Part shown: positions 1-64,000 of the stretch, one piece after another
Layout: each line of letters opens with the position of its first letter
How positions within the stretch are numbered: position 1 is the stretch's first letter
IMG/VR virus record: IMGVR_UViG_3300020469_000020
Location: 32,001 to 96,000 of that record
Length of the DNA stretch: 64,000 nucleotides
Origin: a virus
Direction: 5' to 3' (one strand)
Made by a program: the position numbers and the translations under genes
The notes under the pieces: model-generated
Databases searched by the model: none
Told to the model about the DNA's origin: nothing
What the model saw: the letters and a program-made list of their open reading frames with translations, nothing else

Positions 1-3000
1 AACTGTGAAATAGATGCAGTGCTTGTAGAATTGAATACTATTACCTGACCGTTACTTTTAGTAGCAGTTGCTCCATTTACAGTCACACTGTATGTTTTTG
101 ATGTATCTGTATCAAGCAATTGTAATACAAAACCAACTCTTTCATTTTGAGACTTTAATGATAATGTATTGTTTAATCTTTTATCATTTATAATAGTTTC
201 AACATTATTTTTATTGTTTATTAATTTACCTGTTTTTTGTGCTAACGTAGCATTTGCTAATGTTTGAGTTTTAGTATCTACATTTACACCAGACCAAAAC
301 TGTTCCCAATCTCCCCATTGTGTTCCAAATGCGTTATTACCTAAAGTCTTCCAATTTTTAAATTGATTGTCTTCATTCAATAATACGTTAGGTGTGAACT
401 GTTTGCTGTACCAATTTGTACTAAATGGATGAAGTGTCAACATTCCATTTCTAAAATTTTGTATTGCATCAACTTTTGTATTAGCTGTCGTTATCGCACT
501 CGCTAGTGTATTAGTGTTAAGTATTGGTAAGAATGCTATATTTTTATTTAATGTTGGAAAGTTAGAATTAACAGTAGCATTTGGAGAGACTTCAAGCAAT
601 GTATTATTTGATTTAAATGCAGGAAATAATTTCATTGCTTCTAGATCAATAGAACTTGAAAATCCTTCCATACCAACTTGTGCTATACTAAATCCAGAAA
701 ACATATCAACAATTAATCCATTTGTAAATCTTGGATCTCCACTAGGTGTTGTTAATTTTGTTTGAATAGCCTGTAATTCCAAAGCATTTAATTGAGCAAT
801 ATCTTCTAAGTTTTCAATGCGCTTTTGAAGCTTAGAAATATCTTTCATAGTATAATTTTTATTATCAATTAATTTATAATCAACATCTGCAAAATCAAAA
901 GTATATGCTGGAATTTTTAAGTCATATAGCTTTACATTAAAATCTGATGGTGTGTATAAATTTTCATCTGATACTTGTAATGCTATTTCAGAAGAACCAT
1001 CTCCTTGCAAAGCTATAACTTTATCTTTGTTTATATAATAAGTAAAATCTAAATTTACGTTTGTGCTTACAACATCGGTTACATTCTGATATTCAGGAGT
1101 AGTACCTATTGGTCTTCTTACTGGTCTAAAATCAATTACATTTCTTAAAGGAAACTTGTTATTATCTGGATCTACATAAGTTGGTATTTTTCTATAGTGT
1201 ATATTACTATAACTATCAACTGTGAAATAATGACCATCTGTAGAATCAAAGTAATCATATTCTACCTTGAAATAATAAAAATTATTTCCACCAGCTGCAG
1301 TATTAATATTTTGTATTTCTGGTAAATCAAGATATGGTTTTAAAACAATTCTTCCATGATCGTAATAAGTTTCTCTTTGTCCTGTATCTAAATCAAAATA
1401 TGATGTTAAGTCTATTAGTGGAGAAGTTTTTCCTACTCCAACTTCAACTTTTCTTATGCGATATATATCACTATGTTTTAATTCAAAACCAGTTTGATTT
1501 TGAGAATATCTAATATCATCAAACTGAAGATTACCAGTTGCATCTACATTTACTTGGAAAGCATCGGCTGCTGTTCCACTGATAGTTTTTAAAGTCTTTG
1601 TTCTTTGTGATGGAACTATAATAGGTATAACTGCATGTACAATAAATTCATCACCAACCTGAAAATTATATCCGGCATTTAGTTGAATAGTAAATTTGTG
1701 ATTTGCATCTATACTTGCTGTACTTATAGGTATAGATTCACCTTTGTAGTATTTTAGATAATTAGTACTGCTATCATATATATTTTCAGCAGCATAAACC
1801 TTTGCATTTACAGTACCTACTGTAAACGGAGCACGAAAGTTTGTATCTATATTTGCATCGATACTAGTGCCTACAGTAGCTACAGTCCATTTATTTTGAT
1901 AAAATATACTATAATCATCAACAGCAACATTCTTTACTTCACCATCTTCACTTGAAATTATTTCTGTAAATTTTTTCTGGTCCGTTGGCGCAAATGTTAA
2001 AAGATTACCAAGTGTATCTTTTCTAACATCACCATAAAATTCAGTTCCATTTAAATAAGAACCTTTTACAATTGAATCTACGTTATAATTTTGAAAGGAA
2101 AGACTTACTATATCTCCTATAGAAAAATTAGGAGGATTACTGGCGGTAACATTACTTAGAGTAAATTCTTGATTCATTCCGTCATAATCACTAACATTCC
2201 ATTTACTTCCATTATATTCAATAAACAGTCCGTTATACACATCATCTACCATACTTAATTCCAAACTAACACCTCTAATAGTTACTGTATCATTAATAAT
2301 TGTACCTATATCAGTAACATTAAATTGTTTTGGTTGTGAAGCGAGTTGAAAATGTGAATATCTAAATTGAGAAGGATCTATTACACCTATTGATTTTGCA
2401 CGAAGTGTTCCTATTTTTGTAGAATTATATTGATAAGTATAATGATTACTATGAGAAGGTTTTGTAAATGTATAATTAGTTCCTGATATAAATTTAGTGA
2501 CATCAGTGTCTATAGTAACAGTATTTGCTGCTGTACCTGCAATTGCATTTACTTTACCATAAACTTTGAAATTACTATCAAGAGCATTTGTAATTTCAAT
2601 AAAGTCACCAACATTCAAATAAGTATTATATACACCTGATCCCAATCCGAATAGTTGTAATGAGCCAATCGGTGTGTTATTTGAAATAGTGTTTCGATCA
2701 AAAGATACCACAGTGTAACTTACAGAATTTGCTTCATATGGAGTAACTGATATTTTGTCTATTTTTCTTACTGTATAGCTTATTGTGCTTCCGCCAGTAG
2801 TTTTATTTAATACATTGTGAGTAGTATTAAGTATGGGTAATCCAGATGCTGTATTTTTTGAATGTTTTATTAATTTAAATCTTGAACTTAAATTACCGCT
2901 TGTATCTGGCGATTGAATATTTTCAAAAATAGTTCCATTTATTTCAATTCTATCATTTATACTTATTGAAAGATGAGAAGCAAAACCTGTGGAAAGTTCT

Positions 3001-4520
3001 AATTCAATATCATATAATTCTGAATATTGAGTACAATGTAAATCAATTGATGATAATTTATCAAATTCTAAAAAATTTTGTGTGTACCTATAATTGTAGG
3101 CATCTATATCATTATTAAATTTTAAAAAATGTAAGTTAGGGGAAACGTCAGTTTCTTCTGTAAGAGTGTTTCTTGCTTTTGTATCTTCTAATCTCGTTGT
3201 GAAACTTGTTTCATATCTGTACCCTTTAACATATGCAATACCTTTACTTAAACTATAATTAAGTTTTTCTTCATCTCTTAAATCAATAGAATTATTAAGA
3301 GTAAGTAATGCCACTCCAGATGCATCATTAAAATTATCGTAGTGAATATCACTTACTTTCATTCTATTATCTGTTTCAACACTAATAACTTTTAATAGTC
3401 TATTGTAATCAATATCAGTTCCAAACATAACATAATTATCTGCAGTCAAAGAGGTATAATTACTGTTAGTACCATCAATTGTATACACACTTTCAACACT
3501 TGAAACTAATTGTATATTACTTATTACATGAGTTCCTGCTAAAGCAGTGTCAGACTCTACATTTAATTTAAAATTATCTACAACAAAATTTCCATTAATT
3601 TCATAAGTCCTTCTGGCTAAAGTTTCTCCAAGAACACTATAGATAGGATATTTTGTTCTGAATATTAAATTTCCATTTTTAAATTTAAGTAAAGGAATAA
3701 ATTTCCAGTCTGTATCAATCTGTTTATAATCTAGATCATGTTCTTTCAGGTCTAATCTTAAAACTAATCTATCTGCACCAGGTGAATTAACATTAAAAGC
3801 GTTTTCTGCAGGATCATATAACTGTGTTCCATAAGTAGCATCATTTATGTCTACTATACTCCATATAAGTTCTACACCAACTTCTTTATTTAAATTATTA
3901 ACATTATCAACAGCATAAATATATCGTTGCTTGCTTATGTTTGTAAAATATCCAGAAACGTAAAAAATACTACTATCTATATCAGCATAACTTCCTGTTT
4001 TTGGAGTAACGCTTCTTAGTGTTCCAATTTCAGTTAAAGCTGTTCCGGTTTTAAAATAAACTTTTACAGTGTTTGTTGTTGCTATTGCTTGTTGACTTAG
4101 AGAATCTAAAAATTTAAGTCCGATATGCGGTGGGTAAACTACTCCATTTTCTACAAAAGCTTTTTTCATCGCAATGAAAGTACCTTCTAAAACGTCAGAG
4201 TCTGTAACTGTATCTCTAAAAATAACAGTTGTAGCTTCTGAAGTAGGTGTTAATTCTGTTTTTGCATCATCTGCCAACTCATAAAGTGTGCAGTTATCAT
4301 ATTCTAAACCACCACTAGAAGTTACAAGAGAACCATCTTTAAATATATGATCGCCAAACTTTTTAATTTGCTCATTTATTATATTCTGTAAAGAGATAAG
4401 TTCTGCAGATTGTAAGGGGTATCCTGGCTTAAAAAGTATTTGTGAAAAGTTTCTACCAGGATATTTTACAAAGTATGGACTATTAGCTATATCAGGAAGT
4501 AAAGTTTTAGATTCTGCCAT
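1..4520 (-). CDS. Large virion structural protein (DUF4815/VrlC-like), truncated at left window edge
   Basis: Not in ORF track. Manual translation from ATG 4520: MAESKTLLPDIANSPYFVKYPGRNFSQILFKPGYPLQSAELISLQNIINEQIKKFGDHIFKDGSLV; later NKNYTMKDISKLQKRIENLE. Both match the giant structural protein of marine T4-like phages. Only spot-translated. Confidence 0.85.
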   Translation of the reverse strand, partial: MAESKTLLPDIANSPYFVKYPGRNFSQILFKPGYPLQSAELISLQNIINEQIKKFGDHIFKDGSLVTSSGGLEYDNCTLYELADDAKTELTPTSEATTVIFRDTVTDSDVLEGTFIAMKKAFVENGVVYPPHIGLKFLDSLSQQAIATTNTVKVYFKTGTALTEIGTLRSVTPKTGSYADIDSSIFYVSGYFTNISKQRYIYAVDNVNNLNKEVGVELIWSIVDINDATYGTQLYDPAENAFNVNSPGADRLVLRLDLKEHDLDYKQIDTDWKFIPLLKFKNGNLIFRTKYPIYSVLGETLARRTYEINGNFVVDNFKLNVESDTALAGTHVISNIQLVSSVESVYTIDGTNSNYTSLTADNYVMFGTDIDYNRLLKVISVETDNRMKVSDIHYDNFNDASGVALLTLNNSIDLRDEEKLNYSLSKGIAYVKGYRYETSFTTRLEDTKARNTLTEETDVSPNLHFLKFNNDIDAYNYRYTQNFLEFDKLSSIDLHCTQYSELYDIELELSTGFASHLSISINDRIEINGTIFENIQSPDTSGNLSSRFKLIKHSKNTASGLPILNTTHNVLNKTTGGSTISYTVRKIDKISVTPYEANSVSYTVVSFDRNTISNNTPIGSLQLFGLGSGVYNTYLNVGDFIEITNALDSNFKVYGKVNAIAGTAANTVTIDTDVTKFISGTNYTFTKPSHSNHYTYQYNSTKIGTLRAKSIGVIDPSQFRYSHFQLASQPKQFNVTDIGTIINDTVTIRGVSLELSMVDDVYNGLFIEYNGSKWNVSDYDGMNQEFTLSNVTASNPPNFSIGDIVSLSFQNYNVDSIVKGSYLNGTEFYGDVRKDTLGNLLTFAPTDQKKFTEIISSEDGEVKNVAVDDYSIFYQNKWTVATVGTSIDANIDTNFRAPFTVGTVNAKVYAAENIYDSSTNYLKYYKGESIPISTASIDANHKFTIQLNAGYNFQVGDEFIVHAVIPIIVPSQRTKTLKTISGTAADAFQVNVDATGNLQFDDIRYSQNQTGFELKHSDIYRIRKVEVGVGKTSPLIDLTSYFDLDTGQRETYYDHGRIVLKPYLDLPEIQNINTAAGGNNFYYFKVEYDYFDSTDGHYFTVDSYSNIHYRKIPTYVDPDNNKFPLRNVIDFRPVRRPIGTTPEYQNVTDVVSTNVNLDFTYYINKDKVIALQGDGSSEIALQVSDENLYTPSDFNVKLYDLKIPAYTFDFADVDYKLIDNKNYTMKDISKLQKRIENLEDIAQLNALELQAIQTKLTTPSGDPRFTNGLIVDMFSGFSIAQVGMEGFSSSIDLEAMKLFPAFKSNNTLLEVSPNATVNSNFPTLNKNIAFLPILNTNTLASAITTANTKVDAIQNFRNGMLTLHPFSTNWYSKQFTPNVLLNEDNQFKNWKTLGNNAFGTQWGDWEQFWSGVNVDTKTQTLANATLAQKTGKLINNKNNVETIINDKRLNNTLSLKSQNERVGFVLQLLDTDTSKTYSVTVNGATATKSNGQVIVFNSTSTASISQ

Positions 4521-4587
4521 TTAAAATTCCTTTATTTTTCAGAATAATAATTATACTAGAGGGTTCTTTTTATTTATGAAAGTATTT

Positions 4588-4595
4588 TATAAATA
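4588..4595 (+). promoter_or_regulatory. T4-type late promoter TATAAATA upstream of gp13 (divergent CATAAATA on - strand at 4571-4578)
   Basis: Exact gp55 consensus in an intergenic position. Confidence 0.7.
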
Positions 4596-4637
4596 ATAGT
4601 ACAACGATTTTTTATTAATTTTAAACTATTTATACCT

Positions 4638-5516
4638 ATGTTAAAAACAAGAGAATCTTTAATTAATTGGGCATTGAGGTCATTGGGACATCCTGTTATT
4701 CAGATAAATGTTACTGCCGAACAACTTGAAGACCGTTTAGATGACTCTCTAGAGTTATTTCAAGAATATAGTCTTGGTGGTACAAATCGGGATTATATTC
4801 GTTACCAAGTTCAAGAAGAAGATATTTATAGACAATATATTCCTATTGATGGTTCTTCTGTCATAGGTATAGTAAGATTGATTCCTCTTTCAAGAGGATT
4901 ATTTGGTAATATTGATATAGTCTTCGATCCTATTTATCATTTACTAAATGCAGCAACTGACAGACAATGGGCAAGTATTAATCTTACATCATATACAATG
5001 TTTAGACAATATGCAGAAGTTTTAGATTTGATTTTAAAGCCAAAGCATAACATAAGATTTAATCGTTATCAAGATAAAATATTTGTAGATTGGAATTGGG
5101 GAACAAGAAATTATACACCTTCTAATATGTTAACTGAAAATAATCATAATCTATTAACAGAAGCTGACGATCCTGGAGATAGCGTAGACTATCAATTAAT
5201 GTATGAAGAAGAATTTGATGGTGGAGGAACGGCAGATATAGAGCCAGGTGATTTTATTATATTAGAATGTTTTAAAGTATTAGACCCTGAAGAGTATCCG
5301 GGAGTATATGGAGATCGTTGGTTAAAAGAATATTACAAAGCAAAAGTTAAATATCAATGGGGTCAAAACCTTTCTAAATATTCTGGTATGACGTTACCAG
5401 GAGGCGTTCAACTTGATGGTAATGCAATGATGTCAGATGCTCAAGCTGAACTAGATAAATTGAAAGAACAATTATACACAGATTACTCAGAGCCGTTAAC
5501 TTTCTTCATTGGTTAA
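4638..5516 (+). CDS. gp13: Neck protein gp13
   Basis: LRSLGHPVIQINV..EQLEDR; KYQWGQNLSKYSGMTLPGGVQLDG; C-terminal FFIG. Confidence 0.92.
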   Translation: MLKTRESLINWALRSLGHPVIQINVTAEQLEDRLDDSLELFQEYSLGGTNRDYIRYQVQEEDIYRQYIPIDGSSVIGIVRLIPLSRGLFGNIDIVFDPIYHLLNAATDRQWASINLTSYTMFRQYAEVLDLILKPKHNIRFNRYQDKIFVDWNWGTRNYTPSNMLTENNHNLLTEADDPGDSVDYQLMYEEEFDGGGTADIEPGDFIILECFKVLDPEEYPGVYGDRWLKEYYKAKVKYQWGQNLSKYSGMTLPGGVQLDGNAMMSDAQAELDKLKEQLYTDYSEPLTFFIG

Positions 5517-5518
5517 TT

Positions 5519-5809
5519 ATGGAATTAATTAAAAACATACAAGAATCTTTTATTTTAGATAAACTAAAAAATATGGATTATGCTAAAGATTTGTATCTTG
5601 CACTCTGTAATAATGAATGGAAAAAGAAAGATTTGACAAATACATTTTCTTTTCGTGAAGCCGCTGGAATTATAGCCGAATTAAGAAATCAAGAAGAAAT
5701 TTATTTAGACTTCTATCCTGCTTTACCTGATGAAAACTACAACAGAATAGAAGGTGATGTTACTGTAGAAATAAGAACAGATTTAAAAAAGATAGATTGG
5801 TTTTTATAA
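5519..5809 (+). CDS. Conserved phage hypothetical protein
   Basis: YAKDLYLALCNNEW..FREAAGIIAELR..YLDFY pattern; directly follows gp13. Confidence 0.7.
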   Translation: MELIKNIQESFILDKLKNMDYAKDLYLALCNNEWKKKDLTNTFSFREAAGIIAELRNQEEIYLDFYPALPDENYNRIEGDVTVEIRTDLKKIDWFL

Positions 5810-5810
5810 C

Positions 5811-6002
5811 TCAATCTTCTAAATCTTCTTCTATTGATTCTTTTAAAGCAATTATTTGTTTTCTATAAATATCTTTGTCACCCCAAAGCATATGTCCCAT
5901 AAAACTAACAACACTACCATCGTATTCATCTTCTAATTGTTCTTTAGACATTTGTTTTTTTAAAGACATCGCCAGACCCATTTTCGTGTTCATATAATCC
6001 AT
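5811..6002 (-). CDS. Hypothetical protein
   Basis: 63 aa ORF with GAGG RBS filling the gap. Confidence 0.6.
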   Translation of the reverse strand: MDYMNTKMGLAMSLKKQMSKEQLEDEYDGSVVSFMGHMLWGDKDIYRKQIIALKESIEEDLED

Positions 6003-6070
6003 AATACCTCTTTTTTGACTTGACTCTTAACTAAATATCTGTTACAGTTATTTATAAAGTTTCAAAAAAG

Positions 6071-7108
6071 GTGTTTATGTTAGACAATCTAAAAGAACAT
6101 ATTGATAACAAATACATTAATGTTGGAATACACGATTTAGATAATAATTATAGAATTTATAATTACTCTCAATCTACACAATTTGAAAAATTTTGGAATA
6201 AAACTACTTTATCTTGTAGAGGATTAATTACATACAAAGATAAAATTATATCAAGAGGTCCTTGTAAGTTTTTTAATTATGGTGAAATTGATCATCCACC
6301 AATAAAAGAAGTAATCGGAGTCTATGAAAAAGTAGATGGTTCATTGGGAATACCCTATGAATTTAATGGAAATGTTTATCTTTCTACTAGAGGATCTTTT
6401 AGTTCTAATCAAGCTAAAAAAGGGACTAAAATTTTAAATGAAGATTATGATGAATTTTTATCAACTACGATTAATGATCTTTTAGATGATGAAATAACTC
6501 CTATCTTTGAAATTATTTACCCAGAAAATCAAATTGTAGTAAATTATGGTAGCACAGAAGAGTTAGTTTTTATTGGAACTATAGATAATAAAACAGGTTT
6601 AATTGATTTTGAAACACATAGAAAAGAGTTTCAAAAATTATGCACCGTTGTTAAGAAATACACAATGGATGATAAAATACCAGAAAAAACAGAAGGGTTT
6701 GTAGTTCAATTTAAAAATGGAACTTGTGCAAAAATAAAATCAGATTGGTATATTAATTTACATAGATTAGTAGCAAACAGAGACTTTTATAGAACTGTTT
6801 TAATATCTTTAATTGAAAACAATGATATGCGATGGATAGAAGATATACCTGATGAATTTTACAGAGAGATAGCTCACAATCTTAAAAAAGTAGAAACTTA
6901 TATAAATTCAGAAACAAAAAGATTAAAAGAACTATTAGATACTATATTGAAGGAGTATAAAACAGACAAAGACATAGCTCTGAAAATAAAAGAAATTTCC
7001 AAAGATATGCCGTTGTTGTTTATTTTGTGGAGAAAAGGAAACAAAAAACTTAAAGAAACTTTGCTTAAAAATTTACTAGACAAATATAAAAAATCAAAAG
7101 ATAATTAA
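6071..7108 (+). CDS. rnlA: RNA ligase 1 (T4 RnlA family)
   Basis: CRGLI, KFFNYGE, motif I EKVDGSLG, TRGSF, FEIIYPEN, EGFVV, KIKS..Y...H. Confidence 0.9.
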   Translation: MFMLDNLKEHIDNKYINVGIHDLDNNYRIYNYSQSTQFEKFWNKTTLSCRGLITYKDKIISRGPCKFFNYGEIDHPPIKEVIGVYEKVDGSLGIPYEFNGNVYLSTRGSFSSNQAKKGTKILNEDYDEFLSTTINDLLDDEITPIFEIIYPENQIVVNYGSTEELVFIGTIDNKTGLIDFETHRKEFQKLCTVVKKYTMDDKIPEKTEGFVVQFKNGTCAKIKSDWYINLHRLVANRDFYRTVLISLIENNDMRWIEDIPDEFYREIAHNLKKVETYINSETKRLKELLDTILKEYKTDKDIALKIKEISKDMPLLFILWRKGNKKLKETLLKNLLDKYKKSKDN

Positions 7109-7677
7109 AAATCTCCACCAGAACTTGGTTGTGGATCACCCATACTAAATCCCATCATTTTTCTACCCAAACTAATTGGTTTCGGTTCAAATGGTGTAAT
7201 CTTTTTTGGCATATCCATACTTGGTGCTGGAGCAGGAGGCATAGCTTCCATTTCTTTTTCGTCATCGTGTTGCTCATCTTTAGCATCAAGATAAGAAGCA
7301 ACTTTTATCATATAGTCGCAAGCAACTGCTATTTTAGATTGCACCCATTCTGGTAAATTTTCATTATCTTCTATCTCTTTCATCATCTTAGTTGCCGCTT
7401 GGTGAATTTGGCAAAGTTGAGTTTTAGCCATTGAACCTTCATAATCGTATTCTTCATCTTCACCAGGCTTATGATCTTCTGTTTTCATTTTTGCAGCTAA
7501 TATATCTTGATCAAGCTTTTCCATTTGTGCTTTTAAAGCTTTCTTTTTATCCATCATTGCCTGCATAGCTGACTTGTTTGCATCTTTAGCAGTATCTTCT
7601 ACAGTTTCTTCATCATATTCATTCAAAGGTTCTCTATCATTTAAAATGTTATTAATGATATTTTTAATATCAGACAT
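7105..7677 (-). CDS. Conserved T4-like hypothetical protein (probably head-associated)
   Basis: EYDYEGSMAKTQL...LPEWVQSKIA.A.DY motif; acidic. Confidence 0.65.
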   Translation of the reverse strand: MSDIKNIINNILNDREPLNEYDEETVEDTAKDANKSAMQAMMDKKKALKAQMEKLDQDILAAKMKTEDHKPGEDEEYDYEGSMAKTQLCQIHQAATKMMKEIEDNENLPEWVQSKIAVACDYMIKVASYLDAKDEQHDDEKEMEAMPPAPAPSMDMPKKITPFEPKPISLGRKMMGFSMGDPQPSSGGDF

Positions 7678-7748
7678 AGTTCCTTTTTGTTTAAAATAAA
7701 TAATATAGGTAATTTTTATATATTTATCAATTTAAAATCGTAGGTAAA

Positions 7749-8192
7749 ATGAAAAAGTTAATACAAGATATCAATTCATTATTAAATGAAGAAGAAAAGG
7801 TTAGTGGTTATTATGCAGTAATTCTATCAGAAGATTCTTATAATCAAGTAAAAGAATACGCAAACTATAGAATAGTACGTTCTAATCATATCACTATCGC
7901 ATATGATCCTACAGTATCTGAATCTGAAAAGCTTAATACTATGTTAGGTAAAAGAATGGGAATCAAAACTAAAGAACTTTTTGAGAATGATAATATTCAA
8001 GCGTTTACTATAGAGATGAATAATTTAAATCGTTTAGATGGTGGGATTCCTCATATAACAGTTTCACACGATGAAAATACAAAACCATTTGCTGCAAATG
8101 AAATGTTAAAAAATCCAGACAGAACAAGAACAATAGAATTAGATTTGTTTGGTACTTTCAAGTTTATACCACATAAAAAAAGGGAGGTGTAA
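7749..8192 (+). CDS. 2H phosphoesterase (2',3'-cyclic phosphodiesterase-like)
   Basis: Two HxT motifs: SNHITIAY and IPHITVS; 147 aa. Confidence 0.75.
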   Translation: MKKLIQDINSLLNEEEKVSGYYAVILSEDSYNQVKEYANYRIVRSNHITIAYDPTVSESEKLNTMLGKRMGIKTKELFENDNIQAFTIEMNNLNRLDGGIPHITVSHDENTKPFAANEMLKNPDRTRTIELDLFGTFKFIPHKKREV

Positions 8193-8204
8193 AAACCTCC
8201 CTTT
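8178..8204. terminator. Intrinsic terminator hairpin between convergent 2H gene and gp23
   Basis: aaagggagg-N8-cctcccttt inverted repeat with flanking A tract. Confidence 0.75.
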
Positions 8205-8231
8205 CCTTAACTCAATCTATTCTTAAATTAA

Positions 8232-9638
8232 TTAAGAAAGATTTGTTACCTTCATCTTTCGGTAATATACGTTTGAATTACCGTCAAGACCAGCACCGGT
8301 CACTCTCTTACTTGCATTTTTAGCATCATCTCTTTGTGAGAATGGATTTGCTACAATTGCATCTCGGCTCATGAAACCGATGATTGGAGTGAAGCTTGCA
8401 GGATCTTGAGCTTTCAACATCTGCAGTGGCTGATATGGACAATAGAAAATTCCACTATCGTAAGGTGAAGTACCCTTATAACCTACAGTTACTAGAGCGG
8501 TTGCACCAATTGACAAATATGGATCAATGTATACTCTAAACTGACCATTCAATACACCAGCAAATAAACTATCAGTCTCATCAGTCTTGATGTTGTTCTT
8601 TAGATTTGAAGAATAATCAAGAACACCAGCCATTTGAAGTGCGGAAGCAACGTCTGCTGAACAGATGATGATGTTTCCTTTTCCACGTCGAGTTTCTCTA
8701 GCGATTTGATTTGCTTCAAGTTCCAATTGGAACATCAATCCTTTAAACTTCTCAACTGACCATCTACCATTTGAATCAACAAGAAGATCAAATGTATTTG
8801 CATTAGTTGTATTTGTGGCACCTGGCTTAGCTACAGTGTAAATGGTACGAATAACTTGACGGTTGATCTCAGCTAAAATTTCATTAGAGAGAATGTTTGC
8901 CAATTCACTTTCAGCATTCAATCCATGAGTTGCTTTCAAGTCTTGTGCCATTTCAAGTGTGTATTGACCACGCAATTTTCTTGTCTCAGCAGCAACTGAC
9001 ATTTTCTCAATTGAGAATGACATCTCTGGAATAGCAGTTGAACCAAGTCCAAATTGCTCACCAGCTGATGTAGCAGCACCAACACCGGTTACAGTATCAG
9101 CATTATTTGTAGTAAAGAATTCGTTTACTGGATCAGCGGGAATTGCAGTACCGTCAACACCAGCATAAGCTGTATTTGCTTCACCATAGAACGCTTCTTT
9201 TGTACCATCTGTAGATGCTGTTCCATCATATGCTCCACCAGCACCAGCAAGTCTTGCAGGTGACTCATAATGTGAGCGCATTGCAAAAATCAATCCTGTA
9301 GGACCTGTAAGTGGCTGAACTCCACATACATCATATGCCAACAATTTTGGCATAGTTCTTCTTACAAGAGAAATAAGAACTGGATCTACAAATTCAATAT
9401 GACCACCAGCAGAAGGTGTACCACCAGCAGCATCCATATTAGAAACCATCGCTCCTGGATTCTCTGTCAAGAACAATCCTTGTCCTGTTTGAGTTTGTGC
9501 TTGTTGTCTTAGCATAGTCTCTTGATTTTCCAAAAGAATAGCTGTAACACTTTTTCTATAGGTATCGTCAATATTAGGCAGTTCATCATGCTCTAATATC
9601 GGCTTCCATTTTTCCTGAACTTTTTCGTTAAGAACCAT
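8232..9638 (-). CDS. gp23: Major capsid protein gp23
   Basis: KWKPILEH, ILLENQE, CGVQPLTGPTGLIFAMRS, ELAQDLKA-like, GRWSVEKFKGL, FYCPY. Confidence 0.98.
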   Translation of the reverse strand: MVLNEKVQEKWKPILEHDELPNIDDTYRKSVTAILLENQETMLRQQAQTQTGQGLFLTENPGAMVSNMDAAGGTPSAGGHIEFVDPVLISLVRRTMPKLLAYDVCGVQPLTGPTGLIFAMRSHYESPARLAGAGGAYDGTASTDGTKEAFYGEANTAYAGVDGTAIPADPVNEFFTTNNADTVTGVGAATSAGEQFGLGSTAIPEMSFSIEKMSVAAETRKLRGQYTLEMAQDLKATHGLNAESELANILSNEILAEINRQVIRTIYTVAKPGATNTTNANTFDLLVDSNGRWSVEKFKGLMFQLELEANQIARETRRGKGNIIICSADVASALQMAGVLDYSSNLKNNIKTDETDSLFAGVLNGQFRVYIDPYLSIGATALVTVGYKGTSPYDSGIFYCPYQPLQMLKAQDPASFTPIIGFMSRDAIVANPFSQRDDAKNASKRVTGAGLDGNSNVYYRKMKVTNLS

Positions 9639-9693
9639 AACTTCTCCTTTTAATTTTTAAATATAATTGAAATTATAAAAATTTCTTTTATCT

Positions 9694-9701
9694 TATTTAT
9701 A
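9694..9701 (-). promoter_or_regulatory. Late promoter TATAAATA for gp23
   Basis: tatttata on + strand upstream of the gp23 start. Confidence 0.75.
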
Positions 9702-9721
9702 TATATTCTCTTTTTCAAAAA

Positions 9722-10963
9722 TTAAACGTATTTTGAAATAGCTTGTGTGTATACATCCATTGCTGAAGGCGCAGCTGGCTCAGCATGATAATCTTCTACA
9801 AGTGTAGATGATTCAAACTGCTCATTCTCAATAATATCATCATTTTTAGTTTCATTATTTACTTCTTCTTTTGAAGAGAAATAATGTTCTTTAATAATTT
9901 GAACCTTCTTTTCAAATTCTTGTTCGTCTTCAAAGTCAACTGATTCTGTTAGGTTCATCAATTGATCTTTTTCTGCCATAGTCAAATCTTCAGACTTCTC
10001 ACTAATGATATTTTTTCTCTTTTCTTCTTGAAGTTGCTTCTTCAATCGCATGTTTCTCTTTAGATGAGTATTGACTTGCTCTTGAAGTTCTTCTGTTTTT
10101 TCTTCCAATGAAACAACAAGGTCTTCTTTTTCTTCTGGTACATCAATGTAATTTTCTGTGAAAAGATTTTTCAAACCAAAAATAAAGTTTTCTGTGATTT
10201 CAGTGCGAACACCTTTTTCAACAGCTAACTCATTTTCTTTCAACCACTCTTCCGCAACATATGTAACATACTCATCAACTTTAGAAGTTAGATTATCAAG
10301 TTCTTCATGAAGTTGTTCAGCATGTGCCTCTACAGCTTCTTTCAGGTTTGCATTATATTGTTCTTCTAATTCTTCTTTTAATTCATTGACTTCTTCATTA
10401 ATTCTCTGAGTGAGAACTGTTTCAAATAGCAATGCAGCTTTTTCTTTAAATTCTTCACTTAGAGTTTCATCTTGAGAAAATAAAGATTCAATTTGCTCTT
10501 GCATTTCTTCTTTCTTTTTCTTTTTCTTCGCATGATACATTTCGTCTAGTTCCTCATCATCGTCATCATCTTTTTTATCATCATCGTCATCGTCATCATC
10601 TTTTTCCTCTTCATCATCATCATCATCTTTTTTCTTTTTCTTCTTTGCTGCTTCTTCTACAGTTTCATCTTCAGCAGCAACAACTTCTTCTTCAGCTACA
10701 TCTTCTTTCATCGTTTCTTCCTTGTCCATAGCTTTCATTTCATCCATCATTTGTGTAGCCATAGTATCAATTGTAGTACCTTTGTCAATGGTAACTTGAG
10801 TAGCAGATGCATTCATTTTCATCTCCTTCATTAGAGCATTGATGCATGAATCCACTTTATCTTCAGGCACAACTGTGCTAAGATCAGTAGAATTTTCAAT
10901 TTCGTCTCCGTATCTTTTCTTCATAAATTCGGAAATCCTATTCTTTAATTCTGTTTTAGTCAT
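9722..10963 (-). CDS. gp22: Prohead core scaffolding protein gp22
   Basis: LSEEFKEKAALLFE, YVAEEWLKENELAVEKG, FIFGLKNLFTENYIDVPEEK; between gp21 and gp23. Confidence 0.93.
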   Translation of the reverse strand: MTKTELKNRISEFMKKRYGDEIENSTDLSTVVPEDKVDSCINALMKEMKMNASATQVTIDKGTTIDTMATQMMDEMKAMDKEETMKEDVAEEEVVAAEDETVEEAAKKKKKKDDDDDEEEKDDDDDDDDKKDDDDDEELDEMYHAKKKKKKEEMQEQIESLFSQDETLSEEFKEKAALLFETVLTQRINEEVNELKEELEEQYNANLKEAVEAHAEQLHEELDNLTSKVDEYVTYVAEEWLKENELAVEKGVRTEITENFIFGLKNLFTENYIDVPEEKEDLVVSLEEKTEELQEQVNTHLKRNMRLKKQLQEEKRKNIISEKSEDLTMAEKDQLMNLTESVDFEDEQEFEKKVQIIKEHYFSSKEEVNNETKNDDIIENEQFESSTLVEDYHAEPAAPSAMDVYTQAISKYV

Positions 10964-11010
10964 TAGATTCCTTTTTATTTAATGTTAAACCTTTTGGTCT
11001 GTTTATATAT

Positions 11011-11018
11011 TATTTATA
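11011..11018 (-). promoter_or_regulatory. Late promoter TATAAATA for gp22
   Basis: Exact consensus, intergenic. Confidence 0.7.
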
Positions 11019-11023
11019 TTATT

Positions 11024-11893
11024 TCAATTCTTTGCAACTTCTTTAAGAAAGTTATCAAATATTTTAAGTGTTTCTTGCTCTCTTTTTTCTTGTAATTTTT
11101 CTTTAACACTTTTTTCAACAGCTTCTTTAGTGCTTTCAAGAAGTTGCTCTAAATGCTTTTCTTTCTTGCTAATTTGGAAATTAACTTTTGACTCAATCAA
11201 TTTTTTCATAGATGTATTTTCATTATTGAGAGCATATATTTTATCTTGCATATTTTTAATTTCAGATTTCATTTCTACTAAAGTATCAAACCAAAGCATA
11301 GGATTGTTAGAAGAATTTGTTTCTTCATTTACTTCAGCTTGCTTTCTAGTATATGATTTGGTATCAGCATTCCAAATCCAATCAACTGATTCCATTACCA
11401 TTTCAACGAAAGCTTTTGGAGCAGAGGGATCATAAACAATATCTATTGCAGATAATTGAAAATCTTCTCCAACCAATTGATAATCATCTTTTTGAGTTAA
11501 AGACCCAACTCCTCTTGAAGAAACTCCAAGTTTAACTCCTCCATCCACAAGACCACGAACAATGTTTCCGCATGGTGTATCCAGTACCTTTGCTTTTCCC
11601 ATGATATGATTGCCGTCAATATTAAGTTCAGTGACCATATGTGAAACTCTTTCAAGATTCACAGCAGGATCTGCAGGATGATTTAATTCACCTAAAGCAC
11701 GTTGAGTATTAACTTTTTCTGTGACGTATCTATCTGTTTCTTTTTGTAATGTGTCTATTGTGTAAACTCTACCATTCTTGTTCGTTTCTTCGGCTTGCAT
11801 AAAAATTCCAGAAAGATAATGAGTTTTAATCCCTTCTTCATTAGCTTCCGTAATGGCTTTTACATTATCTGAACTTTCTACAAGTAGTTTCAT
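11024..11893 (-). CDS. gp21: Prohead protease gp21
   Basis: GIFMQAE..NKNGRVY, ALGELNHP, GVSSRGVGS, DIVYDPSAP. Confidence 0.96.
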   Translation of the reverse strand: MKLLVESSDNVKAITEANEEGIKTHYLSGIFMQAEETNKNGRVYTIDTLQKETDRYVTEKVNTQRALGELNHPADPAVNLERVSHMVTELNIDGNHIMGKAKVLDTPCGNIVRGLVDGGVKLGVSSRGVGSLTQKDDYQLVGEDFQLSAIDIVYDPSAPKAFVEMVMESVDWIWNADTKSYTRKQAEVNEETNSSNNPMLWFDTLVEMKSEIKNMQDKIYALNNENTSMKKLIESKVNFQISKKEKHLEQLLESTKEAVEKSVKEKLQEKREQETLKIFDNFLKEVAKN

Positions 11894-11900
11894 TTTTCCT

Positions 11901-13316
11901 CTATCTTAATGTTTGTGACCTAGCTTTGGTTTGTTGTCTTTTAACAAACATCTTTTTCATTTTACCAGGATTTGCTTTAATTTTTCGCCATCTTTTCAAA
12001 GAGGCTTTACGATCTCTTTCTTTTTGTTTTGCTGGTTTTGTTGTTTTTGGTAAGCACATAACTTCTTTAACTTTTTTACCAGCAACAGTTATTTCTCTAT
12101 TTAGAGGTTTTTTATATTCATCACTCTTACATACCATTACAACTTTATTTAAACCTGTTCTTGGATTTCTTCTCCAGCGTACCTGAGCTACCGATTCTGT
12201 TGTTGTTTCTATTTGTTTGGGATTCACTACTTTTGGTGAATTGCTTTTCTGTTTACGAAATTGATTTATTATTTTATCAGAAAAAGTTTCTGCTCTTTTT
12301 TTAACTTCTTTTTCTGGTAGACCTTTTAAAGAGTCTACAAAACTTTTAAGTATTTTCATAAATTTTTCTTTTTCTTCTGGATCTAATCCTCTAGGATCAA
12401 TATTGGCTAAAACTGGTTTTCTTTTTTCTATTTCTGAACTTTTTTTATTTTCAATTCGTTTAGTATCTGATTTTTTTTCATCGGGTGATTCTTCATATTT
12501 TGCTGCTGTTTCATCGGTGTATTTCTTTATCATTTCTTCATGATGTTTTTTTGAATCAAAGTCATCATGGTCATTATCTTCTTGTCTGAGATAGCTTTCA
12601 AATCTTAATATTAATCTATCTCTTTCATTTATAGTCTCAGTAAAACTATATTTTAAATTTTTTTCTTCAGCATCTATATCAGTATTTTCTTCTAAAGTCA
12701 ATCTTGAAAGTCCAACATATACCATTGCCAATCTTTTTTCTATTCTAATTATAGTTTCTGCATCTATGATATCATCACTATTTAATTTTACAATATCTAA
12801 GTTTTTACCTATATTTAATAAATCATTGTCTTTCAGTTTTTTATTTTCAATACCATATGCTAATAATATTAAAATTTTTGAAAATAAATTCAAATTTTTA
12901 TGTAAATGTAAAAATGAAAAAGGTGCTAAGTTTTCATTACTTGGATTAACTTTAAATCTAGTATTGACTAAGTTCTTGTTTATTATACTTATGCTTTTAG
13001 CCAATTCTTTTATTTTTTGATAATCATTATATTGTTCTTTATTTTTCAGAAAAAGATTTTCTGTTTTTTTAATATATTCTATATTATCAGTTGCAGTTTT
13101 TTTAACTGTAGATTTTAGAGACTTATAAAATTCTTTAGTTTTATTTTTTGTACCTTTGTAAAATGATTTAAGTTTTTTTTCTTTAGCTACTGTTGATATT
13201 GAATTCCCTGTAGCAACCATGGCTTTCTTAAAAGTATTTAATTTATCTTTTACAGAAAACGGTATTTTAAATACTTCATTTATTACAATATCGTCTTCAG
13301 TTAAAAATCTTTTCAT
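11901..13316 (-). CDS. Hypothetical protein with basic gp68-like C-terminus
   Basis: Occupies gp68 position; basic C-terminus (KERDRKASLKRWRKIK...KRQQTKAR). Confidence 0.55.
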   Translation of the reverse strand: MKRFLTEDDIVINEVFKIPFSVKDKLNTFKKAMVATGNSISTVAKEKKLKSFYKGTKNKTKEFYKSLKSTVKKTATDNIEYIKKTENLFLKNKEQYNDYQKIKELAKSISIINKNLVNTRFKVNPSNENLAPFSFLHLHKNLNLFSKILILLAYGIENKKLKDNDLLNIGKNLDIVKLNSDDIIDAETIIRIEKRLAMVYVGLSRLTLEENTDIDAEEKNLKYSFTETINERDRLILRFESYLRQEDNDHDDFDSKKHHEEMIKKYTDETAAKYEESPDEKKSDTKRIENKKSSEIEKRKPVLANIDPRGLDPEEKEKFMKILKSFVDSLKGLPEKEVKKRAETFSDKIINQFRKQKSNSPKVVNPKQIETTTESVAQVRWRRNPRTGLNKVVMVCKSDEYKKPLNREITVAGKKVKEVMCLPKTTKPAKQKERDRKASLKRWRKIKANPGKMKKMFVKRQQTKARSQTLR

Positions 13317-13330
13317 TTATTTTCTCGTTG

Positions 13331-14002
13331 CTATTTCGTAGTGTATTCTTGAAATGCACCTTTATCAACTAATTTACTACCAAGAACGTCTCTTTTTTGT
13401 TTCATTATTTTCGCTTTTGGATTATCTTCACCATATCGTTGAACATATTGTCCATATGCTTGACTTAAAACTGTATATTTTTCTATACCACTTTCCTTTT
13501 TACCGGCATAGTTTAATACTTTTTTAACACTATCATTTGCAGTAAAAAATTTTATATCATCTAGTACAAACGGAGTTAATCTATCTTGTTCTTGACCAAT
13601 TTTATTTAATTTATCTTGTAAATTAGCTATCTTTTCGTTAATGTCAAAATCATCTTCACTGGGATTTTTATCTTCTAAATCAAATATTTGTTTACTAATT
13701 TTTCCCTGCTCTTTTACATTTTTCTCAAATTGTTTAGTTGCTGCTAATTGTCTTCTACCATCTTGGGTAAGACGTTTTGCTCCACTGCGGATTGTGTCTA
13801 ATGCTTTATTACCTACTCTAGCAGCACCTTCTTTTGCTTTTCCAGTAAGATTTTCAATTGCATCATCAATAAAAGATCTTTCTTCTAAGTAAGAAAGAGA
13901 AACCCCTGAGTTTATATAATAACTTTGATAATCTTCATTGATTAAGTTCGTTAGTAAATTACTCTGCTTCTGCAGGTTGTTCTGCTTTTGGTTGTTCTTC
14001 AT
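13331..14002 (-). CDS. Hypothetical protein in head cluster
   Basis: 223 aa ORF co-oriented with head genes. Confidence 0.6.
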   Translation of the reverse strand: MKNNQKQNNLQKQSNLLTNLINEDYQSYYINSGVSLSYLEERSFIDDAIENLTGKAKEGAARVGNKALDTIRSGAKRLTQDGRRQLAATKQFEKNVKEQGKISKQIFDLEDKNPSEDDFDINEKIANLQDKLNKIGQEQDRLTPFVLDDIKFFTANDSVKKVLNYAGKKESGIEKYTVLSQAYGQYVQRYGEDNPKAKIMKQKRDVLGSKLVDKGAFQEYTTK

Positions 14003-14162
14003 TTTCTACTTCTTTACTAAAAATTTTTTGAGAAAGTTCTTCTTTTTTATCTTGCAATTTATCATAGACTTTATTTGCAATTAAAGTTTCAAAGTTTTCT
14101 TTTGTGCCATTCATGTTTCCATCATTTACATTTTTAATTAATTCTTTTGCTACATTATCCAT
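13959..14162 (-). CDS. gp67: Prohead core protein gp67-like
   Basis: Small acidic protein right after portal; FE.LIANKVYDKL..KKEELSQ. Confidence 0.7.
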   Translation of the reverse strand: MDNVAKELIKNVNDGNMNGTKENFETLIANKVYDKLQDKKEELSQKIFSKEVENEEQPKAEQPAEAE

Positions 14163-15859
14163 TATAAGTCTCCTGTATCTGTTGTTACTGGAGTAGGTGT
14201 TGGTGTACCTCCTCCTAAATCATCAATCATTCCACCGCCTGTAGGTTCTGAAGCATCTGGACCTAAACCTCCTCCTAGACCCAATCCTAAATTACCTCCA
14301 CCAAGTCCTCCGAGTCCTCCATCCATTCCAAATCCTGGTTCACCTTCTTTTGGAGCAAATCTTTGGTCATATTTTTCTTCTTCAATTTCTTCATCTATTC
14401 TTTCTATATCATCATCGCTCAAAGAAAGTATATTCTTGCGTATGTAATTTGCAGAGAAATATTTACCTCTGTATTCTTCAGCATCTCTCAATACATTCAT
14501 TTTTTCTGTAAGTAACTCTAAATTTTTGAGTGCATTAAAATTACTATCTTGATCGTAAATAAAATGAATGTCTTCTCGCATATCATCCCACTGTTTAATG
14601 GAAATGATATTTTTTAAAATTAACTGTTTCTTTAATAATTCTAAAAAGAAATTTGCAAAACGTGTTCTTAATCTTTCAATGAATCTTAAAAATTTATATT
14701 CTTCTCTTGAAATTTCACTTGCTCTACCAAGTGAAAATCCACTTTCTGGTTGCATTCTAGAAATAGGAACATTTAGTGAACGAAATAATTGTCTTTGAAA
14801 AAATTCTAGTTCATCTAATTGTGTAAAATTTGCTTCACTTCCCTGTAGTGTATCTATTTCTGTAGTTGCACTTCCATTTCTTCTTGGCATCCAGTAATCT
14901 TCAAGCATAGCTTGAAATTTTCTATCATCTCTTAGTTGTCCTGTTTTACTATCATAAACCATTTTATTTCTATACTGATTCATCAATGAATACATATACT
15001 GTTCAGCTTTTGCTTTAGGTAAATTACCTACATCAACATAGAAAACTCTGCGAGACGGTGCACGGCTCAGTCTATAAATGATAGCGGCATCTTCTAACAT
15101 TCTTATTTGATTTAAAGGACGAAATGCTTTGTGTAAATAAGATATTACGCTTTTTCTTCTTTCATCTAACAATCCGCTTGTTACGGCAGCAATTGAATCT
15201 GGAGCGATTTTAATTACGTTTTTGTTATCAGATTCTGTTTCGCTGTTGAATACACCGTTTTCTGAATATAAATAATATTCATTATATTTTTGATTTATGT
15301 TTACATCGTCCATTCCAACACGAATTTTATATTCTTCAGACTTGACTCTTTCTCTTATCTTTTTTATCTTAAAAGGATCTATAGGTCTGAGTTCTAGAAT
15401 ACCTTTTTGTGGGTTTTTAATATCAATTAATACTTGGTAATAAATTCTTCCATCTACAAACCACTTACGAAATATTTCATAACCAGAATATTTAAAGTTC
15501 AATTTATCTAATAACATATAAAATTCATCACTAATTTTATCTTTAATAAGAGATGAATAATCGCTCAAATAATCAAGTTCTATGTTTACTGGATAACTTT
15601 TTCTTCCCGAAATTATTGCTTCATTCACAATTTCATCAATAGCAAGTTCACATTCTGGTTGCATAGACATAGAACGATATCTAGCCATTAAATCAAATTC
15701 ATTACTAAAACTGCTATCTAAGTTTAAATAAGTTCCGTAAACTCCGGCCGAACCCACAATAGCAGAACCATCATCAAAATCAGGTGGTGTGAACGATTGT
15801 AAATTTGGTTCTTCTCTATCTTTCTGTTCTTCAAATTTCCATCCAAATAATGTAGCCAT
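14162..15859 (-). CDS. gp20: Portal protein gp20
   Basis: SYLHKA..PLNQIRMLEDA.IIYRLSRAP.RRVFYVDVGNLPK.KAEQY; EDYWMPRR. Confidence 0.98.
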   Translation of the reverse strand: MATLFGWKFEEQKDREEPNLQSFTPPDFDDGSAIVGSAGVYGTYLNLDSSFSNEFDLMARYRSMSMQPECELAIDEIVNEAIISGRKSYPVNIELDYLSDYSSLIKDKISDEFYMLLDKLNFKYSGYEIFRKWFVDGRIYYQVLIDIKNPQKGILELRPIDPFKIKKIRERVKSEEYKIRVGMDDVNINQKYNEYYLYSENGVFNSETESDNKNVIKIAPDSIAAVTSGLLDERRKSVISYLHKAFRPLNQIRMLEDAAIIYRLSRAPSRRVFYVDVGNLPKAKAEQYMYSLMNQYRNKMVYDSKTGQLRDDRKFQAMLEDYWMPRRNGSATTEIDTLQGSEANFTQLDELEFFQRQLFRSLNVPISRMQPESGFSLGRASEISREEYKFLRFIERLRTRFANFFLELLKKQLILKNIISIKQWDDMREDIHFIYDQDSNFNALKNLELLTEKMNVLRDAEEYRGKYFSANYIRKNILSLSDDDIERIDEEIEEEKYDQRFAPKEGEPGFGMDGGLGGLGGGNLGLGLGGGLGPDASEPTGGGMIDDLGGGTPTPTPVTTDTGDL

Positions 15860-15934
15860 GAAACCAAACTCCTTTTTTATAAATTATAACATTACGTTTC
15901 ATTTATTTATCAATCAGAATATTTAAAAACAAAA

Positions 15935-15959
15935 AACCCGCATGTATTAAATGCGGGTT
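15935..15959 (-). terminator. Intrinsic terminator after gp19
   Basis: aacccgcat-N7-atgcgggtt hairpin followed by U tract on - strand. Confidence 0.75.
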
Positions 15960-15990
15960 CTAAGTTTTCAATTTTAAAAAATATTATATT

Positions 15991-16680
15991 TTAAGCGACT
16001 TCAGATGTTGCTCCACTCCAACCTTCTGCTCTCAATCCAGATAAATTGGTTTCAGAGAATGGATTATTTCCTGCCGGATCGTTTGCGGCTGCAGGTAATT
16101 TTTCCCAATACTGATAAGAGAATGTTACACTAAATTCTTCAATTGTGTCTTTATTATCCCAACTTAAATCAATAGGTGATACGTTGACAGGAAATGCATC
16201 TTTAAAATAGTAAGATGCTATGTAAGGACCAGTTGCGCTTTGCCCCTCTGCAATACCACCACTCTTTTTTAATTGATGTACTTCAAAATTTCCAAATATT
16301 GTTGGCGTTGTGCCAAATCCACTCTTAGATTCAAAGATAGCTTTACCTGGAGCCATGAATTCAATCCAAGTTTCAAAAACATGTCTTATTTTATAATCTT
16401 CATCATTAATCACAGTAACTGTCCAATCTGCAAATGTTCTATCAATAGAAGGTACTTTAAATTCTCTACCTAAAAAATTAATAGGTATACTAGCAATTGT
16501 GCTTTCTGGTATCTGTGCTGATTTTATGAAAAAAGAAATGTCTGGTGTAGTTAAACCAGTTGCATCTCTAAGTGCTGGTAATTCACCATTATCTGGAAAA
16601 TCTATTTTAGCATAAAACAAAGAGGGTCTTGCCCCTCCTTGTGCTAATTTATTTCTTAATGCGGTTACGCTAATTCCCAT
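15991..16680 (-). CDS. gp19: Tail tube protein gp19
   Basis: GGARPSLF, DRTFADWTVTVINDEDY, IDLSWD..DTIEEFSVTFSYQYW. Confidence 0.95.
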   Translation of the reverse strand: MGISVTALRNKLAQGGARPSLFYAKIDFPDNGELPALRDATGLTTPDISFFIKSAQIPESTIASIPINFLGREFKVPSIDRTFADWTVTVINDEDYKIRHVFETWIEFMAPGKAIFESKSGFGTTPTIFGNFEVHQLKKSGGIAEGQSATGPYIASYYFKDAFPVNVSPIDLSWDNKDTIEEFSVTFSYQYWEKLPAAANDPAGNNPFSETNLSGLRAEGWSGATSEVA

Positions 16681-16729
16681 TTTACTCCTTTAAAAGAAGG
16701 TGAAAAATACACCTTATTGTATTTCTTAT

Positions 16730-19132
16730 TTATACACCGAGATCTGAAAATTCTACAGATTGTCCAACTGCAGTAAAGTTTAACTGAATAAAATTGATAA
16801 CATATGTTGGCTTGATATAAATATCAGCTACAAATTTATTTTGCTCAATAAGTAAATCAGTGTTATTTACCTCACTACAAACTACACGGAAATCAGAAGC
16901 ACCTTGTTCTGTAACAACAGTTTCAAGATATGCTTCAGTTACTCTTGCGAATTCAGCTCGAGTAGATGGAGTGTTAAATTCAAACAATCTTCTTCTTGCT
17001 TGAGCAACCACAAACTCTTTCAAAGTAATAAATAACCTTCTCACATTAATTCTATCAAAAGCACTTGCAAAATTTTGCAATGTTTTATCACCATAAAGCA
17101 TTGTTCCTTCACCTCTAAAGGTAATAACTGGATTTACTTGACTAACATAAAGCTCATCCCTTTGTGCTTGTGATGGATTATAAGCAAGTTTTACTACGTT
17201 TTTAATTACACCTCTTACAGCTCCGGCAGGTGAGAACCAAGGTTTAAAGTTTTCATCAGTTCTTGCCATTAAACCACCGATGTCTCCAGACAATGGCAAC
17301 CATCTATAAGTGTCTGCATATTGATCGTATTGATACTTAAAGTTTCCGTCCATAATAGCGTAAGAACTACTATAAACAGATTCTCTCCATGTTATCAAAT
17401 TATCTGTTATTGTCTCAGGATTAGAAATACCTCTTGCTACAGTATTGTATTCTGGAGATACACATACCACACAATCTTTTCTATCTTCAGCAACTTGTAT
17501 CATTTTAGAAATTGCTAATTGATAATTAATTGGTGCTGCACTATTATAAGTCCATCCAGTTAAAAAGAAATCTAATTCATATGTCTCTTTTGCTCTAAAC
17601 AACTCTACGGCAGCTATTACATCTGCTGTACCCATAGCACTTCCGTTAACACCACCAGTGAAACTAGAAACACTAGCATCAGATGCTGCAGAACCCAAAG
17701 TATTGTTGTATGTTCCAAATACTGTTCCTAATGCAGTAGATCCCCAATTAGAAGTTGTTACTGGATGTATTGCCCAACGAACCCATGAAGAATTAGTATT
17801 GATTCTTGAGACATAATAGGTAGGTACACCAAAATCATCTGTACCATCTTTTGCTAGTGAAAGGAAAGCATATGATTCTATAACTTCATTCATTCTACCA
17901 GTTATCATTCCTTGCTCATCTAAAACTACCAAGTGCATTTGGTCATTGTAATCACCAGTTGGATTACCATTCAATGTTCTTATTGAAGTTGAAGTTGCAG
18001 GTTCTGCTGTGAAACTATCTGCATATCTCCATTTTCTACTCCAACTTACAGGTGTATCACTTGTATATGAACCAACTAGACTTCCGTTTAATTTTAATTG
18101 AGTATCACTTACTACTTGTGTAACTCTTGATGTTTGACCATCTACTGTAATGTGATCACCAACACTAACTTGTTTTGTAAACACAGTTCCTGAACCATAT
18201 AATACGTTTGTATTATTAGTAAAGTAAACCATACCCATTAGATTTTTTGGAGAATTTCTTCTAGCACCAGAAGCAAACTCTGCAAATTTAGATCTTTCTC
18301 TAACTGTTATTTGAGTTACAAAAGCCGAAGCTGAATATTCTACAGCAGGAGGTGCAGTATGTGTTCCAACATTAACCCATGCTACTGCAGTTTTTGCTCC
18401 AGTATCCATAGATTGAAACAACATGTTATATTCTTTAGAATTAAAATCAAATGTTATGACTTTTTGCTGAGTCATAATATCATCTTCAGTAAAGTATCCG
18501 TTTGCTCCATCCATAAAGTTGTAGTAGGTATTTGCAACTCCATTATTATTTGCAAATCTAACAGTGTACTTATTACCACTGATAGGAGTTAACTCAATTT
18601 GATTTAAATTATCATTAGCAGTATTAGCCAAACCTTGAGCGTGTGCTCTTTCAGTTGCAAAACACATGTCTACTTTTAAAGTATTTCCTAAAGTACCTGG
18701 AAACTTAGCTATCCATGGTCCATGTGTACTAGTGCTACCAAAAATACTTCCACCACCTGTACCATCACTCAAACCACCTTCTGAAATTAGAAGACTGTCA
18801 TTATAACTTTCATCATTTGTAACTAAAACAGCAGTTCCTGAAAATGTAGCGTTCTTAGTGTTTGCACTGTCTACCATTCTTACTACATTTAAAGAAGTAG
18901 CGTAATCTAAAAAGTTTTTACCATTAAACCATTCTATATAATTGTCACTTTCAGGCTTTCCAAACTCAAGAGCAAGTTCTGTTTCACTTGCTACCATCGT
19001 AGGAATCATTGCAGGTCCCCATGAATAGCGACCAACTACACCACCAACGCTTAATTGAGGAACTGTCACGGTGGTTAGTGAGTTGTCAAATTCTCTTGTA
19101 ACTATTCCAGGAGAAAGTGAGAAATCTGCCAT
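16730..19132 (-). CDS. gp18: Tail sheath protein gp18
   Basis: LSPGIVTREFD, PWFSPAG..RG, GDKT...SAFDRINVRRLF, IYIKP..INFIQLNF. Confidence 0.97.
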   Translation of the reverse strand: MADFSLSPGIVTREFDNSLTTVTVPQLSVGGVVGRYSWGPAMIPTMVASETELALEFGKPESDNYIEWFNGKNFLDYATSLNVVRMVDSANTKNATFSGTAVLVTNDESYNDSLLISEGGLSDGTGGGSIFGSTSTHGPWIAKFPGTLGNTLKVDMCFATERAHAQGLANTANDNLNQIELTPISGNKYTVRFANNNGVANTYYNFMDGANGYFTEDDIMTQQKVITFDFNSKEYNMLFQSMDTGAKTAVAWVNVGTHTAPPAVEYSASAFVTQITVRERSKFAEFASGARRNSPKNLMGMVYFTNNTNVLYGSGTVFTKQVSVGDHITVDGQTSRVTQVVSDTQLKLNGSLVGSYTSDTPVSWSRKWRYADSFTAEPATSTSIRTLNGNPTGDYNDQMHLVVLDEQGMITGRMNEVIESYAFLSLAKDGTDDFGVPTYYVSRINTNSSWVRWAIHPVTTSNWGSTALGTVFGTYNNTLGSAASDASVSSFTGGVNGSAMGTADVIAAVELFRAKETYELDFFLTGWTYNSAAPINYQLAISKMIQVAEDRKDCVVCVSPEYNTVARGISNPETITDNLITWRESVYSSSYAIMDGNFKYQYDQYADTYRWLPLSGDIGGLMARTDENFKPWFSPAGAVRGVIKNVVKLAYNPSQAQRDELYVSQVNPVITFRGEGTMLYGDKTLQNFASAFDRINVRRLFITLKEFVVAQARRRLFEFNTPSTRAEFARVTEAYLETVVTEQGASDFRVVCSEVNNTDLLIEQNKFVADIYIKPTYVINFIQLNFTAVGQSVEFSDLGV

Positions 19133-19221
19133 ATCGTATCCTTTTATGATGTTTGTTATTATTAATTATACATCAGAAAAATAAATTATATTTAATTAAT
19201 TTTTTTATTTAAAAATATTTA

Positions 19222-20895
19222 TCAATTTTGGCTTTTTTGAAGACCATCAAATAGCCACATGTTTTGTCTTAGAATTTCAATGTCTTGAGTTTCATCTTCT
19301 TCACCCGCAAATGCTGGTGAGACATAATCATCTATACCATTATTAAGAAATCCAAAAGGTAAATAATTTTCTTCATTTTCTTTTTCTTCAACATACTTCA
19401 TTAGATTTTCACGTATATTACTATCATATAATTCTTTAAAATATTCTTCATCTACTATCCATGAAAATAAAACTAATGTCATAATACAATCATCATGTTT
19501 TCCATTTTCTGCTTTATAAGATCCTGATCTTGCATCAACCGAAAAAGTTAAAAATTCTCCTATTGTATCTGCATCTGTAACTATCAATTGATCTTTTTCA
19601 ATAAGCATTTTTAAATTTGAACAACCCATTCTTTTTATTCTTGCAGTTGTGGTAACTCCATATTTTGCATTTTTGTGAAATCCACTTGACAAAGTAGTTT
19701 TCATATCTTTTTTAACTGTAGTAAACATATTATCATATTCTAAATCTTGAATTAACACATCTGTTACTTGAGAACCTATATTATTTTCTTCAACTAAAAC
19801 ATATGCTTGATTATATTTTAACGCAACATTATGTATTGTTCTTGCATAGATTATCGGCTGTATTGTATTATCACGAAAAACTGCTACTACTTTAAATGGC
19901 CTCATAGAAACATCTATTACAGAAAATACTGAATAGTCTTTGTCCCTACCTTTTGAAACATCCGCTACAATTACATAATCATGTTCTTCTTCTACATCTT
20001 TGTATATTTTTAAATTCTCAGTCTCTTTCTTAGGTTTTTCAATTGCCATATCTTTCAATTTATGAGAAGCTATTAAAGTTGCGGTACTTCCCAAAAATTG
20101 ACAACAGTGTTCTACTAAAAATTTTTCTTCTCCAAATTGTGCAATGGTTTTCTTTTTCCATTCTTCACCTCTATCAGGTCTTTGATGCCACATAACTTTG
20201 TATGGAATGAAATCATTTATACCAGATTCAGCTTCTGTCCAAAACTTATAGAAATGATTTAATCCTTTTGGTGTGGAAGTCATTACAACCTTAGATGATG
20301 TACCAGATGATATTGTGGGATAAGTCGCAGACCAAAATAGATCAAAGTTATCAACAAAAGCACACTCATCTACATAAAGAAAATTAATTGTTTCACCACG
20401 TATACTATCTCCTGTAGATGCTGATACCATCACCATACATCCATTTTCTAACTCAATTGAATTGACATTCCAAGATAACACACCTTGTTGCATCCACAAT
20501 GGAATATGCTCATAAGCTTGCTTAATAAGTCTTAAACTTTTTCTTGCCGTTTTCATGTAATTTGCTAATATAGCAACATTTTTAGAACTATTAAATAAAA
20601 TATAATGAAGAATATATCCACAAATAGTAGTTGTCTTAGAAATCTGTCTAGCTGATAAAACTATAGTGTTTCTATTTTGGTGAACAAGATTTATTATATC
20701 TTCCTGATAATCCCATAATTTTATTATTTGCTTTCCTTTATCAATAGTAACAATTTGAAAATAATTGTTTAGAAAATAAGTTACATCATTTTTACATTTA
20801 ACATACTCTAATATTTGTTTTTTGGTAAAGGGAATGTCTTGTCCAACTCTTTTTAACTTTGGATTATTTTTATAATTTTGTAAATCTACTGTCAT
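19222..20895 (-). CDS. gp17: Terminase large subunit gp17
   Basis: SARQISKTT, LYVDECAF, STPKGLNHFY, ADVSKGRDKDYS, HDDCIM. Confidence 0.97.
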   Translation of the reverse strand: MTVDLQNYKNNPKLKRVGQDIPFTKKQILEYVKCKNDVTYFLNNYFQIVTIDKGKQIIKLWDYQEDIINLVHQNRNTIVLSARQISKTTTICGYILHYILFNSSKNVAILANYMKTARKSLRLIKQAYEHIPLWMQQGVLSWNVNSIELENGCMVMVSASTGDSIRGETINFLYVDECAFVDNFDLFWSATYPTISSGTSSKVVMTSTPKGLNHFYKFWTEAESGINDFIPYKVMWHQRPDRGEEWKKKTIAQFGEEKFLVEHCCQFLGSTATLIASHKLKDMAIEKPKKETENLKIYKDVEEEHDYVIVADVSKGRDKDYSVFSVIDVSMRPFKVVAVFRDNTIQPIIYARTIHNVALKYNQAYVLVEENNIGSQVTDVLIQDLEYDNMFTTVKKDMKTTLSSGFHKNAKYGVTTTARIKRMGCSNLKMLIEKDQLIVTDADTIGEFLTFSVDARSGSYKAENGKHDDCIMTLVLFSWIVDEEYFKELYDSNIRENLMKYVEEKENEENYLPFGFLNNGIDDYVSPAFAGEEDETQDIEILRQNMWLFDGLQKSQN

Positions 20896-20969
20896 TTAAA
20901 ACTACCTTTTTGTAATTGGATAAATAATATAAAACTGCATACTTATTTATTTTTAAAGGAAATTGTCAA

Positions 20970-22991
20970 ATGAAAAGTTTTTTAAATTTTTTAAAAGAGA
21001 ACTCTACAATTGTTGATGAAGGTGTTTTTATAGGTGAAGATGTTCCTATGGGAAAGTTTGTTTCAACAAAAGAAAAAGACATATTAATTGGAAGTGATAC
21101 TAAGCAAGGATTTTATTTATATTTTGTTGAGTATGATTCTTTAAACAAACCTGGTCAGAGTAATATATATTTTGGTATTAAATATAGACCTGGATCAGAA
21201 GGTGATCCTGATCTGTTTTGGGGTTCATTGAGAACACAGAATGAAAAACTGAATAAACCTTTGAAAATGTCTATGTGGAAAGACTTTGTAGTAAAATGTA
21301 ATAGCAACGTATGCAAGCCAGAAAGTGAAAACATTGTAAAACCTGGAAACATATACATGTCTTCTGCTTCAGCACAAACACCTGAAAGTTTACCAAGAAC
21401 AATTTATCAAGGTTTGACAAATCCTAATAAGCAAAAATTTCATCCTTGGATTGTTAATACTACAACTCTAAAGTATGCAAAAAAGGCCGCTGGAGTAAAA
21501 GATGATTCTGATATCAAAATATATCCAATAGCTAAGAATAGAAATACAAGAATCCCTACAGGTAGTGAATATGCATATAGGATTTATGTTTTAGATGACA
21601 TGAACAAACTTCAAGAGGTTTTAACTAAGATAAGAAAAAGTTCTTCAAAATTACCAGCAGAAGTTAAAACTTTTTTCAAACAAGCCGAAGATAATAAAAA
21701 ATATATTAAAGAAGTTTTGATTACAGAAAATGCTCAGGAGTTTATAGCAAAATTTTATCCTATTATAGAAGAGTATTACAAAGATAAGAAAAAACCCTCA
21801 GAATTAAGCACTAAAGAAAGTTATTTTAATTTTCTAAAAAAGTCTATAGAAAAGAACGCTTGGGTTTTAGTTGGTACATTTGAATCACTAGCTACTATAA
21901 TGATGGACAATCTAATTAATGGGAAAAAAGAAGGTCCATATGATCATTTGAATAAACTGTATAATAAGAAAACTGATACAGGTGTAGCACTTCAAGTAAA
22001 ATCAACACAAAAAATAATAAATTTTAAACCAGAACTATTTGATGTTTACTTACCGGCATCTTTGAATAAAGAAGCTAAAGATGAACTTGGAGCATATTTA
22101 ACAGGTGATGATGCTAGTGCAATTAAAGAACGTGAAAAAAAGAAAAAAGAAGATGAGGAAAGAAAAATAGAAAATCAGAAAAAAAGAGAAGTTAGAAGTA
22201 AACTTATGTTTGTTCCTATTCGCTCTGATTTTATTGTAGATGATGTTGCAACAAACTTTTTAAAAGATATAGTTAATGCGGTTAACAACAAAAATGTAAG
22301 TGTGGTTGTTAAATTAAGAAAGTATTTTTTAACCAATGGCATAAAAGATATGATGTCTTTACATGCAGATAAACCACTGAATAAATTATTTATAAAAAGT
22401 TCAACTAGAAATGAAGTTTATATAAAATCTCCTACGCCTATGAGTGCTGGAGATGAAAAGAAATTTTCAAAGAAAATTACAAAATTAACTGCATACGATT
22501 ACATGAAACAAGTATTATCAATGACTACTTCTGATGCTGATATACTTAGAAGAATGTTTACTATGTATGATTTTGTTAATACATTTTTTGATATTGATTT
22601 ACCGGCAGAAGTTAAGTTTATGAAAGTTAGTGATTTCGTAAAAAGTGATTATATGAATGCATTAACTGGTAATAAAAAGAAAGAAGAAACTAAAGAAAAA
22701 GAACAAATAGCCGCATCATATATTGAGGATGTGAATGGTGAATTATTAAATGAAGCAGAAGTTTCTAAAGTTGATAAAGCAGCATTTACACATGTATTTG
22801 ATCTTTTGAAAACTGAAAAAAATCCTTATGGAAATATATTTTTTGAATTCAATGGTAAAGTTTCGCAATTAAATAAAGGTGGTTTAAAAGAAGATACAAA
22901 AGGTGATGATAAGTCTTTTGATAAATTAAAAAAATTAGTTATTCTTTCTAGTGATTTTGGAATTACGCACCATAATTTAAGTAAAAAATAA
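20970..22991 (+). CDS. Hypothetical protein, putative internal head protein
   Basis: 673 aa; N-terminus MKSFLNFLKE resembles a T4 capsid-targeting sequence. Confidence 0.6.
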   Translation: MKSFLNFLKENSTIVDEGVFIGEDVPMGKFVSTKEKDILIGSDTKQGFYLYFVEYDSLNKPGQSNIYFGIKYRPGSEGDPDLFWGSLRTQNEKLNKPLKMSMWKDFVVKCNSNVCKPESENIVKPGNIYMSSASAQTPESLPRTIYQGLTNPNKQKFHPWIVNTTTLKYAKKAAGVKDDSDIKIYPIAKNRNTRIPTGSEYAYRIYVLDDMNKLQEVLTKIRKSSSKLPAEVKTFFKQAEDNKKYIKEVLITENAQEFIAKFYPIIEEYYKDKKKPSELSTKESYFNFLKKSIEKNAWVLVGTFESLATIMMDNLINGKKEGPYDHLNKLYNKKTDTGVALQVKSTQKIINFKPELFDVYLPASLNKEAKDELGAYLTGDDASAIKEREKKKKEDEERKIENQKKREVRSKLMFVPIRSDFIVDDVATNFLKDIVNAVNNKNVSVVVKLRKYFLTNGIKDMMSLHADKPLNKLFIKSSTRNEVYIKSPTPMSAGDEKKFSKKITKLTAYDYMKQVLSMTTSDADILRRMFTMYDFVNTFFDIDLPAEVKFMKVSDFVKSDYMNALTGNKKKEETKEKEQIAASYIEDVNGELLNEAEVSKVDKAAFTHVFDLLKTEKNPYGNIFFEFNGKVSQLNKGGLKEDTKGDDKSFDKLKKLVILSSDFGITHHNLSKK

Positions 22992-22994
22992 TAA

Positions 22995-23837
22995 ATGAAA
23001 GCAAACATACACTTTAATCATTATGCATATAAAGGTGAGCAAAATCTAGTACAAGATTTGCATGATGAAATAATACAAATTCTTGGTGTTAATGTATCCT
23101 ATTTACCTAAAGAAAGTTTTAATTATGATTTAATTTTTGGTTCAGATGATGATCAAAGATTTACAGAATCATACTTAATAGAAATGATGTTGGAACAACC
23201 TGATGATTATATGGGAGATGCGCTACTTGGTAAATTTGGTGTTCAAATAGAAGAGACAATTTCTTTAGTAGTATCTCAGAGAAGATTTGATGAACTAAAA
23301 ATAGAAAATTATAAAAGACCAAAAGAAGGAGACTTGATTTATTTTCCAATAGATGATAGACTTTATACAATTACTTTTGTTGATTATCAAGCTCCCGGAT
23401 TTCTACAAGCTGGTATATTTCCAGGTTATAGATTGTCATGTGAATTATATACTCCAAGTCATGAGCAAATACATACTGATGTTAAACATATTGATGAAGC
23501 TGATGAAGAAATACATACTCTAGAAATTCCAATTGTGGATATAGTAGGCAGATTTGCTGCTGGAGAACAAGTAATTGGACAAACAACAAAGTTTGAAGGT
23601 ACTGTTAAAAAGTTCTATCCAAGAAAGAAAGTGTTGGCAGTAAACCATCTAAATGGTTTGTTCTCTGTTAATGAAATTGTCATTGGTCAAAAAACTAATG
23701 CTCAGGCAAAAATCTCAGAATTGATAGACCATATTGATAATAAAAATAGTGAATCTGTCAGACTTGAAACTAATAGACAATTTAGAGATGAAGGTGATCA
23801 ATTACTTGACTGGGATCCAACAAATCCTTTAGCATAA
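22995..23837 (+). CDS. gp14: Neck protein gp14
   Basis: EQNLVQDL..E.IQI.G..V.YLP, KFGVQI, RPKEGDLIYFP. Confidence 0.92.
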   Translation: MKANIHFNHYAYKGEQNLVQDLHDEIIQILGVNVSYLPKESFNYDLIFGSDDDQRFTESYLIEMMLEQPDDYMGDALLGKFGVQIEETISLVVSQRRFDELKIENYKRPKEGDLIYFPIDDRLYTITFVDYQAPGFLQAGIFPGYRLSCELYTPSHEQIHTDVKHIDEADEEIHTLEIPIVDIVGRFAAGEQVIGQTTKFEGTVKKFYPRKKVLAVNHLNGLFSVNEIVIGQKTNAQAKISELIDHIDNKNSESVRLETNRQFRDEGDQLLDWDPTNPLA

Positions 23838-23844
23838 GAGAAAA

Positions 23845-24786
23845 ATGTTTTTTACTAATTCTGTAAGCGAACAAGACCAGTACCACCAAACTATAAGAAA
23901 TTTGGTGGTTGTAATTGGTTCTTTGTTTTCTAAAATGTTACTTGTAAGAAAAAATCATAAAACAGATATAATTGAAGAGAAAATTAGTGTACCAATAAAT
24001 TTTTCAAATCGTGATAAATTGTTAACACTAGTAAGAGAAGTACCTGATATAGATTCTAAAAATACTAATTATACAATTCCTCGTATTGGATTTTCTTTTG
24101 ATGGGTTAAGTTATGACGGTCAGCGCCAGCTGCCAAAAACTGGTGGTAGAGGAAGACCTACAAAAGATGAAAAAAATAAAAAAGATGCACTTATAATGTA
24201 CAACGGAGTTCCGTATAACTTTGATTTTACTGTTTCTATTGTAACTAAATATGCAGAGGACCTTACACAACTTGTTGAAAAGATTTTACCTTATTTTACA
24301 CCTAATTTAAATATTACATACAAAGCTATACCAGAACTAAGTTTAAATATTGATGTTCCATTATTACTCAATGGAGTGAATTGGCAAGATGATTACCAGG
24401 GATTGCAAGAAAGAAGATTATTAATAGCTGACCTTTCTCTAACTGCAAAATCTTATATTTTTCCACCAATAAAAAGCTATCCAAGAGTAAATACTGTTTT
24501 TGTAGAAACACACACTCTTGCAACCGCCGGAGATTTATATACCAAAAATAAAGTAGCTTTAACTGATAACACAGGAAATACCGTTCAAACAGAATATGGT
24601 GGTAATTTACAAGACGAAAGAGCAAGTAATGCTATGACTGATCCAAGGAATGAGCATAGTTTAATAAAAATATATGGTTATGAAGATAGTGATGACTTTG
24701 GTTTTAAAGAATTTATATATGAAGGAGTAACATACGATACACAAAGAGAAAGAGAAGAAGCATGGGCAAACAATGAAATCATTTAA
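23845..24786 (+). CDS. gp15: Tail terminator/sheath stabilizer gp15
   Basis: YHQTIRNLVV..GSLF, PRIGF...LSYD..R, VPYNFDF, QLVEKILPYFTP. Confidence 0.92.
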   Translation: MFFTNSVSEQDQYHQTIRNLVVVIGSLFSKMLLVRKNHKTDIIEEKISVPINFSNRDKLLTLVREVPDIDSKNTNYTIPRIGFSFDGLSYDGQRQLPKTGGRGRPTKDEKNKKDALIMYNGVPYNFDFTVSIVTKYAEDLTQLVEKILPYFTPNLNITYKAIPELSLNIDVPLLLNGVNWQDDYQGLQERRLLIADLSLTAKSYIFPPIKSYPRVNTVFVETHTLATAGDLYTKNKVALTDNTGNTVQTEYGGNLQDERASNAMTDPRNEHSLIKIYGYEDSDDFGFKEFIYEGVTYDTQREREEAWANNEII

Positions 24787-25369
24787 ACAATTTATAGTAG
24801 AAGAAGATTATAAAGGTGAACACAAAGCACCTTCAAAAAGTCAAGCGGCTCCTTTAAATGATTTAACGGATAATGGTATATATCCAAAAGATGTATATTC
24901 TTCTAATGGATTAAGATATTATGGAACCGGAAGCAACCTTGATAATAAAGCATATGCTATAGTTGACAGTGTCAAAAATAAACCAGAAAGTAAAGTTAAA
25001 ATGTATCGTGCGGTTCCGCATGTAAAATCAAAAGAAGAAAGATTAAGTATAATTAATACTGCTAAAAAAATGTGGATGAAAAGAGAAAAGGTTCATCCTG
25101 CTTTTGAAAGATTAAGTATTCCAAAGAAACAGTATTATGATTGGTTGCATAATGAAGCTGAAAAAATAGAAAAAGAAAAAGAGGAAAAAGATAAGGAAAT
25201 CACCGAAATTAATCCTGGTGACTGGGTAACAACAGTTTTAGGTTATGCAAAGGAACATGGCAAAGCGAATTTAAATGATGAATATAAAGTGTTAAGTAAA
25301 ACAGTAAAAGCTAAAGAACTCTATACCGATGGTAATAGTTGGTTAGAGTGGGCGTATTTGCCAAACTAA
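24773..25369 (+). CDS. Putative packaged protein, possible ADP-ribosyltransferase-like fold
   Basis: MKSFKQFIVE leader; VKMYRAV...INPGDWVT...YAKEH...EWAY pattern. Confidence 0.5.
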   Translation: MKSFKQFIVEEDYKGEHKAPSKSQAAPLNDLTDNGIYPKDVYSSNGLRYYGTGSNLDNKAYAIVDSVKNKPESKVKMYRAVPHVKSKEERLSIINTAKKMWMKREKVHPAFERLSIPKKQYYDWLHNEAEKIEKEKEEKDKEITEINPGDWVTTVLGYAKEHGKANLNDEYKVLSKTVKAKELYTDGNSWLEWAYLPN

Positions 25370-25382
25370 GTAAGGAGAATAG

Positions 25383-25865
25383 ATGAAATATATTAAAAGT
25401 ATATTTGTAATGCTTTGTATATCTACGATTTTAGCATTTTCCACTCAGGCAGAACTTCATTCGGATACCTATATAGGAAATGGTAGAACATTTGTAAACA
25501 TTGTTAAACATATTGAAAGAGGTGGAAAAAAATATCCACTCTTTTATACATCTAAAGAAGATGTGTATGCTTTTTCATTTGATTATGTTGTAGCAGAAAT
25601 GAAAAATATGGAAAAAGCAGAAGCAATAGCAAAAAAATATGGAGTTAAACTCACGGCATACAATGATTTACAAATTGCTCTTTTTATTGCTGACAGTCCA
25701 ATGGAAGTTATGGATTTGTATAAAAAATTAAAAACTGAACCAATGATTGAATATTTGGAGTTAGCTTTATTTGAAGCACATCCAGACATGAAAAAATATG
25801 TCGTAAAGCTTCCTGGTGTTGAAACACCGATAGGTAATGTAATGCTTTGGTTTGATAAATGGTAA
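25383..25865 (+). CDS. Exported hypothetical protein (signal peptide)
   Basis: MKYIK-hydrophobic-TQA signal; AGGAG RBS. Confidence 0.65.
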   Translation: MKYIKSIFVMLCISTILAFSTQAELHSDTYIGNGRTFVNIVKHIERGGKKYPLFYTSKEDVYAFSFDYVVAEMKNMEKAEAIAKKYGVKLTAYNDLQIALFIADSPMEVMDLYKKLKTEPMIEYLELALFEAHPDMKKYVVKLPGVETPIGNVMLWFDKW

Positions 25866-25881
25866 TCTAAAGGAGAATCAA

Positions 25882-26343
25882 ATGAGTATTTTTTTGAAGT
25901 GGTGGTTGTTAATAACATTGACAGTTATGGGAATAGCAACTAGTATTTATTTTAATTTTCATATGTTTTTATTTAATAATGACCTTACAAAATTAAGTTT
26001 AGTAATTTTATCTTTATTTATAATTAGCACTATAGTTATTGGTTACAAGATATGGTATGGAAAAATAAAGAAAATTAAAGAATATAGCTTTGAAAAAGAA
26101 TGGTTTGTAAGTGAATTATTAATTAGTTTAGGAATGATTGGTACGGTTATTGGTTTTATATTCATGCTATATTCTGTGTTTGTGGATTTAAATATAGAGG
26201 ATGCACAAGCAGTTCAAGAAAGTTTAGGCGGAATGGCGCAGGGTATGGGTACTGCACTACTCACAACTTTAGTTGGTCTTATTGGTAGTGTGTTAATTAA
26301 AAGTCAATTAGTAATGGTAGAAGATGAGAAAATACAGCAGTAA
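25882..26343 (+). CDS. MotA/TolQ/ExbB proton-channel family membrane protein
   Basis: LGMIGTVIGF and GMGTALLTTLVGL signatures; 4 hydrophobic segments; start moved to ATG after AGGAG. Confidence 0.85.
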   Translation: MSIFLKWWLLITLTVMGIATSIYFNFHMFLFNNDLTKLSLVILSLFIISTIVIGYKIWYGKIKKIKEYSFEKEWFVSELLISLGMIGTVIGFIFMLYSVFVDLNIEDAQAVQESLGGMAQGMGTALLTTLVGLIGSVLIKSQLVMVEDEKIQQ

Positions 26344-27022
26344 TCTTGCTTTCATAGACCTGCTATTTAATCTCATACTTGGTTTTGTTTTTCTTTTTGT
26401 TGTAAGTTTTTTATTAATTAATGATCCAACAAAAAAAGATAACGTAGAAGCTAAAGCTGAGTATATGATTATAATGAGTTGGGATGCAGATAAAGACGTT
26501 GATATTGATTTATGGGTACAAGGTCCAAGTGGTCTTGTAGGATTTAGACAACCTATGGCTGGATTTATGAACTTAGACCGTGATGATTTAGGTCATCGTA
26601 ATGATAGAATTGTTCGTGGTCCAAATGCGGGAGAAATTGTCTACTTAAATCGTGAAGTTGTAAATATAAGAGGATTTCAGCCTGGCGAATATGTTGTAAA
26701 TGCACATTATTATTTTGGAAGAGGTCCATATCAAAGCGATTTATCAGTAGAAATAACAGTTGAGGTTTTAAAGTTAAATCCATATTCACAAGTTTATGTT
26801 GGTACTAAAAAAATATTTAAAAAAGGTGAAGAAAGAACTTTTACAAGATTTACAATGAAACCAAATGGATATTATACTAATGTAAATGAGTTACCAAAGG
26901 CACTAGTAATGGTAGGACATGACTTACCACCTTCAACAAGTTTTGGACAAAGCCTTCAAGGTTCACATCCTGGTCAACCTAAAACTGATGATGATGATGA
27001 TAACAATGATGATGGAACATAG
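26324..27022 (+). CDS. ExbD/MotB-like single-TM partner with YfaP/DUF2135-like periplasmic domain
   Basis: N-terminal FIDLLFNLILGFVFLF with membrane Asp; DVDIDLWV.GP, LDRDDLG, PGEYVVNAHYY. Confidence 0.7.
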   Translation: MRKYSSNLAFIDLLFNLILGFVFLFVVSFLLINDPTKKDNVEAKAEYMIIMSWDADKDVDIDLWVQGPSGLVGFRQPMAGFMNLDRDDLGHRNDRIVRGPNAGEIVYLNREVVNIRGFQPGEYVVNAHYYFGRGPYQSDLSVEITVEVLKLNPYSQVYVGTKKIFKKGEERTFTRFTMKPNGYYTNVNELPKALVMVGHDLPPSTSFGQSLQGSHPGQPKTDDDDDNNDDGT

Positions 27023-27031
27023 GAGAATATC

Positions 27032-27556
27032 ATGATATACTTAGTAACACTTTCTATATTTTTAGTTTCTGTATTTTTATATCTTTTGATAGAATTAAAA
27101 AGAAGTATACATTTAATATACGTTATACCTCTTAGTCTTATTTTTACAGCTGGAAGTTATTTTTATCTAGATTCTTTGTTTGGATATCCAGTTGCAAAAA
27201 CTAATGAAGAGAAATTTTATTTATTGTCATATTATATTGCACCAGAAGAAACAACTATTAATATGTGGGTTATTTTAGAAAAGGAGACCGTTCCAAAGGC
27301 TATAGTTCTTCCATACGATCAAGAAACGCATGAAGCACTTGAAGAAGTAAGAAAAAGAATGGGTGAGGGTGATGCTGTAATGGGTGAATTTAATATCACA
27401 ACTGACCCAGGAACAGAGTTGGAAGGAGCAACACAAGATGACAAACAATCATCAGGAGGAACTAGAAAATCAGCAGGCGGAGCTTTTAATATACTAAACC
27501 TAGACTTATCATCAAAACTACCACCAAAAGACCAATATGTCATCGGCGATGATTAA
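27032..27556 (+). CDS. Membrane protein, third gene of the MotA-like module
   Basis: Two N-terminal TM segments followed by GYP. Confidence 0.7.
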   Translation: MIYLVTLSIFLVSVFLYLLIELKRSIHLIYVIPLSLIFTAGSYFYLDSLFGYPVAKTNEEKFYLLSYYIAPEETTINMWVILEKETVPKAIVLPYDQETHEALEEVRKRMGEGDAVMGEFNITTDPGTELEGATQDDKQSSGGTRKSAGGAFNILNLDLSSKLPPKDQYVIGDD

Positions 27557-27968
27557 ACCAGAAGAAGTTTGCTATGTTCCTGATGAATTAATAGAAGAGG
27601 GACAAGAGAGAAAACTTCAAAAAGTTTCAAAATTTAATGATGTAGCAATACCTGAAGAAGAAAATTCCGTCGATGATGACTTTGATTTTGCCCAAGAAAC
27701 TATACGTGAAACAATTATGAAATCAAATGAAGTTTTACAAGAACTTGGGCAAGCAGCAATTTTAAATGAAAATGGTAAATTATATGAATCATATTCTCAA
27801 CTAATGAAAAATATAATTGATGGCTCATCGCAACTTATTGATATACATTCCAAAAAGAAAAAAATTAAAGAAGTTAAAGGATCAAAACAAAAAAATACTC
27901 AAGTAAATAATTTGATTGTTGGTTCTACTAAAGAACTATTAGAAATGATAGAAAATCAGAAGTCTTAA
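27537..27968 (+). CDS. gp16: Terminase small subunit gp16
   Basis: DDDFDFAQETIRE, YESYSQLMK, NNLIVGSTKEL. Confidence 0.85.
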   Translation: MSSAMIKPEEVCYVPDELIEEGQERKLQKVSKFNDVAIPEEENSVDDDFDFAQETIRETIMKSNEVLQELGQAAILNENGKLYESYSQLMKNIIDGSSQLIDIHSKKKKIKEVKGSKQKNTQVNNLIVGSTKELLEMIENQKS

Positions 27969-28068
27969 ATTTCCCTCCTTCTTTTTGGAATAAGATAAAT
28001 AAAAAAGAATAATTATATTCCCACAACTATATTCTTTTTTTAAAAAAAATAAAATAGCAGCACGTATC

Positions 28069-31000
28069 ATGCCTGAAACCGTTTCACGAATACTAATTAA
28101 AAGCTCAACCTCCAAACCAACTCCTAATACCGGTACTTTACAAAGAGCAGAATTAGCTTATTCATATTCTTCTGATAAATTATTCATAGGTGATGAATTA
28201 GGTCAAGAACCTCTTTTAATTGGTGGAAAGACATTTTTAAGTTTATTTGATAATGTATTAGATGATAATGGAACGGCAAAAGCTGGTCAAGTATTTGCTG
28301 GTAATGTTATTATAGCAGGCGCAAATAATACAATTGATGATTTAAATATTGAAAACTTAAAAGTAAATGGTGTACCATTAGCTACTGCTAATATTACAGA
28401 AGTTATCACAAGCAACACTCTTCCAAATGTAGCCGATACAAAATTAGTTTCAGCTAAAGCAGTAAAAGACTATATTGGAAATGAGTGGTTAGATTATCTA
28501 GAAACAATTTCAGCAAACACAGTATCTTCTGGACAATTATTAATTGTAGGTGCAAATAATAAATTTGAAAATAAAAGCACCACCGGAGCCATAAAATTTT
28601 TTGCAAATGGTCATTCCGAGATTAATAATAGTTATATAGAAAATTCTATGCTAAAGAATTTTTCTATTCGTTTAGGATCTCAAGATATAAAACTTGGTGA
28701 TGCGACTCTAGTAAATTTAAATTTGGATACATCCGGAGTATTAAATGTTAATCGTGGAGGTACAGATAGATATGACATAGAAAAAGATTATGTGATGTTA
28801 GGAAATGGTACTAATTCAGTATCTACAACAAGTGATTTCGTTTTTAATATTGATACCGCTAATAACAATCTACTTTATGCAAACGCAAATGCACATATAA
28901 CTAAAAGTGCAACAGTTGGTGAAACTCTTCAAGTGGCAAATGGATTATTTACATCCAATACTAATTTAAGATTCAAAGAATTTTTTCAAATAATTAACAT
29001 AGAAAATATAAGTTCATTTGATTCATCAATTGTATCTTACGATCTTATCAGTGAGTATTTCAGCTTTTCTACAGGAACAGTATTAAATGTATCTGACGCT
29101 GGTCTTGTTAATATAAAATCACCTACATTATTTTTTGGTTCAGAATTAACAACATCCAACAATACAGTTACTACTTTAACAGGAAAATTATTTGCAAATA
29201 ATGATTCTTCTTTTAATGGTAATACATTAACTGTTTCTACAGACACAATTACTACCTTTGATGGACTTGTTACTTTAAACAATAATACATTTATTAATGG
29301 TAACAATCTTAATGTATCTACTAGTACAGTAACAACTGTTGACGGTCTTGTAACTCTAAACAATAACACATTTATTAATGGCAATACTTTAAATGTTTCA
29401 GTTGATACTACATCAACTTTTGAAGGTGTTGTTAATTTAGAAAATAATACTTTTGTCAATGGTAATACTTTAAATGTTTCTGCGAATACTTTATCTACGT
29501 TTGATGGACCAATTGTTCTTAATGGACAAGTTGATATAAATGGTGACGTAGTTTTTAGAGGCAATACTACCTATCTAGGAGAAAACTTCACTGTATCAAA
29601 TAATACTACAGTAGATATAAGTGGTAATGCTTTCTTCAAAGGTGATCAATTAAATGTATCTTCTAATACAATAACAACAGTTGATGGTGAATCTGCATTT
29701 AACAAAAAAGTAGATATCAATGCTCCACTTACTGTATACGATAATGCAGAAGTAAAAGGAAATTTAGTTGTTGAACAAGACCTTTTTGTATATGGTAACT
29801 CAACTCAAATATTAACAGAAACATTAACTGTTGAAGATAATATTATTGTTCTTGCTGCGAATAATACTACAGACGTTGTTGATTTGGGATTTGCCGGTAG
29901 ATACAATGAAAGCGGAACTCCTGCTTTTGCGGGGTTGTTTAGGGATGCAACAAATAATAAATTTTTCTTATTTGAAGATTATCCTACAGAACCGCCTATA
30001 GTATCAATGACAGGTTTTGATAGTGCAACAATGTTAGCTACCTTATTTGCTGACATAGAAGCAAATACTATCATAGCACATAAAGGAACTCTAGATGATG
30101 TAGTTATTACGAATTCTCATTTAAATGATAGTTTTGCAAATAACTTAACAAGTAACAATGCTACTTTAAATACTGGAACAATAGATAGTTTCACGATAAC
30201 TAATTCTCATTTGAATGATAGTTTTGCTAATAATTTAACAAGTAATAATGCAACTTTAAATAGTGCCGTTCTTAATAATGCCTCAATACATGACTCATTT
30301 GCAAATAACATAACTGCAAATAATGTAGACATAAACTTTGGAACTATAAGAAGCGTAAGCATATATAATTCTACCATATATGATTCAAGTATAGTAGATG
30401 ATTCCACTGCAAATAATTTAACAAGCAATAATGCAACACTAAATTCTGTTGTTATTGAAACTGCAACCGCTAACAATATTACAAGTAATAATGCTGTCTT
30501 AAATACAGCAACCATTTATAATGCAGTTGCAAATAATTTATTGAGTAATAATGCTACTTTATATTTTGCAAAAATATATGATTCTAATTTATTTAATGCA
30601 CATGCCACAACTTTAAGTGTTGATGTCCTTGATGCAGGTTCTATTAGTTTTAGAACTGCTATTGAAAATATAGATGCAAATAATTATATCGGTAATACAG
30701 CAACTATAGATAATATAGATGCAAATAATTACACCGGTAATACAGCAACTATTATAAATGTAGATGCAAATAATTATACTGGTAACACAGCAACTATAAA
30801 TGATATAGTTGCAAACAATATTACAACAAATACGTTTACTTCATTAGTTAAAACAGAAGCTACTGAGGAAATAAAGGTATTAGGTGTTTCTGGTACAAGC
30901 GGTAAATTAGTATTAAATTGCTCTAATAATTCTCATGGCCAAACTGTTATTGCACAGCCACATTCAGCTAGTGTAACAAATATATTAACATTACCGGCCG

Positions 31001-32094
31001 GTGCTGATCAAGAACTTGTTGGTACTGTTGCACAACAAACATTAACAAGTAAAACACTTGATGCTCCGAGTGTTAACAATCTATTAACACTTAGAGGAGA
31101 TGGTTCTTCTGTTACAGGTCAACTTAAATTAAATTGTCATGATAATTCTCATGGACAGACTATTATTGCACAGCCGCATTCAGCTAGTGTAACAAATATA
31201 TTAACATTACCTCCTGGTGGTAATCAAGAGATAGTAGGAACTACTGCTACACAAACACTTGTTAGTAAAACACTTGATGCACCAAGTATAGAAAATTTAT
31301 TAACTCTAAGAGGTGATGGTTCTTCTGTTACTGGTCAACTTAAATTAAATTGTCATGATAATTCTCATGGTCAAACCATAATAGCTCAACCACATTCAGC
31401 TAGTGTAACAAATATATTAACACTACCAGCTGGCGCCGATCAAGAATTTGTCGGAACTCTTGCACAACAGACATTAACAAGTAAAACATTAACATCTCCT
31501 CAAATTAATAATGCAACAATTGCTAATGCAGCAATAACTTCTGGTACAATGACTAGTACTGCATTAGATTCTGTTACTATTATAGATTCCAGTGCAAATA
31601 ATTTAACAAGTAACAATACTACACTTGGTGGAACAACTACCTTTAATGGTAACACAACTATTACTGAAAATCTAACAGTTAATAAAGATTTAACGGTAGA
31701 TGGTAATTTATTCTTAACGGGCAATACTGTTACACTAGATGCACAGACATTGACTGTGGAAGATAATATAATTCTACTTAGTTCAAATAATGCTGCTGAT
31801 GTTACAGATACAGGATTTGCAGGTAAATATAATAATGGAAGTTCCGATTTATATGCTGGTATCTTTAGAGATGCTACTGATGGGGTCTTTTATATATTCA
31901 AAGACTACACCTCAGAGCCAGGAACAACAATGACAGGATTTAATACTGCTACAATGAGAGCCACTCTTGCTGGCGATTTTGAAGCTAACAATATTGTAGT
32001 TGATTCCGGTAGTTTTGAAAATGTAACTTCAAATAATGCCACAATAACTAATAGCACAATCAGTGATACAGTCATTGATTGTGGAACATTCTAA
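28069..32094 (+). CDS. Tail fibre / receptor-binding protein
   Basis: N-terminal RILIK.S...L..AELAYS...KLFIG fibre anchor; N/T-rich repeats; C-terminal IDCGTF. Confidence 0.85.
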   Translation: MPETVSRILIKSSTSKPTPNTGTLQRAELAYSYSSDKLFIGDELGQEPLLIGGKTFLSLFDNVLDDNGTAKAGQVFAGNVIIAGANNTIDDLNIENLKVNGVPLATANITEVITSNTLPNVADTKLVSAKAVKDYIGNEWLDYLETISANTVSSGQLLIVGANNKFENKSTTGAIKFFANGHSEINNSYIENSMLKNFSIRLGSQDIKLGDATLVNLNLDTSGVLNVNRGGTDRYDIEKDYVMLGNGTNSVSTTSDFVFNIDTANNNLLYANANAHITKSATVGETLQVANGLFTSNTNLRFKEFFQIINIENISSFDSSIVSYDLISEYFSFSTGTVLNVSDAGLVNIKSPTLFFGSELTTSNNTVTTLTGKLFANNDSSFNGNTLTVSTDTITTFDGLVTLNNNTFINGNNLNVSTSTVTTVDGLVTLNNNTFINGNTLNVSVDTTSTFEGVVNLENNTFVNGNTLNVSANTLSTFDGPIVLNGQVDINGDVVFRGNTTYLGENFTVSNNTTVDISGNAFFKGDQLNVSSNTITTVDGESAFNKKVDINAPLTVYDNAEVKGNLVVEQDLFVYGNSTQILTETLTVEDNIIVLAANNTTDVVDLGFAGRYNESGTPAFAGLFRDATNNKFFLFEDYPTEPPIVSMTGFDSATMLATLFADIEANTIIAHKGTLDDVVITNSHLNDSFANNLTSNNATLNTGTIDSFTITNSHLNDSFANNLTSNNATLNSAVLNNASIHDSFANNITANNVDINFGTIRSVSIYNSTIYDSSIVDDSTANNLTSNNATLNSVVIETATANNITSNNAVLNTATIYNAVANNLLSNNATLYFAKIYDSNLFNAHATTLSVDVLDAGSISFRTAIENIDANNYIGNTATIDNIDANNYTGNTATIINVDANNYTGNTATINDIVANNITTNTFTSLVKTEATEEIKVLGVSGTSGKLVLNCSNNSHGQTVIAQPHSASVTNILTLPAGADQELVGTVAQQTLTSKTLDAPSVNNLLTLRGDGSSVTGQLKLNCHDNSHGQTIIAQPHSASVTNILTLPPGGNQEIVGTTATQTLVSKTLDAPSIENLLTLRGDGSSVTGQLKLNCHDNSHGQTIIAQPHSASVTNILTLPAGADQEFVGTLAQQTLTSKTLTSPQINNATIANAAITSGTMTSTALDSVTIIDSSANNLTSNNTTLGGTTTFNGNTTITENLTVNKDLTVDGNLFLTGNTVTLDAQTLTVEDNIILLSSNNAADVTDTGFAGKYNNGSSDLYAGIFRDATDGVFYIFKDYTSEPGTTMTGFNTATMRATLAGDFEANNIVVDSGSFENVTSNNATITNSTISDTVIDCGTF
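30895..31495 (+). repeat. Three tandem ~70-aa (~210 bp) repeats in fibre gene
   Basis: G.L.LNC..NSHGQT.IAQPHSASVTNILTLP x3, near-identical DNA. Confidence 0.9.
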
Positions 32095-32101
32095 AATACA
32101 T

Positions 32102-32641
32102 ATGTCAAATATAGTACAAGAAATTTTAGAAAACGCCGCAATGACGGCTAATATGACAGTTTTATATAATGTATTTGTTGGTAAGCCAACTGAAACTGCT
32201 ACCGTTGAAAATATAAATCAAGCAGTGAGCATGTTATCCGTTAACAATAAATTTACTAAAGAAGATATCAAAGATGATATTATGAACGCTCAAGCAATAG
32301 CAATGGTAGTTAATAAACAAAATAAAAAAACTATTGGATTTGGAATGATAAGAAAACCAAATCTAGAAAAGAAAATTCAAATATTTAAAGATGCTGATAA
32401 TGAAGAACTATCTTCAGAATATATATTTGAATTAGATAATATTGTTGTTGATAGAGAACATAGAGGAAAAGGAGTTGGTGAATATATAATACAAAGATTA
32501 ATAGGATTGAGAACTGGTAGAGGAACTACAATTTACTGTAGTACAAATAGTCAAGATATTAGTAGAGTTTTAAAGGTTAAGTGCAGATTTGAAAATCTAA
32601 AAGATAATGATGAACAACCTTTCTTATTGGGAGTTATGTGA
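32102..32641 (+). CDS. GNAT-family acetyltransferase
   Basis: LDNIVVDREHRGKGVGEYII acetyl-CoA motif A; start at ATG (MSNIVQE). Confidence 0.8.
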   Translation: MSNIVQEILENAAMTANMTVLYNVFVGKPTETATVENINQAVSMLSVNNKFTKEDIKDDIMNAQAIAMVVNKQNKKTIGFGMIRKPNLEKKIQIFKDADNEELSSEYIFELDNIVVDREHRGKGVGEYIIQRLIGLRTGRGTTIYCSTNSQDISRVLKVKCRFENLKDNDEQPFLLGVM

Positions 32642-33267
32642 GAAATATAAATCAACAAACTGATGATATATTACAAAGTGATAGTCAAGTAAAAAAGAAT
32701 TTAATAGATACAAAAAATTGGTTTCGTGAAAAAATAAATCAGGTACTTTATCCTACAAATCGTATTGTTGGATTACGTGAAAGACCTACTACTTTTTATA
32801 ATGATAATTTAAATAGAAGAATTTATAGAGGTTCTGACATTAGACCAGGTTCTTTATATTGCTGGTTCTATGACCCAAAGTATAAAAGAACATTACCTTA
32901 TTATGATGCGTTTCCAGTTGCGTTTATTATGAATATGAAAGAAAAAGGATTTCTTGGCATAAATATGCATTACTTACCACTACGTTCTAGGTCTATTTTA
33001 CTTACTAGATTGTTTGATAATATGCTAAAAAAAACAACATATTCAACATATATGGATCTACAATACTCAACATTAAATGAAGCATCAAGGTATCGTGAAT
33101 TTAAACCATGTTTGAAAAGATATTTATTAAATAAGATTCGTGGACAAATGATAGAGATACCTCCAGATGAGTGGATACGTACAATATTCTTACCACTAGA
33201 AAGTTTCCAGAAAAGAAGCAGTTCTTTTGTATGGAGAGATTCAGCAAGAAAGGCAAGAGGTTTATGA
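32638..33267 (+). CDS. gp2: DNA end protector gp2
   Basis: YDPKYK.TLPYYD.FP, GFLGINMHYLP, KPCLKRYL, VWRDS. Confidence 0.93.
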   Translation: MRNINQQTDDILQSDSQVKKNLIDTKNWFREKINQVLYPTNRIVGLRERPTTFYNDNLNRRIYRGSDIRPGSLYCWFYDPKYKRTLPYYDAFPVAFIMNMKEKGFLGINMHYLPLRSRSILLTRLFDNMLKKTTYSTYMDLQYSTLNEASRYREFKPCLKRYLLNKIRGQMIEIPPDEWIRTIFLPLESFQKRSSSFVWRDSARKARGL

Positions 33268-34004
33268 GCACTCCCTTTTCAAATCAAAAAAGATTTAATG
33301 TTTCGGACATTGGTAAAAAAATAACCGGAGTTAATTATCTATCTAAGTTTCATTTTGAAATAGATTTAAATAAAGGTGATATTGTTGGTGATAATTGGAG
33401 AGCCACTCTTGATTTAGCTGAAGGAAATGATTTAGAAAATAAATTAAAAGATATATTCATATATTCAGAAAATATTACTATACCATCAAGAGGATTAAAT
33501 ACAGAAGCATATGTTTTTTCCAACGGCTTTCGTTTTGAGGTACCGACAGGAACTAACTATGGAGATGGAAATATTAGTGTAAACATAAGAGTAGATGAGA
33601 AATATGAACTATATAATTTTTTTATTAATTGGATGGATCTAATACATTCTAAAGAAACAGGATTTTTTGCTTTTCAAAATACATATGTAACAGATATTCG
33701 TATAAGACAAATACACGATTCACAGCCAGCATCACGGTACAGTAAATTTATAGAAAATGTCAGCTTTAACAGTGATTCAAAGAAAGGTTTTGTATATGGA
33801 GTAGATTTAATTAATTGTTATCCAAAGTCAGTAGGAGCAATACAATTTAGACATGACGCTAAAGATTTTGTTAAGTTTAATGTAGATTTTAGTTATGAGA
33901 AAATAAATTATATTATGCCTAAGTTAAATGCTTTATCTATAGAGCAGGCTGCGGCTGCAGACTTAGACGCACAAGAATTATTTCTGGCAGCTGGAATTAT
34001 ATAG
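33264..34004 (+). CDS. gp54: Baseplate tail-tube initiator (gp54/gp19-like)
   Basis: Tube-fold pattern (FFINWMDLI, LINCYPKSV, F.V.FSYE); position before gp26. Confidence 0.65.
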   Translation: MSTPFSNQKRFNVSDIGKKITGVNYLSKFHFEIDLNKGDIVGDNWRATLDLAEGNDLENKLKDIFIYSENITIPSRGLNTEAYVFSNGFRFEVPTGTNYGDGNISVNIRVDEKYELYNFFINWMDLIHSKETGFFAFQNTYVTDIRIRQIHDSQPASRYSKFIENVSFNSDSKKGFVYGVDLINCYPKSVGAIQFRHDAKDFVKFNVDFSYEKINYIMPKLNALSIEQAAAADLDAQELFLAAGII

Positions 34005-34032
34005 ATAATTTTTAAATACATGAGAGGATATA

Positions 34033-34755
34033 ATGATTTTACCAAAGTTGAATAGAATTACCTATTCATTGAGATTGCCTTCAAATGATAAAGAAATAGT
34101 TTTTAGACCATTTACAGTTGAAGAAGAAAAAATATTATTGACCGCACAAGAATCAACTGAAAGTGCGGATATTCTTCGTGCAATGAGACAGATTATTAAT
34201 AATTGTGTGCAGACCGAAATCAATGTTATGAAGCTTCCGACTTTTGATATTGAATATTTCTTTTTAAATATACGTGCAAAGTCAACAGGTGAAGAAATAG
34301 AGTTACTATTAAAACATCCAATGGAAACTAATAGTAAAGGTGAACAGTGTGAATATAAAGAAAAAGCTAAAATTAGTATAGAAGATATAAAGGTTAGCAA
34401 GCCAGAAAATACAAATAATAAATTTCAGCTTGATGAAAATGTTGGTGTGTTCATGAGATATCCAACAATTGAATCAGTTGCTGTTCAAGCAGATGATGAT
34501 TTTGATGCTTTTATAAAACTAATTGCTAACTGTATAGAAACAATTTATGATAAAGAAGGTACTTATAATCCAGAAGATGTTTCTAATGAAGAGTTAATCA
34601 AGTTTGTTTATAGCATGAATCAAAATCAAATAGGTCAAATACAAGAATTTTTTGATAACATGCCAGTTTTAACTCACACTGTTAATTACATATGTTCACA
34701 GTGTGGATGTAAAGAGAAAGTTACAATAGAAGGATTCCAGAATTTTTTTTTATAG
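34033..34755 (+). CDS. gp26: Baseplate hub assembly protein gp26
   Basis: LPK...Y.L.LPS...FRPFTVEEEKILL, FDIEYFFLNIRAKS.GE, CxxC..EG.QNFF. Confidence 0.93.
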   Translation: MILPKLNRITYSLRLPSNDKEIVFRPFTVEEEKILLTAQESTESADILRAMRQIINNCVQTEINVMKLPTFDIEYFFLNIRAKSTGEEIELLLKHPMETNSKGEQCEYKEKAKISIEDIKVSKPENTNNKFQLDENVGVFMRYPTIESVAVQADDDFDAFIKLIANCIETIYDKEGTYNPEDVSNEELIKFVYSMNQNQIGQIQEFFDNMPVLTHTVNYICSQCGCKEKVTIEGFQNFFL

Positions 34756-34757
34756 CT

Positions 34758-34937
34758 ATGAGTAATGATTCTTTGATTAATCATTATACTTTGAATTTTG
34801 AATTAATGTATCATCATAATTTTTCAATAACGGAACTAAATAATATGTTTCCTTATGAAAGAGCGGTGTACCTTGAGTTATTAAACAATTACCTTGAGAA
34901 AAAACAACTAGAAGAACAACAAAGAAAAAATGCCTAG
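34758..34937 (+). CDS. gp51: Baseplate hub assembly catalyst gp51-like
   Basis: Manual translation MSNDSLINHYTLNFELMYHHNFSITELNNMFPYERAVYLELLNNYLEKKQLEEQQRKNA; not in ORF track. Confidence 0.85.
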   Translation: MSNDSLINHYTLNFELMYHHNFSITELNNMFPYERAVYLELLNNYLEKKQLEEQQRKNA

Positions 34938-37533
34938 CACTACACTACCAGTATTAAACGGGGGAATAGTTGAACTCAACACTACAGAACTTACTAAGAG
35001 TATTAAAGAATTAGCAGGTCAAGTAAAGGAGTTAGTTGAGGATAATAAAAAATCTTCAGAACAAGACGAAAAACAAACTCAGTCATTAGAAGCATTATCT
35101 AAAAACTTTTCTTCTAATAGAGGAGTATCTACTAGTCAAAGAAACGCAATCAACAATGCTTCCAATCCTACAAATAGAGCACAATCTTTATTGAATCTTA
35201 GTGCTTCTGGTATCATGAGAGCAACTGCTGGTGATTTAAGGGAACGTGCCATAGACAGATTTCAAAATAATTCTCTTGTAAAATTTGGAATGAATGCTGC
35301 TAATGCATATCGTGGATTTACTGGAAGATCGCCTGCTGGTTCAAGAAGAGAATTAACTCAATCTCAGCTTGAAGATAAAAGAGAGAATACAGAAAGACAG
35401 GAGACAACTAATGATTTGTTAAAAAAGATTTTAGAGGCTTTATCAGGCAAAGGAAGTGGAGTTTTAGATCCAAAAAAAGAAGGTGGTATAATTTCTAGTA
35501 TACTTGGTACAATTGGCTCTGCTCTTTTAATACCAAAATTACTAAAGGCGTTAGGTTTAGCAGCAATTGCTGGTTTAGGTGCATACCTTGTTGATAATGC
35601 ACCAGAATTACGTTCAGTTATTAAATCCATTAAAAGTTTTATTGATATTTTTAAAACTCTTGAAATGCCAAAGGGGTTTGCCGGTTTAAAAACTAGTTTT
35701 AAAAATATTAGCACTTGGATTAGTGAAACTACAGATAAATTATCTAAATTAAAGTTAACAAACATAACAAATGCATTTACTACAAATTTAACAAAACTTA
35801 CTGATTTTTTAAAATCTATTAAAACAAACATTTTTGAAAAATTTCCTAAAATAGATAAAATAGTTACCCCTTCATTCACGGATAAATTAAGAGCAGTTAC
35901 TACATTTTTTAAAAATATATCAAATTTTATAAAAATAGATGATATGCCTTCTCCTAAAATTATGAGTGGGATTGGAACTTTAATTAAAGATTTTGGTATC
36001 AGATTTAATTCAGTATTTGATTCTGTTAAAACTGCGGTTTCTAATTTAAAAAATTTAATTCCTAATTTACCCAAAAGTTTACTACCATCACCTTCTTCTA
36101 TTCCACCTTCAGTAATGGGTCAAGTAAAGTCGAGTGATATATTGTCTAAATCGGCAAAAACTATTGTAGATAGTGGTCCTAAATCAATATTGTCAAGGAT
36201 TGGAAAGAGTGTAGGTTCTACAGGTTTAAGTGTTGCTAATAAAGGTTTGGGTATTGTTGCTGCCATCGATGTGGCTAGAAATTACATAGAGGATGATAAA
36301 GTAAGAGATAATTTAATGTTAGGTCCTGAAGAAAAACTAACAAAAGGACAAAGAATCCGATCTTCTGCCCAGCAGACTCTTGTAAATTTTGGTTTTCGTG
36401 GTGTATTATCACTAATGGGTTTAACGGATATTAACGCAAATAAACTTTTAACAGCAAAAATGGCATACGGTGGTAAATACGGGACTTGGCTTGGAGATCT
36501 TATGCTATTACGGGATATCCGTTTGGGTAACATAGATTTTTCAAATAAAAAAACAGACACTTCTAAACCAACTGAAGATAATGTTTTATCTTTGGCGGAA
36601 AGGATAATAAAAACAGAAGAAGGTTTTGAACCTGATCCTTATCCAGATGGGAACGGTTATGCTGTAGGATATGGATTTAATTTTGGTAAAGAAAATGTTC
36701 TTCCTTTAGACAGTACAAAAGGATTTAAATCAACAAATGAAAGAACAAAGGGTATGAGATTTGATGAAAAATATTTTTATAGAGGTGATGAGGGTAAATC
36801 TAGAGCATTAACTAAATTACGAAAAATAATAAAAGAAAGATATGATAGACTAAGTGCTAATAGTGTTTTTGCCAATTTAGCTGGTGAAGGTTCTGCAGTT
36901 AGAAAGGCTGTTATGTTATCACTAGCGTATCAAGTAGGTACGGATGGTGTGCTTAATAAAACAGATGGTTATGTAAAAATGCTTGAAGCCATATCAAAAG
37001 GAGACTTTGATGCTGCTGGATATGAAATCATAAATTCTGATACATATGAGCAATCACCAGAAAGACAAGAAAAAGCCAGTAAAATGATGAAAAGTGGAAT
37101 ATTATTGAAAAAGGAATATCCAGAATCAGCAAGTGCTGGTAACATAGCATTTTCCAGACAAAGATTAATTGTTGGAGATTATACAGGTGTTAAACAAAAT
37201 CCAGAATTGACTTTAGCATTAAGTGATCTAAGAGATAATGCAGTAGCTACTGTTCAAAAAATGAATGATAAAAATAAAAAAAATGCGATTAGAGATATAG
37301 AAATACAAAAAATAGCTTATGAAAAATCAGTGGAATTGGCAGTTAAAAAATCTCTAGATTCTGAAATGAGAATTAGAACTGCCGAGGGGAGGTCAAATGG
37401 AGGAATCAACGGTGCTACAATTCCGTTTATTAATAATGTAGTTGATAATACTCAAATCTCAAGTATAAATCAATCAGTCTTATTAAAGGATGGTCCTATT
37501 AATAAAAATAATTCTTACTTAATGCTCAGTTAA
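34930..37533 (+). CDS. Tape-measure-like protein (gp29 position) with lysozyme domain
   Basis: Helical repeats; IKTEEGF...YPDGNGYAVGYG..LAYQVG..G...ML.AI..GDF..A..E lysozyme motif; follows gp26/51. Confidence 0.75.
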   Translation: MPSTTLPVLNGGIVELNTTELTKSIKELAGQVKELVEDNKKSSEQDEKQTQSLEALSKNFSSNRGVSTSQRNAINNASNPTNRAQSLLNLSASGIMRATAGDLRERAIDRFQNNSLVKFGMNAANAYRGFTGRSPAGSRRELTQSQLEDKRENTERQETTNDLLKKILEALSGKGSGVLDPKKEGGIISSILGTIGSALLIPKLLKALGLAAIAGLGAYLVDNAPELRSVIKSIKSFIDIFKTLEMPKGFAGLKTSFKNISTWISETTDKLSKLKLTNITNAFTTNLTKLTDFLKSIKTNIFEKFPKIDKIVTPSFTDKLRAVTTFFKNISNFIKIDDMPSPKIMSGIGTLIKDFGIRFNSVFDSVKTAVSNLKNLIPNLPKSLLPSPSSIPPSVMGQVKSSDILSKSAKTIVDSGPKSILSRIGKSVGSTGLSVANKGLGIVAAIDVARNYIEDDKVRDNLMLGPEEKLTKGQRIRSSAQQTLVNFGFRGVLSLMGLTDINANKLLTAKMAYGGKYGTWLGDLMLLRDIRLGNIDFSNKKTDTSKPTEDNVLSLAERIIKTEEGFEPDPYPDGNGYAVGYGFNFGKENVLPLDSTKGFKSTNERTKGMRFDEKYFYRGDEGKSRALTKLRKIIKERYDRLSANSVFANLAGEGSAVRKAVMLSLAYQVGTDGVLNKTDGYVKMLEAISKGDFDAAGYEIINSDTYEQSPERQEKASKMMKSGILLKKEYPESASAGNIAFSRQRLIVGDYTGVKQNPELTLALSDLRDNAVATVQKMNDKNKKNAIRDIEIQKIAYEKSVELAVKKSLDSEMRIRTAEGRSNGGINGATIPFINNVVDNTQISSINQSVLLKDGPINKNNSYLMLS

Positions 37534-37878
37534 AACATTATCTTCAGTATCTACTATTATTACTTTTCTTCTACGTGCTTCGGTTTCAGTAAAGCCAGCA
37601 CGTTCACTCCCATTCTTAACTGACTTATACATTTTATCTACAGTTTTTTTATTTCTTGGTCTGTAAATAACTTTACCGTCTTTCAATGTATATTTTGTCG
37701 CAACAAGTAAATTATAAAATTCATTCATTGTCAGTTTGCGTGACTTGGTTGGTGCTGATACAGTAGAAGGTTTTGAAATAGATTTCTTTTTGCTTTTAGC
37801 TTTTAGCTTTTTCTCTTCTACTGCTTCCCAAGTTACAATAATTTCAAAGTCAGTGTCTGTAAGATGATTAATAATCAT
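37519..37878 (-). CDS. Hypothetical protein
   Basis: 119 aa basic ORF in early cluster. Confidence 0.6.
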   Translation of the reverse strand: MIINHLTDTDFEIIVTWEAVEEKKLKAKSKKKSISKPSTVSAPTKSRKLTMNEFYNLLVATKYTLKDGKVIYRPRNKKTVDKMYKSVKNGSERAGFTETEARRRKVIIVDTEDNVLTEH

Positions 37879-38054
37879 AGTTCACTTTCTGGCTGAGAGG
37901 CAAAACGGTCTTGTTCATTTTCATATATCCAAGCAAGAGTGTGAGCATCCCACTCTTCCTCAGTAATTTCTGGATATTCTAAAACATTAGAATAAATGTT
38001 AAAGTCTTCCAATTCTATAGGATTAACATTAGGTTTAGTTTGATGAATACTCAT
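37875..38054 (-). CDS. Small acidic hypothetical protein (59 aa)
   Basis: Manual: MSIHQTKPNVNPIELEDF...; ATGA overlaps with both neighbours. Confidence 0.55.
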   Translation of the reverse strand: MSIHQTKPNVNPIELEDFNIYSNVLEYPEITEEEWDAHTLAWIYENEQDRFASQPESEL

Positions 38055-38404
38055 TTTATTCTCCCAATGAGGTATTGGCGGCGTGTGTCATCACTTCCTT
38101 CAAAAGCGGCGACTTGTTCTTCAACTTTGTCGGTCAACTTTGAATAGTTACAACCCCAAGCATATGGCTTGATGGCTTCCCCATTCTTGTCAATGTAGCG
38201 AAAGCCTTGATACTGACCTGTTGAAAACAGAATTTGCTCAATGGCAGCACAGATGCCTTGGCGAAATGCTCTACCCTCTGTTCTATCCAAATCTACCCCA
38301 AAATCAGAGTTGAGCAGGTTCTTGTTCAACTGGTTGACTGTCTCTGCTACTGAAATTGTCTTGCGCTTTGACATTGCGATTCTCGCTGAAGGTTTATGTC
38401 TCAC
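38051..38404 (-). CDS. Early hypothetical protein
   Basis: Follows promoter cassette; true start probably MSKRK; EQILF.TG.Y.GF.Y..DDTRR.Y. Confidence 0.65.
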   Translation of the reverse strand: MRHKPSARIAMSKRKTISVAETVNQLNKNLLNSDFGVDLDRTEGRAFRQGICAAIEQILFSTGQYQGFRYIDKNGEAIKPYAWGCNYSKLTDKVEEQVAAFEGSDDTRRQYLIGRIK

Positions 38405-38446
38405 TCACTCTGATCAGATCATAACAGACTTGACGATAATGTCAAG
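38398..38446 (-). promoter_or_regulatory. Sigma70 early promoter cassette (TTGACA-N16-TATGAT)
   Basis: Degenerate copy of the repeated cassette. Confidence 0.75.
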
Positions 38447-38462
38447 TCTTTTTTTAAGATTT

Positions 38463-38894
38463 TTATAGAGTTGCGATTGCTGCTTCTACTTCTTCGAAGA
38501 TTTCTTTGCCGGCCGGAATGTAGGGATTGATACCATTGTTGAAGCAGATGTAATCCGCATTCTCAGGGCTCTCATCGTAGCCCTGTGCTTGGAGCATCCA
38601 ACGGATTGCGGTGGTTCGGTTGGCAGCACCTTGCCGAAGGAAGGTTGTGATTTCATCGTTGAAGAGAGTGATGCACTTGGCATCAATCATCTTCTCATGC
38701 TCAACAGCCTCATCAACTAGCGGTTGCAGGCGATCGATCTCTGCGAGAAGTTCTGTCTCGGTTTGGGAGTTGAACTGGGCGAGTGAGGGACGAAAGCCTG
38801 CAATTTCTTTGTTCATATCGCTGATGATTTGTAGAAGGTCATCTCGCTTGTTCATAGTCAGTCTCACTGAGGTTGCTGTTGCTGTCTCAATCAC
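38463..38894 (-). CDS. Early hypothetical protein
   Basis: Downstream of cassette; true start probably MNKRDD; GAANRTTAIRW. Confidence 0.65.
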   Translation of the reverse strand: MIETATATSVRLTMNKRDDLLQIISDMNKEIAGFRPSLAQFNSQTETELLAEIDRLQPLVDEAVEHEKMIDAKCITLFNDEITTFLRQGAANRTTAIRWMLQAQGYDESPENADYICFNNGINPYIPAGKEIFEEVEAAIATL

Positions 38895-38932
38895 TATGAT
38901 CAGATCTTAGCACATCTGAAGAAAAAGTCAAG
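38878..38932 (-). promoter_or_regulatory. Repeated sigma70 promoter cassette (TTGACT-N16-TAAGAT, extended -10)
   Basis: 55 bp identical to 39118-39172. Confidence 0.85.
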
Positions 38933-38939
38933 CACTTTT

Positions 38940-39134
38940 TTAAATATTTTTTGGCTTGAAGGTCACTTCTGAGAATCGTCCTGTGCTTTCCCATAAAGCT
39001 GAGATATTTCTTGCTGCAACGATTCCTTTGACTTCTGTCACATCAAGCAATTGTCTGTTTGCGTAGCCGTAGATTGTGAACTTCTTGTTTCTTGCTGTCA
39101 TGCTGAATCTCGTTGGAGTTGCTGTCTCAATCAC
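38940..39134 (-). CDS. Small early hypothetical protein
   Basis: Between two identical cassettes; likely start MTARNK. Confidence 0.55.
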   Translation of the reverse strand: MIETATPTRFSMTARNKKFTIYGYANRQLLDVTEVKGIVAARNISALWESTGRFSEVTFKPKNI

Positions 39135-39172
39135 TATGATCAGATCTTAGCACATCTGAAGAAAAAGTCAAG
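39118..39172 (-). promoter_or_regulatory. Repeated sigma70 promoter cassette
   Basis: Identical to 38878-38932. Confidence 0.85.
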
Positions 39173-39180
39173 GGATTTTT

Positions 39181-39420
39181 TTAATTTGTTCCTAAAGCAC
39201 TAAGTTCGTTCTCAAGTGCCTCAAGGTCATTTAAGTCATCACCACTCATTGCCATTCTTTCAAGAATTTTTTCAACTTTATCTTGATCAACATTTGTGTG
39301 TTTGTCAGCCAATTCAAAGGCTCTTTCTTCTACTTTCTTTTTCATTTCTGTTGTCAACGGCTTGTTTCCTTCGTTAACTATGCGGTGTACATCTTGAACA
39401 AGTTTTTTACTGATTTCCAT
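39181..39420 (-). CDS. Hypothetical protein
   Basis: 79 aa, AAGGA RBS. Confidence 0.6.
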   Translation of the reverse strand: MEISKKLVQDVHRIVNEGNKPLTTEMKKKVEERAFELADKHTNVDQDKVEKILERMAMSGDDLNDLEALENELSALGTN

Positions 39421-39457
39421 TAGTTTTTCCTTATAAGTGTAAATAAATAATTACACT

Positions 39458-39619
39458 TTATTTATCTATTTCTTTTAGTTTCCCAAGAAGCATCAAGACC
39501 ATTGTTTGAAACTGCTCGGATATTTCTTTCTCCTTGACCAACTTCTCTTGCATTTCTTCCATTGCGTCTTTCCATCCTGCGGTATAGACTTTATCGTAAT
39601 CAAAATTTTGCTTTGCCAT
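39458..39619 (-). CDS. Small hypothetical protein (53 aa)
   Basis: Manual: MAKQNFDYDKVYTAGWKDAMEE... Confidence 0.5.
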   Translation of the reverse strand: MAKQNFDYDKVYTAGWKDAMEEMQEKLVKEKEISEQFQTMVLMLLGKLKEIDK

Positions 39620-39646
39620 GATTAATCTCGGTTAGAGTAAAGTTTT

Positions 39647-39922
39647 TCAACAATCTGGATCAAAATCATGCCATTCTTGAAGTTCAGATGGTTGTCCATC
39701 ATCTTCATCATCATTTTCATCATGCCTATAACAATCTGCTTCCGTGGCAATGACAAGACCGTTTAAATTTTTGAAAAGATTATTTACTTCTTCATCGGCC
39801 CAATCATCTGCAAGATATCCTTTTAAAATACTCTGGGCTTCTTCAATCATTTCAAGGTCACCAGTATCTATTGCTCTTGTGACTAAGGGGAGGATTTCAT
39901 TGACTATTGATATGGGAAGCAT
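39647..39922 (-). CDS. Early hypothetical protein
   Basis: C-terminal DGQPSELQEWHDFDPDC motif seen in small phage proteins. Confidence 0.65.
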   Translation of the reverse strand: MLPISIVNEILPLVTRAIDTGDLEMIEEAQSILKGYLADDWADEEVNNLFKNLNGLVIATEADCYRHDENDDEDDGQPSELQEWHDFDPDC

Positions 39923-39940
39923 GAGGAATCTCTTTGGAGG

Positions 39941-39995
39941 GTTGCTGTCTCAATCACTATGATCAGATCTTACCATCTCTGACAGAAAAGTCAAG
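39941..39995 (-). promoter_or_regulatory. Repeated sigma70 promoter cassette
   Basis: gttgctgtctcaatcactatgatcagatctta...aaaagtcaag. Confidence 0.8.
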
Positions 39996-40026
39996 GGATA
40001 TTCCGAATAAATTCGGATTTCCCAAA

Positions 40027-40416
40027 TCAGCAAGAACCATAGTATTCTGAATTTATTTCATTTTTTCCAAAGAGGAATTTTTTTAGGTCATGCTCTTCAT
40101 TGGTATTATGATTATATACAATCCATTTACCATCTTCATATAGATAGCTATAATCTATATGCATAGAACCGTCATTTGAAAAGTAATCTTCTCTAACATC
40201 AACATAAACATCTTCACGATATGCGGTTAATGCAGTGCTTTCAATTGTATCTTTTAATGAAGATATACCACCTAAATCTAATAATTTATCTAATTCTTTT
40301 TCTCCATAATGATTTAATAGAGTTTGACCAACTCCTTCTGGATAGCCATCATAATGACAGTAAATTGAACGTACACTATTGTTAATCATTTTACCAATGT
40401 ATGACCGAGTTGACAT
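40027..40416 (-). CDS. Conserved phage protein (MSTRS..IYCHYDGYP family)
   Basis: MSTRSYIG..SIYCHYDGYPEGVG.TL..HY. Confidence 0.8.
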   Translation of the reverse strand: MSTRSYIGKMINNSVRSIYCHYDGYPEGVGQTLLNHYGEKELDKLLDLGGISSLKDTIESTALTAYREDVYVDVREDYFSNDGSMHIDYSYLYEDGKWIVYNHNTNEEHDLKKFLFGKNEINSEYYGSC

Positions 40417-40523
40417 ATAAACTCCTAATTAAATAAGTGCGGCTTCTATAAAAGGAAACGTAATTAAAAAAACAGAAATACTAAAAATCCACAAACCAAG
40501 ATTTTTTAAATCATTTCTCATAT

Positions 40524-40832
40524 TTACCTTTTCTCAATATAAACAGCAACATATGCCGCTTTGTCTAAAGGAATAGAACACCGATACTCACGATTGTAAC
40601 TTTCATGCATTTTTCTTGGACCTCTACCTCTTCTACGAACATGATATCTTCCAGGATTAATGCTTTTAATTTCTTCAACAAGCTCATGAATATCTTCTAG
40701 TTCATCCCAAGAATGACGTTCATCAACTTTAACTGATCGGTTATCGTGTAGATAATAATTAACTAGGTGGGAAACAAAAGATGCAGAAGATTTTTCTTTC
40801 ATATTGTCTCTATTGGGTAAGAAATCAATCAC
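40524..40832 (-). CDS. Hypothetical protein
   Basis: RRRGRGPR..A.YVAVY; follows promoter. Confidence 0.6.
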   Translation of the reverse strand: MIDFLPNRDNMKEKSSASFVSHLVNYYLHDNRSVKVDERHSWDELEDIHELVEEIKSINPGRYHVRRRGRGPRKMHESYNREYRCSIPLDKAAYVAVYIEKR

Positions 40833-40877
40833 TCATTCAATAAGATCAGTATATCAGATAGGAAGGAAATGTCAAGG
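40826..40877 (-). promoter_or_regulatory. Sigma70 promoter (TTGACA...TATACT), degenerate cassette copy
   Basis: gatcagtata...tgtcaag on + strand. Confidence 0.7.
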
Positions 40878-40883
40878 GGAAAA

Positions 40884-40906
40884 TGCCCCATTTTTTCTAT
40901 GGGGCA
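40884..40906 (-). terminator. Intrinsic terminator hairpin
   Basis: tgccccat-N7-atggggca. Confidence 0.65.
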
Positions 40907-40912
40907 GGAATT

Positions 40913-41215
40913 TTAGAAATTGACTACATACTGAGGAGTATCATAACCACTTTGGAGGAGGTCAACTACAGCAGACAAATACATAGTTTGATCTTCTGCA
41001 TTATTTGTAGTTCCAAACCCAATTGAACTTGGGGTAACAGAAGCCGAGCTTCCTTTCACATAACCAGACTGATTCAAGGCATCATCAATGTAGTAATAAA
41101 CTTCATCGGCATCATCTGGCTGCAAATCATTAACATCAATAACAGCATCACCCGTTTGTTCCCGCATATTATTCATTTGACTAACTACGGTAGTAAGTGA
41201 AGTTGACATAGCCAT
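40913..41215 (-). CDS. Acidic hypothetical protein
   Basis: 100 aa, AGGAG RBS. Confidence 0.6.
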   Translation of the reverse strand: MAMSTSLTTVVSQMNNMREQTGDAVIDVNDLQPDDADEVYYYIDDALNQSGYVKGSSASVTPSSIGFGTTNNAEDQTMYLSAVVDLLQSGYDTPQYVVNF

Positions 41216-41226
41216 AAATTTCTCCT

Positions 41227-41703
41227 TTATTTAAAAGAAAGTAGATTTTTGATTTCAACAAACCATCTTGTAAAATCAAACCAATCTTCCGAAGGAAGAA
41301 CTTGAAGAAGAACGAATACACGATGCAAACCAGATACTCTCTCTTCTTCACCAAAAGAATCTTTAATCACAATTTCACCAAAATCATTTGAAGACTTTAT
41401 TGTAGAAAATTCTTCAGAAGTGACTTTTCCATTATATGCTTTTTCAATATAAGTTGTTTCAATCTCGGTATTTTGCATAACATTAATCTTATTTAAACCA
41501 TCAAGAAATGCTGATTGAAACGCATCATATTTATTTTCAAACCATTCGCTTTCCCCAATCACAAATGTATCATTATCTATACTGTACACTAATCTTTCAG
41601 TCCATGATGGATTAGCATACACGGGAAAAGCTATGGTTGTTGATAAAAAATTAAAGGTCATCAACAGAGGCAACACTACCTTGCGGTTGATTAGATTTTT
41701 CAT
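41227..41703 (-). CDS. Exported protein, LPP20-like
   Basis: Signal peptide; PSW...FVIG.S...A...A pattern. Confidence 0.55.
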   Translation of the reverse strand: MKNLINRKVVLPLLMTFNFLSTTIAFPVYANPSWTERLVYSIDNDTFVIGESEWFENKYDAFQSAFLDGLNKINVMQNTEIETTYIEKAYNGKVTSEEFSTIKSSNDFGEIVIKDSFGEEERVSGLHRVFVLLQVLPSEDWFDFTRWFVEIKNLLSFK

Positions 41704-42250
41704 AAGAATTTTTAACCATCTTTGCTGCTGTTTTCATTGATTTTTTAGAAACACGGACTACAGCAAAAGCCGTATATCCGATTACTTCTTCATCATCAAT
41801 GTTTACTTCAACATAGGATTCATGAGGAGCAATTGTAGAAATAATAGAATTGCTCACGGTTTTAGAAACTTCTTTTGAAGCGGTGCTTTGCTTGATAGTG
41901 TTTGTGCTAGTGCTATTAGCAACAAGCATTTCAGAAAATTCAACATTCAATTGTTGAGTTACATACTCACTCAAACGGAATGACGCATCACGGTAAGCAT
42001 GTTTTTTTGCTTCACGTTCTGTATCATAAACCATTGACTGACCAACCTGAAAGATATAGTCATCTTCTTCCCAAAGACCTTTGTTTGCCCAATCTGGTCG
42101 GTTTTCTTTTAGTTCTTGTTGATAAGCAAGTTGCTCTAATGGATTGCTTGGATCATTAGGCAAAGCAATACTACCTGAACATGATGCAACAGAAAGAGCA
42201 ACAGCAGTAAGAGCAATCATGAATAGACTTCTCATTTCATACCTCATCAT
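41651..42250 (-). CDS. Lipoprotein, LPP20-like
   Basis: Lipobox VASC; RPDW...VG.S....AKK.A..DA...LSE. Confidence 0.65.
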   Translation of the reverse strand: MMRYEMRSLFMIALTAVALSVASCSGSIALPNDPSNPLEQLAYQQELKENRPDWANKGLWEEDDYIFQVGQSMVYDTEREAKKHAYRDASFRLSEYVTQQLNVEFSEMLVANSTSTNTIKQSTASKEVSKTVSNSIISTIAPHESYVEVNIDDEEVIGYTAFAVVRVSKKSMKTAAKMVKNSYEKSNQPQGSVASVDDL

Positions 42251-42296
42251 TGAGTTGAAGAATCTGACAAGACACTCTTGTCAACTAATATAATAA

Positions 42297-42328
42297 TAGT
42301 ATAGCAGAAACAAAATCAAAAGTCAAGT
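42297..42328 (-). promoter_or_regulatory. Sigma70 promoter TTGACT...TATACT
   Basis: agtatagc...agtcaag on + strand; a similar site lies at 42467-42495. Confidence 0.7.
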
Positions 42329-42441
42329 TTTTTATTTTTTCTACGGTCTTTTTTTGAATATTTCTTGGAATTTTCTTTTTTCTCAGCATACCTTGAGCGC
42401 ATGAGAAGAGCATAATTTTTTCCAAGTCTGACTTTCTTCAC
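42316..42441 (-). CDS. Small basic protein (41 aa)
   Basis: GTG start with GGAGGA RBS behind own promoter; MKKVRLGKNYALLMRSRYAEKKENSKKYSKKDRRKNKKLDF. Confidence 0.5.
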   Translation of the reverse strand: MKKVRLGKNYALLMRSRYAEKKENSKKYSKKDRRKNKKLDF

Positions 42442-42585
42442 AGTTCCTCCTTAATTGTTAAATACCAGTATAGCAGAATTTTTGAAAAAGTCAAGGTTTT
42501 TTTTATATAAATATAAAAAAGAATTACTTATCTCTTAGATAAGGTATATTACCAATCGGAAAATCAATTAAAAAATAAAGGTTTC

Positions 42586-42894
42586 ATGGATTTAAGAAAG
42601 ATGTCAGAAGTGGTTAACAAAATTGTAAATCCTGTTGAGGAAAACAATGAAGAAGAAATCAATCAAAAGATTGATGATATTGTTAGCGAAGCCGTAGCAC
42701 CAGATATGAAAGAAGTAATGAAAAAACTCACTAAAGCCGTAGAGTCTGGAGAAGAAGGTATGGCTAAAGACTTGAGAAAAATGGCTGATGAAATGTCAGA
42801 TGAAGATATGAAAAAAGCATTGCACGGTCTAATGGATGCTTGCAAACTTCCGATGGCTGATAAAGAAGAAGAAATGCCAGCAGAAGAAAAATAA
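42586..42894 (+). CDS. Acidic late hypothetical protein
   Basis: TATAAATA at 42506-42513 upstream. Confidence 0.65.
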   Translation: MDLRKMSEVVNKIVNPVEENNEEEINQKIDDIVSEAVAPDMKEVMKKLTKAVESGEEGMAKDLRKMADEMSDEDMKKALHGLMDACKLPMADKEEEMPAEEK

Positions 42895-42899
42895 TTTTT

Positions 42900-43277
42900 T
42901 TAGGCTTTATTTGGCATAGTGAATAAAGCCTTTACATTATTCTCTGTAGGTTTTCTTGCAAAGACACACCATTGCAAAACTTCTTCATTTGGAAAGTTAT
43001 TGGCATAATCTCTAAAACTTTTTCCTGTAGTATAAACATCATCTGCAATTAAAACAGGATCATTTGGATCTTTGGTACTGTATCTGTCTAGTGCTACACC
43101 CAAAGAAACTCCTCCTCTTGGTATACCTATAGCAAATCTCCAATTTCTTGGCTCATACTCCCTAATAATTTTAGCTAGTGTTTCCCATTCCTCTTTTTTG
43201 ATTGCATCACATTCAATTTTCCATTTGAGAGGAAGTCCTGCGTGACTAATAAAATCACCATCTTGAAATAAATTCAT
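42900..43277 (-). CDS. Short type I phosphoribosyltransferase (PyrE-like)
   Basis: GDFISHAG..L.WKIECDA, GIPRGG, PRPP loop LIADDVYTTGKS. Confidence 0.8.
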   Translation of the reverse strand: MNLFQDGDFISHAGLPLKWKIECDAIKKEEWETLAKIIREYEPRNWRFAIGIPRGGVSLGVALDRYSTKDPNDPVLIADDVYTTGKSFRDYANNFPNEEVLQWCVFARKPTENNVKALFTMPNKA

Positions 43278-43286
43278 AATTACTCT

Positions 43287-43601
43287 CTATTGGTATTCAT
43301 AAGTTTCTTGTGAATGTCTGAGTAGATTGCTTATTCTGTAATTCATCTCTAGAAATTTCATTCTACACTGAAAAAACAATCCACAAAATAAAACACAATT
43401 ACTTTGATTATACTGGTCTTCTTTATCAATCTGCATACATGCAAATTGCAACTCGGAGTGATTGTATTCAGCTACAATATCTCTAACCATTGCTTGCATT
43501 TCTACAGAATCTGGCCGAGGAACCGGAGTTTCTGCTGTTTCTCCGAATAATGGAATAGCAATTACACTTGCGAATAATAATATTAATAATAATTTTTTCA
43601 T
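43287..43601 (-). CDS. Exported Cys-containing hypothetical protein
   Basis: Signal peptide MKKLLLILLFA. Confidence 0.55.
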   Translation of the reverse strand: MKKLLLILLFASVIAIPLFGETAETPVPRPDSVEMQAMVRDIVAEYNHSELQFACMQIDKEDQYNQSNCVLFCGLFFQCRMKFLEMNYRISNLLRHSQETYEYQ

Positions 43602-43602
43602 G

Positions 43603-44658
43603 TTACATTATGTATATTTTTCCCTTTGCTGCTTCAAACATGTCTTCAACATTTTTTATACCATTTGAAATCATCAGTTTCATATAGTCTTCTGCTTGTT
43701 GCGCAACATAATCATCAGACAACGCAAGGCTATAGTTTAAAAATTTTATCTTCCTTGGTAAATTATCTACAAAATTAAAAGGAAGTTTTCTTGGTTCATC
43801 TTCTTCATCCCAAACATTTTTACTATTTTCAGCATACCATACAAATGCTACAAATAAGTCATACAAAAATTCATAATATCTCTCTAATTTTACAACTGCT
43901 TTTGTTCTTTTGGATTCACCTTTTGCATGTTGCATAGTTTTTCTTGCTGAATTAAAATTTCCAAATAATTTAAAAAATTCATACAATCCTTCATTTGGAA
44001 ACTTATCTTTCATAATATTTCTCAGACTATTATAATATTTGTTCTGTACTGCTGCAAATTGATTTTCATTTAAATTATCATAGACATCTTCATCTAAACT
44101 ATAATTATCTCTCATAAAATTAAATATTTCTGGCTGAATAGCTTCTGTAAATTTATCAGTGAAAACTCTACCAAATCTAGTTGAACCTCTATTTAAAGCG
44201 TGACCCATTCTATGCAAAATAATCCAAGGAGTCAATCCTACTTTTGAATCTCCGATATTTGTAGTATATACAATAGAAATAGATTTTTTAGCTTTTTCTG
44301 TTAACTTATTATTTTCTCCAATTAAATCTTTACTTTGAAGATATTCGGTCATCTTTTTATTATAATCTTCTTTAAAAGAATATTCTATAAATTCTCCAGT
44401 TTCATGAAACTTTCTACTTCCTTGAAAATCAGCAAAGTAGATGCGAAAATCTTCTTTAAATATTTTTAAAACTTTTTCTAATTTATCTTTTGTTTTAGAA
44501 TTTTTTACTAGCTTACGATCTATTTTACTAAAAGAAGATAGTGTTTCGCCTTTTTTATTAACTGCTGATTTTCCAGATTTGGTTTTTCTCTCTCCTACAT
44601 CACTATCATCATAGTCTGCAAGAGGTGCTTCTGTTAAAAATTGTTGAAATGATTTCAT
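43603..44658 (-). CDS. Hypothetical protein, putative internal head protein
   Basis: MKSFQQFLTEA leader; TPWIILHRMGHA. Confidence 0.6.
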   Translation of the reverse strand: MKSFQQFLTEAPLADYDDSDVGERKTKSGKSAVNKKGETLSSFSKIDRKLVKNSKTKDKLEKVLKIFKEDFRIYFADFQGSRKFHETGEFIEYSFKEDYNKKMTEYLQSKDLIGENNKLTEKAKKSISIVYTTNIGDSKVGLTPWIILHRMGHALNRGSTRFGRVFTDKFTEAIQPEIFNFMRDNYSLDEDVYDNLNENQFAAVQNKYYNSLRNIMKDKFPNEGLYEFFKLFGNFNSARKTMQHAKGESKRTKAVVKLERYYEFLYDLFVAFVWYAENSKNVWDEEDEPRKLPFNFVDNLPRKIKFLNYSLALSDDYVAQQAEDYMKLMISNGIKNVEDMFEAAKGKIYIM

Positions 44659-44699
44659 TGTTAACTTAGAATATAATTAAAAAGAATTGTTTTAATTAT

Positions 44700-45839
44700 T
44701 TATCTTTCTATAATTTTTATTTTATTTGCTGCACGTTTGGCAATATCAACATTCTTAGCTAAAACAACTGCCATTCTACGATTTTTTCTTGTAGTTGGCT
44801 TTCCAAAGATTCGCACATCATCTGCAATTTCAAGAGATTCTTTTATGCCGGTTATATCAAAATTATTACTTTCTTTGTTAGCTAATACAACATGACTAGC
44901 ACCTTCTCTAAGAAATTCAATATTTGGAATTGGTAAACCTAGTAATGCTCTAGCGTGTAAATCAAATTCACTTAAATTTTGAGTATATAACGTAACCATT
45001 CCAGTATCATGTGGTCTTGGACTTAACTCACTAAAAATTACATCTTCACCCTTAACAAAAAATTCAACACCAAATAATCCAGCACCACCTAAATCATCAG
45101 TAATGATTTTAGCCATTTCTTTTGCTTTATCTAAACTTTGATCTTTCATTGGTTGTGGTTGCCAACTATATTGATAATCTCCGCTTTTTTGAACATGTCC
45201 AATAGGATTACAGAATAGCGTAGGCCAATCATTTTGTTGTTTAATTGTTAATAGTGTAATTTCATAATCAAAATTAACAAACTCTTCTACAATAACTTTT
45301 TTACGGTCTCCTCTCATACCTTCTATTGCATAATTCCATGCCATTACAATACCTAAACTATTCATGCAAGAACTTTGTCCTTTACCACTTGAACTCATAA
45401 CAGGTTTGACAATAACTGGATATCCAATATTTTTAGCAGCCTTTTTTAATTCTTCTAAACTTTCTGCATATTCAAATTTAGCTGTTCTTAAACCTATTTC
45501 TTTTGCTCTGTCACGTATTCTATCTCTGTTCATAGTAAGATCTACAGCGTTTCCACTAGGAGTAACTTTTATTCCTTTTTCTTCAATATCAAGTAAAACT
45601 GATGTACGAATAGCTTCTACTTCGGGAACAATAATATCTGGTTTTACATCTTCAATAATATATTTTAACAATTCTCCATTTAACATGTCTAAATGAACTC
45701 TTTCATCTGCAACCTGCATCGCTGGAGCTTCTGAATAATTATCACAAACAGTCACACGATGACCTAATCTTTTTAAACTTATTGTTAATTCTTTACCTAG
45801 TTCTCCACCACCAAGTAATAATATTTTTTTATAATTCAA
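44700..45839 (-). CDS. purT: Formate-dependent GAR transformylase
   Basis: [47 protein letters not shown]; likely TTG start at 45839. Confidence 0.95.
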
Positions 45840-47097
45840 CTGTCTCTTCTCTTTTAGGCCCTGTTGATAATGTTCCAACTTTGCATTGTGTATACCACTC
45901 AATTTGTTCTATGTAGTATTTCATTTGGTCTGGAACGTCTTTGTAATTGGTAATTCCCCTTGTTCTTTTTTTCCAACCTGGTATAACGTGATAAAAGGGT
46001 TTAACATCTGATAAATTGTCAATGGGAAATTCTTCACATGGACCTCCGTCTATCCAATTATAACCGGAACATATTTTAATTTCTTCAAAATTATCTAAAA
46101 CATCTAATTTCATTAATGCCAATTCTGTAATGCCATTTAATTCAACAGCACGTTTAACTAGCACAGCATCAAACCATCCGCACCTTCTTGGTCTTCCAGT
46201 AGTTGCTCCATACTCATCTCCCATCTGTCTTAGATATTCACCTTTTTCACTTGTAATTTCAGTTGGAAAAGGACCACTTCCTACTCTAGTTGTATATGCT
46301 TTTGTTATTCCAATTACACGATTAATTTTAGTTGGTCCTATTCCACTACCTGTACATGCAGCACCCGCTAATGTATTTGAACTGGTTACGTAAGGATATG
46401 TCCCATGATCTACATCTAAAAAAGTTCCTTGTGCTCCCTCAAATAAAATATTTTTATTTTTATTAATTGTATTATTAATTACACTTGAACAATCTATTAA
46501 GAAAGATTTGATTTCTTTATAATAACTATGATACTTTTCAACCATTTTATCAATATCAAAGTCAGACTTTTTACCTGTATAGTAAACAACATCAGCATTT
46601 TTCTTTGGTAGTATACATTCTAATTTAGACCTTAAAATATCAGTACTTTTTAAATCACAAATTCTTAATCCAGTTCTTGCAACTTTGTCTTCATATACAG
46701 GACCAATACCTTTACAAGTTGTACCTATTTTTGTAGAATGGTTTTTTTCCTTTTCACTATCAAACAGTAAATGATAGTCAAGTATTACGTGTGCCTGTGA
46801 GCTAATTCTTAATTTATTAAATACATCATATCCAGCAGATTCTAGATCTTTTATTTCTTTCATTAAACTTGATAGTTCAATGACTGTTCCGTTTCCTAAA
46901 ATACATTCTTTACCTTGTAAAATACCACTTGGAACTAGATGTAGAACAACTTTTTTGTCTTCATACATAACAGTGTGACCTGCATTATTTCCACCTTGAT
47001 ATCTTACAACTAAATCAGATTCTTGAGTTAATAAATCAACAATCTTACCTTTACCTTCATCACCCCACTGAGTTCCAACAACAACTGTGCATGACAT
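45829..47097 (-). CDS. purA: Adenylosuccinate synthetase
   Basis: [47 protein letters not shown]. Confidence 0.97.
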
Positions 47098-47105
47098 AAT
47101 AACCT

Positions 47106-47420
47106 TTATGTAATTTTATATCCGTATGTTTTAACAAATATGTCAAATGGTTTTATATTTTTATATTTTTCTTGATATAAAAGATGAAAAGCTGAACTAA
47201 TTATTTTTGGAGGATATTTACGAATTGAAAAACCAGAACCTTCACTACCTAAAGATTTTTCAATTAAGTCTTTATAGATACAATCTACACTACTATCTAT
47301 CATACTTTTTAAATCTACACATATCTTATCATATTCATAATCTTCTATAATAGATTCATCTAATTTATAATATAGAAAACTATGAACCAAAAACTGACGT
47401 ATTTTTCTATCAAGTTCCAT
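47106..47420 (-). CDS. Stand-alone protein resembling NAD-dependent DNA ligase domain Ia
   Basis: [19 protein letters not shown] ~ H...YY..D.P.I.D.EYD. Confidence 0.7.
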
Positions 47421-48054
47421 TGTTTTTTAATTCCCTAATAATATTAACATAATTATTATGTTTGAAAACACTACTTCCAACAACAGCAACATCAGCGCCA
47501 GCTTTAGAAATTTCTTTTATATTAATTAAATTGATGCCCCCATCTACAACTATTTTTATATCTTTATCTCCTATAATCTCTCTTACATTTTTAATTTTTT
47601 TTACTTGATCTGATATAAAAGCTTGACCTCCGAAACCGGGATTCACAGTCATAATTAAAACAATATCAATATCATTAATAACGTATTTTAAAACACTTTC
47701 ATTTGTACCAGGATTTAAACTAACACCAGCTTTTCTTCCAAAATTTTTGATACTTTGAATACCTTTATGTAAATGATTACCTGCTTCTGCATGAATTGTA
47801 ATATGATTAGCACCTGCTTCTACAAAAGATTCTATGTAATTTTCATATGGTTCAATCATTAGATGAACATCAAAAGGTTTAATAGTAAAACTTCTTATTG
47901 ATTTCATAACATCAGGACCAAAGGATATATTTGGTACATAATGCCCATCCATAATATCTACATGAATCCAATCGGCACCTGCTTCATCTACATCTTTTAC
48001 TTCTTGTCCTAATTTACTAAAATCTGCTGCTAAAATACTTGGCGCAATTAACAT
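47410..48054 (-). CDS. rpe: Ribulose-phosphate 3-epimerase
   Basis: [43 protein letters not shown]. Confidence 0.97.
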
Positions 48055-48701
48055 TACAACTTTTCCTCTGCTAAAGATTTATATTGCCATTCATCTGTAT
48101 GACCAACTTTCCATTTGGCTTCTGTTTCAACACTATAATTTTGACTACAAACTTTAAAGTCTGGTTGTTTTAGTTTTTCAGATGTCAAACTGCTGTCATG
48201 CCAAATGATTCTATTATTAGGTTGTGCGGCAAATTGACCATTATCTAATTGTAGAATGTTAAATGATTTGTGTTCTGGGTCATGTTCACTGAAATTTATA
48301 TCAATTGTAGAGTGTTCACTATGACAATTATCTACAGTAAACATGTAAACACCTTTATACATTTTTCTATCTTTTGCAAAATATTCACATCTTGATAAAA
48401 TAGGTTTTCTAATAATAGTTATACTATAATCAAAACAATCCCAAAGTTGTAGTGCATCTAATGGTAACTGATCTTCAAGGTCAATATCTGTTTTCCAAAC
48501 AAATGCACTAATTGGTAGTTTATCAAACAATGCTCCATATTCTGTCAATAGAGTTTCAAAATACAAGGCTTTACCCTGCACACTTTTTAAACTTATCCAA
48601 ACACCTGGTGTATATTCTCCATAACCTTTTTCCAAATCATATAGATATTCTTTTTTAACATAAAGATTAGTTAAGGGTAAATTATGAACTAAGAACGCCA
48701 T
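48054..48701 (-). CDS. Conserved hypothetical protein
   Basis: [36 protein letters not shown]. Confidence 0.75.
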
Positions 48702-49674
48702 CTTTTACTCCAAACTGTTTTTCAAATTCACGCAATCTTTTATACACACTCATAAGTTCTACAATTTGTAGCCATGAACGTATAATATACTGTAAACTTT
48801 CAGCTACTTTACTAAAGGCTCTTACTGTTTGACTTACTATACCTAATGTAATTCCACCTGCAACGATTGTCGGTCCCAATGCAGAGTACGGAACAATTAC
48901 CATACCTTGAAGGTAACTCCATTTGGCAATGTTGAAATAAAAGTAATGTAGATAAGAACGGAAGTGAATGGCTCTAACATTAGCAAATAAGTTAGTAACG
49001 CTGTCTTGGTCTGCACGGTATTCATTGTCTTCTCCATGTACAAGTTCTTTGCGATATGCAGCTTCTTCCTTTTGTATATCATATTCTATACCAGGTAGTT
49101 TGCAACCTACCAAACTTAATACAACAGTTCCTCCTAGTGCTGTTAATAAAACAACCCAAACAAGTCCATGATCAACTTGTCCAACGATAGGAAATTCTGT
49201 TACACTCTTACTTAATCCCCAAAGAATAGGAATAAAAGCTATTAACATTAAAACGGATTCTAGTAATCCAACACCGAGGTTTTCTGTGAGGCGGGCGAAT
49301 TTTAAAGTGTCTTCTTGTACACGTTGACTTGCACCTTCAATATTTCTTACACGATTCCAATTCTCATGATAATATTCTGCCATACTTTGCCGCCAACGAA
49401 ATGTCCAGTGATTTACTAAAAATCCGTTGAAAATAACATTGACAACAATGTATATACCTGCGATACTAAAAAAGTCATACATGTATCCATAATATTCTTC
49501 AAGTGTCACACTTCCAGGTTGTGACAAAGCACGTTGTAACGCATCATAAAATCTTCCAAACCACTCATTTATTTGTACATCTAACTGAACAGTATACCAT
49601 ATTGCAAGAACAATTGTTAATGTTCCAAGAGTACTCCACAATCTCCAGCGACTATCATAGAAAAAACGAAACAT
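48682..49674 (-). CDS. sbmA: SbmA/BacA-like peptide transporter
   Basis: VQINEWFG.FYD, HWTFRWR, IEGASQRVQEDT, EAAYRKELV.GED, VELMSVYKRL. Confidence 0.92.
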   Translation of the reverse strand: MFRFFYDSRWRLWSTLGTLTIVLAIWYTVQLDVQINEWFGRFYDALQRALSQPGSVTLEEYYGYMYDFFSIAGIYIVVNVIFNGFLVNHWTFRWRQSMAEYYHENWNRVRNIEGASQRVQEDTLKFARLTENLGVGLLESVLMLIAFIPILWGLSKSVTEFPIVGQVDHGLVWVVLLTALGGTVVLSLVGCKLPGIEYDIQKEEAAYRKELVHGEDNEYRADQDSVTNLFANVRAIHFRSYLHYFYFNIAKWSYLQGMVIVPYSALGPTIVAGGITLGIVSQTVRAFSKVAESLQYIIRSWLQIVELMSVYKRLREFEKQFGVKDGVLSS

Positions 49675-49887
49675 AATATTTCCTTATTATAATATTTCAT
49701 AAAATTTAAAACTCAAATCTATTATCTAAATTAGCCAATGATTGTGCGTTACACTCTATAATCGGATAAACAATGTTTTCAAAATCAATAAGTGCTTTTT
49801 CATAAATTTGAGGATTCATGATTCCTACAGAGAGAATTACACCCGAAAAGAAACAAAATAATTTTGCTAACATAAAAATCTCCTATT

Positions 49888-50520
49888 TCAATTTTTAAAA
49901 TAAAAACCTTTTCTTAGATAAGAAGGCGAACTAGTATATGTATAATCTATATATTCAATATTCTCCATACCTTCAAAAATAGGAATCATTTCAGACGTTT
50001 GATAATAGTCCATTTCTACCCAATTTGAATTTAACCTCAAATGAATTTCAATAATTTTGCCGTCAATCATCTCTATATTAGAGTATTTGTATTTACCTTT
50101 CAAGTTTTTAAGAATGTTTGGAAATTTTACTTTATCAGTTGTTCTAACCCATTTATCCCATTTCCAAATGGGATTGTTTGTATTGCGAAATCCTTCTACA
50201 CATAGGATTTGTTCACCGTCTTCATAATCAATACTTAAATGTCTTCCTTTAAAAATTTCACACCAAAAATATCCTTCTGGTATTTCATCATTCATAGATG
50301 GAGAAAGTTCTTTAAAAAAAGCACCTCTTCCCATTGACATTAAATTAACACAGGGTCTAATTATATAATTATTTTTTTGAGGAACTGAAACTCCATGAGG
50401 ACCACACACATAACCTAATCTTCTAGCAAGAATCAATTTATCAAATATCCATAAATCATCTAAGTGACATTTATTCCATGTCTCATCATCATCTATATAA
50501 TGTTCACTAATATTATACAT
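49888..50520 (-). CDS. Conserved phage protein, possibly ATP-grasp-like
   Basis: DKLILARRLGY.CGP.G..VP...YIIRP..N..MG.GA; NIEMI..KIIEIHLR. Confidence 0.65.
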   Translation of the reverse strand: MYNISEHYIDDDETWNKCHLDDLWIFDKLILARRLGYVCGPHGVSVPQKNNYIIRPCVNLMSMGRGAFFKELSPSMNDEIPEGYFWCEIFKGRHLSIDYEDGEQILCVEGFRNTNNPIWKWDKWVRTTDKVKFPNILKNLKGKYKYSNIEMIDGKIIEIHLRLNSNWVEMDYYQTSEMIPIFEGMENIEYIDYTYTSSPSYLRKGFYFKN

Positions 50521-50526
50521 ATATAC

Positions 50527-51015
50527 TTATACTAAAAGTTTATTCTCAGTTGGAAAATCATAATTCATTTCAATACTATAAGTAGAAAACTTTTTTATTC
50601 TTGCTTCATGCCTACCACCTTCAAATTCAGTATTTAAGAAAGCATCTACAATATCTGTTATAATATTAGGGTCAGTATTTCTTGCACCTAAACATAAAAC
50701 ATTTGCATTGTTATGTTTTCTTGTCATAATAGCAGATTCAACATCTTTACATAATGCTGCACGTATAGCCCAAATTTTATTTGCCGCCATACTCATTCCA
50801 ATACCAGTACCACAAACTAAAATACCGTACTGACATTTACCTTCCATAATTTCAGAGCAAACTTTTTTTGAATAATCAGGATAGTCTACAGATTCTGAAC
50901 TATTGCATCCTAAATTAAGAACCATATCACCTAGCTTTAATGTATCAGCAAGGAAAGATGCTATCATATCTTTGACTATATACCCTGCATGATCGCTTGC
51001 AATTGCTATTTCCAT
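50527..51015 (-). CDS. rpiB: Ribose-5-phosphate isomerase B
   Basis: ASDHAG, SVDYPD, CGTGIGMS..ANK, HNNANVLCLGAR, FEGGRH. Confidence 0.97.
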   Translation of the reverse strand: MEIAIASDHAGYIVKDMIASFLADTLKLGDMVLNLGCNSSESVDYPDYSKKVCSEIMEGKCQYGILVCGTGIGMSMAANKIWAIRAALCKDVESAIMTRKHNNANVLCLGARNTDPNIITDIVDAFLNTEFEGGRHEARIKKFSTYSIEMNYDFPTENKLLV

Positions 51016-51191
51016 ATATTTTTATCTATAAAAATTTTAATAAATGTTTTGATTCATCCATAACTATAAAAAGTACAACATTAATATCAATCATTAATTT
51101 GTCAATTATTTCTGGATAAGAATATGCGATAATGAGTATAGAATTTATTAAGTAAAATATGTAATCAGATGACATTAAACATTTTAGAAAA

Positions 51192-51211
51192 AGAGCGGAT
51201 TAATCCGCTCT
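51192..51211 (-). terminator. Intrinsic terminator after gp32
   Basis: agagcggat-ta-atccgctct with U tract on - strand. Confidence 0.75.
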
Positions 51212-51220
51212 AGTTTTAGT

Positions 51221-52144
51221 TTATTCGCTTGCTAGTTTTTCAAAAAAGGCAAGTTCATCATCTTCGGCTGCAGGCGTTGTTACTCTATCAGATTTAGCTA
51301 CAAAGTCGGGAACAGACTTTCTAACTGGTTGTTCAACAGGTTCAGAAGAAGTTTCTGTTACTGTATGATCTACTTCAGTTTGAGAGTTATTAGGTTTACT
51401 ACCAAACATTACAGACTGAAATCTTTTATTCAAATCATCATAAGACTTGTAATAATCACTTGCTGTAAATTCGCTTAACGAATATTGAGAACGCCAAATT
51501 TTTTCCATTTCACCATCAGTTTCTGCCAACTGAGTTGGAGTATCAAATGAAGATTTATCATAAGTGATATAACCTTTTTCTCTTCTCATTCTCAATCGAA
51601 AATTACAACCTTCCAAAAAGTCAAACACATAAATTGGCTCTTCTGGTTTCATATCTGCAAATTCAGGTGCAGGAGGATTAATTTTCTCCTGAATAAATTC
51701 AAAGATTTTAGGACCGTATTGAAATAAAAATACTTTTCCTTCATTATCAGGATTTGTTGGATCTGAAATAACTAAAACATTAGAAACATATTTCAATTTC
51801 TTTTTACGCAATCTTGCTAGAGTTTCGTTTTCAGTTCCACCTTCTGCCCACAATTGATTATTTGCTTCACAAATAGGACACTCTTTACCAATACTTTTTG
51901 GACAATTATCAATTAACCAGCCATGAGGACCTTTAAATTCATGACGATGGTATTTTACATACTCTTCTTGTTCATCTGGACTTGGTGGCAAAAAACGAAT
52001 GATAGCAGAACCTACACCATCTTTTGCTTCTAGTCTCCAAAATCTATTATCATCATAAGATGTATTTTTAGATTCTTTTTCCAACTTTTGTTGCATTGAA
52101 GCAAGTCTAGTTGTTCTAGATTTTAAAGCTGACTTGAAATCCAT
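51221..52144 (-). CDS. gp32: Single-stranded DNA-binding protein gp32
   Basis: D.RFW...G.A.IRFLP, NCP....CPIC, DP.NPDNEGKVFLF.YG.KIF, acidic tail. Confidence 0.95.
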   Translation of the reverse strand: MDFKSALKSRTTRLASMQQKLEKESKNTSYDDNRFWRLEAKDGVGSAIIRFLPPSPDEQEEYVKYHRHEFKGPHGWLIDNCPKSIGKECPICEANNQLWAEGGTENETLARLRKKKLKYVSNVLVISDPTNPDNEGKVFLFQYGPKIFEFIQEKINPPAPEFADMKPEEPIYVFDFLEGCNFRLRMRREKGYITYDKSSFDTPTQLAETDGEMEKIWRSQYSLSEFTASDYYKSYDDLNKRFQSVMFGSKPNNSQTEVDHTVTETSSEPVEQPVRKSVPDFVAKSDRVTTPAAEDDELAFFEKLASE

Positions 52145-52230
52145 AAATTATACTCTCCTTGAAAATGTTAATAAAAGCATTTTGATACAAAATTCACTCT
52201 CAAAGATCTTAACACACTTAAATAATTTTG

Positions 52231-52875
52231 TCAAGTGCAAAAAATCTCTTTAACGATTTTTTTCAAACTTGTTGTCTCTTGCTCCTTTAAAAAGGTTTTC
52301 ATTTTCTTCAGTCTTTGATTTATGATTGGAAAAAGAACATTTTCAGAAACTCTTGTTTCCATTATTTTTGAAAAATTTAAGACTTGATCCAAATATAAAA
52401 CTGTTTGTGGTGATACTTGACTTTTTATTATAAACTTATAAATCATAGGAACTATATTTTCTTCAATTAAAAACATCGTGTTCATATTAGATTTTTTTTT
52501 CTCTAGATATAATTTTATTTCATTTAACTCTTTTTCAAAAAAGTATTTTGGAGAATTTTGATAACTTGTCCAATATTTCCATGAAGAGACATAATCTTCT
52601 GACATAAAGTATTCTATTTTTATTTTCGGATTATGGAATAAACCTGGAATAAAAAAATCTGGAAAGTCTTTTTTATCTTTTCCTTTTGCAATAATACTAT
52701 ATGGTACAATATCATTAAAGTTGTGCTTTTTTATTTTTCCGTTATATTTCAAATAATTATAATTTTTAGAACTAAAATGTAATTTAATAGCTTGATATTT
52801 TTCTTTTACTTCCTCTGGTGTTACCAAAGATGTCTGGAAATTTCCTCGTTTTTGGTAAGAAGTTAAGTTGTTCAA
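52231..52875 (-). CDS. gp59: Helicase loader gp59
   Basis: Y.AIKLHF....Y.Y.KYNGK; synteny gp33-59-32; start uncertain. Confidence 0.85.
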   Translation of the reverse strand: MNNLTSYQKRGNFQTSLVTPEEVKEKYQAIKLHFSSKNYNYLKYNGKIKKHNFNDIVPYSIIAKGKDKKDFPDFFIPGLFHNPKIKIEYFMSEDYVSSWKYWTSYQNSPKYFFEKELNEIKLYLEKKKSNMNTMFLIEENIVPMIYKFIIKSQVSPQTVLYLDQVLNFSKIMETRVSENVLFPIINQRLKKMKTFLKEQETTSLKKIVKEIFCT

Positions 52876-53044
52876 ATTCCTCTCTTATATCTGATTTAAG
52901 TTTTCCTGAAATAAAAGGAGCAACACTTTCATATTCAATACGTCTTTCATCACAAAATTGAATTATAGTTTCAATTAAACTTTGATTTGTTTTTTGTCTT
53001 AAAACATAAATTTTTTTTTGAAAACTTTCAACAGTTTCAAACAT
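52784..53044 (-). CDS. gp33: Late transcription coactivator gp33
   Basis: II.FCDE..IEYE.VA..IS..LK..I.EE...LNFLPK. Confidence 0.85.
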   Translation of the reverse strand: MFETVESFQKKIYVLRQKTNQSLIETIIQFCDERRIEYESVAPFISGKLKSDIREEFEQLNFLPKTRKFPDIFGNTRGSKRKISSY

Positions 53045-53464
53045 TTAATTTTCCTTTTGAGTTACGTTATCTTGTACAGAATTTTCATAATACTCTATAA
53101 TATTTTTTTGTTGTATGATATAACGTCTAATTTCGGCTACATTCAATGATAGTCTTTCATAATCTTTAACTTCTATAGCATAAAATACCCACTCCTTTCC
53201 TTGTTCTTTGTTTATTTTTTCATTAAAAGCATCTATTGTATCCGGTGTTATTACATACCATGTAATATTTTTATTAAGTTTTAATCCCTTTGGCCTAGCT
53301 TGAATGGGAATATTCTTTTCAATAACTTTTGTTTTTATAATAACTTCTGGTTCTTTTTGAACAGAAGGTTGTTTGTTACTACAACTGTTTAATAAAAAAC
53401 TAATTGGTAGTATCAGTAGAAGTAATTTCTTCCAACTCTGCAAAAATTTTAGAGGTAGCTTCAT
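53045..53464 (-). CDS. Outer-membrane spanin (lipoprotein)
   Basis: Lipobox LNSC; YE.LSLN.AEI.RYI.QQK.II.YYE; overlaps i-spanin. Confidence 0.75.
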   Translation of the reverse strand: MKLPLKFLQSWKKLLLLILPISFLLNSCSNKQPSVQKEPEVIIKTKVIEKNIPIQARPKGLKLNKNITWYVITPDTIDAFNEKINKEQGKEWVFYAIEVKDYERLSLNVAEIRRYIIQQKNIIEYYENSVQDNVTQKEN

Positions 53465-53801
53465 TTATACGTTTTTCAATAAGACCAGGTTTCTTTGAAG
53501 AAAGTTTTGTGAGATTATGATCATTCAATTTTTTCTGAAGGTCAATATTATAATTCTCTGCTTTCTGCAAAGACTTTTGAAGTTGTAATGTTTCTTTTTG
53601 TATTTTGGAATTTTGCTCACTTAAAACATTTACAGTAGTTTCTACATCTTTTAGACTGGATTTATACTTAGATGCTTCAGAAGTTTTAATTTCTAACTGA
53701 TTTTTTAAATTTATGTAATGATTATATCCATAATATATACTTCCAGATACACTTAATAATAGTATTACTATTGTGTATAATTTGGTTAACATATACTTCA
53801 A
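53400..53801 (-). CDS. Inner-membrane spanin
   Basis: N-terminal TM, coiled coil, KPGLIEKRIN.AT. Confidence 0.75.
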   Translation of the reverse strand: MKYMLTKLYTIVILLLSVSGSIYYGYNHYINLKNQLEIKTSEASKYKSSLKDVETTVNVLSEQNSKIQKETLQLQKSLQKAENYNIDLQKKLNDHNLTKLSSKKPGLIEKRINEATSKIFAELEEITSTDTTN

Positions 53802-53849
53802 TCTTTAATTTGAAATGATTTATCTTAATATTATATTTATCGTGTGCGG

Positions 53850-54050
53850 AATGTGGAAAAGAAAAAGAAAAGAAACTTAAACAAAAAACAAACTTCAAAA
53901 TACAAAAAACAGACAAGCACGGTGTTCAATATTCTCGGAGCAATGAACAAATTTTACTTTACCGAGGAGCAGTGAACAGTCAGGTTTAGAGTAGTTTTAA
54001 GGCCGCATTAGATGCGTGGAGTTTCTTAGTACATTCTCTTTTCCACTACG
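53850..54050 (-). ncRNA. Putative structured ncRNA or 3' RNA element
   Basis: 10-bp terminal inverted repeat (53853-62 / 54037-46), internal 13-nt direct repeats, hairpins, 7-nt periodic U-rich tract. Confidence 0.55.
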
Positions 54051-54056
54051 AACAAA

Positions 54057-54635
54057 TTAGATCAAGTCTTCCTCCTGGAGGACCTTTTCCTCTTTGTCCG
54101 ATAAACGAATAGTTGTTGAAACATTTAGTTCCAATAACTTATCGGTTATTTTTTGACGATGTTTTTTACATGTACGAATTTCTTTACGATATTCTTCTAC
54201 CTCTTCTTTTGAAATAAGAACAGTAGATACCGACATTCCTCTCAAATAGCGAGGAGAATCTTCTCCCTGTTTTTCAAGTTTTTCCATTCGATTAATAATT
54301 TCTTCCGCAGTATATCTACGAACAGATTTACTATCATCTACCAGTTCGGATAACCAGTTAACGATATTTGTGACTTCACGTTCTTCAGTTAATAATTTGG
54401 AAATACCAATTTCCATATTTTTATGTGCAACTTTTTCTCTCATAGAAAAAAGAACACTATTTAACACACGAAGACGTATTAAATTATTTTTCCATAATTC
54501 GGTGTTCTCCTTCATTTCTTCTACTACACGGTCTTTATCATCAAAAGATGATTGTACGTTAAGGTTAATGTCACGGATTATACCGTTGATTTCACTTTGA
54601 AGTGCGGCCGCTTTTCTTAAATTAACTTCTGTCAT
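54057..54635 (-). CDS. Coiled-coil hypothetical protein
   Basis: NLRKAAALQ.EI...K...Q.I.DKLLELNV.T.I.L....VL..E.LI; AGGAG RBS. Confidence 0.75.
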   Translation of the reverse strand: MTEVNLRKAAALQSEINGIIRDINLNVQSSFDDKDRVVEEMKENTELWKNNLIRLRVLNSVLFSMREKVAHKNMEIGISKLLTEEREVTNIVNWLSELVDDSKSVRRYTAEEIINRMEKLEKQGEDSPRYLRGMSVSTVLISKEEVEEYRKEIRTCKKHRQKITDKLLELNVSTTIRLSDKEEKVLQEEDLI

Positions 54636-54657
54636 AATATACTCCTTAATTGCAAAT

Positions 54658-54744
54658 TGGTGCGGCAGGTCGGACTTGAACCGACAAGACTATTAAGTCG
54701 ACGGATTTTAAGTCCGTTGTGTTTACCATTTTCACCACAGCCGC
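54658..54744 (-). tRNA. tRNA-Leu(UAA)
   Basis: GCGGCTG acceptor, anticodon arm ACGGA-CTTAAAA-TCCGT, long variable arm, GGTTCAAGTCC, encoded CCA. Confidence 0.96.
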
Positions 54745-54767
54745 TTTTTTATAATTTTACTATGAGA

Positions 54768-54800
54768 TCAGTATAACACAACTGTTTTAAAATGTCAAGG
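54768..54800 (-). promoter_or_regulatory. Sigma70 promoter TTGACA...TATACT upstream of tRNA
   Basis: agtataac...tgtcaag on + strand. Confidence 0.75.
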
Positions 54801-55052
54801 TTTTTTTATTAATTCTTTCAAACCAAAAATATCATATCCATAATATAAAGTTACATATAACAACATAAAAACGATTGTGTTTACTAAACCGCCCCAAAAT
54901 AATAATATAATTAGAACTTTGCGTATAATAGGTTTAACATAAATTGTGCATGGTAATTTATATATGCAGGAATCAATAAAATTATATATGCGGTTCTTGA
55001 TTGCCATGATCTTCTCCAATTGGAATATTTTGACGATGACACCAGTAATCAT
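54795..55052 (-). CDS. Small membrane protein
   Basis: Hydrophobic C-terminal half; likely start MAIKNR. Confidence 0.45.
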   Translation of the reverse strand: MITGVIVKIFQLEKIMAIKNRIYNFIDSCIYKLPCTIYVKPIIRKVLIILLFWGGLVNTIVFMLLYVTLYYGYDIFGLKELIKKP

Positions 55053-55171
55053 GTAAATGTCTTCTTCTCATCGGCCATAATACAAAGAAAGTTAATACTA
55101 GACAAATACCTAAACCTACTACTAAAAATAATAAGCCTCCAAATACTATATCAAACATATCTAACCTTATT

Positions 55172-55720
55172 TTACATCATAAAATTATTTAATTGCAAAA
55201 CTTTATCTATATGAATTGGTTTGTAATCTGTCCATTCAACACATACACAACGATGATGTTTAGTTGGACTAAAATTTTGATGAATATGTCCATGTACATT
55301 TATATGCGATCTATAAATTCCATCTTTTGAATAACTTCTTAAACCACTTATATCAATAGGAACATGAGTAAGTAATAAGTTATGCTCACGTAGTAAACGT
55401 AACATCATGACTTCTTTAAATAATTCGTTTTTAACAATCCATTTAATATTATCATGATTACCAACAATAAGTTTTTTCTTGCCGTTTAATGTTTTGAATT
55501 TGTCTGCAAAAGCAGAATTATTATTCCATGTAAGATCTCCAAGATGATATACTTCATCTTTTGGTTTTATAGTCTCATTCCAATTATCAAACATGCAATT
55601 GTCCATTTCTTCGGCAGAAGAAAATTTATTTCCACGTATTAGATTACCATTAAAATCAATAAAGTTCAAGATATTTCTGTGACCAAAATGAGTGTCACTA
55701 ATTAACCATATATCATTCAT
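55172..55720 (-). CDS. Calcineurin-like metallophosphoesterase
   Basis: SDTHFGH, HLGD, GNHD, THVP, HGHIH. Confidence 0.92.
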   Translation of the reverse strand: MNDIWLISDTHFGHRNILNFIDFNGNLIRGNKFSSAEEMDNCMFDNWNETIKPKDEVYHLGDLTWNNNSAFADKFKTLNGKKKLIVGNHDNIKWIVKNELFKEVMMLRLLREHNLLLTHVPIDISGLRSYSKDGIYRSHINVHGHIHQNFSPTKHHRCVCVEWTDYKPIHIDKVLQLNNFMM

Positions 55721-56780
55721 AATAATAATCTCTAGTTGATGGACCTTTTTCAAAAATGCGAGTTAAATCAGAGTTTTTCTTTTTATGAGTTTTATCATTA
55801 GATTGTCTTTTAGGAGAAGTCAAACCAATATCATAAGTATGCTCCCATTCTTGTTTTTTATGATAATCATATACATCTGAAATTAATTTCATTTTCCCTA
55901 TATCATGCACATTCCAGGCAGAAGAGCCATATTCATATAGTCTATCTAAACAATTTTGAATAACAGGAAATAACCATTTATCACGCCAATCTTCATATGT
56001 AGTAAACATATTTTCTGATTGCTTTTCAGAATCAGAATAAATTTCTAAATTAAAATATGGAGGTGAAGTTAAAACTAGATGTACTTTTTCAAAATCATAG
56101 TTGGGTATATTTTCAGCACCATCACAATATAATTGATATCTGCTTTTGTCAATATTTAAAAAAGAAAGCATCCTATTTAAATTTTCAAAAGTTTCTTCAT
56201 TTGGCTCAAATCCAATATATTTTTGATTTTTTGCTAATGTACCGAGCAATCTTCCACCCCAACCACAACAAGGATCTAAAACAACAGGATTACTTATTGT
56301 AAGATTTTGACGGAAACAAATTGATTTTGCTAGGTGTGGCCTGTACATAGTGTTTTTCGTCAAGCCACAACAGAAATAGATACCTCTCCGAAGTTCTGAG
56401 AGATACGGAGTTGAATGACTCTTACGATTCCATTTCAGAACTTTGACAAGATTTTCTTTAGTCCAACTATTTTCAAAACTAACACCCTTATTATTTTTAA
56501 TTTTAAAATAATTTGGAAAGAAATGTTCACATAATTTCATACCAACACGTACAGTTGAAGAACTGTGCTTACCTATACCTATTGCGGTGCCATTATGTCG
56601 GTAACTAGAAACATCATATTCACATAATTTTAGCCAGTCTTTATGTAAATTTTGGTTATCATAACTATGTTTATAATCTATATGATATAATTCTTCTGCT
56701 AAATTTTCTACAATATCTTCAAACTGTTGATCTGATAACTGTCTAAGTGAATTTTTTTTATTCAAAAATTGTAAAATCAT
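55713..56780 (-). CDS. Amino-DNA methyltransferase (m4C/m6A)
   Basis: Motif I VLDPCCGWGGR, GFEPN, motif IV TSPPYF. Confidence 0.88.
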   Translation of the reverse strand: MILQFLNKKNSLRQLSDQQFEDIVENLAEELYHIDYKHSYDNQNLHKDWLKLCEYDVSSYRHNGTAIGIGKHSSSTVRVGMKLCEHFFPNYFKIKNNKGVSFENSWTKENLVKVLKWNRKSHSTPYLSELRRGIYFCCGLTKNTMYRPHLAKSICFRQNLTISNPVVLDPCCGWGGRLLGTLAKNQKYIGFEPNEETFENLNRMLSFLNIDKSRYQLYCDGAENIPNYDFEKVHLVLTSPPYFNLEIYSDSEKQSENMFTTYEDWRDKWLFPVIQNCLDRLYEYGSSAWNVHDIGKMKLISDVYDYHKKQEWEHTYDIGLTSPKRQSNDKTHKKKNSDLTRIFEKGPSTRDYYYE

Positions 56781-57315
56781 AATAAAGATTCTTTTCTAAA
56801 AATTCTTGATAATCCAAATCAAACCATAATTGGTCTGACATTTTTTTCTGAATTCTGGCTTTATTTTTTCTTAAATTACCGCTCCAACCAGATGTGGTCC
56901 TTTTCCAATCATATTCTTTAAAATTGGGTTTTTTAAAAATATGAAGACGATATTTATTTTCATTAATTTGAACAAGTGACCAAATTTCATCTTCATGATT
57001 TTCTGAAATATAATTTAGTTTTTCTGTTAGAGTTTCATATTTTGTAGTTCTGTGAGAAGAAATGGTAAGTTTGGGAGTTCTCTTACCCTCAATACTTCCG
57101 CCTTTACAAGATATTTTTAAGTTTTCACATACAATATCAACACCTTGACTATGACTTCCCGCATTCCAAGTTGAATTTAAATCACATGCCAAAAAAGATT
57201 TGTGCAGAATATTTTCCCATGCTTGAGAATCTATTTTAAATTGATATCCACTGTGATGCCAGTGTATCCATTTTTGAATTTCAGAAAGCAATTTCTCAGA
57301 AATATTAATAGACAT
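56758..57315 (-). CDS. Putative restriction-endonuclease-like protein
   Basis: Overlaps MTase; WE.I...D...ISCK PD-(D/E)xK-like; start MSINISEK after AGGAG. Confidence 0.5.
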   Translation of the reverse strand: MSINISEKLLSEIQKWIHWHHSGYQFKIDSQAWENILHKSFLACDLNSTWNAGSHSQGVDIVCENLKISCKGGSIEGKRTPKLTISSHRTTKYETLTEKLNYISENHEDEIWSLVQINENKYRLHIFKKPNFKEYDWKRTTSGWSGNLRKNKARIQKKMSDQLWFDLDYQEFLEKNLYYDFTIFE

Positions 57316-57390
57316 AGAGGAATCTCCTTTGCTATTTGTATTTCGAATTAGTATAGCAAAGGAGATTGAAAATGTCAAGTAAAAAATCTA

Positions 57391-58383
57391 TTATTTATTA
57401 AATTTTTTCACATAATCTGTAACTACTTTGTATTTTCTGACTACCTCATCCATAGACTCTCCGTCTCTAAATGACTGTTTATCAAGTTGTTTTTGAGAAT
57501 CTCCGTTCGGCCATATTCTCCAACTATCATTATCTATAACGTCAGACACTAATATTTCATTAGTTTGCTTACACTTACCCATTTCTATTTTGAGATCAAC
57601 TAACTCTACATCAAACTCTTCCCAAGATTTTTCTAACAACATAAATGTATCAAACATTAATTTTATCATTATTTGATATTCATAAGGTGTAATCAAACTA
57701 TCTATTGTACAAAGTTTATTTTTATGTGTGGGTTCTTCTTTAGCAGAATATAAATCCATTTTAAATCCTGTTTTATCATTTTCATTTCCATTTTTTTCTC
57801 TCCAATCACCCCAATTAAAAATAGCATATGGGTCGGTATAAACAGGTAAAATCCACTCACCATCTTTCATATATTTTTTTCTTGCAGTATCTTCTGGAAC
57901 TAATCCCCAATCAAAATCTTTATCTTCTTCATCTGAGTGTAAAAAGTGATCATATTTTACATAAGAATACTTATGAAAAAATTCATATAATGGTTTTCCT
58001 TTTACTCCTCTATCACTAAGTCCAAATTTAAATCCTTTTTTTATTTGTGGATTTCTTTTCAAATAACTTCCAAATGCTGTTCTTCTTATTACACATTCAT
58101 ATGGAATCATATCACAATTACGTGCAATAAAACTTGAATTATCTAATTGTCTAACAAATGAATTTGCTATATTATTTTTAGTTAATAATTTAAATATTTC
58201 ACAATTTTGTATAGTTTTTTCTTCTGCTACTTCTACTTCTGTTTTTTTCGCAGCATCATAAGCAGTTAACACATTTTTAGTAGAAATTTTCAACAGATTT
58301 TTAAACTCATCACTATGCTCTTCGTAGCGAACATTTGTAAATGGTGTAAGTATTTTAGTTTTTCCCTCTATTGTTTCCGACAT
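57391..58383 (-). CDS. purC: SAICAR synthetase
   Basis: EGKTK, MIPYECVIRR.A.GSY..R, LVDLKIEMG, DVIDNDSWRIW, DKQ.FRD. Confidence 0.93.
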   Translation of the reverse strand: MSETIEGKTKILTPFTNVRYEEHSDEFKNLLKISTKNVLTAYDAAKKTEVEVAEEKTIQNCEIFKLLTKNNIANSFVRQLDNSSFIARNCDMIPYECVIRRTAFGSYLKRNPQIKKGFKFGLSDRGVKGKPLYEFFHKYSYVKYDHFLHSDEEDKDFDWGLVPEDTARKKYMKDGEWILPVYTDPYAIFNWGDWREKNGNENDKTGFKMDLYSAKEEPTHKNKLCTIDSLITPYEYQIMIKLMFDTFMLLEKSWEEFDVELVDLKIEMGKCKQTNEILVSDVIDNDSWRIWPNGDSQKQLDKQSFRDGESMDEVVRKYKVVTDYVKKFNK

Positions 58384-58387
58384 ATTG

Positions 58388-59008
58388 CTAATCTCTTTTA
58401 AAAAAGCTTCTACCCATTACTAGGTAATCTGCTCCGTTTTTTATTGCTTCTTCTGGTGTGGATACTCTAATTTGATCTTGTTTATCATCAATATCATATC
58501 TTATTCCAGGACAAATTTTTTTAAGTTCATGCGAATCCAATATATCTTCTTTAAGAAGTAACAAATCTTTTGGTGAGCATATCATTCCCCAAAATCCATT
58601 ATCCTTCATTAACATTGTGGATCTTTTGTAAAGATTGTATGCACTCTTATTATAAACAGTCCGAGTGTCATCATAGTCCCAACTTGTTAGAAATGTTACA
58701 CCTAGTAATTTAATTTTGTCTGCATATTTTTTTAACGATTCAATTGCTTTTAAATTATTATTCATATGAACTGTTACCATATCGGCACCAGTATCTATCA
58801 AATGTTCAACTACACTACACATTGTATTTGGTATATCATATAATTTGTAATCACAGAATATAGTTCTATGATTAGTTTTTGTATATGGATATAAAATATG
58901 ATTTAATTTAAATGCATATACTTTATATTTCCACTCTTGAATTATTTTATCAGCCTCTTCTACAGTATAATTATCTAAAGCGACTATAGTTTTTGAATTA
59001 ATATTCAT
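58388..59008 (-). CDS. pyrF: Orotidine-5'-phosphate decarboxylase
   Basis: IVALD, DYKLYDIPNT, TVH, GVT.LTS, PGIR...DQ.R..TP..A...GADYLVMGR. Confidence 0.93.
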   Translation of the reverse strand: MNINSKTIVALDNYTVEEADKIIQEWKYKVYAFKLNHILYPYTKTNHRTIFCDYKLYDIPNTMCSVVEHLIDTGADMVTVHMNNNLKAIESLKKYADKIKLLGVTFLTSWDYDDTRTVYNKSAYNLYKRSTMLMKDNGFWGMICSPKDLLLLKEDILDSHELKKICPGIRYDIDDKQDQIRVSTPEEAIKNGADYLVMGRSFFKRD

Positions 59009-60276
59009 TTTTTACCGATATAATATTGAACACTTGTCAAATAAACACAATTTATAAATACATCCATTGCTTTTTCAAGTTCTTTTATTTGTGGAAATGT
59101 AGGAGATATTCTAATATTTTTATTTTCTGGATCTATTCCATATGGAAATGTTGAACCTGCTGGTGTTAATTTAACTCCGGCTTCTGCAGATAATTCTACA
59201 ACTTTTTTTGCAAGTCCTGGAATAGTATCAAAAGAAATAAAATAACCTCCGACAGGTTTAGTCCAAGTTCCGATGCCGTAATTATTTAAACCATAATATA
59301 GTTTTTTCAAAACAGTTTCAAACTTGTAACGAATAATTGATGCATGTTCTTTCATTTGATTCCTTACTGATACGATATTAGGAAACATTTTAGAATGTCT
59401 CAATTGATTTACCTTATTAGGACATATTCTGAACACTGTTAAATGATCAAGCATGGTTTGTATATTATTTTTAGAAGCACCTAAAAAGCTTATACCACTT
59501 CCAGCATGTGTTACTTTACTTGTAGAACCAAAAAGAAAAACATTATCTTCTGTATTATATGACTTACAGAATTTCATAATACTTGCTAATTCTTTTTTAT
59601 CAAAATGGTCATGAACGGCATATGCATTATCCCATATAACAAAGAAATCATCACCTGTTATCGTTCCTAGTTTAGCAATTCTATTTACAGTTTTTTCATC
59701 ATAAACAGTACCTGTTGGATTTGAATATTTTGGAACTGTAAAGATTCCTTTTACATTTTTTTCCTTTACTAATTTCTCTACTAAATCCATATCAGGACCA
59801 GATTCCAGTAGAGGAACATTTATCATAGGAATACCAAGTTTTTCAGCAATACCAAAATGTCTATCATAACCAGGAACTACAGCAATAAAAACAGGATCTT
59901 CTTGTTGTAGCCAAGGTTTATTTTCACCGTATCCATAATGTGCTCCTACATGCATGACCTGATACATTAATGTTAATGAACTATTATCACTAGCAATTAC
60001 TTCATCTATCTCTAAATCCAACCAATCTGCTCCTAGTCTTCTCGCTTCTAATATACCTTCTTGATTACCATAATTTCTTGTATCTATACCAGTTTCAGAA
60101 ATATAATTTCCTCCTAATATTCCATCTATATGGTCAGACAAATTTAACTGATTTACAGATGGTTTACCTCTTGTTAGGTCTAATTTCAATCCGCTATTTT
60201 TAAATTCATTATGTCTTGTTAAAAACTTTTCTTCCAATTCAGATAAGAATTCTTTATCATGATCTTTAATCATCAT
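59005..60276 (-). CDS. PLP aminotransferase (aspartate aminotransferase type Ic-like)
   Basis: LDLTRGKPS, RNYG..G, VPGYDRHF, VPKYSNPTG, WDNAY.VH, STSKVT.AG, GGYFIS, NIRI.P. Confidence 0.88.
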   Translation of the reverse strand: MMIKDHDKEFLSELEEKFLTRHNEFKNSGLKLDLTRGKPSVNQLNLSDHIDGILGGNYISETGIDTRNYGNQEGILEARRLGADWLDLEIDEVIASDNSSLTLMYQVMHVGAHYGYGENKPWLQQEDPVFIAVVPGYDRHFGIAEKLGIPMINVPLLESGPDMDLVEKLVKEKNVKGIFTVPKYSNPTGTVYDEKTVNRIAKLGTITGDDFFVIWDNAYAVHDHFDKKELASIMKFCKSYNTEDNVFLFGSTSKVTHAGSGISFLGASKNNIQTMLDHLTVFRICPNKVNQLRHSKMFPNIVSVRNQMKEHASIIRYKFETVLKKLYYGLNNYGIGTWTKPVGGYFISFDTIPGLAKKVVELSAEAGVKLTPAGSTFPYGIDPENKNIRISPTFPQIKELEKAMDVFINCVYLTSVQYYIGKK

Positions 60277-60560
60277 ACTAATTCACTCCATATTTTAAGT
60301 TTATCTTTTTTAACTTTTACTCTGGCATTTAATTCTTCCCAATCTGTAATATTATGTTCTACCATTAAATTTATCATACATAAAACATCACCAACTTCCT
60401 CTATTAATTTTATTCTTTGTTCTTCTTCTATTTGATCTATTTTTTCATATTTGCGAATTATTTTACTACATCTTTGTGTAAGTTCTCCGCATTCTTCAGC
60501 GGTAATAATCATTAATTGTTGAAGAGTATTGATAGGATTTTTTTGCAAATTATTTCTCAA
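60273..60560 (-). CDS. MazG-like NTP pyrophosphohydrolase
   Basis: EECGEL...EEVGDV. Confidence 0.8.
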   Translation of the reverse strand: MRNNLQKNPINTLQQLMIITAEECGELTQRCSKIIRKYEKIDQIEEEQRIKLIEEVGDVLCMINLMVEHNITDWEELNARVKVKKDKLKIWSELV

Positions 60561-60913
60561 TTAAATGTTTCATCTTTTTTAGGACCAGTCATAAAAAACA
60601 TTTTTCTTTTAGAAGCTTCCAATAACATATGTTGTTTATAAACTCTTTTACTTTGTATGTCTTTTATTAATTCAAATCCATCATTAGGATTATCATACCA
60701 CGTAGAGTGATATGAACACTTACCATCATTTCCACGTTTCCATCTCAAGTGAAGTATTCCAATAATATCTCCTGTTTCTGGATTTTTAAATCCTTGCATA
60801 ATATCTGTCATTCCAAGAGAAGGTAAAAACTTATATTTAATATCTGATTTTATCATTAAGCGATATTGTTCTTCACAAACTTTTCTAAACTCCTGTTTTT
60901 CTTCCTCACTCAT
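60557..60913 (-). CDS. Hypothetical protein
   Basis: Translationally coupled ORF. Confidence 0.6.
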   Translation of the reverse strand: MSEEEKQEFRKVCEEQYRLMIKSDIKYKFLPSLGMTDIMQGFKNPETGDIIGILHLRWKRGNDGKCSYHSTWYDNPNDGFELIKDIQSKRVYKQHMLLEASKRKMFFMTGPKKDETFN

Positions 60914-62199
60914 TTTTTAAAAACTTTATCGTAGATATAATCTATATTTTTTATATATCTTTTGGGATTAAATATTAAATCAATTTCATCTAAGCTGAGT
61001 ATTCCTCTATCTTTAAAAGATATTTTAAAATAATCTTCATTATGTGCAGCCTCTTGAACCACTTTATATGCTTCTTCTCTTGTGTAATTTTTTTCCTTAA
61101 TCAAATATAATAACACTTGTTGGGAATAAACTAAACCATTTGAACTATTTAAATTTTCAAACATGCGTTTTTCGTTAACAACCATATTATCTACAACACT
61201 TTTAGTTCTATTCAGTGCAAAAGCTAAGTGAACAAAAGTATCTGGTAATATAATTCTTTCTGCACTAGAATGACTAATATCTCTTTCATGCCATAAGGCA
61301 ACATTTTCAAGGGCAGGAACAATTGCCATTCTTATTACTCTACACAATCCAGTTAAATTTTCAGTTAATATTGGATTCTTTTTATGAGGCATAGCACTAG
61401 AACCTTTTTGTCCAGCAGTAAAAGATTCTATTACTTCATTAACTTCTGTTCTTTGTAAATGTCTAATTTCTACTGCAAATCTTTCAATACAACTTGCTGT
61501 TATGGATAGATGAGATATTAATAACGCAATTCTATCTCTTGGTATTACTTGTGTAGAAATATCTTCAGGATATATTTGAATTTTATTTGCAAGAGTTTCT
61601 TCAACAACTGGGTCAATCATAGAAAAAGTTCCTACAGCGCCACTACACTTTATTCTCAACATGTTATCAATATTATCGCTCAATAACTTTTCACATCTAT
61701 CAAATGCTGTATAATGACTTAAAAGCTTTAATCCAAATGTCATTGGTTCGGCATGTATTCCATGTGAACGTCCAACACAATATGTATTCTTGTGTTTTAA
61801 AGCTTGCTTTTTTAAAGATTCTTTTAGTTCTTTTAATTTTTCTATTATTATTTTTAGAGAACTTCTTATCTGAATTGCAAGACCTGTATCAATTAGATCT
61901 TGACTTGTCATACCGTAATGAACATATTTACTAGGTTCACCTAGTATTTTTGCTAGATGAGTTAAAAAAGCAATTATATCATGCTTAGTTACTGATTCTA
62001 TTTCAGAGATTTTTTCAACAAATCCTTCGTGTAAACACTCATCTTTTTTCAGATGCATATATTTGCTTACAGAAGACGGTATATGTCCTAGATTACCGTT
62101 TATTTCACAAACGGCATTTTCAATATCAAACCAAATTTTAAATTTATTTTCTTCACTCCATATCTCAGCAACTTCTTTATCTGTATATCTTTCATGCAT
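60910..62199 (-). CDS. purB: Adenylosuccinate lyase
   Basis: HYGMTSQD, GRSHGIHAEP, GQKGSSAMPHKKNP, WHERDISHSS.ER. Confidence 0.97.
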   Translation of the reverse strand: MHERYTDKEVAEIWSEENKFKIWFDIENAVCEINGNLGHIPSSVSKYMHLKKDECLHEGFVEKISEIESVTKHDIIAFLTHLAKILGEPSKYVHYGMTSQDLIDTGLAIQIRSSLKIIIEKLKELKESLKKQALKHKNTYCVGRSHGIHAEPMTFGLKLLSHYTAFDRCEKLLSDNIDNMLRIKCSGAVGTFSMIDPVVEETLANKIQIYPEDISTQVIPRDRIALLISHLSITASCIERFAVEIRHLQRTEVNEVIESFTAGQKGSSAMPHKKNPILTENLTGLCRVIRMAIVPALENVALWHERDISHSSAERIILPDTFVHLAFALNRTKSVVDNMVVNEKRMFENLNSSNGLVYSQQVLLYLIKEKNYTREEAYKVVQEAAHNEDYFKISFKDRGILSLDEIDLIFNPKRYIKNIDYIYDKVFKK

Positions 62200-62200
62200 A

Positions 62201-63637
62201 TTACACCATTTTCATTATTCTTTTTTTACCATTTTCAGTAGGATAATTACCATCAATACATGCTAAACATAATTCTTTTTCTGTCTTAATATTAATACTA
62301 TCTAAAAGTCCAGTATAAGAAAGATATTTAAGACTGTCAGCATCAAAATCATTATGACTAGGTAATGACTTTCCTGCATATAACTCCTGTATTGTAGGAA
62401 AATCTATACCATAAAAACATGGTGAAACTATGGGAGGTGAACCTATTCTCAAATGTATTTCTTTTACTTCACACCATTCCCTTAAAATTTTAACAAGTTC
62501 ATATAAAGTAGAACCTCTAACAATACTATCATCAACAAGTATTATTTTTTTATCTTTTAGTATTTCTTTTATAAAACTAAATTTTTGACGAACACGGGTC
62601 TTTCTATCATCACTGGAAATAAATGTTCTGCCTATTTGATGATTTTTTATAATACCCAACACATAAGGAAGTTTCATAGCATTTGCATACTTATTTCCTG
62701 CTACATAAGAAGTATCAGGAACAGGCACTACGATCCAATCATCTCCTTTAAAATCACCTGTTTCTTCTCTTGCTAAATTTTCACCAATTCTTGTTCTTGT
62801 ATTATACATATTTATTTCATCCATAACACTGGCGTTATGAGCAAAATAAATGTACTCAAAAAAACAATGATTTATTTTAATTGGTTTAGCATATTCTTTT
62901 AAATAAAATTCCTTATCATTTGCTATAAGAACATTTCCAGGTGGAATATCATATGATTCTATTTGCAAATTAGATAAGACACAACTTTCACTCGCTACAA
63001 CTAATAAATCATCTTTAAATCCATAACATAATGGATGAAAGCCATCTACATCTCTACTCGCAAAAAAGTTTCCTTCTGCATTTACAAATGATAAATTCCA
63101 AGCACCATCAAAAACAGTGTTTAATGACTTTAATATTTCTATAAAATCTAAATCTTCTTTTGGACTATTCTTTTGAATATAGCGACTAATATAATGCATT
63201 ATAATTTCAGTGTCACTATCATAGGTCATATTATAACCTATTTTTTCTAAGTCATTCTTTAGTTGATCAAAGTTACTAAGATTACCATTATATGCAATAC
63301 TAAACCATTTGTTTAATCTTCCATGAGGTCTTTCAAATGGTTGCGCTAACGTATCAGAATCATCACCACTTGTGGCGTATCTTGAATGACCAATGCCTAT
63401 ATTTCCTGAATAATTTTCTTTAATTTTATCTAACTTATATCTATGATTTACTCTGAATACTTCATCTACTTTTCCGTTTTCTTTATAGGTCTGAAGTATT
63501 CTTTTTCTGTTTTTATTATAAGTTGTGATACCAGCACTAAGTTGTCCTCTATGCTGTAAGTCCATTAAAGATTTTATTAAGTCAGAAACAACATTATAAT
63601 CTTTGTTATACGAATAAAATCCTACAATTCCACACAA
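62201..63637 (-). CDS. purF: Amidophosphoribosyltransferase
   Basis: N-terminal CGIVG, LQHRGQ, GH.RYAT, VDDSIVRGST, PCFYGID. Confidence 0.97.
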   Translation of the reverse strand: MCGIVGFYSYNKDYNVVSDLIKSLMDLQHRGQLSAGITTYNKNRKRILQTYKENGKVDEVFRVNHRYKLDKIKENYSGNIGIGHSRYATSGDDSDTLAQPFERPHGRLNKWFSIAYNGNLSNFDQLKNDLEKIGYNMTYDSDTEIIMHYISRYIQKNSPKEDLDFIEILKSLNTVFDGAWNLSFVNAEGNFFASRDVDGFHPLCYGFKDDLLVVASESCVLSNLQIESYDIPPGNVLIANDKEFYLKEYAKPIKINHCFFEYIYFAHNASVMDEINMYNTRTRIGENLAREETGDFKGDDWIVVPVPDTSYVAGNKYANAMKLPYVLGIIKNHQIGRTFISSDDRKTRVRQKFSFIKEILKDKKIILVDDSIVRGSTLYELVKILREWCEVKEIHLRIGSPPIVSPCFYGIDFPTIQELYAGKSLPSHNDFDADSLKYLSYTGLLDSINIKTEKELCLACIDGNYPTENGKKRIMKMV

Positions 63638-63652
63638 TATTATTCTCTATAA

Positions 63653-64000
63653 TTAGTAAAATAAAGAAGATACACTTTCCTTATTATGAACTCTTCTTAC
63701 CGTTTCTCCTAACAAGTTATTCAAACTAATTTGTCTGACTTTAGTGTTTGAAACTTGAGATTTCTTTTGAATAGAATTACTAATTACAAGTTCTTCAATA
63801 CTACTATTAATAATTCTTTGCTCGGCATCACTACTTAAAACACCGTGAGTAATATATGCTCTAACAGATGCAGCACCGTCCTCAATAAGAGCATTTGCAC
63901 AATTGATTAATGTACCACAAGTATCGGCAATATCATCTACAATAATGCAATTTTTATCTTTAACATCTCCTACAATATGTAATACTTCACTTTTGTTTTT
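63653..64000 (-). CDS. prs: Ribose-phosphate pyrophosphokinase, C-terminal part (5' end beyond window)
   Basis: Manual: IVGDVKDKNCIIVDDIADTCGTL..A.AL...GA.SVRAYITHGVLS...ESVSSLFY*. Confidence 0.93.
   Translation of the reverse strand, partial: KNKSEVLHIVGDVKDKNCIIVDDIADTCGTLINCANALIEDGAASVRAYITHGVLSSDAEQRIINSSIEELVISNSIQKKSQVSNTKVRQISLNNLLGETVRRVHNKESVSSLFY

What the first reader, a model, noticed from the sequence alone, without database searches (positions are those of the whole stretch)
53850..54800. tRNA + coiled-coil protein + structured ~195-nt RNA with heptad U-rich repeats: candidate ribonucleoprotein system
Seen: one sigma70 promoter (54768-54800) precedes tRNA-Leu, a 192-aa helical protein and then a ~250-bp non-coding gap, unusually long for this compact genome. 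On the transcribed (-) strand the gap is closed by GUGGAAAAGA...UCUUUUCCAC (54046-37 with 53862-53). It contains a CGCAU-CUA-AUGCG hairpin, two 13-nt near-identical repeats UGUUCA(C/U)UGCUCC (53966-78, 53937-49) that could each pair with UGAACA (53923-28), and five 7-nt units ending in G at 53910, 53903, 53896, 53889 and 53882 (UUGUCUG UUUUUUG UAUUUUG AAGUUUG UUUUUUG). Inference: a discrete RNA whose periodic single-stranded repeats are bound by an oligomer of the adjacent protein (ring/filament RNP, RNA antitoxin, or sponge for a host RNA-binding protein). I cannot assign it to any family I recognise.
Basis: partly seen in the sequence, partly recalled or inferred. Interest (0 to 1): 0.85.

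Follow-up and report, generated by a model that had tools for sequence, protein, structure and literature searches.

The report
Phage heptad-repeat RNA with partner protein
The "empty" 255 bases behind a small helical-protein gene of this marine T4-like phage encode a real, conserved, folded RNA of about 195 bases that displays UG/UUG every 7 bases. The same uncatalogued gene-plus-RNA pair recurs, one copy per genome, in many tRNA-rich phages, including cultured Caulobacter phages, and its job is unknown.

Summary
The gap holds a structured RNA (window 53853-54046, minus strand). It has a long closing helix (P1/P1b), a small hairpin (P2), a nested hairpin (P3/P4) and two single-stranded rows of NNNN(U)UG units.

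Every locus I could fetch that encodes a relative of the 192-aa protein (28-95% identity) also carries this RNA on the same strand. These comprise 33 viral contigs, 5 metagenome contigs and 3 cultured phages. The RNA lies just behind the gene, just ahead of it, or at most 1.5 kb away.

A covariance model built only from the "RNA-first" loci finds the window's element at E=1.5e-7. 25 of 28 helix pairs show compensatory changes.

No Rfam family matches the RNA. No Pfam, PHROG, NCBIfam or PADLOC family explains the protein, which folds confidently as an all-helical bundle predicted to form a dimer.

The pair usually sits in phage tRNA/tmRNA/GOLLD islands, so the neighbouring tRNA-Leu is context, not a specific part.

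Most likely this is an undescribed protein-RNA particle, but binding and function remain inferred. This scan's earlier notes report the same kind of pair on other DNA.

The parts
54770..54798 (-). sigma-70-type promoter (TTGACA, 17-nt spacer, TG, TATACT) that heads the tRNA / protein / RNA unit
   Evidence: 11 of 12 positions, extended -10. No other good minus-strand promoter lies before the RNA.
54658..54744 (-). tRNA-Leu (anticodon UAA); context of the unit, not a conserved part of the pair
   Evidence: Relatives carry other tRNAs or none nearby.
54057..54635 (-). 192-aa all-helical partner protein, member of a large uncharacterised phage family
   Evidence: -: the ORF.
- 932 cluster representatives at E<=1e-3.
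- AlphaFold2 model, pLDDT 96.4.
- no family match.
- dimer model.
53853..54046 (-). the structured RNA, 194 nt from the first to the last base of helix P1 (covariance-model match 53847-54069)
   Evidence: E=1.5e-7 with model R2, which was not trained on it; single copy in the 105-kb record
54034..54046 (-). P1 5' strand, GUGGAAAAGAGAA
   Evidence: It pairs with 53853-53865. The helix is kept with different sequences in relatives: GUGGAUUGUA/UACAAUCCAC in L021, GUGGAAGCGG/CCGCUUCCAC in CcrColossus, and a 16-bp version in phage Gurke.
53853..53865 (-). P1 3' strand, UUUUUCUUUUCCAC
   Evidence: helix 1: all 8 pairs show changes on both sides. A 174-nt metatranscriptome contig ends exactly at 53853 (weak hint).
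54021..54027 (-). P1b 5' strand, AAGAAAC, part of the conserved GAGA-YGAG-A...AC block
   Evidence: It pairs with GUUUCUU at 53870-53876.
53870..53876 (-). P1b 3' strand, GUUUCUU
54004..54016 (-). P2 hairpin, CGCAU-CUA-AUGCG
   Evidence: Relatives have a hairpin of different sequence at the same place: CAGCA-AUA-UGCUG in L021, GAUGAGG...CCUUCAUC in CcrColossus.
53973..53978 (-). P3 5' strand, UGUUCA
   Evidence: It pairs with 53923-53928. Three compensatory changes against clade B (GUCUU/GAGAC). All 6 pairs covary across the family.
53923..53928 (-). P3 3' strand, UGAACA
53962..53967 (-). P4 5' strand, CCUCGG, preceded by the conserved UGCU
   Evidence: all 4 modelled pairs covary
53933..53938 (-). 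P4 3' strand, CCGAGA, preceded by the conserved UUGCU
53939..53955 (-). repeat row 1, inside the P4 loop (AAAAUUUG UUCAUUG CU)
   Evidence: the UUUG...UUUGCU columns are invariant in 24 sequences
53882..53916 (-). repeat row 2: five 7-nt units (UUGUCUG UUUUUUG UAUUUUG AAGUUUG UUUUUUG), single-stranded in the consensus structure
53830..53859 (-). promoter-like sequence just behind the RNA (GATAAATA, resembling a T4-type late promoter, and TATAAT) for the lysis genes that follow
   Evidence: Reading it as a late promoter is inference from T4 biology.

Best explanation
The gap encodes a stand-alone structured non-coding RNA of about 195 nt. It is one half of a conserved phage gene pair; the other half is the adjacent 192-aa helical protein.

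Shown:
- The RNA is on the same strand as the gene.
- It is closed by a long-range helix (P1/P1b).
- It carries a small hairpin (P2) and a nested hairpin (P3/P4).
- It presents two single-stranded rows of 7-nt units with invariant UG (mostly UUG). Two to three units lie in the P4 loop and four to six lie between P3 and P1.
- Each phage genome searched holds one copy, next to the protein gene.

Inferred:
- In this phage the RNA is made early, from the promoter at 54798-54770, on one transcript with tRNA-Leu and the protein mRNA. It is then trimmed to a stable RNA whose ends are held in P1.
- The protein, predicted to be a symmetric dimer, docks on the phased UG units, several copies per RNA, to form a ribonucleoprotein particle.
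- Because the pair lives in phage tRNA/tmRNA/GOLLD islands, the particle most likely acts on RNA or translation during infection. Its target is unknown.
For: RNA reality
- The element is conserved while flanks diverge. The protein is about 50% identical in clade B, yet the RNA blocks are kept and similarity stops right after P1.
- RNAalifold on 13 independent "RNA-first" loci recovers P1, P1b, P3 and P4. 22 of 29 pairs are compensatory.
- Pair counts on those 13 loci: 87.6% of cells paired against 69.4% in shuffles and 33-49% with slid partners; covariation score 0.646 against 0.31 (0 of 500 shuffles).
- On 24 sequences including this one: 90.6% paired, 25 of 28 pairs compensatory, score 0.741 against 0.28 (this alignment is fitted to the model).
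- Frequent G-U pairs fix the strand.
- Model R2, built without the window, finds it at 37.9 bits, E=1.5e-7.
- Model R1, built from the window and clade B, finds CcrColossus at E=0.008.
- Heptad phasing is significant in 16 of 18 lineages, and the UG columns are invariant.

Linkage to the protein
- The RNA lies immediately 3' of the gene in the window, clade B, L021-26, L038, L041, L046, CcrColossus, CcrPW and Gurke.
- It lies immediately 5', behind its own promoter, in L027, 28, 33, 35, 37, 39, 43, 44, 45, 49, 50 and 51.
- It lies 290 nt to 1.5 kb away in L029, L040 and L047.
- Each of five phage records searched whole holds exactly one copy.

Protein
- The AlphaFold2 model has pLDDT 96.4.
- Homodimer model: ipSAE 0.67 against 0.00 for the best of 3 controls. 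This mark was reached by 20 of 30 proteins solved as pairs of one chain and by 1 of 23 solved as single chains. The runs share at least 97% of contacts, and partner pLDDT is at least 88.

Expression hints only
- A 174-nt contig from an RNA library lies wholly inside the RNA (53853-54025).
- A 162-nt contig from another study bridges the ORF end and the RNA (53974-54135).
- DNA carry-over in these libraries cannot be excluded.
Against: - No binding was measured or modelled.
- The protein family is mildly acidic (median pI about 6, net charge about -2), which is unusual for an RNA binder.
- The pair can be separated by tRNAs and a GOLLD RNA (L029, L040), so the two need not be made in strict cis.
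- No intrinsic terminator or defined 5' end was found for the window's RNA, so its mature size is inferred.
- Function is unknown, and the island context is only circumstantial.
Confidence: 0.55

Rival explanations
1. The RNA is a decoy or sponge for a host single-strand RNA-binding protein with a footprint of about 7 nt. Candidates are cold-shock-domain proteins, Hfq/Sm-like rings and ribosomal protein S1. The neighbouring protein helps in some other way, for example as a chaperone or in processing, and does not read the repeats.
For: - The rows are U-rich units ending in G, single-stranded and invariant.
- From established knowledge: cold-shock domains bind about 6-7 nt of U-rich strand, and Hfq was crystallised with AU5G.
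- The partner protein is not basic.
Against: - The strict one-to-one linkage with this protein family across very different hosts argues that the phage protein is the partner. Hosts range from marine AT-rich phages to GC-rich Caulobacter and Brevundimonas phages.
- In GC-rich phages the units are not U-rich (CACUGUG in Gurke). Only UG and the phase are kept.
- None of five phage genomes encodes a cold-shock domain.
Confidence: 0.18
2. The element is a cis-acting regulatory part of the protein's own mRNA. It would be an autoregulatory leader or 3' UTR, or a stabiliser, rather than a separate RNA.
For: - It is always on the same strand and usually directly adjacent.
- In 12 lineages it lies between a promoter and the protein's start codon, like a leader.
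- A contig from an RNA library bridges the ORF and the RNA here.
Against: - Its position flips between 5' and 3' of the gene.
- In L029 and L040 it is separated from the gene by tRNA-like genes, other RNAs and up to 1.5 kb.
- No terminator or anti-terminator, and no sequestered ribosome-binding site, is conserved.
- A 28-bp covarying architecture with a closing helix is typical of stand-alone RNAs.
Confidence: 0.12
3. It is a toxin-antitoxin-like pair (type III style) in which the repeat RNA neutralises the protein.
Against: - The units are 7 nt inside one folded RNA, not tandem repeats of about 36 nt that are cut out.
- The RNA can lie 3' of the gene or far from it.
- The protein has no match to ToxN/Abi or any PADLOC model beyond noise.
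- Its fold is a helical bundle, not an endoribonuclease.
- The pair is single-copy in lytic jumbo phages, within tRNA islands.
Confidence: 0.04
4. It is a DNA-level element such as an origin, a packaging site or a recombination site, or merely a spacer with a terminator.
For: - Inverted repeats and periodic short repeats can mark origins.
- The element lies between an early unit and the lysis genes.
Against: - Covariation preserves pairing through G-U pairs that would be A-C on the other strand.
- The orientation is always that of the protein gene.
- A 7-bp period does not fit the DNA helical repeat.
- No terminator-like hairpin followed by a U-run is present on the minus strand.
Confidence: 0.03

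Closest known systems
TRAP with the trp leader and HutP with the hut leader (Bacillus subtilis)
   Same: A single-stranded RNA displays a short invariant word at a fixed phase. HutP reads UAG every 7 nt; TRAP reads (G/U)AG every 5-6 nt. In both, repeated sites on one protein oligomer read the words. (From established knowledge; a working analogy only.)
   Different: - Those proteins are beta-rich rings (an 11-mer and a hexamer). This partner is an all-helical predicted dimer.
- Those RNAs are transcription-attenuation leaders of the regulated operon. This RNA is a closed, stand-alone fold that may lie before or after its partner gene and has no terminator.
- Binding here is untested.
Crystal structure 3KDQ, a Corynebacterium diphtheriae protein of unknown function. 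Earlier notes of this scan call it the DIP1984 family / Pfam DUF6847, which I did not verify.
   Same: It is the best structural match to the partner protein. Foldseek gives probability 1.00 and E=0.011. VIA-align gives Z=9.9 with 141 of 152 residues aligned. An Atlas feature search lists a cluster in which 19% of members carry DUF6847, at score 0.92.
   Different: - No sequence-level link was found: the PF20935 model, NCBIfam and a PDB profile search all fail to match.
- Z below 13 is common for helical bundles.
- That family's function is unknown too.
GOLLD, ROOL and Drum RNAs (orphan structured RNAs found near phage tRNA genes; Rfam)
   Same: - All are phage-borne non-coding RNAs of unknown function that cluster with tRNA genes.
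- GOLLD lies within 1-1.5 kb of the pair in 4 related loci.
   Different: - The covariance models do not match.
- This RNA is much smaller than GOLLD or ROOL, has heptad rows, and has a dedicated protein partner.
Phage T4 stable RNAs rnaC and rnaD (species 1 and 2)
   Same: They are small stable RNAs of unknown function encoded in the tRNA cluster of a T4-type phage.
   Different: - Model R2 finds nothing at rnaC or rnaD with filters off (best hit 8.5 bits, elsewhere).
- The T4 genome has no relative of the protein.
Ro60 (Rsr) with Y RNA
   Same: It is a protein gene with an adjacent non-coding RNA whose 5' and 3' ends form a long closing stem. Such pairs are found in bacteria and some phages, and the RNA can lie on either side of the gene (established knowledge).
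   Different: - No match to the Y_RNA or YrlA models.
- The protein is a 190-aa helical bundle, not a TROVE/HEAT ring.
- Y RNAs have no heptad rows.

Membership tests
Any Rfam 15 family (including GOLLD, Drum, RAGATH motifs, Y RNA, 6S, tmRNA) | covariance-model score at or above the family's gathering score | tested here: not met
   - Window: only the tRNA passes.
- Window 53500-55000 at E<=10: only noise.
- 20 related loci at gathering threshold and 8 at E<=0.5: nothing falls on the element.
The heptad-UG phage RNA family defined here (models R1, R2) | significant match to a covariance model built from other members | tested here: met
   R2 was built from 13 RNA-first loci only. It matches window 53847-54069(-) at 37.9 bits, E=1.5e-7 in 141 kb and E=1.1e-7 in the whole 105-kb record.
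The heptad-UG phage RNA family defined here (models R1, R2) | closing helix P1/P1b and nested P3/P4 supported by compensatory changes | tested here: met
   The window's own helices are listed.
The heptad-UG phage RNA family defined here (models R1, R2) | two single-stranded rows of 7-nt units with invariant UG | tested here: met
The heptad-UG phage RNA family defined here (models R1, R2) | same-strand neighbour of a gene of the ~190-aa helical protein family | tested here: met
DIP1984 / DUF6847 protein family (PF20935) | match to the family's profile HMM | tested here: not met
   - Pfam scan of 66 members: no PF20935 match.
- NCBIfam: none.
- PF20935 against four phage genomes that carry the pair: no match at E<=1.
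DIP1984 / DUF6847 protein family (PF20935) | the fold of crystal structure 3KDQ | tested here: inconclusive
   3KDQ is the top hit in both searches (Foldseek probability 1.00, TM 0.44-0.54; VIA-align Z=9.9, rmsd 5.6, 141 aligned). However, Z is below the level that separates helical bundles.
TRAP / HutP-type phased-repeat RNA-protein regulators | short invariant word repeated at fixed phase in single-stranded RNA | tested here: met
   The model is all-helical, there are no Pfam hits, and a dimer is predicted.
TRAP / HutP-type phased-repeat RNA-protein regulators | leader RNA with terminator/antiterminator ahead of the regulated operon | tested here: not met
   No terminator was found. The RNA lies 3' of the gene here and its position varies among relatives.
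TRAP / HutP-type phased-repeat RNA-protein regulators | direct binding of the protein to the repeats | not testable with these tools
   The complex predictor scores protein-protein pairs only.
Type III toxin-antitoxin (ToxIN-like) | tandem ~36-nt RNA repeats upstream of an endoribonuclease toxin gene | tested here: not met
   The units are 7 nt inside one fold. No tandem-repeat array of longer period is seen in the sequence read. The protein matches no defence or toxin model.
T4 rnaC / rnaD stable RNAs | sequence and structure similarity to the T4 genes | tested here: not met
   (filters off, no hit at 70908-71171 of T4)

The most novel reading that the evidence does not exclude
This is a new class of phage ribonucleoprotein. 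Dimers of an all-helical protein line up on the phased UG units of a closed ~200-nt RNA. The read-out would resemble TRAP or HutP but use an unrelated fold. The resulting particle would work within the phage's tRNA/tmRNA/GOLLD "RNA island" to take over or protect translation, for example by shielding phage tRNAs from host nucleases or by capturing a host RNA or protein.
Probability: 0.25. Interest if true: 0.9.

Novelty: categorically new. Interest (0 to 1): 0.8.

Why it matters
- A widespread gene pair has gone unannotated in phage genomes, including cultured Caulobacter and Brevundimonas phages in which it can be tested. The protein family has 932 cluster representatives, and each genome searched carries one copy of the pair.
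- It adds a protein-partnered member to the poorly understood set of structured RNAs that cluster with phage tRNA genes (GOLLD, ROOL, Drum, T4 rnaC/D). None of these has a known function.
- Its strictly phased, invariant UG units point to a specific, testable way of recognising RNA.
- For annotation, model R2 can now label these "empty" gaps.

Tried and rejected
- A single-protein scan of viral contigs and tblastn of the phage collection with the window protein and P0030 found nothing. Alignment-based scans were needed.
- The DNA-pattern scan gave only the known loci plus chance hits L006-8 and L010.
- MAFFT could not align L021-type RNAs with the window's. R2 does not reach L021-26 or Gurke. 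Their membership rests on R1 at E about 0.4 and on manual inspection of P1, the GUAAGAAAC block and the heptads.
- T4 rnaC/rnaD and T4 e.6 are unrelated.
- RtcB (PF01139) is present in only 1 of 5 phage genomes that carry the pair, and there it is 32 kb away. Cold-shock domain is present in 0 of 5.
- Read laying showed no joints, so there is no evidence here for a circular form. Contigs cannot show this well, and uncovered parts mean nothing.
- The apparent 3.9-kb ORF-free stretch at 766-4637 was an artefact: a 1506-aa ORF runs off the window's start.
- The mini-ORF AUG-NNN-UAA in the 5' block is confined to the window and clade B and lies in the P1/P1b internal loop. It was not pursued.
- Literature searches found no description of the pair.
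Full report
**Setting.** The window is part of a 105-kb IMG/VR virus record. It comes from a marine T4-like phage.
- It encodes gp32 (51221-52144), a gp59-like helicase loader (52231-52875) and an Rz-like spanin pair (53400-53801 and 53045-53464), all on the minus strand.
- The finding lies just upstream of the spanins.

**Observation.**
- The promoter is strong: TTGACA, 17-nt spacer, TG, TATACT at 54798-54770.
- tRNA-Leu(UAA) lies at 54658-54744.
- The 192-aa ORF spans 54057-54635.
- A 255-nt gap follows. It contains the 10-bp closing stem (which extends to 13 bp), the CGCAU-CUA-AUGCG hairpin, the two UGUUCA(C/U)UGCUCC copies, UGAACA and five heptads.
- Four UUG at exact 7-nt spacing occur once in 64 kb, against 0.03 expected.
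- No shuffle of the element reaches its chain of 5 phased UG.
- The fold has z = -2.99.
- The gap is one of four internal gaps of 255-335 nt, so it is long but not unique.

**Relatives of the protein.**
- The protein has no Pfam, PHROG, NCBIfam or PADLOC family.
- It nevertheless belongs to a large family. There are 24 close relatives and 932 cluster representatives at E<=1e-3 in an exhaustive profile search.
- Fetched loci: 4 viral contigs, 5 metagenome contigs, 33 viral contigs with a broader alignment, and three cultured phages: Caulobacter phages CcrColossus and CcrPW and Brevundimonas phage Gurke.

**The RNA is conserved and structured.**
- In clade B the protein is about 50% identical, yet the downstream element keeps several blocks: the 5' block GUAGUGGAAARGAGAAUGNANUAAGAAAC, the UUGCUCC motifs, the heptads and the 3' UUUUCUUUUCCACA. 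Similarity ends right after the closing helix.
- P3 changes from UGUUCA/UGAACA to GUCUU/GAGAC through three compensatory changes.
- In more distant phages the closing helix has other sequences: GUGGAUUGUA/UACAAUCCAC (L021-26), GUGGAAGCGG/CCGCUUCCAC (CcrColossus, CcrPW) and a 16-bp GC-rich version (Gurke). P2, P3 and P4 likewise differ in sequence but not in place.
- The heptads persist even in GC-rich phages. CcrColossus has GGGUUG CGCGUUG UCCGUUG UAGCUUG CCCUUUG. Gurke has CACUGUG CACUGUG CCGUGUG AACUGUG CUCUGUG.
- What is invariant is therefore UG and the 7-nt phase.

**Position of the RNA relative to the gene.**
- Model R1 (window plus clade B) showed where the RNA sits in loci that lack a downstream gap. 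There it lies immediately upstream of the protein gene, behind its own sigma-70-type promoter and a short GCAA-capped hairpin.
- Thirteen such RNAs align well. RNAalifold recovers P1, P1b, P3 and P4 with 22 of 29 compensatory pairs.
- Pair counts on these: 87.6% paired against 69.4% shuffled and 33-49% slid; covariation score 0.646 against 0.31.
- Model R2, built from these 13 only, finds the window's element at E=1.5e-7 and clade B at 1e-5 to 1e-7. It finds L041 and L046 at 1e-21 to 1e-26, and L038 at 1e-4.
- R2 also locates the RNA in the two loci that had seemed to lack it: L040, 1.5 kb downstream, and L047, 290 nt upstream.
- On 24 sequences aligned to the model, 90.6% of cells pair and 25 of 28 pairs are compensatory (this alignment is fitted to the model). 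Many G-U pairs fix the strand as that of the protein gene.
- Whole-record searches give exactly one copy in this phage and in four jumbo phages.
- R2 misses CcrColossus in that whole-record search. R1 found it at E=0.008, and R2 found it at E=0.07 in the locus search.

**Known families.**
- No Rfam family matches the element, here or in 20 related loci, even at lenient thresholds.
- Those scans show the neighbourhood. 14 of 20 loci have tRNA genes within 2.5 kb, four have GOLLD RNA and three have tmRNA.
- The window's tRNA-Leu is therefore typical context rather than a specific partner.
- T4's rnaC and rnaD are unrelated.

**The protein.**
- AlphaFold2 with 66 diverse sequences gives a confident all-helical bundle, pLDDT 96.4, with short N- and C-terminal strands.
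- The best solved match is 3KDQ, a Corynebacterium protein of unknown function. Foldseek gives probability 1.00; VIA-align gives Z=9.9 over 141 residues. For helical bundles this is suggestive only.
- Predicted viral structures include clear relatives in CcrColossus, an Erwinia jumbo phage, a Vibrio phage and two giant viruses, Catovirus and Yasminevirus.
- The DUF6847 and NCBIfam models that earlier scan notes associate with 3KDQ do not match by sequence.
- A homodimer model passes its controls: ipSAE 0.67 against 0.00 for the best of 3 controls. The mark was reached by 20 of 30 proteins solved as pairs of one chain and by 1 of 23 single chains. The runs share at least 97% of contacts, and partner pLDDT is at least 88.
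- The family is mildly acidic.

**Expression.**
- Runs that hold the DNA are marine metagenomes.
- In RNA libraries, one 174-nt contig lies wholly inside the RNA and ends exactly at the last base of P1 (53853-54025).
- A 162-nt contig from another study bridges the ORF end and the RNA (53974-54135).
- These are contigs from RNA libraries and show neither transcription nor RNA ends. I treat them as hints of co-transcription and of a 3' end at P1.
- No minus-strand terminator or internal promoter was found.
- Directly after P1 comes GATAAATA/TATAAT. I read this, by analogy with T4, as the promoter of the lysis genes.

**Interpretation.**
- Shown: a single-copy, strand-specific, covarying RNA with invariant phased UG rows, obligately linked to one protein family across very different phages.
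- Inferred: the two form a particle in which several protein dimers read the phased units. This is a working analogy to HutP (UAG every 7 nt) and TRAP, without homology.
- I put this at about 0.55.
- The main rivals are a sponge for a host protein with a 7-nt footprint (0.18) and a cis-regulatory element of the protein's mRNA (0.12). The cis reading is weakened by the 5'/3' flip and by the separated cases.
- Toxin-antitoxin and DNA-element readings are unlikely.
- Leads from earlier scan notes on other DNA found no support in this subfamily: RtcB linkage, a T5 member and a circular form.

**Novelty.**
- I found no description in Rfam, in the protein family libraries or in the searchable literature.
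- This scan's own earlier notes report the same kind of pair in other genomes.
- I therefore class it as a new kind of phage protein-RNA system whose function is open.

Noticed in passing
L027:3071-3285, L029:3070-3285, L040:3065-3285: A second conserved GC-rich non-coding stretch of about 220 nt lies directly behind the protein gene in the loci whose heptad RNA sits elsewhere. It shares the motifs GUGCAUUGG, AAAUGGAAAAG and AGUAGCU-AGACACUUUAU. In L027 and L029 it is followed by a tRNA-like 3' end. It has no Rfam match and may be another uncatalogued RNA.
   Followed up: partly
L029:1448-1912, L037:1645-2107, L040:3922-4382, L050:1640-2100; tmRNA in L037, L047, L050: GOLLD RNAs and phage tmRNAs lie within 1-2 kb of the pair, inside dense tRNA arrays. 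The pair is part of a phage "RNA island".
   Followed up: no
L047:2211-2500 and L047:3838-4010: In this locus an ~80-aa ORF with an RNA-polymerase-omega-like look (judged by eye) lies between the RNA and the protein gene. A CspA-like cold-shock gene lies about 770 nt downstream.
   Followed up: no
window 54026-54034 (minus strand): The mini reading frame AUG-UAC-UAA (AUG-AAG-UAA in clade B) follows a GGAG-like word in the internal loop between P1 and P1b. It is conserved only in these two clades.
   Followed up: partly
window 42251-42585, 38895-39180, 5810-6070: Three other ORF-free gaps of 261-335 nt exist in the window. Rfam finds nothing in them at gathering threshold. They were not examined further.
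   Followed up: no
window 53830-53859: Promoter-like sequences (GATAAATA, like a T4 late promoter, and TATAAT) sit immediately after the RNA's last base and ahead of the spanin genes.
   Followed up: no
BFVD hits to the protein model: Structural relatives of the partner protein turn up in the giant viruses Catovirus CTV1 and Yasminevirus (Foldseek E 4e-5 and 1e-4, TM 0.5-0.65). Whether an RNA accompanies them was not checked.
   Followed up: no
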